Of a stretch of DNA of 64,000 nt, positions 1 through 64,000 are shown piece by piece. The notes beneath the pieces were generated by a model. The model searched no databases and had not been told where the DNA came from. It saw only the letters and a program-made list of their open reading frames with translations. A program made the position numbers and the translations under genes. Source of the stretch: Narcine bancroftii. Its lineage: Eukaryota. Within the stretch, counting starts at the first letter, position 1; each line of letters opens with the position of its first letter. The DNA lies in contig NC_091472.1 in NCBI RefSeq assembly GCF_036971445.1, positions 225,928,001 to 225,992,000 on the forward strand. The letters are read 5' to 3'.

Positions 1-97
1 TTGTTTTCTCATTATAAGTTGATGTTACCAAGGCTGATTGGCCATGTCTGGTTCCTTGAATCTCATTCCAATTCCCTATCTCCTGTACCTGCATTAT

Positions 98-560
98 AGT
101 GCAAACATTTATATAAACCACCTTACAAAATAAATTAAAATAGTGCAAGTAAAAGAAAAATACAAAATAAGGCAGTGGCTTTGACTCATTGTTCATTCAG
201 GAATCTGATGGCAGAGGGGAAAAAACTGACATTGTGTCGCTGGGTGCTCATCTTCAGGATCCTGTACCTTTACCCTGATGGTGGCAGAGTGAAGGAGGCT
301 GAGGCCTGGGTGGTGGGTGTCCTTGAGGATAGAGGCTGCTTTTTTAAGACACCACCTCTTGTAGATGTCCTCGAAGGAATGAAGACTGGGACCCGTGACG
401 TGACGTCACAGGGCGAGTTAATAACCTTATGGAGTTTTTTCTTGTCCTGAGTGCTAGCACCTCTGTTTCATACAGCGATACAACCAGCCAAAGTGCTCTC
501 CTTGGTACACCTGTAGAAGTTTCCAAGTGACATACCGAATCTCCTCAAACTCCTTACAAA
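98..560 (-). mobile_element. Rex/Babar-type non-LTR retrotransposon, 3' fragment
   Basis: Closely similar to 2711-3132, which continues into a recognisable Rex/Babar RT C-terminus (VKFLGVNISKDL..W, ARQWLYFVRSLRRFG). Confidence 0.75.
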
Positions 561-768
561 ACCTCTGGGACAAACAGATAACTCTATAGATGATGGGAAA
601 CTGGACCACGCAGCAACTGCTGGAGGGACTCAAAAGGTCAGGCAGAATCCATGGAAGGCAATAGAAAATCAACACTTCATCAGGACTGGGACAAAGGAGG
701 GCAGAAGCCGAAATAAAAGGGGGAGGAGAAGGGGAAGTGTATGGGCTGGGAGGTGATAGAAGGAAGAG

Positions 769-898
769 TGTTGTATGTGAAGAAATAAGATTGATGAGTT
801 CTAAGAGCAACAACTCTAAACACAGGCTGGTTGAACAGTTGTTTTTATTTACACATGTAGGGGAGTTGCAATAGAGATAACAAACAGGCACGTGTGCA

Positions 899-969
<71 letters not shown>

Positions 970-1422
970 ATGCGCATGCACGCTTGCTGAATTATACAAC
1001 ATACTCGCAACCACTTGGAGATAAAAAGCTTTATAATCAAGTTATAACCAGCAATACCTGCCATCTCTTGATATTGTGCAGGCATGCCTCTAAACTAGGG
1101 ATAGCGATTTCTTGACACACATTACACAGCTCTCAACCCTTTGTTAATGCACAGCTCACCAATGAATTTCCAGTGTTGCCCACGGTTTACAACCTGGTCT
1201 GGATCTAGGGTTCACCCACAAGAGAAATAGATAGCTGGTCCACACATGGAGGGCTTTATATTGGCTGGAGAGCCTGGCCCAGGTATCAGAGGTAATTAAA
1301 GGGGCCGATGACCAGGTGTTCGCTGATCTGTAAGAGGGGCTTGAAGTTGATTGGCAGGTGAGGTGACTTCTGACTAGCTTCCAGCCGGACAGGGCACATA
1401 ATCCTCCACAATCCACACTACA
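769..1422 (-). mobile_element. Solo LTR
   Basis: TG...CA ends (minus strand TGTAGTG...ACAACA), flanks aagag/aagaa (5-bp TSD, 1 mismatch), minus-strand TATAAA near 1258 and AATAAA near 846; it interrupts the Penelope remnant. Confidence 0.65.
903..965. repeat. (CA)n microsatellite
   Basis: About 30 perfect CA units, seen directly. Confidence 0.98.
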
Positions 1423-2008
1423 AAGAAGCAGAGAGCCAACAAGGATGCACTCTTATAGGAGGACAGTATTTCATGGAAAGAAGGGGGTGGGGAGATAGAG
1501 GAAGGAAGTGTGGGTGATGGGCAGGTAGATGGTGGTGGAGGAGGGGAAAGGAGGAATGGAGCCAGAAGGATCAGAGGAAGCAAGGAAGGGGGGGAGGAGG
1601 TTAAAGAAAGGGGGGAGGATGAAAATTGGAGAAGTTGATGTTGATGCAGTCTAGTTGGAGACTACCAAGATGGAATATAAGGTGTTATTCTTCTAACATT
1701 CATATGGCTGCAACTTGGAAGTACAGTAGGCCACGGATAGGAATGGGAATGGAATTGAAGTGACTGGCCAGTGGGATATCCTGGCTATTGCAGTGGTTAG
1801 AGTGAAGTGATCCCTGGAACATCAAACCATACATCAAAATGGAAGTATTTTGAATTGGAATTGACCAAGTATTTGGAATGTTCCACATTGCCTATGGTGC
1901 TTTCGTCACCTCCCTAACCAAACAGTTCCAAAGCAAACTTTCAAACATGTAAAAGGACAGAAGAAAATATTCTGCATGTCTTTTGTTGCTGTGGGCGATT
2001 TGACTCAC

Positions 2009-2164
2009 TCAACAGCTGAATCTGATTGAACTGACAGGCTTGTCCTGACAAGAAGCTGCATTAGTCTTTTCATCCTACTCCTTTCAAGTTCCGAAAAGTG
2101 CCTCAGAAATAGTGGCTGAAAGGTGATGTGACTTGTCCCATTTAGGAATGTACTCCATATGTAC
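2009..2164 (-). CDS. Candidate internal coding exon of an unidentified host gene (156 nt, phase 2-2)
   Basis: Minus strand: pyrimidine-rich acceptor ttcttcaccttctcactgaatcaacag|, donor GA|gtgagt, length divisible by 3, open frame YIWSTFLNGTSHITFQPLFLRHFSELERSRMKRLMQLLVRTSLSVQSDSAV, in non-repetitive sequence. Confidence 0.55.
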
Positions 2165-3394
2165 CTGTTGATTCAGTGAGAAGGTGAAGAAATCAGAATG
2201 CACTGATGCTGAACTTCAAAGAAGTCATTTCCTGACCAATACCAACCCTGCTGAAGGAATGATTATCTCCATTTCAATTCAAGTTTGTTATCATCTGATT
2301 GTACATGTACAGCCTGACAAACCAACATCTCTCTGGACCACAGTGCACAAACAAAAACACACAAAACCCAGGACACAACAATCTCTTAAATAATCCAAGC
2401 AAACATGTTGCTACCTGGATGGCCTGGAGCCACGTTCCTGTCATTAGCAGAGTGCAACAGCCCTTTTTTATCCTTTTGTTCAAATGCAGCCGCAGGTAAT
2501 ACAGTTTAATTTTCAGAGATCATACCTTTGCAAGTAAAATAAGCTGGAGCGCAGAGCAGGGTGGATTTGCTTTGAGTCTTACACGAGTCCCTGCACGCTT
2601 GGCGCGTTTCTGTGTCCTTGCCCACCGTTTTTGACAACTTCCTCTCCGAGTTTCAGAATCAGAATTTGAATTTATTGTCGTGAACATGTCATGTCTTGTG
2701 GCAACATCACAGTGCAAACATTTATATAAACCACCTTACAAAATAAATTTAAATAGTGCAAGAAAAAGAAAAATACCAAATAAGGCAGTGGCTTTGACTC
2801 ATTGTTCATCCAGGAATCTGATGGCAGAGGGGAAGAAGCTGACATTGTGCCGCTGGGTGGTCATCTTCAGGATCCTGTACCTTTACCCTGATGGTGGCAG
2901 AGTGAAGGAGGCTGAGGCCTGGGTGGAGGATAGAGGCTGCTTTTTAAAGACACCACCTCTTGTAGATGTCCTCAATGGAATGAAAGCTGGCACCCGTGAC
3001 GTCACAGGGCGAGTTAATAACCTTATGGAATTTTTTCTTGTCCTGAGTGCTAGCACCTCTGTTTCATACAGCGATGCAACTAGCCAAAGTTTCCAAGTGA
3101 CATACCAAATCTCCTCAAACTCCTTACAAAATATAACCACTGGCGAGCCTTCTTCATGATTGCATCAACACGGAGGCTCCAGGGCAGATCCTTAGAGATG
3201 TTGACACCCAGGAATTTAACAATGAAGACTGGGTCGTGCTCTTCTGATTTCCTCCTGAAGTTCACAATTGTTACCTTGACAAGGTTGCTGTTGTGATACC
3301 ACTCATTGAGTTGATTTATCTCCCTTCTGTATGCTTCCTCATTGTGGTCTATGATTCTGCCAACAATCGTGGTGTCATTGGGAAATCTGGAGAT

Positions 3395-3664
3395 TGTAGC
3401 GACTGCTACACAGAATGAAACACACCACAACCATGTTGGAGGTTTCAAACGAACTGTTTATTCAAACTTTACATGCACCCCTTTAAGGGCGGTGTGAGCT
3501 CCGCCCCCGCATCGGCAGTGACATCACCACACTCACCCGAGGCACGCGCCCTGGCCTAAGCCACGAGGCACGGAGGTCCCCCAATGGCGCCATCTTCTCG
3601 TGGCTGCCCCACCGGGGCGGTGGTAAAGCGGGGCTGGTTCGCCACAAGGATGTGCACTGCCACA
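3395..3664 (-). repeat. 3' LTR of the Gypsy at 3395-7472
   Basis: Aligns end to end with 7216-7472, with many CpG-type transitions; minus-strand AATAAA at about 3457. Confidence 0.93.
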
Positions 3665-3684
3665 CAACCCCCCACCCCCAAACG

Positions 3685-6530
3685 AGGTTACGCGTCGTTT
3701 CGGCTAGGCTGTTTCTACCGGCTGGCTAAGGTCCAGGTGTGCCGCCTTGAGTCTGTCGACTGTGAATAGCTCCCCCTTTGCCCCGATGTCCAGGGTGAAT
3801 GTCTTGCCTGAGCTTTGCAAGACTTTGTAGGGGCCTTCGTAGGGGTGCTGCAGGGGCATGGTGTGTGGGCCTCGCTGGATGAAAACTAAATCAGCCGTGG
3901 CCAGCTCTTTGGGGACGCAGGACAGGTGGGTTCCGTGGTGGGTCAGTGGTGGGGGCGCTAGTGAGGCGAGCTTACCTCGCAAGTCTGCCAGTAAGGTCTG
4001 ACTCTCGGTCGTGGAACCAATGCTCAAACCGAAGAACTCCCCAGGTAGCAACAGTGGTGCACCATAGACCAACTCCATGGACAATACCTGTAGGTCTTCT
4101 CTCGGAGCCATTCTGATGCCGAGCAGGACCCAGGGCAATTCATCCGTCTAGTTTGGGCCGGTGAGGCAAGTCATGAGGGCCGACCTTAGGTGCCGGTGTA
4201 AGCGCTCCATGAGGTCGTTGGCTTGGGGAAGGTATATGATGGAGTTTGATCTCCAAGAGGTTCACCAGCTGTGACCAGAGGGCGGATGTGAACTGGGCAC
4301 CTCTGTCGCTCATCATGTGAGCCGGGACTCCAAACCTGGCAATCCATTGGGTGAGTAGGTTCCTGTCACAGGACTCAGCGGAAGTGTCTCTCTGTGGGAT
4401 GGCTTCCAGCCACCTCGTCGTGTGGTTGACCACGGTCAAATATAGTGGGCATCTCTGGACACTGGCAGGGGTCCCACGATGTTGATGTGTATGTGTTCGA
4501 ACCTCTTGGCCGTGGAATCAAACTGCTGTACCAGGGCCTTTACATGGCGCTGGACTTTGGAGCTCTGACACTGCGTGCAGTTTCTCACCATCTGGGCTAC
4601 CTGTTTCTTGAGGCCGTGCCACATGAACCGTTCCACCACCATGCGAATTGAGGTCTTGACTGAGGGGTGAGCCAAGTCATGGACCATGCTGAAGGCCTGC
4701 GGTCTCCATTGCGGTGGAGATGTCGCAGAGCAGCACGTCGGGGCTGTCCGGAAGTTTGAGGTCCTGGAGCTGGAGACCCATGATGGCGACGCAGAAAGCT
4801 TGTGTGTCCGCATCCTCCTTCTGAGCCTGTGCTAGCTGGGCATAGTCCAGGCCATGGGCAAAGCTGTGGATGGCTCGCCAACCAGTGATCCTTTGACATT
4901 GCAAGGGCCTGTGTGAGTGGTTTGTGGTCGGTGAAAATGGTGAATGGCCTGCCCTCCAGTAAGTACCGGAATGTCTGATGGCCATGTACAGGGCCAGAAG
5001 TTCCCTGTTGAAGGCACTGTATTTCAGTTCTTGGGGGGGGCGGAGGTGCTTGGTGAAGAAGGCAAGCGGGCGCTACTGGCCATTGACTGATTGCTCCAGG
5101 ACGCACCCGAAGGTCGTGGCTGAAGCATCACCAAGAATGCGGTGTGGGCGTCCAGCTGCGGGTGAGCTTGTAGGGTGGTGTTCGCCAGGGCGTCTTTCGT
5201 CGCAGTGAAAGCGCTCTCGGCCTCTTCCGTCCATTCCAGGGTTTTATTCTTGGTGGCGATCAGTGCGAACAACGGTCGCATGATGCGAACCGCCCCCGGG
5301 ATGAAACGGTGCTAGAAGTTGACCACACCAGCGAATTACTGTAGACCTTTGAGGGTATCAGGCTTCGGGAATTGGCATACGGCTGCGACGTTCTTGGGTG
5401 CCAGGGCAGTCCCATCCGCACAGATGGTATGGCCAAGGAACTGTAGGGACTGCTTGCCGAACTGGCACTCGACCACGTTGACCGTGAGGCCAAACTCTGC
5501 CAGACGGGCGAATAGCGCACAGAGATGGACCTTGTGTTCTTTGTTGTCCTAGCAGGCGATGAGAATGTCATCGAGATAGATAAACACAAAGTCCAAGTCT
5601 CTGCCCACTGCATCCATCAGGCGCTGAAATGTCTGGGCCGCGTTTTTAAGACTGAAGGGCATCCACAGGAACTCGAATAGGCCGAATGGGGTGATGATCA
5701 CGGTCTTGCTGATGTCGTCAGTGTGGACCTGGATCTGGTGGTAACCCTGTACCAGGTCGACCTTCGAGAAAACCCGAGTGCCGTGCAAGTTGGCCGTAAA
5801 GTCCTGTATATGTGGGATGGGATGTCGGACTGACGTAGTCGCATCGTTGAGACGACGGTAGTCCTGCATGGGCGCCAAACCCCAGAAGCCTTCAGGACCA
5901 TGCAGACAATTTCCAGCTCCTGCAGTCAGGAGAACTCCTCCTTTGCCAGTTGCAGCTTCTTGGGGGGCACCCACCTGGCCTTGGCATGGAGGAGAGAGCC
6001 CTGTGTCAAAATGTGGTGGCCATGCCATGTTGGGGCATGCTGGGGCATGGCAGAAGTAAACTGCGGCTGCAGGATGGAGGGGAACTTGTCGAGCATGTGG
6101 GAATACTCGTACTTGGGGGTGCTGATGGAAGCTATTCCCAGGCCACAAGGACCTGTGGAGTTGAGGCGGCGGATTGGATGGTACAGGCATGTACCAATTG
6201 CTTGCCTTTGATGTCCACCAACAGGCTGTGCGCCCAGAGGAAATCGGCTCCCAGCAGCGCTGTGCCCACCGAGGCCAGTATGAATTTCCAGCGGAACTTG
6301 TCCTTGCCAATCTGGATCTGTTTGCTGAGTGTGTCGAAAGTCTTGATGGAGGATCCGTTGGCTGCCTGTAGGGTTGGGCCCCGTGCGCGGGTGTGGGTCT
6401 CGAGGGCAGTCAGGGGGAGCAGGCTCAGTTCTGCTCCGATGTCTACCAGGAAATGTCGGCCACTGGGCTTATCAATCACATGCCCGGCCAGCTGTCACAG
6501 CCATTAACGGCAGCTGCCTAGGTCATTTCC
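3685..6530 (-). pseudogene. pol: Gypsy pol (protease, RT, RNase H, integrase), frameshifted
   Basis: FLVDIGAE (PR), DYRRLN, KVDLVQGYHQI and YLDD (RT), FTDHKPL (RH), HPSVK..CTQCQ, SDRGAQF and YEGPY (IN), spread over several ORF-track fragments. Confidence 0.92.
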
Positions 6531-7172
6531 CTGGAACAAACAGGGCTGCCTGCACTTGTGGGCTTGGGCCCCCCAGCATTGATGGTAGAAACACCAGGTG
6601 GGGTGCTGTTCTTGCTGTGCTGTGCTTGCAGCTTATTGGGCCCTGGGTGGGCGACCTGGCTGAGGGCGGCCTCGTTTTCTTGCTTGGTCCACCAGAGGAC
6701 ATCTGTGCAGGCTGCGACTCGTCGTGGATCGGAGAAGTCCTCATCTGCCAGCAGGAGTTGGATGTCCTCAGGCATCTGGTCGAGGAAAGCCTGTTCGAAC
6801 ATCAAGCAGGGTCTGTGGCCCTCTGCTAGCAGCAGCATTTCATCCATGAAGGCAGATGAGGTTCTGTCGCCCATACCATCCAGGTGTCGGAGCCTGGTGG
6901 CGCGCTGCCGCCAGGAGAGGCCGAAGGTGCCGAGGAGGAGGCTTATGAGAGCGAGGTATTTACCTTCCTCTGGTGGGTTTATGGATGAGGTCGTCCACTA
7001 TGGCTGTGGTTTCATCATCGAGCGCGTTCATGACATGGTGGAACATCATGGTGTCTGATGTGATGTGTCGGAGGTGAAACTGCACTTCCGCCTGCCCAAA
7101 CCAAGTGCGTGGGTGAGGCGTCCAAAAGGGGGGGAGTTTTACCACGACTGCATTGATTGCTACGGAATCCAT
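6518..7172 (-). pseudogene. gag: Gypsy gag with CHCC zinc motif
   Basis: AVVVKLPPFW..WFGQAEVQF N-terminus; CFYHQCWGAQAHKCRQPC near 6540-6595. Confidence 0.88.
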
Positions 7173-7200
7173 ATTGGGAGGCCAGAAAACCATCTGGACT

Positions 7201-7214
7201 CACTGGGGTCACCA
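7201..7214 (-). promoter_or_regulatory. Primer-binding site, tRNA-Trp type
   Basis: Minus-strand TGGTGACCCC starts 1 nt inside the 5' LTR boundary and is complementary to the tRNA-Trp 3' end (GGGGUCACCA). Confidence 0.8.
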
Positions 7215-7215
7215 A

Positions 7216-7472
7216 TGTAGCGATTGCTACACAGAATGAAACACACCACTACCACATTAGAGGTTTCAAACAAGCTGTTTATTCAAACTTTGCACGCGCC
7301 TCTTTAAGGACGGCATGAGCTCTGCCCCCGCATCAGGGGTGATGTCACTATGATCGCCTGAGGCGCGCATCCTGGCCTAAGCCACATGGCACGGAAGTCC
7401 CCCGATGGCGCCATTTTCTTGCGGCTGCCCTGCTGGTGGGGCCGATTCGCCATGCGGATGTCCGCTGCCACA
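7216..7472 (-). repeat. 5' LTR of the Gypsy at 3395-7472
   Basis: Direct repeat of 3395-3664, adjacent to the PBS. Confidence 0.93.
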
Positions 7473-9409
7473 GATAGCATGTTAATTGTGCGTAGCCACA
7501 CAGTCATGGGTGTATAATGAGTAGAGCAGTGGGCTAAGCATGAACCCTTGAAGATGTTGATCATCAGTAAGGAAAAGACGTTATTCTAGTTCATACTGAA
7601 GTTCATACTCAAGTCTTCTGAAGAGGAAGTCCAGGAACCAGGGGTGGGCTGGGGTGGGGGGGGGAGTTGGTGCAGAGCTCCAGTGTTTGGAGCTTCTTGG
7701 CCAGCACTGAGGGAATAATGGTGTTGAAGGCTGAACTGTAGTCGATGATGAGCAGCCACATATATGAGTTGCTGTTTTCGAGGTGATCCAGAGCTGAGTG
7801 GAGAGCCATTGATAGTGCGTCTGCTGTGGAGCAGTTGTGATGATGGGTGAATTACTTTGGATCCAGTCCTTTGTTTGGTATATGTTATTTCAGGCCATGA
7901 CCAACCTCTCAAAGCATTTCATCACAGTAGATGTTATTGCCATGGTGCGAATGTCATTGAGGCAGCTCCATCTGTTCTTCTTGGGCACCACGATGATTGA
8001 TGCCCTTTTGAAACTGGTGGGTACCTCTGACTTCAGCATTGGGAGATTGAAAATGTCCATGAACGCTCTGGTTAGTTGGTTGGCACAGATTTTCAATATC
8101 CTGCCAGGTACACCATCAGGACCTGACACCTTGCAAGGGTTTGCCCTCTTTACGTCAGCCTCAGAGGCAGATATCACAGGGTCCTCAGCCTTTGCAGGGA
8201 TTCTCGTAGGTACTGATTGGTTCTTCTTCTCAAAGTGGGCATAGAAGGTGTTCAGCTTATCGAGTAGTGAAGCTTCACAGCCATCTATGGTGTTCACCCT
8301 CATTTTGTGCGATGGCATGGCCTGTACTCTCTGCTGGCGAGTATCTGTCTTTGGTTGCATCTTCCTCTGTAATTGCTTCTTTGTGGCTGATAAAGCCTTC
8401 CACAGGTCGTACCTGGACTTCTTGTAGATATCTGGATCACCGGCCTTAAATGCCCTTGATCTCGCCCTCAGCAGGTTCATCCAAGGCTTCTGGTGGGGAA
8501 CATCCTATATGTGTATGTGGGCACACACATCCAAGCAGTTCTTGAATGAGTCAGTAACATTGCATTTTTATTCAAGTCTAAGGATGAGTTCTTGAATATG
8601 GTCCAGTCCACCGATTCAAGGCAGTTCTACAGGCGCCCCTCCCTCAATCATACTTTCACCATCTTCTCCACTGGTGCTGTAGTCCTCAGTCTCTGCTTGT
8701 ACACCGGGAGTAGAAGTACAGCCAGGTGATCAGACTTGTGAAGAGCAATTGTGGAATGGCTTGTAGGCATTTTTCATGGTGATATCGCAGTGGTCAAATG
8801 CATTGGCTCCTCTGGTCTTGCAGGTAGTTGGTCAGAGACTTTTTCAGGTGGGCCTGATTGAGGTCCCTGACAATGATTGGGAAGGCATCAGGGTGTGCTG
8901 CTCATGGTTGCTGATCACAGTGCTCAGTCCCTCCAGAGCAAGCCTGATGTTAGCCTGAGGTAGAATGTATGCTGTGACCAGGATGATGGTGGTGAACTCC
9001 CTTGGCAGGTAGAATTAGTGGTACTTGATCGCCAGATGTCCAAGTCAAGGGAACAAGATTGGGATATGACCGTCACATTTGTGCACCATAATGAATTGAT
9101 GATGACACAAATGCCGCCTTCCCTGGTTTTTCCTGATGCCAATGTCTGGTCCACATGGTGGAGGGTGTACCCCATGGGCTGAAGCATCATGTCCAGAATG
9201 CCCTTGTTTCTGTGAAGCACATCACACAGCACTGCCTGATGTCCCTCTAATCTTATAATCTGGCTGTGAGTTCATTGAGTTTGTTTTCCAAGGATTGTAC
9301 GTTGGCCAGTGGATGGTAGTGAGTGGAAGCCTTTGGGCCCAACGTCATAGATTAACCAGTAGCACTCCCTCTGCGTCTTCATGGTCTGGTCTTCTTTAAA
9401 TAGTGTGTG

Positions 9410-9600
9410 GGTTGGCTGCTTGTAACTCCTACAGATTTTAAATGGCTGGTTTGCTGGCTGTTTGAATCTCCCACAGTGTTTAAATGGCCTGTGCCTTGGC
9501 TGCTCGTAACTCCTGTGGAGCTTAAATGGCCCATTCGCTGGCTGTTTGAAACCCCCGCAGTGTTTAACTTGCCTGTGCATCAGCTGTTTAAAGCTGCCGC
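9410..9600. repeat. Degenerate tandem repeat (about 75-bp unit made of about 37-bp subunits) at the LINE 5' region
   Basis: ttggctgct.gtaactcct...ttaaatggc...gctggctgtttgaa..ccc.cagtgtttaa repeated about 2.5 times. Confidence 0.75.
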
Positions 9601-9809
9601 GGTCCAATGGAGTCTGCCACTTCTGTCAATTGCAAGGTTTGCTAGCGTCCTGAGGACATCAATATTCACAGGTTGGTGTTGGGGCTCGCTACTTTCATTA
9701 TGTCATACTTGCACAGTACCTTCAAAATCTGGTCCTTAGCTTGGCAGACCTACATGTTTTAGTGTTATGTGGCGCACTGTGCAGTAGAAGAAAGCACAGC
9801 CACCACGTT

Positions 9810-12715
9810 TGGGCACAGCCGTCTGTACTGGCCGCGACAAGTCCAAATGGGCCGTCTTCAAGCGGTCCACTGTAAAAAGTTCCTCCTTTCCCCCCACATC
9901 CAGAGAGAAAGTTCTACTGGATCGCCAGAGGACTTTATACGGACCTAAAATGGTGCCCTCTGCAGTCCTCTCCGGACGAACACAAACTGTGCCGAGTCCA
10001 GTTCCTTGGGGTGGTGGGATGGCCAGTTGCCATGGCGTGATGGGGGTGGAGGCCCCCCAGGGAGGCCAGTTTCCTGCGGAGATCCGCCAGCAGGTTCATG
10101 TCCCCAGGTGCTGGTCGGCTTCTGAGCTGAAGAATTCGCTGGGCAGGGAAAGTGGTGCGCCGAATACTAGTTCTGATGACAAGACTTGCAGGTCCTCCTT
10201 GGGTGCTGTCCTGATCCCAAGGAGGACCCAAGGCAGTTCGTCTGCCCCGTCCGGGCTGGTGAGTCGGGACATGAGGGCAGTCTTTAGGTGCTGGTGAAAC
10301 CTCTCCACCAAACCGTTGGACTGTGGGTGGTAGGCCGTGGTGTGGTGGAGTTTAACCCCCAAGAGCCTCGCCAGCTGGGCCCATAGCGCGGAGGTAAACT
10401 GGGCGCCCCTGTTGCTGGTGATGTGCGGCGGCACGCCAAAACTGGCGATCCACTGACTGACTCATGATTCGGTCCACTACCGTAAAGAGGTTGCGCACTT
10501 CCCTGGACACTGGCAAGGGGCCGATGACATCAATGTGGATGTGCTGGAACCTCTGTGCTGACAAGTCGAAGGGTTGGATTGGGGCCTGCATGCGTCTGTG
10601 GATTTTGGAGGCCTGGCACCTAGTGCAGTTCCTAGCCAACTCCGCCACCTCCTTCTTGAGCCCGTGCCACACGAACCGTTCTGCCACCATCCGCACGGTC
10701 ATCTTCACTGAGGGATGAGCGAGGTCGTGGATTAGGCTAAGGACTCTCGCCCTCCATTGTGTCAGTACTACCGGGTGCGGTGGGCCTGTGGAGACGTAGC
10801 AGAGCAGCGCATCCGGGCTGTTGGGCAGCTGGATGTCCTTGAGGTCAAGGCCCGAGATGGCAGTCCTGAGAGCTGTTGGGCCTGGGCTAGCTGTATATAG
10901 TTAAGCTCAGGGGCTAGCGTGTTGATGGATGGGTGCGAGAGTGCGTCCGCTACTACGTTGTCCTTGCCTGCTCTGTGCCGGATGTCAGAATTGAATTCCG
11001 ACACGTAAGAGAGGTGGCGCTGTTGTCTGGCTGACCATGGGTCCTTGGCCATGGCGAGTGCCTGGGTGAGGTGCTTGTGGTCTCTGAAGACTGTGAAGGA
11101 TCTGCCCTCCAGGAAATAGTGGAAATGGCGGTTGGCCAAGTACAGCGCCAGGAGCTCCCGATTGAATGCGCTGTACTTGAGCTCCAGCAGGTGCAGCTGT
11201 TTACTGAAAAAGGCTAGTGGGTGCCATTGTCCATTGAGCCGTTGCTCTAGAATTCCCCCGACCGCCTTAGTTGAGGTGTCCAACTAGAGTGTCATGTGTG
11301 TGCCTCCGGGCATGGGTGCACCAGCAACGTTGCACTGGCGAGAGCTTCTTTCGTTTTGCCATTAAAGCCTTATCCACCTCTTCCAACCAGGATAAGGTAT
11401 TTTCCTTCACGGCGATAAGTGCGAACAGTGGACGCATGGTATGGGCGGCACTGGGGATGAACCGATGGCAAAAGTTCACCATCCCCACGAACTCTTGCAG
11501 GCTTTTGAGGGTGGAAGGTTTGGGGAAATGTTGGATGGCTGCCACCTTCTCCGGTGCTGGAGTGGCCCCAGACGCCGAGATCGTGTGCCCCAGGAATTGC
11601 AGCGACTACTTCCCAAACTGGCATTTGGCCGCGTTGACTGTGAGGCCGAACTCCGCCAGCCGGGCAAATAGGGTTTGGAGGTGGACCTTGTGTTCTTTGT
11701 GGTTGTGACTGTTGATGAGGATATCATCTAGGTAGATGAACACAAAGTCCAAGTCCCTACCCACTGCGTCCATGAGGCGCTGGAATGTCTGGGCTGCATT
11801 CTTTAACCCGAAAGGCATCCAAAGGAACTCGAAAAGGCCGAACAGGGTGATGATCGCAGTCTTTCCCACATAGTCGGGGTGCACTGGGATCTGGTAATAT
11901 CCTTGCACAAGGTCAACCTTGGAAAAGAACTGAGCGTCGTGGAGGTTGGCCAAGAAATCTTGTTTGTGGGGGACTGGGTACCTCTCGGGGGTTGTGGCAT
12001 CATTCAGCCATCGGTAGTCTCTGCAGGGTCTCCAGTCCCCAGACGACTTGGGGGCCATGTGGAGCAGTGATGCCCAGGCACTGTCTGAAAGCCGGACGAT
12101 CCCCAATTTTTGGAGCCTTGAAAACTCCTTCTTCGCCTACTGCAGCTTTTCGGACGGCAGACATCTGGGCTTAGCGTGCAATGGGGGGCCTTGCGTGGCA
12201 ATGTGGTGGAAAACTGTGTCGGGGGAAAGCGGCATTGATACGTGGCTCCAAGATGGCGGGGAATTCATGGAGTATATTGGCATACATCCCTGGCAGCAGC
12301 CACAGCGGTGATCTCGGGTCTGATGGCATCCACAGTGTCCAAAAGCACGGAGTGGAAAGTGCAGGCGTTGACCAACCTCTTGCTCTTCATGTCGACCAGT
12401 GAGCCCTCAGGAAGTCGGCCCCCAACAGCATGGTGCCCACTGAAGCCAACCCGAACCTCCAGTGGAATTTTTCTTTGCCGATTTGGATCTGCGCCCTACA
12501 GGTGTCATAGGTCTTGATGGTGGAATAATTGGCCACCCGCAGGGTTGTACCAGGAGATCGGGTGTGAGTCTCCAGCATTGTCGGGGGTAGGACGCTCAGC
12601 TCAGCCCCTATGTCCACCAGGAAACACCGGCAGGTGGATTTATCAGTGACATAAAGGAGACTGTTCACGTGGCAGCCATCACAGCCATCAACGGCGGCTG
12701 GCCTGGTCGTTTCCC
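9810..12715 (-). pseudogene. pol: Gypsy pol, frameshifted
   Basis: FLVDIGAE, WAS.LHMAPK, YLDD, ELLALYLA, HHTTAYHPQSNGLVERFH, YGP motifs. Confidence 0.92.
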
Positions 12716-13326
12716 TGGAAGCTGCAGGGTTGGCGGCACTTATGGGCTTGCACTCCCCAACGCTGATGATAAAAGTATCAGGACAAATGGTTCTCTTCTG
12801 GCTTGTGCTTGGGGGCGGCTTGCGGTCAACTGGTTCCTGGTCTTGAAACCTGGTTGAGTGCTGCCAGAGGGCGTCCGCTCGGGCTGTGACCTTACATGGG
12901 TCCGCAAAATCTTCATCTGCTAGGAGCAGCTGGATATCCTCCTGCATTTGTTCGAGGAAAATCTGGCAGAAGAGGAAACAAGGTTTATGATCTTCCGCCA
13001 GGGCCAGCATTTCGTCCATTAACGCTGATGGGCTGCTGTCCCCAAGATCCTGGAAGCCTGTTGCTTGGGGGGCGAGGCCAGAAGTCCTCAGGAGCAAGTT
13101 CTTGAGGGTGGTATATTTACCCTCAGCCGGAGGATGATGGATGAGGTTGTCCACCTTGGCTGCTGTGTCTTGATCCAGCACGCTCACAACGTGGTAAAAC
13201 ATCGTGGCATCCGCTGAGGTTTCTAAGGTGGAATTGCGCTTTCGCCTGCCCAAACCACGTCCGCAGGCGATGGGTTCAGAAGGGGGGAAGCTTGATTGCC
13301 ACGGCATTAACCTCAGCTGAATCCAT
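12700..13326 (-). pseudogene. gag: Gypsy gag
   Basis: Homologous to 6518-7172 (TMFYHVV..LD, LGD..PSALMDEMLALA, FYHQRWG.QAHKCRQPC). Confidence 0.85.
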
Positions 13327-13685
13327 GTCTTTGAGTCCAGAAAGGCATCTGGGCTCATTGGGGTCACCACTGTGACGCACTGCACAGTTGAAGAAAGCAC
13401 AGCCACCACATTGAGAGTCGTTAACGACTGTTTATTTGAATTTAATGTGCGCCCCTTTAACGGCAGTGCTGGCTCAATCACCACATGCGTGGTGATATCA
13501 TAATCACTGCCTGAGGCGTGCGCTGAAAGGGAGGTTTGAGTCAGGAAGAACCCCTGACAGTGCCATTTTCCTTTGGCTGCCCCACCACATGGTGTTATAC
13601 ACGGGGCCAGTTCGCCGCCACAGTTCCTTACATTTAGCAGTGTTTTCCAATCATCACAAGATGAAGAGAACAAGAGATGGCACCT

Positions 13686-13963
13686 TGTTGGGCACTACCA
13701 GTTACCTCAATAATTACAGAGACAAAGACTGAGGGGAACGATAGGCTTTATTAAACAAGAGACTGCTGGCCTGCCCTCCTGGTGACTTCTGGTCCTTGAT
13801 TCCTCCCTGATCCCCCCCATGTGACCCAGACCATAAAGGTCAAATCCCCTCTCCCTCTCCTCATTTTCTTAGCCTTGACCCGGGCCAGCAGTCTCGTGTG
13901 TAATAAAGCCTATCGTTCTCCTCAGTCTTTGTCTCGGTGATTATTGGGGCAACTGGTAGTGCC
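13686..13963. repeat. Inverted repeat of about 81 bp (13691-13771 vs 13883-13963): inverted R-U5 copy at the element's left end
   Basis: Manual reverse complement aligns with about 7 mismatches; the left arm starts TGTTGGG, the reverse of the LTR end CCCAACA. Confidence 0.92.
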
Positions 13964-15283
13964 AGTAATTTATTATACAAGATTTTGAAGGTCTCTGGTA
14001 ATGGAGAAGTTGCTGTGCCCCGAATGGCTAGAGGTAGCCCCCCAAGTCCCGGGTGTATCTGAACTCTTTGAACAACTTTAATAATTCCTCATTGCCGCCG
14101 CCGAAGTAGTCAACTCCGATGAGAAGAAGCTGAAGGTCCTACAGCTGTGAGTCGGCCAAAGGGCTTTCCAGGCCATCCAAAGCAGCATGACCTACGTCGA
14201 GGCGATGGCTGAACTGCGGACGCTGTACAAGCCAAAGGTGAACGAAATCTACTCCCGTTACCTGCTGGCATCCCGAAAACAACAGTCCGCTGAAGAGTTC
14301 ATTCAATGGTTGGTCACACTGGGAAGAGACTGTTTGGAGAACCCCATGGCCACAATATCATTGACTAAGTGCATGGAAGATCTGGTCTGAGACACCTGTG
14401 TGTCGGGAATGAGGTCAGATTATATCCAACAACTTCTCCTCGAGGAGGATCAACTCCCGCTAAAAAGGGCGATTCGACTGATCAGAACTCTAGATTCGGC
14501 TCAGCGCCACACGGAGTTGATTGCGGGCAGAAGTGGGCCTACCATGAACGTTCTGCCACAATGGCCGCCATCCTGGGACTCAGCATTGGGGGTTACCGAC
14601 CTGACCACTGCTGTGGTGACACTGGCATCGTCGAGATGCAATTTCTGTGAGCAGGCTAGGCACTCGAGGTGCTTCTGCCCCGCGAAAGCAGCCACCTACT
14701 CGGGTTGCGGGAAGAAGGGCCATCACCAGAAGGTCTGTAGGTCCAGAACCCTGTCCAGGAGCAGGCAGTGTATGTGCATGAGGAACTTCCGGTGCCGACC
14801 GTATGCGCGGTAAGGGGGGGGGGTGCATTCTTACCTGCTACCGCTCCCAATCTATACACCGGAGCCTACCACATGGATGACATCACTTCTGCCCGCAACG
14901 ACTCAACTTCCCCCTTCTTCTCTGACGAGGGTAGCGAGGTCAACATGGAGGTTGCCATCTTGGGCGGGCTTCCCCACCGATGAGGAGGAGGAGGAGATGC
15001 CTGTCCTGGGATCAGTAACCCTGGACCAAGCCAGCCCTCACCTGATCACAAACTCCATGATGCAGATCTTTTCTTTTTAAACTTTATTTATTCGTTCAAA
15101 AAACAAATAATATATGACATATACAGCAATTAAACATGAACATGAACATTTTTTTATATATATGTAAAAAAAGAAAAGAAAAGATCGCCCGACCCCTTCA
15201 GCCAACTCTCCTAAGGAGAGCCATAAAAAAAGAAAAAAGAAAGAATATTTAAAAAAAAGTTAAATATAAATATTAAAATCTAA

Positions 15284-18200
15284 TCAATATAAATGGAAAT
15301 GTAAATATTCCGAGTATAACAACCACTTATTAATAAAAAAATATAATTATCATGCGAAACATATGTAATTTTTTCCTTTATTAAACAGTATTTCATCTCA
15401 TTATGTCATCTATTAATATCAATCATATTTGTATCTTTCCACGTAGTAGCAATACATTTTTTTTGCTACAGATAAAGCTAAATATACAAAAACAAGCTGA
15501 AACTTATCTAATCCCAAGCTTTTCAGAGGTTGCAAACTACCCAATAAAAATACTGTTGGATCTAAAACTATTTTAATCTTATACAGATATTCTAAAAACG
15601 ATTGAATTTTCTTCCAAAGAGATTGTATATATATACATGACCGAACAGCATGAAAAAAAGTTCCAACCGTATCACCACATGTTAAACACAAATCTGATTC
15701 ATTAAAACCATATTTTAAAAAATTTTTTGGGTGTCAAATATAATTGATGTAAAAAATTGTAATAAATAATTGCATAACGTGCATTTATCAATCTAGTTAC
15801 ACTATCATAACAAATATCTAACCAATTCTCTTCAGAAAAAGTAAAACCAATATCCGCTTCCCATTTAATTTTAGATCTATCCCAACTCTTTTTATCCATA
15901 CCATCCTGTAATATTTGACACATAAATGAAATATATCCCTTCTCTGGTACCTTCATAAGAGAAGTCTCAAATTTAGTCATTTTAGGTAAAATCATATCTC
16001 AACCAGACATACATTTTACCAAAGATCAAATTTGATAATAAAGAAATAAAGAATTCTTATCAATTCCAAAATCTTCACTCATCTGATTAAAAGATAAAAA
16101 CTTACCCTCTTTAAAACAATCTCCCAAATTTTTCACACCTTTAAATCTTTGATTATGTATTGAAAAAGAAATGTTGATTATTATACAACGGAGTCAAAGC
16201 CAATAATTTACCCCTAGAACCTATCATTTTATTTTTCTTTATCCATAACTTCATTAAATGTTTTAGTATAGCCACATTATATTGTTGTAACAAATTCATA
16301 TTCCACCTAAACAAAAATTGATGTATTTCAAACTCAGAAATACTTGCCTCCTCAATGTTAGACCAACTCGGAGGCCGTACCAAATCCATCAATGAACTAA
16401 TAAATTTAAGTTGGGCTGCTTCATAATAATTTTGAAAATGTGGTAAACTTAATCCCCCTAACTCATATTTCCAAGTTAATTTATTCAAAGCTACTCTTGA
16501 AAATTTACCCCTCCATAAAAACTCCCTAATCATTTTATTCAAATCTCGAAAAAAAAATTTATCAAGTAAATACGGAATAGATTGAAACAAATATTGTATA
16601 TGCGGAAAGATATTCATCTTAATTGTATTTATCCTTCCCATTAAATTAATAGGTAAATCTTTCCATTTAATCAAATCAGTTTTAATTTTTTTCATTAACA
16701 GAGTATAATTTAATTTATATAAAGATTGATAATTAACATTAAAAATTATACCCAGATATTTAATTCGATCAGTCCACTTCAAATTAATAATATTCTTATA
16801 AACTGAATAATCTCCTTCACTGACTGGTAATATTTCACTTTTTTCCCAATTAACTTTATATCCAGAAAGACATCCATATTGTATTAAACATTCCTTCAAA
16901 TGCAAAAGTAACTGAGCTGGATTTGTTAAATACACCAATACATCATCAGCAAATAAATTAATTTTATATTCCTCATCTAAAACTTTCTTACCTTGTATCT
17001 GTGTATTTTGTCTTATCAACTGTGCTAAAGGTTGAATCACTAATGCAAACAAAACTGGTGATAAAGGACAACCTTGACGAGTTGATCGAGTTAAATTAAA
17101 AGTTTCCAAAATCAAACCATTCGTCAATACTCTAGCTACTGGTTTACTATATAGAGCCCTAATCCAACCAATAAAAGAAGGACCAAACTTAAATTTCTCC
17201 AAAACTTTAAACAAAAAATTCCATTCAACTCTATCAAATGCTTTTTCTGCATCTAAGGATATCACCATCGGATGATCTAAAAATTGTCAAAATCTATTAA
17301 TCAAACTAATCACTCTCAAAATATTATCTGAAGCATATCTATACTTTATAAAACCTGTTTGATCAATATATATCAACTATGGTAAAAATTTAGCCAATCT
17401 ATTCGCTAATACTTTAGCTATTATTTTATAATCTACATTTAACAATGAAATTGGTCTATATGAAGGTACCTTCAAAGGAACTCTATCTTTTTTCTAGGAA
17501 TTACTGTAATTAAAGCACTAGAACAAGACTCAGGTAAATCATAATATTCTCCAACTTGATGTAATACATCCCCAAACACTAGATAAATCATCATTAAAAA
17601 ATTTATAAAATTCAACCAAAAATCCATCATCACCAGGCAATTTACCATTTGGCATTTCCAGCATAGCCATTTTAATTTCCGAATCAGTAAATGGTTTTTC
17701 TAACTCCTGTATATCTTCATTCTCTAATATCGATAAATTCAACTGTGATATAGTCCTCGATATCTGTTCTTTCTTTAATTGCCACGTCAATACTTTGTAT
17801 GCTTTCTCTCCCCATTCATAATACCATTGTTTAGTCCTATTAATCACACATTCAAATTGATAAGATTGCAAGGTATTATATTTCAATTTCAGCCTAGATA
17901 ATTCTATTTTCTGATCTTCTATAGCATCTTTCTGAAATTCCTTTTCTAACTCATTGATCTGTTTCTCTAATTCAAAACTCTGATTTAATCGATTCTTTTT
18001 TATTTTAGAAGTATAACTAATTATTTGTCCTCTCAAATAGGCTTTCATAGCATCCCATAATATAAACTTACTTTGAACAGATTTAGAATTTTCTTTCAAA
18101 TAAAAATTAATTTGTTTTTTCAAAAAAATCAATAAATTCCATATTTTTTAACAACATTGTATTAAATCTCCAACGATAAGCTATTTGAATTTTCTCAGAA

Positions 18201-18903
18201 GTTTCATATGTAAAATATAACAGAGAATGATCTGAAATCACCCTACTTTTATATGTCGTTTGTTGTATTTTCCCTTGTAAATGTGCCGATACTAAAAAGA
18301 AATCAATCCTTGAAAACGATTCATGTCTAGATGAATAAAACGAAAAATCTTTCTCTGTCAGATTAAGACGTCTCCAAATATCTACTAAATTAAGATCTAT
18401 CATCAATGCTTGGACCTGGATTGCCATCTTGGATTTTTTAACTTTCTTTGGAGATTTACCTAATAAAGGTTCCAAAACACAATTAAAATCACCACCAACT
18501 AAAATATTATCATTAGCTTGACCCAAACATAAAAATACACCTGAAATAAATACTTCATCATCTGCATTTGGAGCATAAATATTAAGTAAAGTCCAAAATT
18601 CACTAAAAATCTTACAATTCAATTTAAGAATACATCCTGCCTTTTTCTCCATTGATTGTAATTCAAAAGATAAATTTTTATGTATAAAATTGCTACACCT
18701 TTAGCTCTAGAATGAAATGAAGAAAAATATACTTGCTCAACCCAATCCCTTTTTAATTTCACACTCTCCTTCCCATTCAAATGTGTTTCTTGTAAAAAGG
18801 CAATATCAATTTTCATTTTCTTAATATATGCCAAGACTTGCTCACGTTTAATCTAACTATTTAATCCTCGAACATTAAAAGTAGCAAACCTCAACTTTGA
18901 CAT
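15284..18903 (-). pseudogene. L1 ORF2 (APE endonuclease, RT, Cys-rich C-terminus), frameshifted
   Basis: Starts MSKLRFATFNVRGLN; LQETH, GGDFN, SRIDFF, ISDH, SLDAEKAFDRV, TRQGCPLSP, LFADD, YLGI. Confidence 0.95.
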
Positions 18904-19255
18904 TTCTACTATTATTACTAAATACCAATAATATCTTTATATAAAAGCTCAAATCAATGTATATCGGCCCTCCAATAAAAAAAATCACAAATTAAAAACT
19001 AAGAAAAAAGTAAAACAAATTAAAAACAAAACAATAAAAAAATCCCCCCCCCCAAAAAAAACTACCAAAAGGTAGTAATCCCCTAAACAAAAATTGGGTG
19101 TGGATCACCCACCAGTGGCTGATGACTAGTAAAGAACTTAATGCAAATCTCCCCCTCCCCAGCCAAACAATCAGTAACATGCAAGTATCATAATAACAAA
19201 AGAAAAAAAAATAAGAAAATTCTTCTTTTCATCCAAAAGACTCCAATCTCGAAGA

Positions 19256-20523
19256 TCACATTTCGGAAGGAGGTGGACTCTTTCTATTCCCATTTTTCCC
19301 ATTTCTTCCATTTCCAGAACTACCAAATTTTTCTTTAGGAGATAATGGTGGGCTACATCTTTGTCCTCTTATATCCAGCAATGAGTCAACAAAAATCATG
19401 GCTTCACAATCAGTTTCAAAAAACCGAAATTGATAGTCTCCGTAAAAGACCTTCAACACTGCAGGGTAACGAGAAATAGACTTATAACCTTTACGCCACA
19501 AAACTTCTGTAACTGGATTAAATCGAAGTCGACGTTGAATGACATCTTGACTCAGATCAGGATAAAAAAAAGACTCTACTATTCTGAATCAATAATGGGG
19601 TTTGTCATTGTCTCACATTTTGTACTGCAAGTCGAAGTATTACTTCTCTATCCAAATAACTCAAACATCAAATTATTACCGGTCTCAGGGGGTGACCAGC
19701 TGAGGGTATTCTTCTTAAAGCTCTATGGGCTCTTTCCAGCGCCAATCCCCCAGAGAAAAATTCTTGCCTTAATATTTGCGGAATCCAGTCTTTAAAGAAA
19801 TGAAGAGGGTCTTGTCCTTCTATACCTTCTGGCAAACCACAATTTTCACATTATTTCTTCTGCTTTGATTTTCCAAATAATCTATTTTTCTTTTGAGCTC
19901 CTTCTCACAATCTCCTAATTCTATGACTGATTTTTCCATCTTCAACACTTTTTCTGTGTTAGAAGTCACTTGTTTGCTGTCCAAAAAAGCAGTCTGAAAT
20001 TTTTTAAATTCTTCGTAAGATGCATCCACACGTGTCTTAATCATATTTAATTCTGAACTTATACCAGCATTCATTTGAACCATCGCATTCATTAGAGATG
20101 TCAACATAGGTTGAATAACTGCATTTAATTGCATACCTTGTGAATCCGTAAATCTCAGCTCTGCTCTCTCTGACATGGTGGCAGAACAAGGTAACTGCAG
20201 CTCCTGCTGCAATTCAACAAAAGGCATTTTAAAAGATTTACTGCAGATCTGGACTCCCAGCGATGGCATCTCGACTTCTTCAGGGAGTCGCCGCCCATCT
20301 CCCCCCGCATCTTGTTGTCTTCTCATCCATTCGCGAAGAAAAACGATTTCTTCAGATTGTAATGCTGCCTGATGCATTTCCTTTTCAGCCTCCACAGGTG
20401 ATCCTTGGGATTTAGGCAATAAGGAAATTGAGCCTGGGGCTGTTTCAAGTCATCTAGGCCCCAGATCTTCAGCACTTCGAAAATGTATTTTCTTTTGAAC
20501 TTGAGATTTAGTCTTTTTACCAT
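19256..20523 (-). pseudogene. L1 ORF1 (coiled coil + RRM/CTD), frameshifted
   Basis: LENQSRRNNVKIV and RYPAVLKV motifs upstream of ORF2. Confidence 0.85.
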
Positions 20524-21269
20524 TAGTGGTCATAATAATTCCTTAATACTTTAAACTAAAATTGAAAAAGTTTAAACTTGGAAACAAAGGATTAAAAAAA
20601 TGGGTATTTAAAAGTCTGGCCAGAGAGGTTGAGATTGCACGTCTAGACTCTACGCCATCTTGCCACGCCCCCCTCCATAATGCAGATCGAGGTGAATGGG
20701 CATAAAACAAACTACCTTTTTGACAGCGGCAGTACCGAAAATTTTGTCCATCCCGCCGTGGTCAACAGACTCTCCCTACCTGTCAGGCCGATGACTGGAT
20801 TGGTACAATTGCAGCGAAGGACCAACAAACTTGTATCCGGGAGTACTGTGTAGCATCTCTTACAGTGGTGGGGGGGGGAATGTTATAATGATTTTGTATT
20901 GTTGATCATGCCCCAGCTTGGTGCGCCGATTCTCCTGGGCCTCGACTTCCACAGTCAGTTCAGGAGTGTGATGATGGCATTTGGGGGCCCCCAACCACCG
21001 CTGACTGTTCACAATCCCCAGCTCTCGGACATCCCCCCCCCCAACCAAGCACCCAGTCTCCAGCACCGTCCTGTACCATGCACACAGCCATCATCCTCTT
21101 CCTTTATTTGGTAATATACATTGTACATATGTACCAAAATTCTTACTTGCTGCAGCCAAACAGGTACTTAACAAAAAACTCAACAGTAGTATTCATTCAA
21201 TTAAATTGAAAAGAGATAATACAAAAGATAGGCAGATAATAAATATTCCCAGTTCTGTCATACAAAATG

Positions 21270-21518
21270 GAGTGGCATAGAGAGTGTAGCGGTTAGCACA
21301 ACACTTTTACAGTGTCAGTGACCCAGGTCGAATCCTTCACTGTCTGTAAGGAGTTTGTACATCTTCCTGTGTCTGCGTGTGTTTTCTTTGGGTGCTCTGG
21401 TTTCCTCCCACCCTCCAAAACATACAGGGGTTGTAGATTAATTGGGGTATTTGGCCTGCATGGGCTCATGGGCCGAAGGGCCTGTTAACATGCTGTATGT
21501 CTAAATTGAAATTTTAAA
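21270..21518 (+). mobile_element. tRNA-derived V-SINE
   Basis: A/B-box-like head and V-domain gtaaggagtttgta...gtgtctgcgtg...ggtttcctccca; tail gctgtatgtctaaatt. Confidence 0.85.
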
Positions 21519-21651
21519 AAGAAATATAGATAGTCACATATTTGTTGGGACACATAAAGATTTTTTTTTGTTCGCCAGTCTACTTCTGGACATCAGCATT
21601 GACAATCTTTCCTCCACTGATGCTGCTCGACCTGCTGAGTTCCTCCAGCAG

Positions 21652-22041
21652 ATGGTGGGGCAGGTAATAGAGTAGCCGCTACACAACTCCAGCAACAAAG
21701 CTTCATTTGTGACTTGATTAATCAGTGTGCACCACACCCATTACTGCCACACACCTTGGTGTTGATTCTCCAGCCCCGGCTCTGGCTCATGAGCTGGCGC
21801 GGAGTTCAGGTTCATTCCTTTGGGAAAAGAGAGCCAACCGCTGCACGTGTCAGGTTTTATACCCCGCTGCTGGTCAGTGGGATCAGCCCAGGTGATTAGA
21901 GCCAGTGGCAATCTGTGTGATCTTTTGAAGAGGCCAATTACAAGGTGAGTACTCACGATGGGTGGTCTTGACCTTGATTGACAAATGTGGTGGCTTCTGA
22001 CCAGGTTCCTGCCGGAGAGGTCACATGACCCTCTACACTAT
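21652..22041 (-). mobile_element. Probable decayed solo LTR
   Basis: End ccctctacacta and internal gcccaggt..ttag resemble 769-1422; minus-strand TATAAAA near 21857; termini and TSD unclear. Confidence 0.4.
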
Positions 22042-22739
22042 GTGGGTCTGGGGGAGAGTCCATGGGAACGTGAGGAGGATAAAATGGGTTTTAGGGTAGG
22101 ATGAAAGTAAATGGATGGTTGATGGTCAGCATGGAATTGGTGGGTTGAGTGGACTGTGTCCATGTCTTATTTCTCTATATCCCGAATTCCAAAGATGTCC
22201 CACCCACTAGTTGAAAAGATTTCATCTTACCTTAGTGCAGTATGGCCAAACATTTATCCTGCGACTGTGACGTTCCCTCCTGGATAATGCCACCCCCGTG
22301 CAGAGACTCTCCTCTGTGGCGATACTCCCAGTCACTTGTTTCAGTCTTTTCATTGACCATTTATAGAAATAGAAACCAAAAGCATGCTTCATTGGCACAT
22401 CCTACCTGCCCAATGTTAAATTAACCACAAAAGGGAGGCACTTTTGCCAATGGGAAGTTCAATTTATTTCTTGTGAGTCAACTGGCAGAAAAAGTATGGG
22501 AAAGAAAATTTTTTGTATTCTCATAGAGATGTATATTATTTATAGAAGTCTCGTGAAGTTGACATTATTAGTTTAGTTAAAAAAATCCAATAAAATATGT
22601 TGAAGCTAAACATATCCCAGAGCAAAAGCAGAATGATTGCAAACCTGCAAAATGCCTTTTTAAGAAAAAAAAGTTTTCTGAAAGATTCTCCTCACACAGA
22701 TGCCACGACCCACACTTAAAACAAATCCTCTTTCACTGC

Positions 22740-23300
22740 AACCTGCTAAAAACTCTTTCTGATCTTTTTTTGCTCCTCACTTCTCACCTTTGGTGCCAGC
22801 AATTTCATCTCTCTAAGCCCTCCTCTCTGCCCAAAGCTGTCCTTCTCTCTCATGAACCAATTGACAAAGGTCTTCATGGACATCTTCAACACCTCACTGC
22901 AGCAGTCCATCATTCCTGCAGGGTTCAAGACAGCCTCCATCATCCCCGTATCCACACTGTGTAAACCCTCCCACTTCCTGAAGTCAATGAGAAGCTCCTT
23001 CATTTTGTTGACATGTAGGGAGAGATAGTTGGCCTGACACCATATCAAGACTCTAATCCCTTACCCCATCTCGTCTTCGTTTAAAATCTGTCCTTCAAGG
23101 GTGGTGTATTCTGCAATCATGCAGATTGGATTTGGAGCAGTATCCAGCCACACAATCATGGGTGTATAAGGAGTGTAGCAAGAGGCTGAGTACACAGCCT
23201 TGCAGGGCTCTGTCATTGTCACCAATCCTCGCTGACTGTGGTCTGCAGGTCAGGCAAATGAGGATACAGTTATAGAAGGGTTTGCTGAGACATGGGTTGA
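22740..23300. mobile_element. Rex/Babar-type LINE RT fragments in both orientations
   Basis: Plus strand 22840-22950 reads VFMDIFNTSLQQSIIPAGFKTASIIPV; minus strand 22970-23050 reads WCQANYLSLHVNKMKELLIDFRK. Confidence 0.7.
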
Positions 23301-23329
23301 GAAGTTTGAAGATTTAAATTCATTTAGGA

Positions 23330-23755
23330 CAATAACAAATCCTCTGATTAAAGGGGAAATCTTAGTAAATGAGAAAAGCTGAGAATTAACATCGACCTGG
23401 ATTTCATTCATTCCACCCCCCCCCCCCACACCGTCTCTCTCTTTTCCTATCTCTATGTCTGCACTCAGAGAGCTAACCCCTTCCCCGATCAATTTTCAGC
23501 TTTTCTCTCCTGCCCTCTATTCATGTTCACCTCTGACCTCTTGTGCTCTTGTGCCTGTGCTCCTCCCCCTTCCCCTTCTTCCCTCCTCCCCCTACCTCTT
23601 TGTTTAGGTACCTGCCTGCATTTTGCTCATAACTTGATGAAGGGCTCAGACCCACACCATTGGTTTTATATCTTAGCCTCCTCTGGATGCTGTGGGGCCG
23701 GCTGAATTTCTCTACCACTTTTGGACATTTACTGTAATCACAGTATTTGCGGATT
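23330..23755 (+). mobile_element. Penelope-like 3' remnant
   Basis: Pyrimidine-rich body and ttgatgaagggctcagaccc...ggatgctg...gctgaatttctc terminal motif. Confidence 0.6.
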
Positions 23756-23869
23756 TTTTTTTTTGTTTTACTCAAAGCCTTTGTGTGTAGCTGCATCAGG
23801 GTGAATGTGGATCCTGGATAAGAAAACACCAAGTGTGGTGAATTGCGGAGTTGCCATTTGCTCTTGTGC

Positions 23870-24250
23870 AACAAAGGATGGGTTTACCCCATTCAGTTAG
23901 ACTTTGACATACCACACAAGAGCCATTGATAGAGTAGATGATCTGAATCTTTCTCCCAGGGTGGAGGCATTGTATGCTGGAGGACTTGCTTTTTGGGGTT
24001 GGGGAGGGGAGAATTTGAGGGAGATGAGCAGGAGGAGTTGTTTTTACACAGAAAGTGGTGGGTGTCTGGAACAGGTGGAGGCAGATGCAATGGTAATGTT
24101 TGCAAGGCTTCTGGATAGAATGTAAAGGAAGTGGGCGGATATCTGTCATGTGCAAGTGGCAGAGTTATTGCTTGATTTGGACATCATGTTCAGTGTGGAC
24201 ATGTGGGCAGGAGGGGAGGGGGTGCTGTTCTGTGCTGTATTCTAAGTTCC
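23870..24250 (+). mobile_element. CR1-type LINE 3' fragment
   Basis: ttttcccagggtgg, tttttacacagaaagtggtgggtgtctggaac and ctgttctgtgctgtat resemble the CR1 3' end. Confidence 0.65.
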
Positions 24251-24914
24251 ATGCCAGAAGATAATCTACTCTGAGCAGTTAGGTCTGGCCAAATCATAAT
24301 GGAATTCCATTGCAAAGAATTTTCCACAACAGAAAGTTGCACATATCCCAATTTGCAGGACTACATGCTGTGGACACACTGAAAATTAATCCAGCCACCC
24401 TCTGCAGGGATAGGCCACCATTTGGGACTCTCTCACCATGACTGCTGAAGGATCGGAGCACATTAAAAACTCACTGATTTATTACACATGGAATGTACGT
24501 GGAAGAAAAAAACAATTGTCATGTTGCTATAACTGGAACATTAGCTTGTACTATGAGATATTTGTAGATTTTATTTGTCAAGTATGCTTTTTGGGAAAAT
24601 AGAAATTGCACTTATTTTGTACTTGGGGAAGAATCCCAACATTTAATTTCATTTGGATTGCAAACTGTTTAAGTTTGTGGATAGCAACAGAATAACTAAA
24701 TATGAACAACAGTTCTGATTGAAGCCTCGTGATCTGGTCTCCTCTGCATTCAATTGAACCTCTGTAGCACATATAGTAAACTCTCTTATATCTGCTTCCT
24801 TCCATTCCTATTAACCTCCCTCCATATTCATGATAGTTATTGCACAATTTTATCAATGAGAAGTGAATCGAGTAAATGTGGGGATGAAATATTGGGGTGG
24901 TGAAAGTTCCACAT

Positions 24915-25515
24915 GAACCTTGACACATAGTAGAGTGAAACACGAATGTCAGCAGATGCATTGATTGAAATAAAAACACAATGCCGAAGAAACTCAGCAG
25001 GTCAAANNNNNNNNNNNNNNNNNNNNNNNNNNNNNNNNNNNNNNNNNNNNNNNNNNNNNNNNNNNNNNNNNNNNNNNNNNNNNNNNNNNNNNNNNNNNNN
25101 NNNNNNNNNNNNNNNNNNNNNNNNNNNNNNNNNNNNNNNNNNNNNNNNNNNNNNNNNNNNNNNNNNNNNNNNNNNNNNNNNNNNNNCTTCATCAAGGTAT
25201 GAGCAAAATATAGGCAGGCGACTGAATAAAATGGTGGAGGGGAAGGGGGAGGAGCAGACCCACAAGCAAGGGATGATAGGTTAATAAGGGAGGAAGAACA
25301 CAACACCAAACAGGGGGAGGGGGATGGCTCTGTGAATGGAGAGGGAAGGGAATGGAGAGCTGGAGGAAAGAAGTCAGAGGGATGTGGAAGAGAGGGGGAA
25401 CGGGATGTGGTCCAGCAGAAACCGGAGAAGTCGAGTTAATGCCATCTGGTTGGGGAGTGCCCAGATGGAATATTAGGTGCTGCTCCTCCAATTTACAGGT
25501 AGCCTTGGCTTGGCA
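24915..25515 (-). mobile_element. Penelope-like remnant spanning an assembly gap
   Basis: Reverse-complement homolog of 63400-63800. Confidence 0.65.
25007..25186. other. Assembly gap (N run)
   Basis: 180 N. Confidence 1.
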
Positions 25516-25539
25516 GGATGGTACACATACTGTATGTCA

Positions 25540-26460
25540 TTTGTTAAAAAAGACAAAGTTCATGATCAGTACCATTTGAGTGTATTATTTTAGTTTATTG
25601 ATTTGATCCCTATTCAAAGAGATCAACATTCCTTTGAATACTTTATGTGTCTATTTGTTCTCTGTCTCTTTTGGCTGTGCACTGGCAGTGTAGATTAATC
25701 ATGGGGTTTTGTCATTCTGCATCAATTTTCATCCAACTTAATAGAGATCCATTCTACTAGCTATTACTGATAACTGGCTGATTGTGGATAAAAGATTCAT
25801 TTGATGTCATAGCCCATGTGAACAAAATCTGAATATTTTATACCTATTATTGGAACATCTAGATGCCACAGGCCCACATTTCTGATAGACTGCTTCCATA
25901 TAACTGTTCAAGTTTGTGGTTAGCATGAAAAACCACCATGACAGAAGAGTACTGGCCAAGCTACCCACATTCCATCTGCTGTTATAGTATTGGGGCTATT
26001 GTGATGTCTCCATGCTTAGCGTAACTTCATGTCTGGACTAGCGTACAAATCATTTCACAAACAACTTATATTCTCCAAAGCCAATCATTTGGGAGAAGTA
26101 CCTGAAGAGTATTGGTCCCATTCAATATCTCCCTATTGTAGCAGAGCTAGGATAAAATGTAGAAATTCTGATGGAGCTGGTACAAGCCTGAACTTAAATT
26201 CCCTGCTTACTCGCAGTAAAGTTATCATAAATGTAGCTGGGATAAGAAGGAGAGGAGGAAATCATTATGGAGAAAAAGAGAAATATTGTAGAATTAAAAA
26301 CAGCGCTGATAACCTGAAGGACAATCACGTAACTGGATTTGTAAGGAACGGTCCAAGGAACCAAAACAAGATAGGAAATCATTCACTTCAAGAATCACAA
26401 ATATCAGTAGCATGACCTGAGAACTCTACTAAATGAATGGAGCAAAGAAAACAAAACAAA
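25540..26460 (+). pseudogene. Possible highly decayed reverse transcriptase of uncertain class
   Basis: Ordered motif-like peptides in different frames: LLKKTKFMIS, CRLIMGFCHSASIF, (Y)TDNWLIV, VIVLGL, PIIWEKYLKSIG. Confidence 0.3.
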
Positions 26461-27957
26461 TCTAAATTCTTAGCAGCTTAGGTGGGGCTATAGAGAACCT
26501 CTTGCTTCAAAGATGGGTAGCGCTAGCATCCATAGATTGACTAGTTTGGAAAAAACAAACAAGGGCTACAATTTTGCGATTTTGTTTGCAATTCAATTCT
26601 ACTTTATAGCTCTCTCTCAACCTTCCCAAATTGGCCAGAGGAAGTGGCGGAAGCAGGGACAATTAAAAAATTCAAAAGGCATTTAGACAGGTGCATGGAT
26701 AAGAAAAGTTGAGAAGGATATGCTTAGTTGGCATGCATAATTTGGGCCGAAGGGCAGGTTTCCATGATATAAAAGCCTAATATCTAACGTTGAACCATAG
26801 TCAGATGGCATGGTTAATGAGTATGCGGATGATACTTAAATGGAGGCTATAGTAGACAAGGAAGGTTAACCAATTACAACAAAATTTTGATCAACTGAGT
26901 CAGTGGGATGATGAATGGCAGATGGATGTTATTTTTGAAAAATGTGTGGTATTGCATTTTTCACAGTAAATGGTAGGTCAAATTCATATTTCAGATTAAA
27001 ATTCATTGTCAGAGTACACATATGATATCAAATACAACCCTGAAATTCTTTTTCCTATGGGCGAGGCAGAATTACCACGAATTGGTAATGCAAAAACAAA
27101 CTGTACTCAACATACAGATAAACAAATAAAGAACCTTAAACAAATAATGAATGTAAACAAACTAACTGTGCAATACAGAGAGAATAAAAAAAATCAATAA
27201 AGTGCAAAAGTATAAGTCCTTAAATGAGTCCCTGACTGAGTTTGTTGTTGAGGAGTCTGATGTAGAGGGGTAGCAACTGTTCTTGAACCTAGTGGTTGCA
27301 GTCTTGCGGCCCCTGTACCTCCTTCCTGATGGAAACAGGAAGGAACAACGTCCCCAGGAAGTGTGGAAAATTAGAACACAGGTGCATAGTTGCCTGAAAG
27401 TGGTGACACCAGTAGGGAGGGTGCTGAATCAGGTTGCATTTCGGTCCCACACACTTGATCTTCCATCACCTGGTGAGGAGAGGGTTGGGTCTCTCAGAGG
27501 GTGTCCTGGTTGGTTTGTTTCTGGACCTTGCCAAGTGGACATTCATGGGTCCAGGCAGTGGGCAGTCAAGAGTTTGGCCTGGGCTGACTGCCTGCCCATC
27601 TTCCAGGTTTACATCCATGCTCATGTGTCTCTAGAGAAAGTCTGCAGGTATGATGAGGAATTTCTGTAACCAGTGGGCACCATAGGGGCTTGAATGTGTT
27701 CTGGATGGTGATGGCCATGTTATAATTTGAACTTATACATAAGGTGTAACTGAAGTTCTGTAATATTGCATTAATGCGATTTCTTATAATCACTGAATAA
27801 ACCACCTTTATTAAAGGAAAAAAAGAGAGGGTAGTGAAAAATGTATTTGACCTGCTTGTCAGGGCATTGAGGACATGAGTTGCATAAGATGTTGGAGAGA
27901 CTACATTTAGAATATTGTGTGCAGTTCTGGTTGCCCTGTTATAGGATGGATGGATTA

Positions 27958-28203
27958 GTTGGCACAGTTGGTGTAGTTGTCAGCACAACGCCTTTACAGC
28001 ACCAGTGATCAGGATCGGGGTTCGATTCCCGCGCTGTCTTTAAGGAGTTTGTATCTATGTGGGTTTTCCCTGGGAGCTCTGGTTTCCTTTCACCATTCAG
28101 AACGTAATGGGGTGTAGGTTAATTGGGTGTAAATTGGGCAGCACGGATTCATGGGCCGAAATGGCCTGTTACCGTGCTGTATGATTACATTTTTTAAAAT
28201 TTG
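27958..28203 (+). mobile_element. tRNA-derived V-SINE
   Basis: B box ggttcgattcc, V-domain and same tail as 21270-21518. Confidence 0.85.
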
Positions 28204-28559
28204 AAAGGCTACAAAAATTATCACAAGGAAGTTGGTGGAACTGGAATGCTTGAGTTATAAGGAGAAGCTGAATAGATAAGAACTTTTTATTTTCATGAAC
28301 TCTAGGAGACTGAGCAGAAATCTTCCAGAGCTTTACAAAATCATGAGGGCATAAATAAGCTTGATGGACAAATATTTTCCTCAGGGTAGGAGAGTCTAAA
28401 ACTAGAGGTTTAAAATGACGGGGTGGCAAGGGAGGAATGTAAAAGCGACCTGAGAGGCAACTTTTTCACAGGTGGGTATAAAGGAAAAGGCTGCCAGAGG
28501 AAGTGGTAGAGGCAAGTACAAATGCAACATTTAAAATACATGGACAGGAATGGTTCAGA

Positions 28560-28720
28560 GGGCGCTGCAAATGCTTGGGTCTGAGGCCAAACACAACCTA
28601 CTGGAGGAACTCAGTGGGTTGAATTCCATCAGGGGCCTGATGAAGAGTTTCAGCTAAAAACATCAACCATTCTTTATCTCCTACTGATGCCGTTTGACCT
28701 GCTGAGTTCCTCCAGCAGGG
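28560..28720. mobile_element. Short palindromic Penelope-derived element
   Basis: ctggaggaactcag ... ctgagttcctccag inverted arms around ctgatgaagagtttcagctaaaaac. Confidence 0.6.
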
Positions 28721-29297
28721 TGGGTTTGGCTTATTGGGATGTGGGCCAATTGGGAACCAGTTCAGATGGAGAACTTTGCCAGCATGGACAAATTGGGCCA
28801 AGGTGTCTATTTCTGTTCTGTACAGCTCCATGACCATGGTAGAATACCACCTCTCCATTAAAGGTGGGCACCTCTCTGATGATGAAACACCAGATCTGTC
28901 AACTCACCTGCAACCAACTAACTAAGGTCCTTGTGTCTCGGACTCAGAAATGATGGAGAATCTCTCCGTCCCCAGAAACACCCCTCAAACCCTCCATACT
29001 CTGTCACGAAAATCAAAACATATGAAATAGAAGAAAGAGTGGGTCATTTGGCCCTCATGTCTATTCCTCCATTCAATAAGATCCAAGCTGATCTTCTACC
29101 TCAGCAACACTTTCTTGCACTCAAGACCTCTGTTTCACTTCCCTCTCCCCCTTCTTCTTCCAAAGCGTGGAGTATTTGTGGAATTCTCTATCACAGAAAG
29201 CAGTTTAAGCTAAACCATGAATGAAATTCAAGAGAAAGTTTAGGTATTTTGCTTTGAGCAAGGGGGTATCAAGAGTTATGGGAGCAAGTCTGGGACA

Positions 29298-29690
29298 AGG
29301 GCACAGTGTCTCAGCTGGTACAATTGCTGCCTCACAGATCCAGAGAACCTGGGTTTAATCCTGATTTCAGGTGCTGTCTGTGTGGAATTTTCATGTTATC
29401 CCAGTGACTTTATGGGTTTCCTCTTGGTGTTCTGCCTACCTCTCACATCTACCTAGAAGTTGTTTCACCACTGCAAATTGCTTGTAGTATAGGTGAGAGG
29501 TCTGCCTGTCCCGCATCGGACTTGTCAGCCACAAACGAGCCTGCAGCTGACGTGGACTTTTTACCCCCTCCATAAATCTTCGTCCGCGAAGCCAAGCCAA
29601 AGAAAAAAAAAAGAAAAAAAAAGGAAAAAAAAGAGGTGAGAGGTAGAATGTGAGGGGATATGAAGGGAATGTGCACAAGATGCAGAAATT
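29298..29690 (+). mobile_element. Older V-SINE interrupted by an RTE 3' end
   Basis: gctgcctcacag...cctgggtttaatcctga...gtgtggaatttt, resuming after the TSD at 29634. Confidence 0.7.
29502..29633 (+). mobile_element. RTE LINE, extreme 3' fragment with A-rich tail
   Basis: Near-identical to 62946-63050; 11-bp TSD aggtgagaggt at 29491-29501 and 29634-29644. Confidence 0.93.
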
Positions 29691-29835
29691 AACTCAAAGA
29701 TGGAGACTTTGAAATTAATTTTAATAGTTTATTAACATCAAGAGTCTTCAGCACCCTTCACCACCATCAGAACTCACAATTTCAGCCACCACAAAGTTCC
29801 TATTTATACAGGAAACAGAAAAACTACCATGACAT

Positions 29836-30405
29836 GGGCAGCAAGGTTAGTGCAATGCTATTTCAGCGCCAGTGATTGGACTGGAGTTTGAATTGTGTGC
29901 TGTCTGTAATGAGTTTGTATGTTCTCCCTCTGTCTGCGTGGGTTTTCCCTGAGGGCTCTGGTTTCCTCCCACCGTTCAAAATGTACCAGGGATTGTAGGT
30001 TAATTGGGTATAATTGACGTGATCTACCAGAATCATTGCCTGAAGAGGGAGCGCAAAATCATTGAGGCCCCCTTCCACCCTGCATGCAGCATCTTTCAAC
30101 TGCTCCTGTTGGAAAAGAGATACAGGAGTATCAGAGCCAGCACGATCAGGCTGAGGAACAGCTTCTTCCCAGGGGCAGTGAGGACGCTGAATGACCAAAG
30201 GATCTGTTCACCTTAATCGTCCGAGACTCTGAAATCTGCAAAAATGTATTTATTTGTATATATTGATACTTGTTCTGCATATGTATTGTTGTGTCTGTAT
30301 ATGCATTATGTCTGGTTTTGTGCCTGCATGTTTTGGACTGAGGACCCGAGAACGCTACTTCATTGAGTTGTGCTAATACAATCAGATGACAATAAACTTG
30401 ACTTG
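29836..30405 (+). mobile_element. V-SINE head (29836-30015) followed by a Rex/Babar LINE 3' end
   Basis: V-domain, then HPACSIFQLL..KRYRSIRA.T.RLRNSFFP and tail aataaacttgacttga. Confidence 0.8.
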
Positions 30406-31074
30406 ATTATTCTGTATTATCAGGACCAGGAGTTAATCCAGACATTTCCTCCCCCAGGTTCCCAGAGACTCTTGGCACCAAGTTTATCACTCAAGGTTAC
30501 TCTCGACTAGCATCAGCAATTTTAAATACAGCTTGCTTCTAAATGGTCAAGTATCCCGTCATACTCTAGTTTTAACCATTTCTATGACTGCACAGTATTC
30601 CAAGTTAACTTTCACCAGGACTCTATATAAATGAAGCTTTTAAGTCATCACCTCTGGAGATGTTCTTATTTGGCCAAAAGATATGAGGTGCTCTCTCAAT
30701 GACCCCACAGAAGGATTTAAACTTATCCACTTTTAAACACACACACGATATTTGGGTGCAGGTAAATTTGATTTTGGAAGTCCAATCTAAAGTGCTTATC
30801 GTGGGCAATGGGGAACTGATGCAGAAGAGAGGACAGTAATGAATAACTAGGACAGGCATGAGGGCAGCGTGGTCTTTTCCTTCACCTAAAACAAAAATAA
30901 TGGAAAACTCAATAAGTCAGGCAGCATCAGAGGTAAGAGAAACAGTCAATGTTTCACTGTGCTATCTGATCCCTTACAAAAACACACACACATACAAGCA
31001 TACACACATGCACATGCACTCACACACATGTATGCACGCACTCACTTGCAAGCAGGCATGCACATGCACACACA

Positions 31075-31257
31075 NNNNNNNNNNNNNNNNNNNNNNNNNN
31101 NNNNNNNNNNNNNNNNNNNNNNNNNNNNNNNNNNNNNNNNNNNNNNNNNNNNNNNNNNNNNNNNNNNNNNNNNNNNNNNNNNNNNNNNNNNNNNNNNNNN
31201 NNNNNNNNNNNNNNNNNNNNNNNNNNNNNNNNNNNNNNNNNNNNNNNNNNNNNNNNN
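31075..31257. other. Assembly gap next to degenerate (CA)n/(CATG)n
   Basis: 183 N preceded by a CA-rich simple repeat at 30980-31074. Confidence 1.
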
Positions 31258-32584
31258 CTTTGATACTTAATTGGCTTGACAGATGGGGTGCTGCACATAA
31301 AACCCAGCTTCTCAGACTGCTAAGATTGCTGGCCTAGTATCCCTAGGGAGCTCACAAATGTTTTGACTGTGACTAGCCACATGGAGACTGTAGCTGGTAG
31401 ATGCAAAAGATCATTATTCAACACAGACAAATCTGGAGAATCTATACCTTTTAAACACAAAGACAACAATAAACGATTAACTACAATTTCAGTAGCCATA
31501 ATTACCTACTTAACTTTAACATTTTGAATGTGCACATGTAAACTTTGCAGAATTGCATATTTACAATAGAAGGATATCCCAACTGACAGATACACTTTGA
31601 ATAAGGGTATTCAAGGGTACTGGTGTTTCCAAGGTGTTCTGAGCATAAAAACACCATACCCCAAAGCATTTATTACAATATTGAGAAATGACTGTAGAAA
31701 CAACATGAATACTAAGTGACAAAACACACATATAATACCTTGAACTGTTTATTAAATGGCAGGGATATGTTTTTAACGAGAGATGTTCACTCAATGAGGG
31801 CTGAACATCATGAATGTTCATTTATTCTTTCCCTGTCGTAGAATCAGAACATCCTACAGTGATTAGTTTAAATGACCTTAAAACATCAGTGGACAGTGGA
31901 ATTGTGACAGGGGTTTTGTTTTGAAGACTGGTTCTCATTGAAATTACCAAAATACTAGCTCCATTCCATAACTTTGTAAGATGTCCCACCTAATCCGTAA
32001 CCCTCTTGGGATAGTCCTCGCAGGACACTGGAGCTAGGGAATCCCTCCTCTCTGCTGTGCTCCCCTTGCAACCAAGCCAAGCAGAAAGTGCTCCATCACC
32101 GCTATTAGGTATGCGGTAAAGCTCAGTGTCTGCCAGGTACACAACTGTGGTGGTGTCTTTTGGACAAGCTATTCATCTGAGGCTCTCTGCACCCTTTGCT
32201 GCTCACATCAACTGCTCAGAAAAAACATCTTTCCCCAGTTTCTTGAAATGAAAAGCTCCTATTTTCCATACTCAAAAATCAAATCATTTCCTGACAGCAA
32301 GTCCAGATCAATCCTATTTCCTTTCCTCCATCCCATTTCTTTTGCTGTCAAATCCATTTATAATTCTATTAAATCATCTCAATTGTCTCTTTGCGAAAAG
32401 TACCCAGCCCATTCAATTCTTCCTGTTATAATCTCTCAGTTCTGAAGTCACCAATCCCTTTCTGCAGCATCTCCATGCAGGGACTAGTTCTAGTCTCTGC
32501 GCTCTGTTTATCTTTTTTTAAGCCTTCTCGTTGCCTTCTTTCCTACACTTACTTATCAATAAAAAGAAAGGTTTTATTCACTTT

Positions 32585-33155
32585 AATTTTTTTAAATTTT
32601 AAATTTTATTTAACACACGGTAGAAGTTTATTTTGGCCATTGACTCCCAATTACATCCAGCTAACCTACAAACCCCCGTACGTTTTGGAGCGCAGGAGGA
32701 AACCGGAGCACCCAGGGAAAATCCACACAGATCACAGGGAGGACTCCTTGCAGACAGCACCAGATTTGAACCTGGGTTGCTGGCAGCTAACCGCTATGCA
32801 AACCAAGAAAGAGAAGTGTCAGTTGTTACTTTCTCGCAGTCACGTAAGAGAAATCAACCAGAAACAGGTCCACTGAGACCACACTGACCATCAATCCACT
32901 TATCTCACCCCACCCCAATTTGTTCTCCCTACATTCCCATCAACTCTCCCTGAGATTCTGCCACTCACTTACACACCAGAGGCAATATACAGCAGCAAAT
33001 CAACCGACCAATCCCCATGGAGGAAAGCTGAGCACCCAGAGGAATCTACATGATCACAGGATATCGTGCAAATTCCACACAGACAGCACCAGTCGGGATT
33101 GAACCCAGGTCATTGAAGTTTTTTGGGCAGCAGTTCTACTCATTGCACCACTGTC
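32585..33155 (-). mobile_element. Two adjacent V-SINE copies
   Basis: Reverse V-domain gaggaaaccggagcaccc...gactccttgcagacagc (32585-32803) and an older copy at 32860-33155. Confidence 0.7.
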
Positions 33156-33694
33156 AATTTTTAAAACCATGCAACAAATTTAATTAAAGGAGTGATTCAG
33201 AAAAGTTTACCCAGTAACAATTGTAGTCAAGGAAAGTAATGATGTTTGTTATTCAGTACCTTGGTACAGAAATTTATATTTACTGTACACAGAAAAAGAA
33301 CAATTACTTGCGGGATTGCTCATAACTTACGGACATTCCTGAGTTCTTTACAGTTAATCAACATTGTAGTAAAATATGAGGTTAGCCACAGGAAAGTTTC
33401 ACAATGCTGCTTCGTGACCATGGTAAACTAAGAATATTTCCCTGCCATTCCAAAACAATAGTGCCATGGGGTTTATTTTGCATTTTGATAAAGAGCAGAA
33501 TGGCCAATAGTGTAAGAGACATGAGGAAGGAATTTGACCAAACGAAACACAAGGAAGAAAGATCATAATTATCTCAAACGTAGCTAACACAGCAGAAATT
33601 TGCATCTAAATAGAAGAATGGACAAGACCATTTACCCCAGCTGCCAACCTCAAAGCACCAAATAAATCTTATTATGTTTTCCCCAGTGAGAGAA

Positions 33695-33840
33695 AAGGGA
33701 GCACGGGAACTGGGGCCTTGGTGAGGTAAAGGGAGCATGGGAACTGGGGCCCAGGTGAGGGTAAAGGGAACCAGGACCCTGGTGAGTATAAAAGGAGAGT
33801 GGAAACCAAGGTCCCGGTGAGAGGAAGGAGAGCATGGTTG
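33695..33840. repeat. Degenerate minisatellite, about 30-bp unit
   Basis: aagggagca.gggaact/ccagggcc..ggtgag repeated 4-5 times. Confidence 0.7.
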
Positions 33841-33885
33841 TTGTGTGTGGAGGAAACATGGCCTCCCTGCTTGTCTGGAATATTT

Positions 33886-34488
33886 GTATTACGGATGGTC
33901 ATGTATCCTCCCTGTGAAACTTATTCAGAAGTCATATCACCTGTCAATCAAGGTTGGACTCCAACCACCCATTAGTGCACACTTTGCCATTGGCTAATTT
34001 AAATCATCTAGGGCCATTATTGGCTAGAAGCACTGATCAGCACTATATATAACACCAATGCACAGCATATTCTTCCTCTCTGCCTCGTGGTCCAAGCCCC
34101 AGACATTGCTTCATGCCAAGTCACTACTGTGGATATTCCTGGAAGTGCTGCGGGTAAGGTGTGCACCACACTGAAGCTGAGATATAGCATTGCGATAGAT
34201 CAATACTTGCAGAGAGCCACACCCCTGTTGGGCAGTGAACTGGGGGTGTATGTAAGAGCCCCTGTATGTGGTTTGTGAGCAGGTCGAGTATAGGTTTACT
34301 GTTGTTGGAGCCCAACCTAAATCTGAGGTAAATGTCTATCGTTGCTTAAATGAAATAGTGATTAAGTACTGTTTAACATTCTCCTATTTGTTTCCCATGT
34401 GTTAATAAAAGTTATGTGTGATTGTAACACTTGTGCCCAGAATCATCTCTCTACCCACTGAACCTGATACTCTTCCCAACATGACAAC
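33886..34488 (+). mobile_element. Probable solo LTR
   Basis: Starts TGTA and ends ...gacaac(g); CCAAT-like attgg motifs, TATATATAA at about 34044 and AATAAA at about 34404; no clear TSD. Confidence 0.5.
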
Positions 34489-35554
34489 GGTCGACATGGC
34501 CTGGTTTTCTGAATAGTTGGTCCGACTATGGGAGTTTTACTGTATGATAATGTGTTTATTGTACATAGGCACTGATATTTTTACTTGCTGCAGCCAAACA
34601 GTTATTTGTAAAAAATACCACTACAATAGCATAGACAATTGAAATGACAAAAATGGAATAGATAATAAATAGTCACAGTTATTTTACTGCAAAGAAGTGA
34701 ATTGCAAAAGTGCAGATCGTCCATTTGTTTTGCAGAACCTTTAACAGCATAAGGCACTCCAGCAGCAAAATGTTATTCAAATGTTGATGCAAAAGGGAGT
34801 TGTGGGGGTGCAGAGGGAGTGTGCTCAAAGAGAGTTTGAAGTACAATGGTGAGAAAGCTGAGGTATAGAGAGGGAGTTCCTGAGTCCAGCAGCACGCCAC
34901 ACCTGCCAGAACTAGAGCAATGAGATATCAAGGTTACGGTTACAATCTGATTCAGCCTTGAACAGTAGCCAGAAGGAGGGGAGGAGGCTGGGGAGACGAG
35001 TGGCAGTGAGGTGGGGTTTGTGGCGGTGGTGAAAACGTGGCTTCATTAAGAAGTTTGGAAACTCATGACAGACATACGTACTGCTCCAACTGACAGAAGA
35101 TGCTTCGATAAAGTAGGACCCACAGAGTTCATGTGATTTTATTTTTCAATTTTCAAAAGCTTTATTACATTATTACATTGCTGTATTATCCTCAATTCAT
35201 ACAGTTTACAAGCAATCAAGCTTCAAAGTAAAGCACTGTCATCCTAAGCCAGGATATATTCAAGCCCTTACAATGTCCATCAGTCCTGGGTGTGCTCTGA
35301 GATGCCCGTGGGTGCCACATGCTCCCACTCCAGGGGCACTCAGGCATAGGTGAGGAAGAGGAACAGTCAATTGGCTCAGGTGGAACTCTCGTCTGCCTGG
35401 TCCTGTGAGTAGCCTCCCTGGTCAGGCCCTGGAGCAGACTGACAAGAGGATCCCCCAAATGAACCAGCCACACTCTACACAGGGTGCTCAGCAATCAGGA
35501 GCATAGGGCTGAAGTGTATCCAGTGCCTGAGGAGTAGCTCCTTCTAAGCATGGG

Positions 35555-35796
35555 TGGGATTGTTAGTGTAGGGGTTAGCGCAATGCTGGTACCACGCCAG
35601 TGATTGGGAACGGGGTTCAACTCACTCGCTGTCTGTAAGGAGATTGTATTGTGTGGGTTTTCCCTGGGTGCTCCGGATTCCTCCCACGCTTCAAAATGAA
35701 CTTGGGCTGTAGGTCATTTGGGTGTAATTTAGCAGCACAGGCTTGTGGACCGAAATGACCTATTACTGTGCTGTATGTGTAAAATTTAAAAAAAAC
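35555..35796 (+). mobile_element. tRNA-derived V-SINE
   Basis: Same family as 27958-28203. Confidence 0.8.
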
Positions 35797-36529
35797 TCCA
35801 CAGGGACTGGGACCTCTCACACTTGGTAAACACAATGAGTCTGGGTTGCAGATGTGGCAGGTGGCTGAGGAGTCCATGGACCAGCTGAAAGACCTATTTA
35901 CACCCCAGGTCACCAATGTAAAGGGGGAGGACCCTGCACAGAGGGACCTCACTGGGTACAGACCTGCATGGTGAGGGCAAAGAAGTGTAGAGTATGTAGG
36001 AGCATGGAAAGGCACAAAAAGGCATTTCTGAGAGACATCATGTCGGGTGGCATCAGCTCCCAAGAATGTGTTAGGACCCTGCATCTAATGAGAATATTCT
36101 GACCAAGCAGAGGCTAGCCTGGACGAAATCGCTCCACACACCAGCTCCCTTGGCATTGTGGCAGGATGGCTGCTGCCTTTGGCCATGAGAACAATGTCGC
36201 AGTCGCGTACTTACTTTCATCGGGAGAAGAGTGAGAGTGTCAGGAGCACCCATGTGGTAGTGAGCCAATGAGAAGGTCAGCGGAGTTTAGCTGGGTAATA
36301 CTTGGGGAGTTGACGAATGCAATGTTGTTCTAGTGAATAATAAAGAAAGTCAACTTCATGGTGCGCTGAAAGAAATGAGTGAGCGTATTCTTTGTTTGCT
36401 TGTAAGCTGTGTCCTTACAACAAGAAGCAAACCGCTTGCTCCTCCACCTACCCATCTGTCTCTTGGTCTGGTCCCGCCAACTACCAATGGTCCTGCTAGT
36501 GTTCGCCACCTGGGAGTTTGATGTCATTC

Positions 36530-36756
36530 TGAATTTAATTCAATTTAGAGATACAGTACAGTAACAGGGCCTTCCAGTCCATGAGCCTGCACCAGCCAGA
36601 TACACCTGTGTGACCAATTAACCTACTAACCCTATATGTCTTTGATACATGGTACAAGGAGAAAGTACAAACTCTTTACAGTCAACACCAAATTATAACC
36701 TGGGTCACTGGCACTAAAATAGCATAACACTAACTGCTATGCTAATAATGCTACGC
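36530..36756 (-). mobile_element. V-SINE (internally deleted)
   Basis: Reverse of the family tail and head. Confidence 0.7.
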
Positions 36757-36849
36757 CTGAAGGCAGTGACACTGGTGGGAAAAAATTGAGTTGCCCTTGC
36801 ATCAGAGCTGGGAGGATGTGTCACGGTGTAGTTACCTGTGTGCTGTGGG

Positions 36850-37548
36850 AACAGTGTTAGAACAATGAGTCCATGGGCAACTGGAATCTCTGTCTTTTCT
36901 TTTCAGCCAAGCTGAACCTGGCTCGGGCAAAGTATAATACATTTAGTCAAGAACTCTTGGCCATCTATCTCGCAGTGAAACATTTCCTCTTTTTATTGGA
37001 AGGTCGTCCTTTCACCATTTATACAGACCACCAGCCTCTTACGCATATTGCAAATACAAGCACACATCTCGATTCACCCAGAGAGATTCAGCACTTGGAC
37101 TTGATCTTACAATTTTCATCAGACATACGGCAGATTCGAGGAAAAATGAATGCTGTGGCCAATACCCTGTCCAGGCGTGACATTGGTGCCTTACATACAA
37201 ACCACTACCACCAATTTCACCGCCATGGTTCATGCACAGCACACCAATCCCGATCCCATCTGGTATCACCAAATCAACTCTGGTCTCTTTCTTTAAGATG
37301 TGATCCTGGATGAATCAGGTGCAAAGTTAGTCTGTGATTTTTCCACAGGAAGGCCAAGGCCTTTTGTGTTGGTGGCTATGAGGTGAGAGATTTTTTGACT
37401 CTCTTCACAATCTATCACATCCTGGTAGAAGAGCATCAATCAAACTAGTTATAGAACATTTTACCCGGCCTCATGTTAAATGGGATATTGGATTATGGGC
37501 AAGGACCTGCTTGCTGTGTCAATGCTCTAAGGATTCCAGACACATGAA
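36850..37548 (+). pseudogene. pol: Gypsy pol fragment (RNase H to integrase zinc finger)
   Basis: ELLAIYLAVKHF..LLEGRPFTIYTDHQPL, GKMNAVANTLSR, then HNLSHPG...WARTCLLCQ. Confidence 0.85.
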
Positions 37549-38274
37549 ATCCAAGCCAGGAGTGCTCCAAGCAAAAAGTCTCATCCCCTCCAGCAGTGAG
37601 TCCACCTGCCATTCCCCTACATGAGTCCAGAATGTTTCTCCAATTGATCCTGGCAGAGGACTCAGCTCTGAAGGCCTGCTGACCATTGCGTATCTTCTAT
37701 GGATCAGCGGGGTCTCTGTCCCTGGGGAGCACATCGCTAGTGTCAGGCAAGAGAACCATCTCTATGCTCAGTCTGCACATAGCCAGAGCCATCCAATCTC
37801 CACTCGAAGAAGCTGACACAGGCTCCAAACATCTGGTGGAACATGGGCTATGCTATCTGATTAACCTCTCCTGATGCGAAGGGCCGCCATCAAGGACCTG
37901 ATCTGGCAATGGAGCTGGGGAGGGAGTTCATCGTTGTGGATCATTGAAACAATCTCAATCTTTCAAAGGGACTTGACCAAAAACATTGACTAACCATTTC
38001 TCACTCTGGATAACACGTGACTTATTGAATCCCTTCAGTTTATCCTTGTTCTCTCAAGATTCCAACATCTGCAGTTCTTTTCCTAAATCGCAGTCTTTGT
38101 TCACCTTAAATGTATAGTTCACCTTCACCAATGTCTACCTACTGTAATCTTCCCCGATACTGGTTTTATTCCTTAGCTGCAACCACAAACCTCACAAAAG
38201 CAGGAAATCCTCATCAGATAATTCTTAATTGCCTCTTTTCACCAGAAAAGTTCCTCCAATTTCTCCCAGCACAA

Positions 38275-38610
38275 CCAGAGGGCTTCAGTCTGTGTCCAAC
38301 ATTACTTGGCAGTGTATGACAGGACAGTGCAGAAGGAGCTAGCCTGTTCCCTAAGGATGTGTAAGAGTGTGTAAGAGGACACTTCTGTATCAAACCAGTG
38401 ATTGGGAGTGTGTGATGGGACACTGCAAAGAGAGCTTCACTCTGTGTTGAACCAGCGATTGGGAGTATGTGACAGGACAGCGCAGAAGGAGATTCAGTTG
38501 TGTCTAACCTGTTCCCTGAGAGTGCTTGACAAGACACACAGAGGGAGCTGCACCAATAATTGGGAGTGTGTGACGGAACAGTGCAGAAGGAGTTTCACAC
38601 TGAATCTATC
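38275..38610. repeat. Degenerate minisatellite, about 57-bp unit
   Basis: ttgggagtgtgtga.gggaca.tgcagaaggagcttcactctgtgt repeated about 5-6 times. Confidence 0.75.
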
Positions 38611-41600
38611 TCATTTTTTAACTTTATTTCCTTGTCATATGTGACATGGGCGTCTGGTATCCTGTGAACCATTGACATGGTTGTGTTTTAAATTTGGTGC
38701 GCAATTTGTAAATGTAAACTATCAAGATATCAGGACGTTGACAATTAATGGGAATTGGATATTTGACTGTAGAATGCTTCACAATTGAACTCAAGCCACC
38801 ATTCACACACACGTGGTCTTGCACATACAAATGTCACTTGTAAAATATTTATTCTCAATGAGTTCCTCCCCTCTAACATAAAGTCTGCTACAGAATGTTC
38901 TAGATATCAAAACGTAGAGCTCAAAATACAGGAACTTGTGATTGACCTCCTCTCTGGAACCTTCCACTAAACAATGTAGTTAAGCCAGAGAAAACTTGGT
39001 CACATGACAGAATCCTTAAAGGGGTATCAGCTTTAAAGTAAGAATCACTGTTTACAACCAATGAACATACAACACAGCAACAGGCCTTTCAGCCCAACAT
39101 GTCTCTGCAAGGCCATCATATCCTTCATGTAGTATGGCAGTCAATGTTGTAAATAATACGCTGCCAGACTTTGCTGAATACTGAACACGTATGAGACCAT
39201 TTCTGGTTCAGGCATGGATGAGGCTCCCATGTCATACTGAAAGAGTACTGAACTATTGGAATTATCTTCCCAGTGAGGTAAGATAAGACCATTCGATATA
39301 GAAGCAGAAGTAGCCCATTTGGCCTGTCAAGTCTGCTCTGCTATCCTATCATGAGCTGATTCATTCTCACACTCAGCCCCACTCCCCTGCCTTAAACCAG
39401 GCCCCCTATGCCCTTGTTGGTAGATGTAAAGGACTACATTGTTATGTTCTTTCCAAGAAGATTAGGGAAGTTGGGATCATAGAATGGTCACAGCACAGAA
39501 ATAGATCATTTGGCCCACAGTGTCTGCACCAGCTCTCTGCTAGAGCAACATTCCAGTTCCAAACTTTTTCCATAGCCCTGCAATTGTTCTCCACTGTACA
39601 TGAATCTAATTCTCTACTGTGGGGGGGGGGGGGGGGGGCAGTCGTGATGGCAACTGCCCCCAGCACATCTGTAGGCAGTGCACTCAAGATTCCAACCACA
39701 TGCTGCGTAACAAAAAAGCTCTTACTCATGTCACCTTTTATCCTCTTCCCTATAACTTGTGACTGCCAGTTCTTGCTCTCACCTTCAGTGAAACGAGTCT
39801 CCCTCTCTGTCCTGTGCACCCACACTCCTCATTGCTTCTCCACCTTCTCCCCACGAGGCAGGGTCAGCCTCTTCTGTTTCCCTAACCAATATTACCTCCT
39901 TTGCCAATGCCACTGAGACTAATTATTCTGTGATGCTTGTGAGATCTTACTGTGTGTATGTATCAGTTAAGAGGCTTTTAGACATGTGACCATGAAGGGA
40001 GAGTGGAGAGATACCTACCAGGTGCAAGTAGCAGTTTTAATTTGATTTGGACATCATGTTAAGGACAGACATGTGTGCCAAATCCTGTCCTGTCCTAAAT
40101 CCATTCCCTATGCTGTATTGTTCTTTGGTCAATGGTGTTTTCTCACATTTTAAAGTTTGGCTGCAAATTTCTCTGGGAAATCCAAGACCCAAATCATGGT
40201 CTACAATAAATCCAAATCTTTCCCCCCACCCCCCCCCCCTCACCCCTTTCCCCTTCCTTTCCTTATGGAGAAGGAGCTATCACCAGAATTTGCATACGAT
40301 AATGATTCCTCTACATTTTTAGTGCCCTTGTGAGTTCACCTTGCTGCACTGAATGTGAATGAGGTGACTGAACACTCACTCCTCACAGCAGGCAGGTCCT
40401 GTGAAGCTTTAACAGTGGCAGTGATTGAGTTCAGCAGTTTCAAGGCAACCTCCTGAAAAGGTCAGGGCATGAGGATCACTTCAAGCTATTAGTCAAGAGA
40501 TGGAGCAAGTCTAAACTTGGGTGATTCTGACCTGGGCCCCACACAAAGCCTCGCACATTCCAAGGATTGTTGATCTGTGGCATTCTTTTGCCACAGTCCA
40601 GACACTCACTCTGATACGATTGATCAATCAGTGACGGGCAAATTTTCAAACTCCAGCATAGCTGAGAGATTAGCTCAGCATCACAATTACTTGGGAAGTG
40701 TTCACATAAGGATTGTGAAGCCAGAGAAAGGAACATTTCCGATCAACACTGAACCACAGACACAAAAACAGTGTACAAATATATGAGCCAATTTCCTCTG
40801 CCAAATGGATTTTCCAATTCACTTTAAAAATCTTACCATTCTGATGTCAAACACAACCCACGTAAGAAGAGCATTTGTGTGCCTTTCTTTCCTCATCTCA
40901 ATAGGCCAAAGTACTTTAAACACAGTCAAGAACATTAGAATCAGAATTTATTGTCATATGTCACAAACTCTGTTGTTTTGGACCAGCATTTCAGATGTAA
41001 ATGTTGCAATAAATTACATTTTTTAAATAATAAATTTGGGCAAAAGGAGAGAAAGTGAGGTAGTGTAATGGATTATGTTATATTTTATTTTGCATATAGA
41101 TATGTTTTAAAAGGAGATTAATTGTGTTTTTTTTAGTGTCAGTCACAAACAAACACAAACACTTCACAACACAGATCTCATTTAAAATGCCAGAGCTCTG
41201 CTCAAGCCAGACAGTCCAGTCTGAGTGCCTTTGCAAAAACTTTGAAGAATGCTAGCGTAGGGAGAAGACATGGAAAAACACTTCCCCCTGGCAGAACTAT
41301 TAAAAAGCTGTTTGTAAAGTTTTTTAATTTTTTCAGAAAATATTGAAGATATTGCTGATGTATTCTGGAAGCAATTATGAGGAAAACAAAAGCACAAGCA
41401 GCTAAAAAAAAATTGACTTTTAAACAATTATCAAGTACAGAAGAACTTGGGCCTAACTTCGAAGTGGAGCCTCCAGAGTCGATTCTCCAGTCCCTCGGTA
41501 AGATTCACTTGACTCCGGCACTGACTTCACGCAGCGTTGTGGAAGATGGCACCGGTACCTGACGACATCCTCCTCCGGATCAGAAGGACCAGCCACACAT

Positions 41601-43441
41601 GCCCGGGCTGTGGCTGTGGGCGAACCCAACTTCTCTCGGACCAGTGATCCTGGACTGATGGGGGATGTCCTGAATCCACAGTTAGGCTGAAATGCCTTCA
41701 GCATTAACGGAGGAAGAAGCAGGTGACATTGGAGGGGGACTGGAAAAAGAAGAAATTTACCCAGGTGCAGAGGAGGAAGAGACTGTTATATGCAAGGGTG
41801 GGCCCATATCTAAACAGGCTTCAACAAAGTTTAAATCTGACCCTCATTATTCATATGAACCATCACGTTGATATATTTAAACAGATTGGCAACTCAGATG
41901 GGTCAAGGTTTTTCATCTATGAAGGAGTAAGTTGCTGATATGAAGGGGGAGATATCATCTATTAAGTTGGATGTGGCAAAGTGTGTGAAAATGGTGGATA
42001 AGGTACAAGATAAATTTAAGAAGATTGAGGAAGATTGTCATGACTGTAAGGATGATGTGGAACAATGGAAAGAAAAGGTGGGTCAGATGGAGGAGTCATT
42101 CACTGGTTGGGAAATTCAGTGAAATTACTTATTGAAGAAAATTGATGCGTTGGAGAATCAACATCGAAGGAATATGTTAAAATTGTTGGTCTTCTGGAAG
42201 ATTTTGAAGGTCCGGATATGCTTCAATTTTTTTCAGGAGTGGATCCCTGAAGTTTTGGGGAAAGAATACTTTCCGAATGGTTTGGAACTGGATAGAGCTC
42301 ATAGAGAGATAAGAAGAAAACCTCTTCCAGGTCAAGCTCCACATTCTATCAAGGTAGAGAAATGATCTTAAGAGTTGCAGTTCAAAATGTGAGAAGTAAT
42401 CAAGACCTCTTGGTGGTTAAGAATAATAGAGTTTTATTTTATGCTGATTTGAGCCAAGCTGTTATTAAACAACGTAAAGAATTTAATTCTGCCAAAGCTG
42501 TTTTGTGGAAGAAAGTATTCAAATTTGCTTTTCGGTATCCTGTTGTCCTTAAAGTTTTTTATGGAGACTTTCAATCTCAGTTCTTTAGTGATAATGCTGA
42601 AACTCTCTCATTTGCTAATTCTCTACTGGATAATATGCAGATGAAAAGTCGAGAAAGTTTTTTCCAACAGTCTGTTGCTGTTCAGTAGTGGAAGAATGGA
42701 GGGTGAGAGAAGGAATCTCAGCAGTTGATTGATATTAATATCAATGATGATCAAATTAATAGAGATCTGGAGGAAGCATATCATACTTGAAATGACATGT
42801 TGATTATTATTTTTTGCTCTGTTCGGGGGGGGTGGTTTAACTATTGATCCTTCTGAAGTCATTGGCCACTTTGTGGCATTGGTCACTTCCTCATAATGGG
42901 GGGGGGGGGGGTTTAATACTGTAGTACAGTATTATTTTGGTTTTTTTATATATGGGGTTTCTTTCTTTTCCTTTTCTTTTGAGGAGATCATTTAGCCCTT
43001 TTTGTGTGGTTGCCATGGGGAGGAGTTTCACTATGTGTGGTAAGGTGGTTTTTGAAGTGAATTGTAATTATGGCTAATTTAAATTTTGCTACTTTTGATG
43101 TTAATGGGCTTAAAAATCTGATTAAGAGGAATATTGGTGAATTTTGTAATTTTGTAATGAATGAATCAATGATTATATATAAACCTCAGGAAATTAATGA
43201 TGTGTTTTGAAAATTTTATGAAAAACTGTATACATCTGAAGTAGTAGAGGATAAGGTTAAAATTGATCATTTTAAAATCTGATTTGGATTTAGCCTTTTT
43301 GAGTGATAAGGATATTAAAGATTTGGATGTTTCTTTTACTACTAAAGAAGTAATAGATGCACTTCGATCTATACCAAATGGGAAGTCTCCAGGGGATGAT
43401 GGTTTTACTTCTGAATTTTATACAGAATTTCAGGATTTATT

Positions 43442-44388
43442 CTTTGGCTTGGCTTCGCGGACGAAGATTTATGGAGGGGGTAAATATCCACGTCAGCTGC
43501 AGGCTTGTTTGTGGCTGACAAGTCTGATGCGGGACAGGCAGACACGGTTGCAGCGGTTGCAGGGGAAAATTGGTTGGTTGGGGTTGGGTGTTGGGTTTTT
43601 CCTCCTTTGTCTTTTGTCAGTGAGGTGGGCTCTGTGGTCTTCTTCAAAGGAGGTTGCTGCCCGCCGAACTGTGAGGCGCCAAGATGCACGGTTTGAGGCG
43701 ATATCAGCCCACTGGTGGTGGTCAATGTGGCAGGCATCAAGAGATTTCTTTAGGCAGTCCTTGTACCTCTTCTTTGGTGCAACTCTGTCACGGTGGCCAG
43801 TGGAGAGCTCGCTATATAACACGCTCTTGGGAAGGCGATGGTCCTCCATTCTGGAGACGTGACCCACCCAGCGCAGCTGGATCTTCAGCAGCGTGGACTC
43901 GATGCTGTCGGCCTCTGCCATCTCGAGTACTTCGACGTTAGGGATGAAGGCGCTCCAATGAATATTGAGGATGGAGTGGAGACAATGCTGGTGGAAGCAT
44001 TCTAGGAGCCGTAGGTGATGCCAGTAGAGGACCCATGATTCGGAGCCGAACAGGAGTGTGGGTATGACAATGGCTCTGTATACGCTTATCTTTCTGAGGT
44101 TTTTCAGTTGGTTGTTTTTCCAGACTCTTTTGTGTAGTCTTCCAAAGGCACTATTTGCCTTGGCGAGTCTGTTGTCTATCTCGTTGTCAATCCTTGCATC
44201 TGATGAAATGGTGCAGCCGAGATAGGTAAACTGGTTGACTGTTTTGAGTTTTGTGTGCCCGATGGAGATCTGGGGGGGCTGGTAGACATGGTGGGGAGCT
44301 GGCTGATGGAGGACCTCAGTTTTCTTCAGGCTGACTTCCAGGCCAAACATTTTGGCAGTTTCCGCAAAACAGGATGTCAAGCGCTGAA
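43442..44388 (-). mobile_element. RTE LINE, 5'-truncated, young
   Basis: Open frame of about 300 aa nearly identical to the 61785-63050 copy; TSD gatttatt (43434-43441 and 44389-44396). Confidence 0.95.
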
Positions 44389-44937
44389 GATTTATTAATT
44401 CCTTTATTAATGGATGTATTGAAACAGGCAACAGAGATTCATTCTTTTCCAGATTTTTTTCTCAAGCAATTATTAGTTATTCTTAAGAAAGATATGGATT
44501 CATTGAAAACAGAGTCTTAAGACCAATTTCATTATTAAATGTTGATTATAAAATTGTGGAAAAAGTTCTAGCTAATAGGTTGGCTAAATATTTACCAGAT
44601 CTAAATCATTTAGGTCAGGCGTGTTTTATTAAAAATCATTATTTGGCAAATAATATTGTGAAATTGATTTCTTTAATTAATGTTTCTCAGGAGGGATCCA
44701 ACCTACCAATGGTTATTTTGTTGGATGCAGAAAAGGCCTTTGATAGAGTAGAGTAGAGTTTCTTATTTAAAGTTTTGGAGAAATTTAAATTTGGCCTCTT
44801 TTTTATTAGTTGGATTAAGGATTTATATAGAAGTCCCACTGCTAGAGTTGTGACAAATGGACAGTTATCTTTACCTTTTATGTTGACCGGATCAACTAGA
44901 CAAGGTTGTCCTTTGTCATCAGCTCTATTTTCGTTAG

Positions 44938-47202
44938 TGTGATAGTACAGATTCTATCACCAATATGTATATGTACATATGTACAGATGGTAGTGTAATA
45001 TGACTGTGATTAGCTGAGAGTGTAGCCACACCTACTGGCAGGTCTTAAAGGATTGCTCCTAGCCAGACCAGGTCATTCTGGACTGGTCGACCTACTTGTG
45101 ATATGCTCCAGTCTTTTAGTTAATAAAATTGTAATGCGTGTCGAAAGAACCAAAGACTTGTTGATCCAAACTAGAAGTGGGGCTCGCAATTCTGGGTTGT
45201 GTGGTAGAGAACCCAGGATCATGCCGGACCCTGACCGCATGCGTCCCCACATGGACGCCCCCCCCCCCCGCCCCCCATACCCAGAAGGCACTCAAATGCT
45301 GCCTGGATTTTTTCTCTTACTATGCCCAAAGGGTTCCACACTATGTCAACAAGGCACGGCCACTCGTCAAGACCACCTCCTTCCCCCTATCAACTGAAAC
45401 CAGAGCGGCTTTCGACTGCATCAAATCAGACATCACTGCTGCAACGCTGCACGCCATCGATGAGTCTATTCCTTTCCAAGTCAAAAGCGATGCGTCTGAC
45501 TTTGCACTGGCAGCCACTTTAAACCAGGCCGGCCGGCCGGTAGCCTTCTTCTCCAGAACCCTCCAGGGTCCTGAGAGCCAACACTCCTCTGTCGAGAAAG
45601 AGGCCCAGGCCATAGTCGAGGCAGTATGTCGTTGGAGACACTACCTCACTGGCAGGCGCTTTACATTGCTGACTGACCAATGCATGGTCTCCTTCATGTT
45701 TAGCAATACCAGCAATGAAAGATCAAGAATGACAAAATCGCCAGGTGGAGAATCGAGCTCTCCACCTTTAATTATGACATACCGTATCGGTCAAGTAAAC
45801 TCAACGACCTGCCAGATGTGCTCTCCAGGGGGACTTACGCCAACATTCAACTGGACAGACTCCAGAAACTCCACGAGGAGCTCTGTCATCCAGGGGTCAC
45901 TAGGTTTGCGCACTTTGTCAAAGCTCGCAACCTGCCCTACACGGTCGAGGAGGTTCGCTCCATGACCCGAGACTGCCCAGTGTGCATTGAATGCAAGCCC
46001 CACTTCTTCCGTCCGGAGAACACCCACGTCATCAAAGCCACCCGCCCCTTTGAGCATCTCAGCATGGACTTCAAGGGGCCCCTACCGTCAACCAACCATA
46101 ACACCTACATCCTTACGGCCATTGACGAGTACTTCCACTTCCCGTTCGCTGTGCCCTGCTCGGACATGACTGCCTCCTCAGTTATAGAGGCCCTGCACAG
46201 CATCTTCACCATCTTCGGGTACCCCAGTTACATCCACAGTGACAGGGAGTCCTCGTTTATGAGTGTGGAGCTGCGGCAGTACCTTCTGGAGCGTGGTATT
46301 GCTTCAAGCAGGTCCACCAGCTATAACCCACGTGGTAATGGGCAAGTCAAAAGAGAGAAAGCGGTTACGCTTGCCCTCCAGTCCAAAGGTCTCTCCACCT
46401 CTCGCTGGCAGGATGTGCTCATGAGTGCCCTACACTCCATCCTCTCCCTCCTATGCACCATGACCAATGCCACCCCCCATGAAAGGATGTTCTCTTTCCT
46501 GAGGAAATCTGAGTCGGGTACAACCATACCAGCATGGCTCACGGTTCCCGGTCCAGTCCTTTTACAACCCCTTGGTTGACCGAGTGACTCTGCTCCATGC
46601 GAACCCCCATTGTGCCTATGTTGAGTACCCAGACAGACGGGAGGTCACAGTCTCGGTAAGGGACCTAGCCCAAGCCGGATCAGGTGCAGCAGTGCCTTTA
46701 ACCCAACCTCCCCTATTCCTTCTCCCTCAGGTCATGTAGTTGAACAGAGGGACCAGCACCACCCACCAGCTCAGGCCAGACTGTCGACAATGCCGTTGGG
46801 GAATTGAGCAAAGGAGTGGCTCCACCCTACAAGCCTGCCAGCGACACGACTCTGGCGATCCCAATCCCGGCACCATGTCGGTCACACCGGATGGTCAGGC
46901 CCCCTGACCGGTACAGCCCCTAACCTCCATCCACCTGGGGTTGGTTCTCAAAGAAGGGGTGAATGTGATAGTACAGATTCTATCACCAATGTGTACATGT
47001 ACATATGTTCAGATAGTAGTGTAGGATGACTGTGATTGGCTGAGAGCGTAGCCAAACCTACTGGCAGGTCTTAAAGGATTTTTCCTAACCAGACCAGGTC
47101 ATTCTGGACTGGTCGACCTACTTGTGATATTCTCCAGTCTTTTAGTTAATAAAAGCCTTGGTTTGGATCAACAAGTTTTTGGTTCTTTCAACGTGCACTA
47201 CA
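44938..47202 (+). mobile_element. Mag-like Gypsy element with internal deletion (gag, PR and most of RT lost) and inverted U5 in the 5' LTR
   Basis: LTRs 44938-45171 and 46964-47202, 5-bp TSD gttag/attag splitting the L1 RT, PPT aaagaaggggtgaa at 46950-46963, RH (SDASD, EKEAQAI) and IN (LCHPG, DFKGP, HSDR, PRGNGQ). Confidence 0.95.
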
Positions 47203-50200
47203 ATTAGTTATTGAACCTTTGGCTCAAGTGATTAGACATGATAGTAAAATTAAAGGTATTAAGGTGAAATCTGATGAATTTAAAATTAATTTGTTTGCAG
47301 ATGATGTTTTGATATATTTAACAAAACTTCAGAATTCCCTGAGGAGTTTACATGACAGATTGGAACAATATGGTGAGATATCAAGTTATAAAGTTAATTG
47401 GGAAAAAAGTGAGATTATGCCTTTAGCCGAAATAGATTATTCTTCATGTAGGCATATTGTGAAATTTAAATGGTCAGGTCAGATTAATTGTTTATGAGTT
47501 AAGGTAGATTGTAATTATAGTAATTTATATGAATTAAATTATTTGCCTTTATTGTCAAAAATTAAACATGATTTGAATCGATGAAAAGATTTATCAATTA
47601 CATTAATAGGATGAGTTAATCGTATTAAAATGAATATTTTTCCTCAAATTCAAATTTTTTCAGTCTATTCCTTCTAAGATTCCACAAAACTTTTTAAAGG
47701 ATTTAAATGCCTTGGTGAGGAAATTTTTATGGAAGGATAAAATGGTAAAGGTGTCATTACAGAAATTGACTTGGAAATATGAATTAGGAGGTTTGCAGCT
47801 TCCTAATTTTCAAAATTATTATGATGCAGCAGAATTGAAATTTATTAATAGAATGTTTGAAATAGATAAACCTTTGATATGGGCTAATATTAAACTATCT
47901 TTAATTGATTATAAGAAGATGGATCAGTTTATTTATAGATGGAATCCTAAATTGTTGAGTAATTATAATTTACCAATTTTGAAACATTTAATGGATTTAT
48001 TATATAAAAAAATGAAGCCATGGGTACTCAAGGTAAGATTTCAGGTAAAACTCCATTGTATCAAAATAAGCCTTTTACAATTAATAATCAACTTCTGAAG
48101 TTATGGGATCAAGAGGATATTAAATTGATGCAAGATTGTAATAAAGCATGATATTTTATTTATTTTCAAAGAATGAAAGAGAAATATGAAATATCTTCAA
48201 ATACTCCTCTTTCTTATTATCAAATTAAAGCTTTATTGTTGAATAATTTTGGACGTACTTTATAGCTACCTAGACAGTTTAAGTTTGAAATTTTACTTAC
48301 TGAGGGTGGTAAGAAGGGATTTATATCCGAGATGTATGCTTTACTACAGAATAAAATGCCTAAGTTGGATTTACATAAATCTAGACTGAAATGGGAGAAA
48401 GATTTAGATATACTTATTTCTTAGGATGATTGGATGAATTTATGTAGGGATAGTATGACTAAAATTGTAAATGTAAGATATCGATTAGTTCATTATAATT
48501 TTATTCATCAATTATATTTAACTCCAGGAAAATTAAGAAAATATAATTTTATTTCTTTGGATTTATGTTTTATATGTCATAAGGACATAGGTTCTTTTTT
48601 ACACTCTACTTGGTCATGTGAGACAGTGAAACCTTTTTGGAATTTTTAGAAGTTATTTTGAATGTGAAATTTCATTAGATCCTTTAGTGTTTTTGTTGAG
48701 TAATATTAAGAGAATTCATTTAGAATTAATATTAAATAGATTTCAAATCGCTTTTTTGAGATTGGCATTAGCTGTGGCTAGAAAATGTTTGGCAATTACT
48801 TGGAAAAATTAGACTGATTTGAGTATTCAGAGATGGCATTTGGAGTTGAGGTCTTGTATTCTATTGGAAAAGATTACATATAATTTACATGATAATTATC
48901 TTTTTTATTGTAAAACCTGGAGCCCATATTTGGATTATATGGGGTTGAATTATTAAATCTTGCAACACAGTAGTGGTGTTGTTCCAAACTATGTAATTAA
49001 CTGATGAATTTTTTTGGGGGTAGGTTGGGGGAGGGGTTCGATGGGGTAGGTGGGTTAGGGAAGGGGTGGGGGTTGTAGGGGATAAGTTTTAAAATATCAT
49101 GTATGTACTTTCATTAATTCCATGTTTTAACATATACATCATAATGCAATAAATAACATTTTTTCAAAAGAATGCCCATAAGGACTTCACAGGTAGGTGT
49201 TAATTGGAATGCTGTGGAGTAATGGATTATTGTTTTGAAAAGCAACAGATGAACAGACTCGCAAGATTAGGTCCAGTGCCACAGTCTGTCTGAATGCAGT
49301 TTGCTTTTCTAAGAGGGTCATGTGATTTTCTCTGTGAGAGAGAGAGAATTCAGTTCTACAGTTCAGTAGGAGCAGCTGGGACTGGAACAGGACAAGCTGG
49401 CAAGCTTGTTTGAAACCCCATTTTAAAGACAGTTTGTGAGTTCTTAGTTCAGCCTGTTCAAAGTCCTTGTGGTCCATGCAAGAGGAGATGGCTGGCTGTA
49501 TAATGTTTCACTTGAAATAAGGGAAAAGAAAAGGAACTCTGTAGTGACCTGGAAGAAAGAGGTTATCATCAGGAAAACCCTGATGGGGCAATTGTCTTTG
49601 GCAAGACACCGAAATGACTGATCAGAAGGAATCAACGAGAAACAAATCTCTCTCTGAAAACTGACAAGAACCTTCCTGAGCGGTAACCTTTTACCTTTCA
49701 AGCACCAAAGCCTGGTGAAGATTCATAAATATTAAATTCTGTGGACAGTATAAAAACTGCCTGTTCCCTGTGAACTTAGAAGAGAGAGAAGTGAGATTGG
49801 ACTGTGAATCAAAGAACTTTTAGGAAATTATATACATATTACAAACACGTGTGCTTAGAATTAGAAAGGGGTTAAGTTAATAGTCACAAGTTAAAGTTTG
49901 ATCCTGTTTTTATGTTTAAGATAATTAAAAATAACTTTTGTTTCAGTAACCATTTGTCTTGGTGAATTTCTATTGCTGCTGGGTTTTGGGGTCCTCTGGG
50001 CTCATAACATTCGTGTCTGTAATTCATTGCCAATTCAGAAATCAAAAGGCAGAGAGGAAGAAACTGTTTTTGGACCACTGGGTGTTTGTCTTCAGGTTCC
50101 TGTATCTCCTTCCTGATGGTAGCAGTGAGAAGAGGGTGGGGGGGGGGGTTGGTGCAGGGGGGAGGTTCCTTGAGGATAAAGGCTGCCCTCTCAAGGCAAC

Positions 50201-50900
50201 ACCTCTTGTAGGTGTCGTTTAATGGCGAGTAGAATGATACCCATGATGGCTTTGGCCGAGTTCACAACTCTCTGTAGTCTTTTCCTGTCCTGTGCATTGA
50301 TACCTCTATAAGTCAGAATATTCTCCACAGTACACCTATAGAAATTTATAAGAGTCTTTGGTGATATAGTAAATTTCCTGAAACTCCTCACAAAGTACAG
50401 GCACTGGTGAGACTTCTTCATGATTTCATCAACATGAAGGCCCCAGGATAGATCTTCAGAGATGTTGACACCCAGGAATTTAAATTTCTTAATTAACGAA
50501 CAAACAAAGTCCAAAACATTACAATGACATAATGTGCAGGTATCTGTATCGGCTTTGATTGATGAGCATAAATATCAGCACCAGGAGAATTCCCTTCTTT
50601 GCTTTGATTTAGTTCCTTCAAGGATTTTTTTTTGCATCCTCCTTGGAGAGCAGGTGGGTCTTCAATTAAACATTAACACTACAGACATCACAGGAGACCT
50701 CTCATGCTACCCTTAAACTTCAGCCTGAATTTTGTTCTTGGGTCAATGGAGATGGGTCAATGTCGTTGTATCATCCTGAATATTGTACTCAAAATCTTGA
50801 GGCATAAAAACATTGTGGCTTACCAGGATCCTAAAGGACCATAGCTGAGCATGCAGTGTCGATGGGATGGGAGAGAGAGGGGATAATTAGGATTAATTGG

Positions 50901-52403
50901 CTTTGCCTGTCTTTATTCTTGCCTTTTTTTATACCCTTGACTCAATCTTCTTAAATATGGAAAAATAAACATCCTTGTCTAAATAAAGTCCATCTACAAA
51001 CACTTAAAAAGAATAGAGATTTAGCCTTGCCAAGCTTTATGTTTTATTATTGCACAGTCAATATACTACACCTTACGTTTTGGTTATATTATAACCGTGA
51101 AGAATGTCCAATATGGATTTCTCTGGAATCTAATACTGTTACAAAATTTTCTCTCATCTCTCTTCTTGGATCTTCACTTCCTATATCTTTAAATAAATTA
51201 ACTGATAATCCAGTGGTTAAACATACTTTGAGGATCTGGATACAATTTAGAAAACATTTTGGTTTAATGAGATTTTCTCTTTCTGGTCCTATTTTTGTCT
51301 AATTATTTCTTTAAGCCTTCCATGATTAATATAACTTTTAAAGAATGGTATAGATTTGGCATTAAATGTTTTAAAGAGTTATTTGTCAAGGGGAATCTGG
51401 CTTCCTTTGAACAACTTTCAGTTAAATACAGTCTACCAGACACTCATTTTTTTTCGTTATCTACAGATTAGAGATTTTTTTACGATCTCAATTACATATG
51501 TTTCCTAAAAGAATTAATAAGAATTTAATTGACGTAATTTTTAAATTTACAATCTTCCCATAATTGTTCAGCATCTAACACTTATGACATGTTGTTGGCA
51601 ATAAGAGAGGCTTCCTCAGATAAAATTTAAAAAGCCTGGGAACAGGACCCACAGCCTTTAAAGAAAACTTCAAATTGGTTAATACCTCTTCTTTATGTGC
51701 GCACCACTCTTGACTACAATTTAAAGTAGTCCATTTGGCTCACATGTCCAAAATCAAGCTATCTTGTTTTTATGTGGATGTATCTCCTCATTGTGATCAA
51801 TGCCACATAAGTCATATGTTCTGGACATGACAGAGTCTTGAAAAATATTGGAATGAAGTATTTCAAACTTTCTCTGCACTTTTTGAAGTTAATTTTAAAC
51901 CTAATCCCTTAACTGCTTTATTTGCTTTTGTTGGAGGGAGCGACATAACTTTAATGGCATCTGAGCTGCTTGTATTAGCTTTTATTTCTCTTATGGCTAG
52001 GCTAGCAGATGGAGGGTCATTACCCTGCTTGATCATGCTCAATGGCTATGTGACGTCATGTCACGTTTAAATTTAGAGAAGATTAGATGCTCAATTTCCG
52101 ATTTGAATTTAAATTTTCAAACACTATGGGGACCCTTTTTGAATTGCTTTCATAATCTTTGATTTGTTATGATTTGTCTCTTTGGCCAAACCGCTTCTTT
52201 CTTGGTAGTGGGTTTACATTTTCCCTTTTTATTATAAAATATTAACACAATATAATCTGTTTGATTAAAATGTGGGGTACCTTGGATGAAATTATATGAT
52301 TTAAGTGTAATGTATCTTTTTGAATTTTAACATGTATCCTTATGTAATCTGTATTTTTGGATGTGAAACTTCAATGTTAATACAAATATTGAAAAAGAAA
52401 GAA
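50901..52403 (+). mobile_element. L1-clade LINE, 5'-truncated 3' portion of a different family
   Basis: 12-bp TSD aggattaattgg (50889-50900 and 52404-52415); LP.F.FYY and SHMFW motifs; (gaaa)n tail. Confidence 0.88.
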
Positions 52404-52934
52404 AGGATTAATTGGTTAGTGATTTTGTCTATTTAACTTTACATTTTAAAGTCAGTTATGTGAGGCAATGGGTCAAGTGTTAGCTTGGAACTTGCAATCA
52501 TATACTGTATGTATCATACACTTGGATCTTGTATAGCAAAGAAGAGAGTGAATCCAGGAGAACATCTGTTGTCCAAATTGAGTCTTAAGTGGCAACTTTT
52601 GGAACAGTAGAATTTCAATTCAGTGAGGGTTAAGGGGGGAGAAGGCAGGAGAATGGGGTTAAAAAGTGTGGTGATATGGCTGTATGTACTGGCTGGCCAA
52701 CCCTCTGAGGGTCTCCCTACTTTAGCTCCTCCCTTGATCCTTCCCATGTGAACCCTGGTTGGCCATAAAGGTCGAATCCCCTCTCCTTCCCGCTCATTTT
52801 CCTAGCCTAGACCTGGACCAGCAGTCTCTTGCTTAATAAAGCCTATCGTTCCCGTCAATCTTCTGTCTGCATCATTATTGGGCTACCGATAGCGCCCAAC
52901 AATTTATTAAGCAAGATTTTAGAACTCTCCAATT

Positions 52935-53760
52935 ATGGAGAAATTGCCGCATCCCGAAAGGCTGGAAGTAGACCCCCAAATTCCGGGTGCATCAGTACTC
53001 TTCGAACAGTGGGTGAACTGTTTCAATAATTTCCTCGACGCCGCTGTGGAGGTGGTTGACTCGGATGAGAAGAAGCTCAAGATCCTTCAAGCCCGAGTCG
53101 GCCAGAAGGTCTACCTGACTAACTTAGGCTGTGCGACCTACACCAGCGCGATGGCTGAGTTGCGGCCGCTCTATAAACCCAAGGTGAACTCAGTTTACTC
53201 CCGTTACCTGCTGGCATCCTGGAAACAACAGCCTGGTGAGTCTGCCAAAGAGTTCATCCGGTCCTTGGTCACACTGGGAAAAAACTTTTGGGGGATCTCA
53301 CGGGCCCGGGGACGATATCATTGAACCAGTGTGTGGAAGAGCTGATCAGAGACGCTGGTGTGTCAGGGTTGAAGTCAGACTACATCTTGCAAAGAATCCT
53401 CGAGGAGGACCCACTCCCTCTCAAAAGGCCATCGAACTGGTCAGAACTCTGGACTCGGCCCAGCACCAGGCGGTGTCGATCGTGGACAGAAGCGAGCCAA
53501 CCATGTACGTTCCACCATGAGGGTCATCAGCCTGGGACTCAGCATTGGGCATCAGCGACCTGACCGCGGCTACAATCATACCGGCCGCATTGTCGAGGTG
53601 TAACTTCTGCGGGCAGGCTAGGCACGCGAGGCACTTCTGCCCCATGAAAGGAGTGACATGCTCGGGCTGTGGTAAGAGGGGCACTATCAAAGGGTCTGCT
53701 GGTCCCGATCGCAGCCAGTGAGCAGGGCAGCAGGCGTTCTTGAAGAGCTTCCGGCGCTGA
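52935..53760 (+). pseudogene. gag: Gypsy gag with twin zinc knuckles
   Basis: MEKLPHPERLEVDP..., homologous to 14001-14810; CNFCGQARH...CP...CSGCGKRGH. Confidence 0.85.
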
Positions 53761-53959
53761 CCGTGTGCGCGGTGATGGGACCACCATCTTACCGGCTACC
53801 GCTCCCAGCCTTGGTACCTTGACCTACTGCGCTAGTGATGTCACTTCTGGCCGCCTCGACTCCACTTCAGGCTTCTTCTTCATCCGATGCTGCGTGGTCA
53901 ACATGGGGGTTGCCATCTTGGGCGGGCCTCCCCACCGACGACAACGACGAATAAATGCC

Positions 53960-56899
53960 AGTCCTCGCTTCAGTGAAGCTAAATCAAGCCAGTCCTCACC
54001 TGATCTCGATCTCAATGATGCAGATCGAAGTGAACAGACATAAAATTAACGTCTTTTTGATAGCAGCAGTACGGAAAGCTTCATACACCCTGATGTGGTC
54101 CAGAGACTCTCCCTCCCAGTACGACCCGTGACCGGGATGGTTTCAATGGCAGCCAGGGACCAACAGACAAGTATTCAGGGGTTCTGTGTAGCGTCGCTGA
54201 TGGTGGGGGGTGGGGGGAGAAATGTTATAATTACTTTGTTTTACTAGTCATGCCCTGCCTCTCCTAGCCCTTGATTTTCAGAATCAGTTTAGGAGCGTGA
54301 AGATGGCGTTCGAAAGCTTCCAACCATCATTGACCGTTTGCAGCCCTCGGTGTTTGGGTGACCATACCGACCAAATGGCCAGCCATTGTTACCATCCTGT
54401 GGCTCCAACACCCAATCCCCAGCACCATCTAGCGGTATGGGCACTTGGTCCTCGGCATTGTCCAGCGGTTCCGGCACTCAGTCCCTGGCTACAACCTGCT
54501 GCCTCACCACTTTAAGGGTGACCCCTCCGTCACGGATTGCAAACCTATCGCCACCAAGAGTCGGCGCTACAGTTCGGAGGATATGCAATTTATCCAGGCT
54601 GAGATTCAGCGATTCCTGGCGGAGGGGATCATAGCCCCTAGCACCAGTCCCTGGAGAGCACAGGTCCTCATGGTCAGAGGGGCAGACAAGCCCCGGTTGG
54701 TAATTGACTATAGTCAAACCATCGACCACTTCACTCAGCTGGATGCGTACCCGCTCCCACGTATAGCCGACTTGGTCAATAAGGTCGCCAAATATAGAAT
54801 TTGTTTGACCATTGACCTCAAGTTGGCTCACCAACTTCCTCTCTGTCCGAGCAATCGAATCTATACTGGATTCTAAGCCGACGGGAAACTTTTCCACTTC
54901 CTGCGGGTACCCTTCGGCATTACTAACGGTGTTTCTGCTTTCCAGAGAGTAATGGACTGGATGGTGGAGGAACACGGGCTGACACCAATGTTCCCCTACC
55001 TCGACAATGTCATCATCTGAGGCTATGATCAGCAGGACCACGACACAAACCTCGCCAAGTTCTTGCGTATGGCCAAGTTACTTAACTTGATGTACAACAA
55101 GGACAAGTGCGTGTTCAACACAGAGCACCTGGCCCTTCTTGGATGCGTCATGGCACACGGTGTCATTGCTCCTGACCCTGACTGCATGCGACCACTTCTA
55201 GAACTCCCTGTCCCGAGCACACTGAAGGCACTGAAACGATGCCTAGGGCTGTTCTCATTCTATGCACAGAGGGTGCCCAACTACACTGATAATGCCCATC
55301 CTCTAATTCGGTTAACCACGTTTCTACTATTGGTGGAGGCCCAAGCTGCTTTTAATCAGATCCGTGGAGACATCGCTAAGGCCACAATGTATGCTGTGGA
55401 TGAGTCTGTCCCCTTCCAGGTGGAAAGCGATGCCTCCGACTTCGCGCTGGCCACCATATTAAACCAGGCAGGCAGGCCAGTAGCATTTTTTTCCCGTACC
55501 CTTCACGGCCCCGAACTCCAGCACTCCTCCATCAAGAAGGAGGCGCAGGCGATCGTTGAGGCAGTGTGCCACTGGCAGCACTACCTAACTGGTAAGAGAT
55601 TTACCCTGTTGACTGATCGGAGGGCAGTGGCCTTCATGTTCAGTGCCAAACAACAGGGTAAAATCAAGAACGACAAGATTCTGAGGTGGAGGATTGAGTT
55701 ATCCACCTACAATATTATGACATCTTATACCGGCCAGGTAAGCTCAATGATCCCCTGGATGCCCTATCCCAAGTGAAGTGCGCCAGTGCACATCTCGACC
55801 ATCTCCAGGTCCTGCACAACAGTCTGTGCCACCCCGGAGTCACAAGGGTCTATCATGTCATTAGGTCAAGGAACCTCCCCTACTCCGTCAAGGATGTCCG
55901 GTCCACAACCAGACGCTGCCAAATCTGCGCTGAGTGTAAGCCTCAGTTCTACCGGCCAGACAAGGCACACCTCATCAAAGCCACCCGCCCTTTCGAACGA
56001 CTCAGTCAATTTCAAGGGCCCCCTCCATACCACAAATAGGAATGCCTACTTCCTGATGGTGGTGGACGAATTTTCCGGATTCCCCTTTGCAATTCCTTGC
56101 CCAGATATGACCTCAACCATGGTCATCAAGGCCCCGAGCAGTATCTTCACTCTGTTCAGGTACCCCGACTATATTCATAGTGACTGGGGGACCTCGTTCA
56201 TGAGTGAGGAGCTGCGTCAGCACTTCCTGACCAGAGGCATAGCCACCAGCAGGACCACCAGCTATAACCCTAGAGGTAATGGCCAGGTGGAAAGGGAGAA
56301 CGGCACCATCTGGAAGGCAGTGCTCCTGGCCTTCAGGTCCAAAAATTTACCAGTGTCCTGCTGGCAGGACATTTTGCCAGAAGCCCTCCAAGCTACCCGG
56401 TCATTACTCTGTACTGCAACTAACACCACCCTGCATGAATGCCTCTTTGCTTTCCCTAGGAGGCTGGCGAATGGTTCTTCCATCCCTCCCTGGCTGACAT
56501 CCCTAGGGCTGGTTCTCCTTCGGAAGCACGTCAGAGGCCATAAGACGGATCCACCTCATTCATACCAGCCCCCAGTATGCATTTGTGAGGTATCCAGACG
56601 GCCATGAGGACACAGTGCCCTTACGAGACCTGTCAAGGGCCGAAGACCCCGAGACTGCCTTGCCGGCTTCTGTCCACGCCGCGGTCCCGATGGTGCCACA
56701 CCCAAGCACAGCATGGGAGTCCTACCCCTCCTGCAGCTGCGGAGGACCCCTCCCAGCACTTAAGGAGTCCACCGCCAGCACCCCAACCCCCACAGTTCTG
56801 GCAGCGGACACTCCCCCGTCGGCCCCCTCTTTGGAGGAACGCCGTACTGCAATGCCGGTTCCCTGGCAATCCGGCAGACAGAGGAGGCCGCCTGTGTAA
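53960..56899 (+). pseudogene. pol: Gypsy pol, frameshifted
   Basis: PR, RT, RH and IN motifs in ORF fragments 54445-54876, 55063-55776 and 55773-56607. Confidence 0.92.
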
Positions 56900-57467
56900 C
56901 CACACAACTTCACACAAACAGCACATGATCATGTCCCATTCCAAATATCCTGCAAGGCCTCCAATCACTGGCAACTGAACCAAAAGGCCATATAGACATA
57001 TGGTGAGAGGAGTAAGAGTGTGGTTAGGTTAGCACTGAGGGGAGATCTTCATTCACTCTGTCTGTAGAAGAGCAAGTCGCAGAGTATCATCACCCTTTTC
57101 AAAGCAACGCTGTCATCTGGAGTTCACATTAGTACAAAGCTGCTGTCATTTTACAGTCTCAGTAAGCCTGTTGTCTTTCGACCATGGCTACATAGAAGGA
57201 AGTGGGATGCGCATCCTCCACCAATTACACACAAGTCAGCATTAGGTTTGGCAAGAATATTTCTACTGAAGCAAGAGAAATTCATGTCTTTTACTTTTCA
57301 GTGTTACACATACTGTCTGCCATATGTGGGAGGTTCCCGGTGGGTGGGGGGGGGGGGAGAGATGGAAATGCAGAGCGAGAGCATGCAATCTTCATGTGTA
57401 CTGCACTGGAGGTCAGAATTGAACCCAGGCCTCCAGAGCACCAAGGGAGCAGCTCCATGAGCTGCGG

Positions 57468-57690
57468 AATTTAAACTTAAATTTAGACGTACAGCATGAT
57501 AACAGGCCCTTCCAGCCCACAAGCTCGTGCCCCCTAAATCCCCACATGTTTTTGAAGGATGTGAGGAAACCAGAGCACCCGGAGAAAACCCAAGCAGACA
57601 CGAGGAAAGCATATAAACTCCTTACAGACAGCACAAGTTTCGAACCTGGATCACTGGCGACGTAATATCTTTGAGCTAACCGTGCCGCCC
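57468..57690 (-). mobile_element. tRNA-derived V-SINE
   Basis: Reverse V-domain and aatttaaa tail. Confidence 0.85.
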
Positions 57691-58164
57691 TTGTGATTGC
57701 AGTCACTCTATTGACAATGTAAGGTTCTAGGCCCATTTATGGTCATGTCCACAAGTACACAAAATTTGTTTATTTTTCTTTGTTCCAGGAGATTTTGATT
57801 ATTTTCCAACACATTTAATAATTTTGAATTGTAAGTGTTTAATATGTAATAGGTTTTGAAGGTTTCTGAATATGCAACAACATCGACAAAACAAGAGCAT
57901 GGATGGAGGCAAAAGCTGGGCCCTTGACTGACTCACCTTTGAGTCATGGAGCACTACAGCACAGAAACAGGCCCTTCAGCCTATCATGTTCATTCTGACT
58001 TTTTGTCCCAGTTCCATTCCTGTTGTTCCTCAATGTCCTTTCCCTGCTCTTTGGCTATTCTGCACTCTCATCAAAAGTCAGATGCAATGTTGCTCGAATT
58101 CTCTCCCTTGACAGTCTGCACCAGATGTGGGGTGGGGTAGGGGAGGAAGGCAGGGGTTGGGGGA

Positions 58165-58480
58165 GGGTGCAGCTAGTAGAGCCACTGTTTCCTAGTGGCA
58201 GAGAACCAGGTTCAATCTGACCTCCAGCTCTGTCTGTGTGGAGTTTGTATGACTATGTAGAATTTCCTTCCTCCCCCAAAGTGTGCCAGTTTCTTCCCTC
58301 AGCATAAAGGCATTTGGGCATGAGGCTAATTGGCCATTGTAAGTTTCCCCAAGTGTGTAGGCAAGTGGTGGAACCTGGGAGGAGTGGATGAGAATAAATA
58401 GTGAATTAATGTAGGATGTTGGTGGTCAGTGCATACTTGATGGGCTGAAAAGCCTATCTCTTTATACCTTCTGTTACAAG
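58165..58480 (+). mobile_element. Older V-SINE
   Basis: ccaggttcaatctgacctcc...gtgtggagtttgtatg...ggctaattggccattgtaa. Confidence 0.65.
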
Positions 58481-58879
58481 TTAAAAGATTGAACCTGTTA
58501 TCCCATCCCTTTAACCTGATGTCTCTTCTGGTTCCCAACAAAATTTTTACAACAATCTGATAGCAGAAACCAAACATCATGTGTGATTCATGGCCCCAGT
58601 AAACTCACTAATATTTCTATGTGTCTGGTATGACCACCAGTCCTAACAACACCCTTGTCTTTTCATGGGCAGTCACGTTGCTGTGCTTCCGCATGATCCT
58701 GGACAATGGAGAAAGATGGGACTGGTCCACAACTTAATGTCCTAAACTGGGGCAAGGCTAATTTTGATGGCACTACACTGGAACCTGAACCTGCAAATGT
58801 GGACTGGAAGAGGCTGTTAGCAGAGAAGTGGAGGCATGGCGTGCGAGGTTTCTGAAATAGAGAGTACAGGGCCAAATAA

Positions 58880-59195
58880 GGGGGGCACGGTTGGCATATT
58901 GGTTAGCACAATGCCTTTCCAGCACCAGCGATCGGGATCGGCCTGGGGTTCTAATCCCGTGCTGTTTGTAAGGAGTTTGTACGTTCTCTCTGTTCACCCC
59001 ATGTCTGCGTAGGTTTTCTCTGGGGGCTTAGATTTCCTCCCTCTGTTCAAAATATACTTGGGGGGGTGGGGTGGTGGTGGTGTAGGTTAATGGGTTGTAA
59101 AATTGGGTGACATGGACTCTTGGGCCAAAATAGCCTTTTTTCATGCTGTATGTCTAAATTGAAATTTTAAAATGTTAAATTTAAATTTAAAATTT
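58880..59195 (+). mobile_element. tRNA-derived V-SINE
   Basis: Complete head, V-domain and aaattt tail. Confidence 0.85.
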
Positions 59196-59734
59196 AACAT
59201 GTTCCTGTCAGAGTGAAGGGGAAAACAGACAGATTAGTGGACCCTCACTGACATTGAATTCGGGCATTCTGGTTAGGACAAAGTAGGATCCACTTTGTCA
59301 GATATAAGCAGGATTAAGCAGGTGAATCTCCTGAGGAGTTGAAAGGATATAGAAGCCACAGGAGGGCAAAAAGATGGAAAGCACAGAGTGCGAAAGGAGC
59401 TCAGCAGGTCAGGCAGCATCCATAGGAGGTAAAGATGTTTTTGGCCTGAGCCCTTAGTCAAGGTCTGAGTGAAAATCAGGCAGGTGCTTGAATAAAAAGG
59501 CTGGGGGAGGAGGGAAGAAAGGGCAGCGGGAGAAGCAACAGGCCAAAGGCGATAATTAGACATGGATAGGACATGAGGTAGCTTTGTTAGATAAGATAGA
59601 GGAGAATACTAAGAGATTCTCTGTATGTTGAGCAAAATGATAACATCGGAAAGAATAGGTAGTTACCTATGTGTGATGGGAGATGGGCACTCCTCATCTG
59701 CATTAGCTATGAGGAAGATTGGCTTATTTGTTTT

Positions 59735-59977
59735 TAATTTTTTTTAAATTTAGGCATACAGCACTTTAACAGTCCAATTTGGCCCTACAAGTCCGTGCCA
59801 CCCAATTACACCCCATTAACCTACACGCCTGGTACAATTTGAAGGCTGGGAGGAAACTGGAGCCCCTAGAGAAAACCCACACAGACACGGGGAGAACGTA
59901 CAAACTCCTTACAGACAGCATGGGATTTGAAAACAGGTCTGGTCCCAATTGCTGGCGCTATTCCAACCGTGCTGCCA
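59735..59977 (-). mobile_element. tRNA-derived V-SINE
   Basis: Reverse complement of the family consensus seen at 58880. Confidence 0.85.
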
Positions 59978-60780
59978 AAAAATGATGCCATGTTGCAAAG
60001 TACCCAGTACAGTGAGGAGGGTTCTGTGTACAGACTGCAGGTTATCTCTGACATTCATGTGGTCGTATAAAGAACACAATTTACAGAGCATAGGATTGCA
60101 ATGAAAAGGAAGATCAAGCTAGGACTTCATGATAGTGCTGTTGTGTGGCTCATTCAGGAGCCTGACAGTTACTGGGTAGAAACTGTCTTTAAGCCTGTTA
60201 GTGCTTGGTTTTACACTCTATAGCCTCTCTGCTGAAAGAAGGGAGAAGGGAGGGTGTTCAGGGCCAATCAGTATATTGGCTACCTTTCCTAGGCAGCAGG
60301 ATATTGTTGATGGGAGTCCATTGGGAGAGGTGGGAAGTTGCTTTATATCTGAATTGCATTTACTACTATCTGTAGCTTCTGATCTTGAGCAGAGCAGCTC
60401 CTGAACCACACTGTAATGTATGCAGTGAGTAGGCTCTTGATTGTGTCGAAGTTGTTGAGGGACAAGGACGTTTCTTAACTGTTGTGTCAACTTGTTTGTT
60501 CTAGATCAGGTAATTGGAGATACTTATTCCTCAGAACTTGAAGCTATCTACTTTTCACAGAATGGTCATGGAAGCAATTCAGGTTAGAGAATAGCATTTG
60601 TCATGAAACATATCCACATAACAAAAGAGGAGATGCTGCCGGTGTTAAAGTAAAGATGGTTGAATCCCCTGCACCTGACCAAATGTATCTGAGGTCATAG
60701 TAGAAAGCAAGGAAAGCAATTTTGGAGCCTAGCAGGGATATTTCTACAATTGTTAGCCACAGATGAGGTATTATAAGACT

Positions 60781-61322
60781 TAGAACATATGAACATAAGA
60801 AATAGGAGCAGGAGTAGGCCATCCGGCCCATTAAGCCTGCTCTGCCATTCATGGCTAATCTGATCATTGACTCAACTCCACCAACCTGCCTTTTCCCCAT
60901 ACCCTTTAATTCCTTTTTTATGTAAAAATCTAACTGAACTTTAAATATGTTTAATAAAGTAGCCTTAACCTGGGCAGAGAATTCCACAGATTCACCACTC
61001 TCTGGGAAAAACAGTTTTTCCTCATCTCCATCTTAAATCTACTCCCTTGAGTCTTGAGGCTGTCTCCTTTAGTTCTGGTCTCACCTACCAGGGAAAACAA
61101 TTTTCCTGCCTCTTTCTTATCTATCCCTTTCATAATTTTATGTTTCTATAAGATCGCCTCTCAATCTTCTGAATTTGAGTGAGTATAATCCCAGATGATT
61201 TAGTCTCTCCTCGTAGGACAACCCCCTCATCTCCAGGATCAACCTGATGAACCTCCTCTGGGCTGCCTCCAAGGGCAGAATATCCTTCCTCAAGTAAGGA
61301 CACCAGAAATGCACACAGTATT
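60781..61322 (-). mobile_element. CR1 LINE 3' fragment
   Basis: MKGIDK..LFSLVGETRTKG..RKNCFSQRVVNLWNSLP; gaacataagaaataggagcagg tail; flanking taagact repeats. Confidence 0.85.
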
Positions 61323-61784
61323 TAAGACTGCAAGCTCAAGACAGACAATCACAAGCCAGTGAACCAAACATCAGTGGTGGGAATGTTACTGGAGGGGATC
61401 AGGAGACAGGATCTTTATGCACTTGGAAAAACAATGACTAATTATGGAAAGTCAGCATAGCATTGTGTATGGGAAATTGTCTCACAAACTCGGTAGAGTT
61501 TTTTGGAAGAGGTGATCAAAAGGATTGGAGAGCTCAGGTAGATGATGTCCAAATTGTCTTTAGTAAGTCCATTGACAAGGTTTCATAGGGTAGGCTGGTC
61601 CAGAAGGTTAGATCACATGGGACGCATGCTGACTAGCCAACTGGATACAAAATTGGCAAGGTGGCAGAAATCAGAGGGTGGTAATGGAGGGTTACTTATC
61701 AGATTGGAAATCTGTAACCAGTGGTGTACTGCAGGGATTTGAGCACAGCTGACAGATGTTTGTTTCATATATATATATATGATA

Positions 61785-63047
61785 TTATCCAACTGCACAA
61801 AAACCAACAAGGTCGGGTTAGATACAGCAATGAGCTCTCTGAACCCTTCTCCATTAACAATGGCGTGAAGCAAGGCTGTGTTCTCGCACCAACCCTCTTT
61901 TCAATCTTCTTCAGCATGATGCTGAACCAAGCCATGAAAGACCCCAACAATGAAGACGCTGTTTACATCCGGTACCGCACGGATGGCAGTCTCTTCAATC
62001 TGAGGCGCCTGCAAGCTCACACCAAGACACAAGAGAAACTTGTCCGTGAACTACTCTTTGCAGATGATGCCGCTTTAGTTGCCCATTCAGAGCCAGCTCT
62101 TCAGCGCTTGACATCCTGCTTTGCGGAAACTGCCAAAATGTTTGGCCTGGAAGTCAGCCTGAAGAAAACTGAGGTCCTCCATCAGCCAGCTCCCCACCAT
62201 GACTACCAGCCCCCCCACATCTCCATCGAGCACACAAAACTCAAAACGGTCAACCAGTTTACCTATCTCGGCTGCACCATTTCATCAGATGCAAGGATCG
62301 ACAATGAGATAGACAACAGACTCGCCAAGGCAAATAGCGCCTTTGGAAGACTACACAAAAGAGTCTGGAAAAACAACCAACTGAAAAACCTCACAAAGAT
62401 AAGCGTATACAGAGCCGTTGTCATACCCACACTCCTGTTCGGCTCCGAATCATGGGTCCTCTACCGGCACCACCTACGGCTCCTAGAACGCTTCCACCAG
62501 CGTTGTCTCCGCTCCATCCTCAACATCCATTGGAGCGCTCACACCCCTAACGTCGAGGTACTCGAGATGGCAGAGGTCGACAGCATCGAGTCCACGCTGC
62601 TGAAGATCCAGCTGCGCTGGATGGGTCACGTCTCCAGAATGGAGGACCATCGCCTTCCCAAGATCGTATTATATGGCGAGCTCTCCACTGGCCACCGTGA
62701 CAGAGGTGCACCAAAGAAAAGGTACAAGGACTGCCTAAAGAAATCTCTTGGTGCCTGCCACATTGACCACCGCCAGTGGGCTGATAACGCCTCAAACCGT
62801 GCATCTTGGCGCTTCACAGTTTGGCGGGCAGCAACCTCCTTTGAAGAAGACCGCAGAGCCCACCTCACTGACAAAAGGCAAAGGAGGAAAAACCCAACAC
62901 CCAACCCCAACCAACCAATTTTCCCTTGCAACCGCTGCAATCGTGTCTGCCTGTCCCGCATCGGACTGGTCAGCCACAAACGAGCCTGCAGCTGACGTGG
63001 ACTTTTTTACCCCCTCCATAAATCTTCGTCCGCGAAGCCAAGCCAAA

Positions 63048-63050
<3 letters not shown>
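61785..63050 (+). mobile_element. RTE LINE, 5'-truncated, uninterrupted RT C-terminal frame of about 400 aa
   Basis: GVKQGCVLAPTLF, LFADD, FTYLG, C-terminal CNRC..RIGLVSH; stop at 62995; short 3' UTR; flanked by (TA)n. Confidence 0.96.

Positions 63051-63084
<34 letters not shown>
63051..63084. repeat. (TA)n microsatellite
   Basis: Seen directly after the RTE 3' end. Confidence 0.95.
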
Positions 63085-63087
<3 letters not shown>

Positions 63088-63399
63088 AGTTTGGATGATA
63101 ATGTACATGGCATAATTTGTAAATGTACAGACAACATCATAATTGGTGAAGTAGTGAACAGTGGAGAAGATTGTCTAAGGCTATGAGAGGATCCAAATCA
63201 GATGGGAAGTGGGCCAAATAATAACAGATGGAATTTAACTCAGACACGTGCTACAGTGTTGTATTTTGTGTTCAAATTCAAGTTCAACTTTATTTATCAT
63301 CTGATTGTATCAGTATAACCCAACGAACAGAGTTCTCCGATCCATGATGCAAGTTAGTGGAAACATACATACAGACATAACATACACCCATAACATACA

Positions 63400-63805
63400 C
63401 CCGATTTTCCACCTGGGCGCTCTCTAGCCAGATGGCGTTAATATCAATTTTTCTGGTTTCTGCTAACCTGGTCTCCCTTTACCCCCACCCCCCTTCCCTT
63501 CTCCCTGTCTTCTTTTCCTCAGCACTCCACCCCCTTCCCTCTCTATTCAACCAGCTATCTCTCCTTCCCTTGCTTGCTGCTGGGCCCTCCCTCTCTTCTC
63601 CACCTGTTACCTCCTGCCTTTGCTACCGTGTTCCTCCCCCTCGCCTCTCACCCTAACCTTTTTATTCGGATGCCCATCGACAATTTTCCATACCTTGATG
63701 AAGGGCTCAAACCCAAAATGTTGGTTATGTATTTTTATCTTTGCTACATAAAGGACACTGTTTGACCTGCTGAGTTTCTCCAGCATTGTGTTTTTACTTC
63801 AAACA
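63400..63805 (+). mobile_element. Penelope-like 3' remnant
   Basis: ttccacctgggc..ctctagccagatggcgttaatatc, pyrimidine tract, ttgatgaagggctcaaacccaaaatg, ttgacctgctgagtttctccagca. Confidence 0.7.
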
Positions 63806-63883
63806 CATTGTATACAGATTTTCGTGTTTTACTTATGACATACACACAGACAAATGGTACATATGCAGAGGACTTATTGATAT

Positions 63884-64000
63884 TGTTACGAGTCCAAAGG
63901 ACTCCAAAACCCAGCAGCAAAGACATTCACCAAGACAAGTGGTTTTTAAAACAAAAGTTATTTTTAATCAATTTTAAACATGAAAACAGAATCAAACTTT
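63884..64000 (-). mobile_element. LTR 3' end, same family as 41064-50009, running off the window
   Basis: Reverse complement aligns to about 49893-50009. Confidence 0.8.

What the first reader, a model, noticed from the sequence alone, without database searches (positions are those of the whole stretch)
45112..45175. 5' LTR reads R...AATAAAA directly into minus-strand U5: the shape of a self-primed strong-stop product
Seen: the 5' LTR matches the 3' LTR up to ttagttaataaaa (45128). It then continues t-tgtaatgcgtgtcgaaagaaccaaagacttgttgatccaaac (45129-45171), the reverse complement of the U5 end in the 3' LTR (47161-47202) plus one spacer base. Read on the other strand the junction is ...TTACA-A-TTTTATT, the same LTR-end/spacer/TTTATT geometry as in the 14 kb and 52 kb elements, although this LTR family has a different sequence. 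Inference: this is the junction expected if R RNA ending at the poly(A) signal primed minus-strand synthesis and the join was copied into the provirus. It could equally be a DNA inversion between the two arms of the same inverted repeat. Either way it independently implies the R:PBS pairing in this second LTR family. A large deletion (gag, PR, most of RT) removes the second junction, so the two models cannot be separated here.
Basis: partly seen in the sequence, partly recalled or inferred. Interest (0 to 1): 0.75.

Follow-up and report, generated by a model that had tools for sequence, protein, structure and literature searches.

The report
Fossil footprints of self-primed retrotransposon copying
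The inverted junction recurs at many separate insertion sites of an animal Gypsy retrotransposon lineage whose intact copies carry a self-complementary site in place of a tRNA primer site, so these are likely failed copying products showing that the element primes its DNA synthesis with the cut-off front end of its own RNA, predicted to end at the poly(A) signal.

Summary
Observation confirmed and generalised. Intact copies read LTR-ACA, one A, then a 14-15 nt complement of the LTR stretch ending at AATAAAA; the two arms co-vary across subfamilies and no TGG tRNA site was seen. The inverted junction has 150 exact matches for this family, 126 for a younger sister family and 2 for the 52-kb family. 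Almost all checked copies have their own 5-bp TSD, and an exact clean inversion has 0 matches, so these formed before integration. The junction itself is only the 15-nt homology and cannot prove priming. The far breakpoints are more informative. Inverted U5-R pieces end near the base after AATAAAA, the inferred RNA cut. Inverted arms running upstream stop near a TATA/Inr-predicted start about 50 nt earlier. Best reading: Tf1-like cis self-priming by a roughly 45-54 nt 5' RNA fragment that stays attached and misdirects second-strand transfer. The lineage lacks a chromodomain, so it is not typical Tf1/sushi. Nothing is shown at RNA or enzyme level, a DNA hairpin over the Inr is a live rival for the arm ends, and this locus's second junction was not seen in short-read contigs.

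The parts
44933..44937 (+). left target-site duplication (GTTAG) inside a LINE RT remnant
44938..45128 (+). 5' LTR positions 1-191 (U3 and front of R), ending at AATAAAA
   Evidence: 178/191 identical to the 3' LTR
45045..45051 (+). TATA-like TTAAAGG (predicted promoter element)
   Evidence: 29-31 nt before an Inr-like A in one natural copy of each of four subfamilies; prediction only
45073..45079 (+). Inr-like TCATTCT; predicted transcription start at A 45075 (LTR 138); lies in the loop of a short DNA hairpin
   Evidence: inverted arms in other copies end near here
45114..45128 (+). 15-nt segment 'a', the exact complement of the PBS of intact copies; inferred 3' end of the self-primer, ending in the poly(A) hexamer
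45129..45129 (-). complement of the one-base spacer A between LTR end and PBS
45130..45171 (-). inverted U5-R (LTR 239 to 198), inferred captured minus-strand strong-stop sequence
   Evidence: 37/42 to the 3' LTR; ends of such pieces cluster at the a/R border in two families
45172..45180 (.). 9-base insert at the second junction; its last five bases invert the bases just before the landing site in natural copies
45181..46963 (+). pol remnant: end of RT, RNase H, integrase, 3' UTR (gag, protease and most of RT absent)
   Evidence: matches 2657-4473 of natural copy L063; Pfam domains of natural copies
46950..46959 (+). polypurine tract
46964..47202 (+). complete 3' LTR, 239 bp, TG...CA
47203..47207 (+). 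right target-site duplication (ATTAG)
52667..52916 (+). second LTR family: 5' LTR, spacer A and a 14-nt PBS complementary to its own LTR ending at AATAAA

Best explanation
The locus is one of a recurrent class of integrase-inserted, rearranged copies of a chromodomain-less Gypsy lineage, likely by-products of reverse transcription in which the front roughly 50 nt of the element's own RNA, predicted to be cut just after AAUAAA(A), serves as primer and stays attached. Shown: PBS/LTR complementarity with co-variation, recurrence, TSDs and breakpoint clustering. Inferred steps: (1) RNA starts at the Inr (LTR 138 here); (2) its segment ending in AAUAAAA pairs with the PBS, which would also hide the 5' poly(A) signal; (3) the RNA is cut at the end of that duplex, by analogy with Tf1 RNase H; (4) minus strong-stop DNA runs U5-R to the cut; (5) the primer is not removed and plus-strand synthesis copies it; (6) because the primer sequence also sits in every LTR, primer copies mis-anneal to LTR DNA. 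When the minus strand is incomplete, a jump with little or no homology rescues the ends, and integrase inserts the product. The window copy is U3-a, then strong-stop sequence, then a jump into RT.
For: PBS: all 30 gag-anchored loci show ACA then a T-rich PBS and no TGG. On 22 of those 30, 98.7% of cells pair, with two-sided changes at 2 of 14 pairs in 7 cells; 0 of 500 shuffles reached the 7 cells. A matched indel occurs in both arms, and 4 of 28 family-2 rows show a T>C / A>G pair. Recurrence: 150, 126 and 2 exact matches in three families, against 320 normal LTR-PBS junctions. TSD of at least 4/5: family B 20 of 22 two-U3-end, 14 of 17 short-inversion and 14 of 14 scored type I; family 1 type I 17 of 21, read by eye. 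Inverted-piece ends: family 1, 26 of 41 within 10 nt of LTR 192; family B, 15 of 30 within 10 nt of 205 and 6 of 30 at 204-205. Upstream arms: family B 12 of 14 end at 147-160 (predicted start 153), family 1 6 of 12 within 7 nt of 138, and one family-2 arm starts one base after its Inr A. The start-site idea came from family 1 and was then tested on family B. Two loci in two families skip from R to the base just before the predicted start (L336, L143). Precedent: Tf1 cuts its 11-nt self-primer by RNase H (PMC7175516, passages), and about 50% of Tf1 cDNA keeps a single-stranded PBS copy (PMC11042837, passages).
Against: No RNA start, RNA cut or enzyme activity was observed. The Inr lies in a conserved DNA hairpin (-6.5 and -7.5 kcal/mol in families 1 and B) that could by itself stall or release RT. 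Several family-1 arm ends carry 9-12 nt of microhomology and could lie at the hairpin base. Family-1 ends are spread (182-202) rather than sharp. U5 haplotype mismatch between the two U5 copies is no higher in type I (6 of 28) than in normal elements (7 of 24), so a two-molecule origin is not shown. The test 'pairs with a change on both sides' was not significant (174 of 500 shuffles), and the copies are related. Internal (half-molecule) tRNA priming was not tested.
Confidence: 0.68

Rival explanations
1. Self-priming is real but Tf1-like and short (the RNA starts at segment a, or the 3' copy of R primes). The arm ends near the Inr come from RT stalling at the DNA hairpin during fold-back of plus strong-stop DNA, and type I ends may come from a nick in the same fold at DNA level.
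For: Conserved hairpin over the Inr in families 1 and B. Three family-1 arms end at 152-153, next to its base. Complete two-U3-end hairpins are common (24 of 89 family-B loci) and need a DNA template.
Against: Ten of 14 family-B arms reach 147-155 (loop or far arm), not the stem base at 164. Family 2 has no such hairpin, yet its one arm stops at the Inr. TATA-to-Inr spacing is 29-31 nt in four subfamilies. L336 and L143 land at start minus 1.
Confidence: 0.2
2. The pairing serves only to hide the 5' poly(A) signal. Priming uses something else (a tRNA fragment or host RNA), and the junctions are ordinary template switches at a 15-nt inverted repeat.
For: The helix covers AATAAA exactly. A seamless junction follows from any switch inside the homology. 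Internal deletions are common in normal copies too.
Against: No TGG site in 30 of 30 gag-anchored loci. The complement starts one base after the LTR, where a PBS sits. It does not explain the family-B peak at 204-205 or arms ending at the predicted start.
Confidence: 0.07
3. Inversion between the two arms after integration, followed by deletion; or misassembly.
For: Two loci (L088, L090) look like clean or nearly clean inversions. This locus's second junction was not bridged in short-read contigs.
Against: 0 exact clean inversions. Only 1 of 41 type I loci resumes in the leader, whereas 28 of 30 normal junctions run at least 148 nt into leader and gag. Elements with two U3 ends and a TSD cannot arise this way. 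The junction type is in contigs of another run.
Confidence: 0.05

Closest known systems
Tf1/sushi self-priming chromoviruses (Tf1, Tf2, Tj1, Tosmo, sushi, Tcn1)
   Same: PBS right after the 5' LTR is complementary to the element's own LTR rather than to a tRNA 3' end. A primer copy retained at the cDNA 3' end is reported for Tf1 (PMC11042837 passages).
   Different: No chromodomain. [quoted passage not shown] A full three-duplex 'pretzel' was not shown (searches give nested stems only).
TAR lineage Ty1/copia elements (Houba, Osr-1), predicted self-priming
   Same: Meets the same sequence criterion: at least 10 bp of LTR complement starting 0-5 bp after the 5' LTR (PMC6317226 passages).
   Different: Plant copia elements; this one has the Gypsy order PR-RT-RH-IN and is animal.
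Metazoan non-chromoviral Gypsy clades (Mag A/B/C, Cigr-1, MolGy clades)
   Same: About 4.7 kb, short LTR, 5-bp TSD, zinc-knuckle gag, no env, no chromodomain. Relatives at 45-71% identity include ray, insect, mollusc, nematode and tunicate proteins. The LTR start resembles the Mag C motif in PMC3601003.
   Different: Clade not determined, because no reference sequences were at hand. Self-priming is not mentioned for these clades in the passages I saw.

Membership tests
Ty3/Gypsy LTR retrotransposon | gag then PR-RT-RH-IN between TG...CA LTRs, PPT, TSD | tested here: met
   Pfam zinc knuckle, protease, RT-RNase H and rve in order on natural copies; 239-bp LTRs, PPT, 5-bp TSD. The RT core was seen only in homologues' precomputed domains.
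Tf1/sushi chromoviruses | chromodomain at the integrase C-terminus | tested here: not met
   No chromo hit in L065 integrase frame (E<=0.01) or in five homologues (E<=0.1).
Tf1/sushi chromoviruses | PBS complementary to own LTR, no tRNA PBS | tested here: met
Tf1/sushi chromoviruses | primer is the very 5' end of the RNA | tested here: inconclusive
   Promoter motifs and arm ends put the start 30-40 nt before the duplex; no RNA ends were available.
Tf1/sushi chromoviruses | three-duplex pretzel fold | tested here: inconclusive
   Central helix supported; side helices weak or nested.
Tf1/sushi chromoviruses | RNase H cleavage of the RNA duplex creates the primer | not testable with these tools
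   Only the inferred cut position is available.
Tf1/sushi chromoviruses or Mag/Cigr-1 clades | placement in an RT-RH-IN tree with reference elements | not tested
   No reference sequences obtained (searches gave none).
Half-molecule tRNA priming (some copia lineages) | PBS complementary to an internal tRNA segment | not tested
   Host tRNA set not compared.

The most novel reading that the evidence does not exclude
A widespread non-chromoviral animal Gypsy lineage independently uses self-priming with a capped, roughly 50-nt 5' RNA fragment whose 3' end is the poly(A) hexamer. One helix would both silence the 5' poly(A) site and make the primer. The unremoved primer yields hairpin mini-elements, inverted-LTR copies and a mobile 278-bp tandem unit, so the genome itself maps the start site and the cut site.
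Probability: 0.45. Interest if true: 0.75.

Novelty: new variant of a known kind. Interest (0 to 1): 0.62.

Why it matters
Self-priming has been described for Tf1/sushi-type chromoviruses and predicted for one plant copia lineage. If this reading holds, it occurs in a further, chromodomain-less animal Gypsy lineage with a different primer design tied to the poly(A) signal. Rearranged insertions are not rare: the inverted junction has 150 exact matches against 320 for the normal one. That would be a measurable cost of using part of the LTR as primer and a source of palindromes and tandem arrays in the host genome. It also offers a method: breakpoints of dead insertions can map the start site and primer end of an element with no RNA data, and the predicted positions are directly testable by end sequencing.

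Tried and rejected
1. U5 haplotype test for a two-template origin: null, 6 of 28 against 7 of 24.
2. RNA evidence: no RNA holder listed, and all runs are contigs, which cannot show starts. The locus-specific second junction was not covered at 100% identity; a hole proves nothing.
3. Distant relatives with DNA context: the metagenome scan gave 2 loci. L274 has a TTTATT near its LTR end but I saw no matching LTR arm by eye, and L275 was not examined. The viral collection gave none. The prokaryote collection gave one contig, not examined.
4. Clade placement failed: PDB 0 hits with one fragment, Atlas gave generic gag clusters only, the motif search in papers gave 0. The supplement list of PMC6238403 was seen but not opened.
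5. Literature: searches showed no report of such inverted junctions or of an AATAAA-ended self-primer. Only listings were seen for most hits, and passages for eight papers. Subscription papers (Butler 2001, Levin 1995-98, Jule, Cigr-1) and Repbase were not searchable and could already note this PBS.
6. Earlier scan findings: none.
7. The first junction search favours long inverted pieces, so end-position counts use the pattern-based sets only. These were the first 100 of 150 hits (78 loci on five contigs) and 89 loci from the first 100 of 126 hits.
8. The ungapped mapping broke at indels for some rows; for those I used the gapped ends.
9. Cleavage by the host poly(A) machinery as source of the primer end was considered and not favoured, since it cuts 10-30 nt after the hexamer (recalled).

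Full report
Observation. The window element spans 44938-47202 inside a LINE RT remnant, with a 5-bp TSD GTTAG/ATTAG. The 5' LTR matches the 239-bp 3' LTR to AATAAAA (45128; 178 of 191). It is followed by T and 42 bases that are the reverse complement of the 3' LTR end (37 of 42), a 9-base insert, and then RT sequence at about position 2657 of a 4.7-kb natural copy.

The intact family. Natural full-length copies are about 4.7 kb with gag zinc knuckle, protease, RNase H and integrase domains and no chromodomain. The closest named database proteins are from rays; relatives at about 50% identity are from insects, a mollusc, a nematode and a tunicate. After the 5' LTR these copies read A, then the exact complement of LTR 177-191, which I call segment a. 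All 30 gag-anchored loci show this kind of site and none a TGG. The arms change together between subfamilies: two pairs with two-sided changes in 7 cells, 98.7% of cells paired, slid controls 38-65%, in 22 of the 30 loci. There is also a one-base indel on both sides. The 52-kb family has a different 14-nt pair ending at AATAAA, with its own T>C / A>G variant in 4 of 28 rows. The copies are related, so these counts are not independent events, and the pair-level test was not significant (174 of 500 shuffles).

Recurrence. Exact matches genome-wide: inverted junction 150 (about 43 of them in tandem units), normal LTR-PBS junction 320, plain LTR 4349, reversed controls 0. The same junction has 126 matches in a younger sister family (family B) and 2 in the 52-kb family. 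I classified 78 family-1 loci (the first 100 hits) by eye: 41 type I (U3-a, inverted U5-R, then a jump elsewhere; the window's type), 15 two-U3-end hairpins, 10 tandem-unit loci, 6 type II (normal 5' LTR and PBS continuing as an inverted upstream arm, then a jump), 5 short inversions and 1 mixed. Of 89 family-B loci: 34 type I, 24 hairpins, 17 short inversions, 14 type II. Landing sites differ between loci and, in family-B type I, have 0-4 bases of homology.

Before or after integration. TSDs of at least 4/5 were found in 20 of 22, 14 of 17 and 14 of 14 scored family-B loci (three loci could not be scored), and in 17 of 21 family-1 type I loci. An inversion between the arms of an integrated copy would leave PBS and leader in place. 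That exact pattern has 0 matches, and only 1 of 41 type I loci resumes in the leader, whereas 28 of 30 normal junctions continue at least 148 nt. A two-U3-end element inside one TSD cannot be made by such an inversion. These are products formed before integrase acted.

What the breakpoints say. The invariant junction is simply the 15-nt homology and would arise from any switch within it. The second breakpoints are independent information. Inverted U5-R pieces end near the base after AATAAAA: 26 of 41 within 10 nt in family 1, and 15 of 30 distinct events in family B, with 6 of 30 at 204-205. That is where a Tf1-type cut would end the template. Type II arms end near an Inr-like motif that lies 29-31 nt behind a TATA-like TAAAGG in four subfamilies. 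I noticed this in family 1 (6 of 12 within 7 nt) and then tested it in family B, where 12 of 14 arms end at 147-160 around the predicted 153. One family-2 arm begins one base after its Inr A. L336 and L143 skip from R to the base before the predicted start, as expected if an annealed RNA starting there blocked plus-strand synthesis. A few type I pieces run to the predicted start itself (L355, L121), which would fit occasional priming on an uncut RNA.

Mechanism (inferred). The RNA starts at the Inr, folds segment a onto the PBS, is cut after AAUAAA(A), and the roughly 45-54 nt fragment primes minus strong-stop DNA and remains attached. Plus-strand synthesis copies it. Because the primer sequence also lies in each LTR, its copies can anneal to the wrong place, giving hairpins, inverted arms and captured strong-stop pieces. 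An incomplete minus strand is rescued by a jump with little or no homology. For the window copy two routes fit equally: a stalled minus strand jumped onto a strong-stop end and finished on plus-strand U3, or a plus strand paused after segment a and re-primed at the PBS. The haplotype test could not separate them.

Against. Nothing was measured on RNA or enzyme. The Inr sits in a conserved DNA hairpin in families 1 and B, and several family-1 arms have long microhomologies, so stalling on DNA could explain part of the clustering. A DNA-level nick in the same fold could also set the type I ends. Short-read contigs show the junction type but not this locus's second junction. Internal tRNA priming was not tested.

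Comparison. It works like Tf1/sushi self-priming: Tf1 pairs its first 11 bases with the PBS and cuts between bases 11 and 12 (PMC7175516, passages), about half of Tf1 cDNA keeps a PBS copy (PMC11042837, passages), and the pretzel fold is described in bioRxiv 10.1101/2022.12.06.519325 (passages). PMC6317226 lists self-priming for Tf1/sushi, Tcn1 and TAR and gives the sequence criterion met here (passages). Passages of PMC4600332, PMC3601003, PMC6238403 and PMC13524379 were also seen. The lineage fails the chromodomain test, so it is not filed as Tf1/sushi; its clade is undetermined. Nine searches showed no description of this primer design or of such junctions, but older subscription papers, Repbase and unopened supplements could hold one.

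Verdict. A real, recurrent feature and a new variant of a known mechanism. Self-priming of some form about 0.88; the long 5' primer ending at the poly(A) hexamer about 0.68; interest 0.62.

Noticed in passing
G000 C11 (about 227-242 Mb), C9, C1, C5; loci L126, L134, L148, L164, L169-L173: Tandem arrays of a 278-bp unit (LTR, spacer, PBS, inverted arm to about LTR 140-149, then LTR from position 6). 43 exact junction matches at about 18 loci, most on one end of C11; several arrays have their own TSD. Possibly a mobile mini-element with no PPT.
   Followed up: partly
L315, L340, L341 and 14 more family-B loci; L114, L119, L138, L146, L162 in family 1: Solo-LTR-like insertions with a 31-nt inverted U5 copy inserted right after AATAAAA via an AAAG microhomology. 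TSD in 14 of 17; the inverted piece usually matches the copy's own U5 variant.
   Followed up: partly
L332, L337, L343 and others; L100: Mini-elements of about 430 bp with U3 at both ends and a clean 5-bp TSD: 24 of 89 family-B loci (including three that run on into internal sequence), 15 of 78 family-1 loci.
   Followed up: yes
L067, L078, L099 (C23, within about 2 Mb); L380-L383 (C11, within about 1.5 Mb): Local groups sharing one second breakpoint but with different flanks, suggesting that some rearranged forms were copied again.
   Followed up: no
L062-L065, L204-L243: Normal two-LTR copies differ between their 5' and 3' U5 end haplotypes in 7 of 24 informative cases, hinting at frequent strand transfer between molecules.
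   Followed up: partly
window 13685-13970: Family-2 copy whose left end is an inverted U5-R piece (LTR 236 to 152) joined to forward U3: another strong-stop-like capture, here apparently without the primer.
   Followed up: partly
L008; last unit of L148: LTR followed by 8-15 bases of PBS and then host DNA, like the PBS tails described for Tf1 cDNA.
   Followed up: no
one search hit list: A younger sister family has identical LTR pairs and long open frames (up to about 1500 codons) in several copies, so the lineage was active recently.
   Followed up: no
window 12200-13630, minus strand: Unrelated Gypsy gag-protease remnant; resembles CsRn1-type elements (label recalled, not tested).
   Followed up: no

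Follow-up and report, generated by a model that had tools for sequence, protein, structure and literature searches.

Reverse transcription in a widespread animal lineage of Ty3/gypsy retrotransposons is probably primed by the RNA of the elements themselves. In these elements, the primer-binding site adjoining the 5' LTR is complementary to an arm included in this same LTR, and the two strands covary among families. Self-priming had been put forward in a first-pass annotation of a 64-kb stretch of Narcine bancroftii DNA (hereafter the window, which means the whole stretch analysed), and it appears, at the level of sequence, to be well supported by the clade-wide covariation, by the fixed register of the pairing relative to the LTR edge and by fold-back insertions. 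The mechanism that we favour, and that we hold to be probable by analogy with Tf1, would take place in the 5' leader: the arm and the primer site would fold together, the RNA would be cut at a UAA(A)|RCC joint and the element would thereby obtain a self-made primer.

The window element, which belongs to a family referred to here as family 1, lies on the plus strand. Its 5' LTR (52667..52901; 235 bp, TG...CA) ends where the first-pass annotation had placed its right end. Indeed, the 3' LTR of a related copy, L013, aligns with LTR positions 1-235, the flanks of 29 other copies diverge before the TG and, in relatives, 5-bp target duplications agree with these limits. After a one-base spacer (52902..52902, an A in 17 of 18 families and a T in the other one) comes the primer-binding site (52903..52916), which is devoid of TGG, as had been noticed, and is the exact 14-bp reverse complement of the R arm located at 52827..52840, whereas the longest inverted pair obtained in 100 shuffles of the 263-nt region is 8 bp (mean 6.0). 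The stem formed by these two strands is present in both the MFE and centroid folds. The arm, which would constitute the 3' part of the self-primer, is closed by an AATAAA (52835-52840) and followed by an RCC joint and the 5' strand of a second stem (52841..52848, delimited by family comparison and fold), the predicted cut being at 52840/52841; the 3' strand of this predicted stem is near the U5 end (52887..52895). The two promoter-like motifs already pointed out in the LTR are present, i.e. CATAAA (52764..52769), a TATA-like putative promoter, and the initiator-like CTCATT (52793..52798), a putative start site that adjoins the end, at LTR position 131, of the family-1 fold-back copy L124. Downstream, a decayed gag-PR-RT-RNase H-integrase region extends over several frames (52935..56695); with its frame changes, at least two stops in pol and no 3' LTR, this copy is dead. 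At first look, family 1 comprises 1790 DNA and 20504 gag candidates, of which 40 and 150, respectively, were scored.

A tRNA gene search of the 64-kb window found none, an Rfam scan of positions 52600-53000 gave three weak matches at chance level, and no relative of the element was found in the viral contigs searched. The window also carries, on the minus strand at about 5200-13700, two related Gypsy elements that the first-pass annotation considered CsRN1-like and endowed with canonical primer sites; CA, one nucleotide and TGG are indeed seen there, and we take these sites to be of the tRNA-Trp type. Furthermore, a 42-bp tandem repeat of about five units is located at 9395-9604, and RT-bearing ORFs of other, probably non-LTR, elements at 15070-17286 and 61718-62995, one of them interrupting the 14-kb family-1 copy.

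A protein search retrieved 603 relatives, the named ones being from rays, catshark, crab, nematode, anemone, rotifer, tunicate and mussel; the nearest named proteins for family 1 are from rays and catshark. Many relatives are single ORFs of about 1200 aa. Gag, PR, RT, RNase H and integrase are arranged in the order expected for Ty3/gypsy, and TG...CA LTRs, a PPT and a target-site duplication are found in relatives. The identity of the RT-RH-IN region among 18 families ranges from 40 to 93% (median 57%). Two CCHC arrays (zinc knuckles) are present in 46 of the 49 aligned polyproteins, and none of eight polyproteins taken from these 49 shows a chromodomain at E<=0.05, so that the lineage fails two chromovirus features, the chromodomain and the single CCHC array. 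Some members of the Tf1/sushi group are also devoid of a chromodomain. Cigr-1 has a single ORF of roughly 1200 codons and a 245-bp LTR. On gag and integrase features alone, the lineage fits a Mag-like, non-chromodomain Ty3/gypsy group; it resembles the Mag lineage, including Cigr-1, by its two CCHC arrays, its short LTRs and its broad range of marine animals, this comparison being one of descriptions. Chromoviruses usually carry one CCHC array and the Mag lineage two (PMC2577118), and a supplement of PMC6238403 assigns Cigr-1 to Mag; two protein motifs of our lineage had no match in the covered portions of four supplements of that article. Some relatives (L205-L210 and P0016) are animal retrotransposons that come from contigs bearing a bacterial MAG label, host contamination being the most likely cause. 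At L062, the LTR contig has a depth about 100-fold that of gag in four presumed RNA runs, a ratio that is drawn from contigs only and is not interpretable.

The scans provided 80 metagenome loci (the best 80 of 244) and six genome loci, and 37 loci (genome G000 excluded) were taken as covering the gag start. An inverted repeat of 11-19 bp is found at p<=0.01 in 28 of these 37. Nine have no clear stem: in L136, L147, L155 and L176 it is damaged or bulged, in register or partly deleted, L175 has a weak one of 9 bp, and L128, L146, L161 and L206 display no recognisable LTR upstream. Eighteen family representatives were then hand-picked, 16 from the scanned loci (including the bulged L155) and two from G000; this set omits L175 and the four loci lacking an upstream LTR, and one assembly supplies three of its members and another one two. 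Among these 18 families, stem positions 1-13 provide 234 pairs, of which 231 are Watson-Crick, although the stem sequences differ. At positions 5-13, 159 of 162 pairs form in register, against 25-56 when one strand is slid by 1-3 positions, and a primer site makes 8.8 of 9 pairs with the arm of its own family, against 4.4 of 9 with that of another one. Covariation is also found within family 1, where an arm triplet is the complement of the primer-site triplet in 53 of 74 copies through four subfamily variants (18, 17, 15 and 3 copies), shuffling giving a mean of 16.6 and a maximum of 29 (counts that ignore kinship). Where a 3' LTR was found, the exceptions mostly resemble later single mutations. 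L135 departs from its family by a change shared by its two LTRs and its primer site, whereas L132, a young copy, shows an arm change in both LTRs and an unchanged primer site.

The second stem and the TAA(A)|RCC joint are conserved features that the first-pass annotation had missed. The arm is 13-19 nt long and ends with TAA(A) or TAAAA, and the spacer is 1 nt in all 18 families. RCC directly follows the arm in 17 of them, the exception, L210, having GTC in its 5' LTR and GCC in its 3' LTR. In 17 of 18 families, a second stem of at least 3 bp starts from the joint, while the null gives a mean of 6.2 and a maximum of 12 of 18 in 1000, a support that exists at the sequence level only. In four families (family 1 of the window, L140, L152 and L155), the partner strand of this second stem ends 36-43 nt into the loop, a location that, according to the usual cleavage distance, would be past the poly(A) site. 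The partner being probably past this site, the second stem would occur only in the 5' leader of these four families.

The window also carries an element of a sister family, family 2 (44938..47202, plus strand, flanks matching at 4 of 5 positions). Its left end is folded back: U3-R up to the arm end (44938-45128) is followed by an inverted U5 (45130-45171) and then by a jump into pol, the 3' LTR being normal (46964-47202). In a second family-1 copy, from another subfamily (13686..15068, plus strand), an inverted piece of U5-R (13686-13769) is joined to an LTR, a primer site and gag remains. In G000, the exact junction pattern of the family-2 fold-back gives 159 matches and a control pattern none; normal family-2 junctions number 343, the two patterns being of unequal stringency. 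When one mismatch is allowed, the fold-back count rises to 256, with no further places among the matches listed. From 100 places among the matches listed, 89 junctions in 87 loci were examined. In 61 of these 89 junctions, the inverted copy extends as far as LTR positions 1-8. It ends at positions 40-59 in seven, which are probably alignment breaks in a U3 microsatellite, at 140-142 in 13 (mostly one tandem unit), at 135 in two that share one junction, at 152-153 in three and at 169, 126 and 112 in one each. Three junctions (L107, L117 and L220) continue past U3 into PPT/pol; L117 and L220, which have no recognisable U5, may be truncations. Family 1 has three fold-back junctions.

Among 14 candidate palindromes tested, both ends could be located in nine, one of which is a 3' LTR, and six of the eight free ones have perfect 5-bp target duplications. 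Being flanked by such duplications, these palindromes were most likely formed before integration, as palindromic cDNA. Of the 89 junctions, L218 is the only one compatible with a simple inversion of the loop in an already inserted copy, and a replication-based inversion fails on the ends at LTR position 1 that are accompanied by target duplications. The expectation that all the extensions stop at the start site is true of a minority, most of them reaching the U3 tip. Globally, the fold-back copies show that the plus-strand DNA terminates in a copy of the primer site and that this copy pairs with the arm; they support the 52903-type site as the working primer site, whichever RNA is the primer.

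These insertions take several forms in G000. Palindromic mini-insertions of about 400-425 bp, terminated by U3 on either side and flanked by 5-bp target duplications, are found at L097, L099, L118, L223, L224 and L260; they could yield hairpin RNA. Tandem arrays of a 278-bp unit (LTR 6-239 plus an inverted arm/R copy), with up to six or more units, occur on several chromosomes with one common junction (L063, L110-L114, L122, L214, L253 and L263-L265); they are probably one non-autonomous, TRIM-like derivative. L117 and L119 share a 125-nt sequence that adjoins the arm end and precedes a full LTR.

According to the mechanism that we propose, the leader RNA would fold by pairing of the 13-19 nt R arm with the site located one base past the 5' LTR, the second stem would stack at the joint, and the RNA would be cut between the two stems, at UAA(A)|RCC, presumably by the RNase H of RT as in Tf1. 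DNA synthesis would then begin from the 5' piece, one base beyond the LTR. A start site ~30-40 nt upstream of the arm is weakly suggested by the promoter-like motifs and by a few of the fold-back ends; the primer would thus be about 45-55 nt long and paired by its 3' end only. The minus strong-stop DNA would correspond only to the loop of 21-66 nt, inside which the poly(A) site would lie; the confinement of this site to the loop would explain why AAUAAA is frequent at the arm end. At the end of the plus strong-stop DNA there would be a primer copy able to pair with the R of this same DNA, which could fold back or dimerise and be extended as far as the U3 tip; this would give the palindromic insertions observed. 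Folding back or dimerisation of this DNA on its own arm is probably the simplest source of palindromes. Several data fit this scheme less well. Indeed, a primer from the 5' leader does not by itself predict the three junctions that run into PPT/pol, only a minority of the extensions stop near the predicted start, where a hairpin could itself cause the stops, and, unlike in Tf1, the long unpaired tail of the primer would serve as template and then require trimming. Moreover, L134, L126 and L125 pair fully with a tRNA-Thr segment when G-U pairs are allowed.

The primer might instead be provided by the R copy of the 3' end: the RNA would circularise, the arm of the 3' LTR would pair with the primer site and be cut or trimmed at UAA(A), and the new DNA would fold onto the same R, so that the first strand transfer would be intramolecular. 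This would lead to the same covariation, would agree with the joining of a whole U3 to the arm in 61 of 89 fold-back copies and with the three that go further, and would avoid very short strong-stop DNA (the loop is only 21-24 nt in L173 and L210). However, the snap-back of the plus strand already accounts for the ends at LTR position 1, the partner of the second stem is close to the LTR end in four families and is probably missing from the 3' RNA end, some extensions end near the predicted start site, and no precedent was found in the parts of the literature covered. We thus consider this route unlikely, and the position of the stem partner in these four families and the fold-back ends close to the predicted start favour the 5' R copy. 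Less probable still is that the stem would only hide the 5' poly(A) signal or set the structure of the leader, some other primer being used. A canonical signal closes the arm in 11 of 18 families and, as the partner strand lies outside the LTR, masking would be specific to the 5' end, as the first-pass annotation had reasoned; nevertheless, the arm of seven families ends without a canonical signal, three of these seven carrying one in the open loop, a fixed 1-nt spacer and a fixed joint would not be needed, and the LTR edge harbours no other primer site, TGG being found there in none of the 18 families. As the joint is constant and the hexamer is not, masking would be secondary and have at most a side role, and it does not stand as a conserved job of the stem. 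Finally, chance complementarity or a misplaced LTR boundary has a negligible probability. It is true that the stem is AT-rich and that the fold of the whole region has a z of only -2.4 (4 of 200 shuffles being equally stable), but the shuffles, the covariation with an identical register in 18 families and, for the boundary, the paired LTRs and 5-bp target duplications refute this explanation.

A tRNA could also prime in trans. A match to a tRNA fragment, which the first-pass annotation had presented as evidence against self-priming, is lacking in the window family and is found in a distant one. Comparisons were made with an incomplete set of 45 distinct tRNA genes of G000 (19 anticodon types, Trp absent), a host that differs from those of L134, L126 and L125. 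The best match of the window primer site in this set has nine Watson-Crick and two G-U pairs out of 13, and its family makes seven Watson-Crick and three G-U pairs, with three mismatches, with nt 12-24 of tRNA-Thr. The site of L134 is the exact complement of these nucleotides (13/13, chance 0.003); L126 has 12 pairs plus one G-U and L125 11 plus two G-U, the tRNA-Thr genes (AGT, TGT) that allow full pairing being among L320-L369. Furthermore, among 1845 13-mers, this segment ranks first in 12 of 18 families; it also ranks first with the lineage profile, which makes 171 of 234 pairs with it (P = 0.002 and 0.0002 against column-permuted nulls, for a fit chosen post hoc). The primer could be a piece of tRNA-Thr that comprises its 5' end up to nt 24, the LTR arm being then a mask or decoy of the primer site; tRNA fragments do act as primers in Ty1/copia lineages (PMC6317226). 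Such a role is nonetheless very doubtful today: pairing with the own arm is higher (231/234), L155 and L162 have only six Watson-Crick pairs, when subfamilies diverge the primer site changes with the arm rather than staying with the tRNA, G000 has no junction between an LTR end and a tRNA-Thr copy, and the three good fits come from one nested subclade (in a tree with weakly supported deep nodes). The resemblance possibly reflects the origin of the arm rather than the present primer of the window family. In a broader and more tentative scenario, which we find rather improbable as a whole, a large animal Ty3/gypsy lineage primed by tRNA-Thr would have taken a copy of nt 12-24 (D-arm) into its LTR and become self-priming independently of Tf1; the mimic would be cut from the leader at the joint of the two stems, and, as a cost, strong-stop DNA would often fold back and leave palindromes and tandem LTR arrays in the host genome.

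Some of the features of the leader-based self-priming that we favour recall known systems. The poly(A) hairpin of HIV-1 holds AAUAAA in a stem, with both strands in the LTR region, and HIV-1 is primed by a tRNA. The AAUAAA of many of our families is likewise in a stem, but it pairs there with the primer site, and not all families keep the hexamer. In the half-molecule priming of Osser, Bryco and Bianca, the primer is cut from a longer RNA and pairs through an internal tRNA segment (PMC6317226). This recalls the fit to tRNA-Thr nt 12-24; however, the site of these elements is fixed by the tRNA, whereas that of our lineage drifts with the LTR arm.

Self-priming has been placed in Tf1/sushi, Tcn1 and TAR elements (PMC6238403, PMC6934838, PMC6317226, PMC7175516, PMC4600332, PMC2577118, PMC3601003), and the covered parts of these sources, PMC6238403 and PMC2577118 among them, state nothing about priming in the Mag and Cigr-1 clades. 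A search of literature listings (Repbase/GyDB notes and subscription papers being outside its scope) gave no description of self-priming, palindromes or tRNA-Thr fit for the lineage. In the Tcn1 chromoviruses and in the plant Ty1/copia TAR elements (Houba, Osr-1), self-priming was predicted from a complementarity between the LTR and the site located 0-5 bp past the 5' LTR (PMC6317226). The same complementarity is found here, in another lineage and in other hosts, and this comparison shows that self-priming arose more than once. The nearest likeness is with the Tf1/sushi chromoviruses, including Tf1 and Tf2 from Schizosaccharomyces pombe and Tj1, where a tRNA site is also absent and the primer site complements the LTR transcript of the element. 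RNase H frees the Tf1 primer by cleaving the RNA between bases 11 and 12 (PMC7175516, PMC4600332), and an additional U5 stem-loop is required (reference in PMC7175516). Our lineage differs from Tf1/sushi elements by the absence of a chromodomain match and by its two CCHC arrays, and from Tf1 by its arm of 13-19 nt, with a conserved TAA(A)|RCC end often placed on a poly(A) signal; moreover, the Tf1 primer consists of the first bases of the transcript, whereas the arm appears to lie 30-40 nt inside it here.

Besides, the fold-back insertions provide a genomic record of a reverse transcription intermediate and generate palindromes of 400 bp and tandem arrays with a 278-bp unit, while the resemblance to tRNA-Thr suggests how tRNA priming could have given way to self-priming. 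Such elements are missed when annotation requires a tRNA site, and they would also escape silencing by tRNA 3' fragments. The pattern is real throughout this lineage, which is devoid of two features of chromoviruses, and would represent a variant of the self-priming of Tf1; priming independent of tRNA, placed until now in chromoviruses and one plant copia lineage, would then also exist in a widespread lineage of animals.
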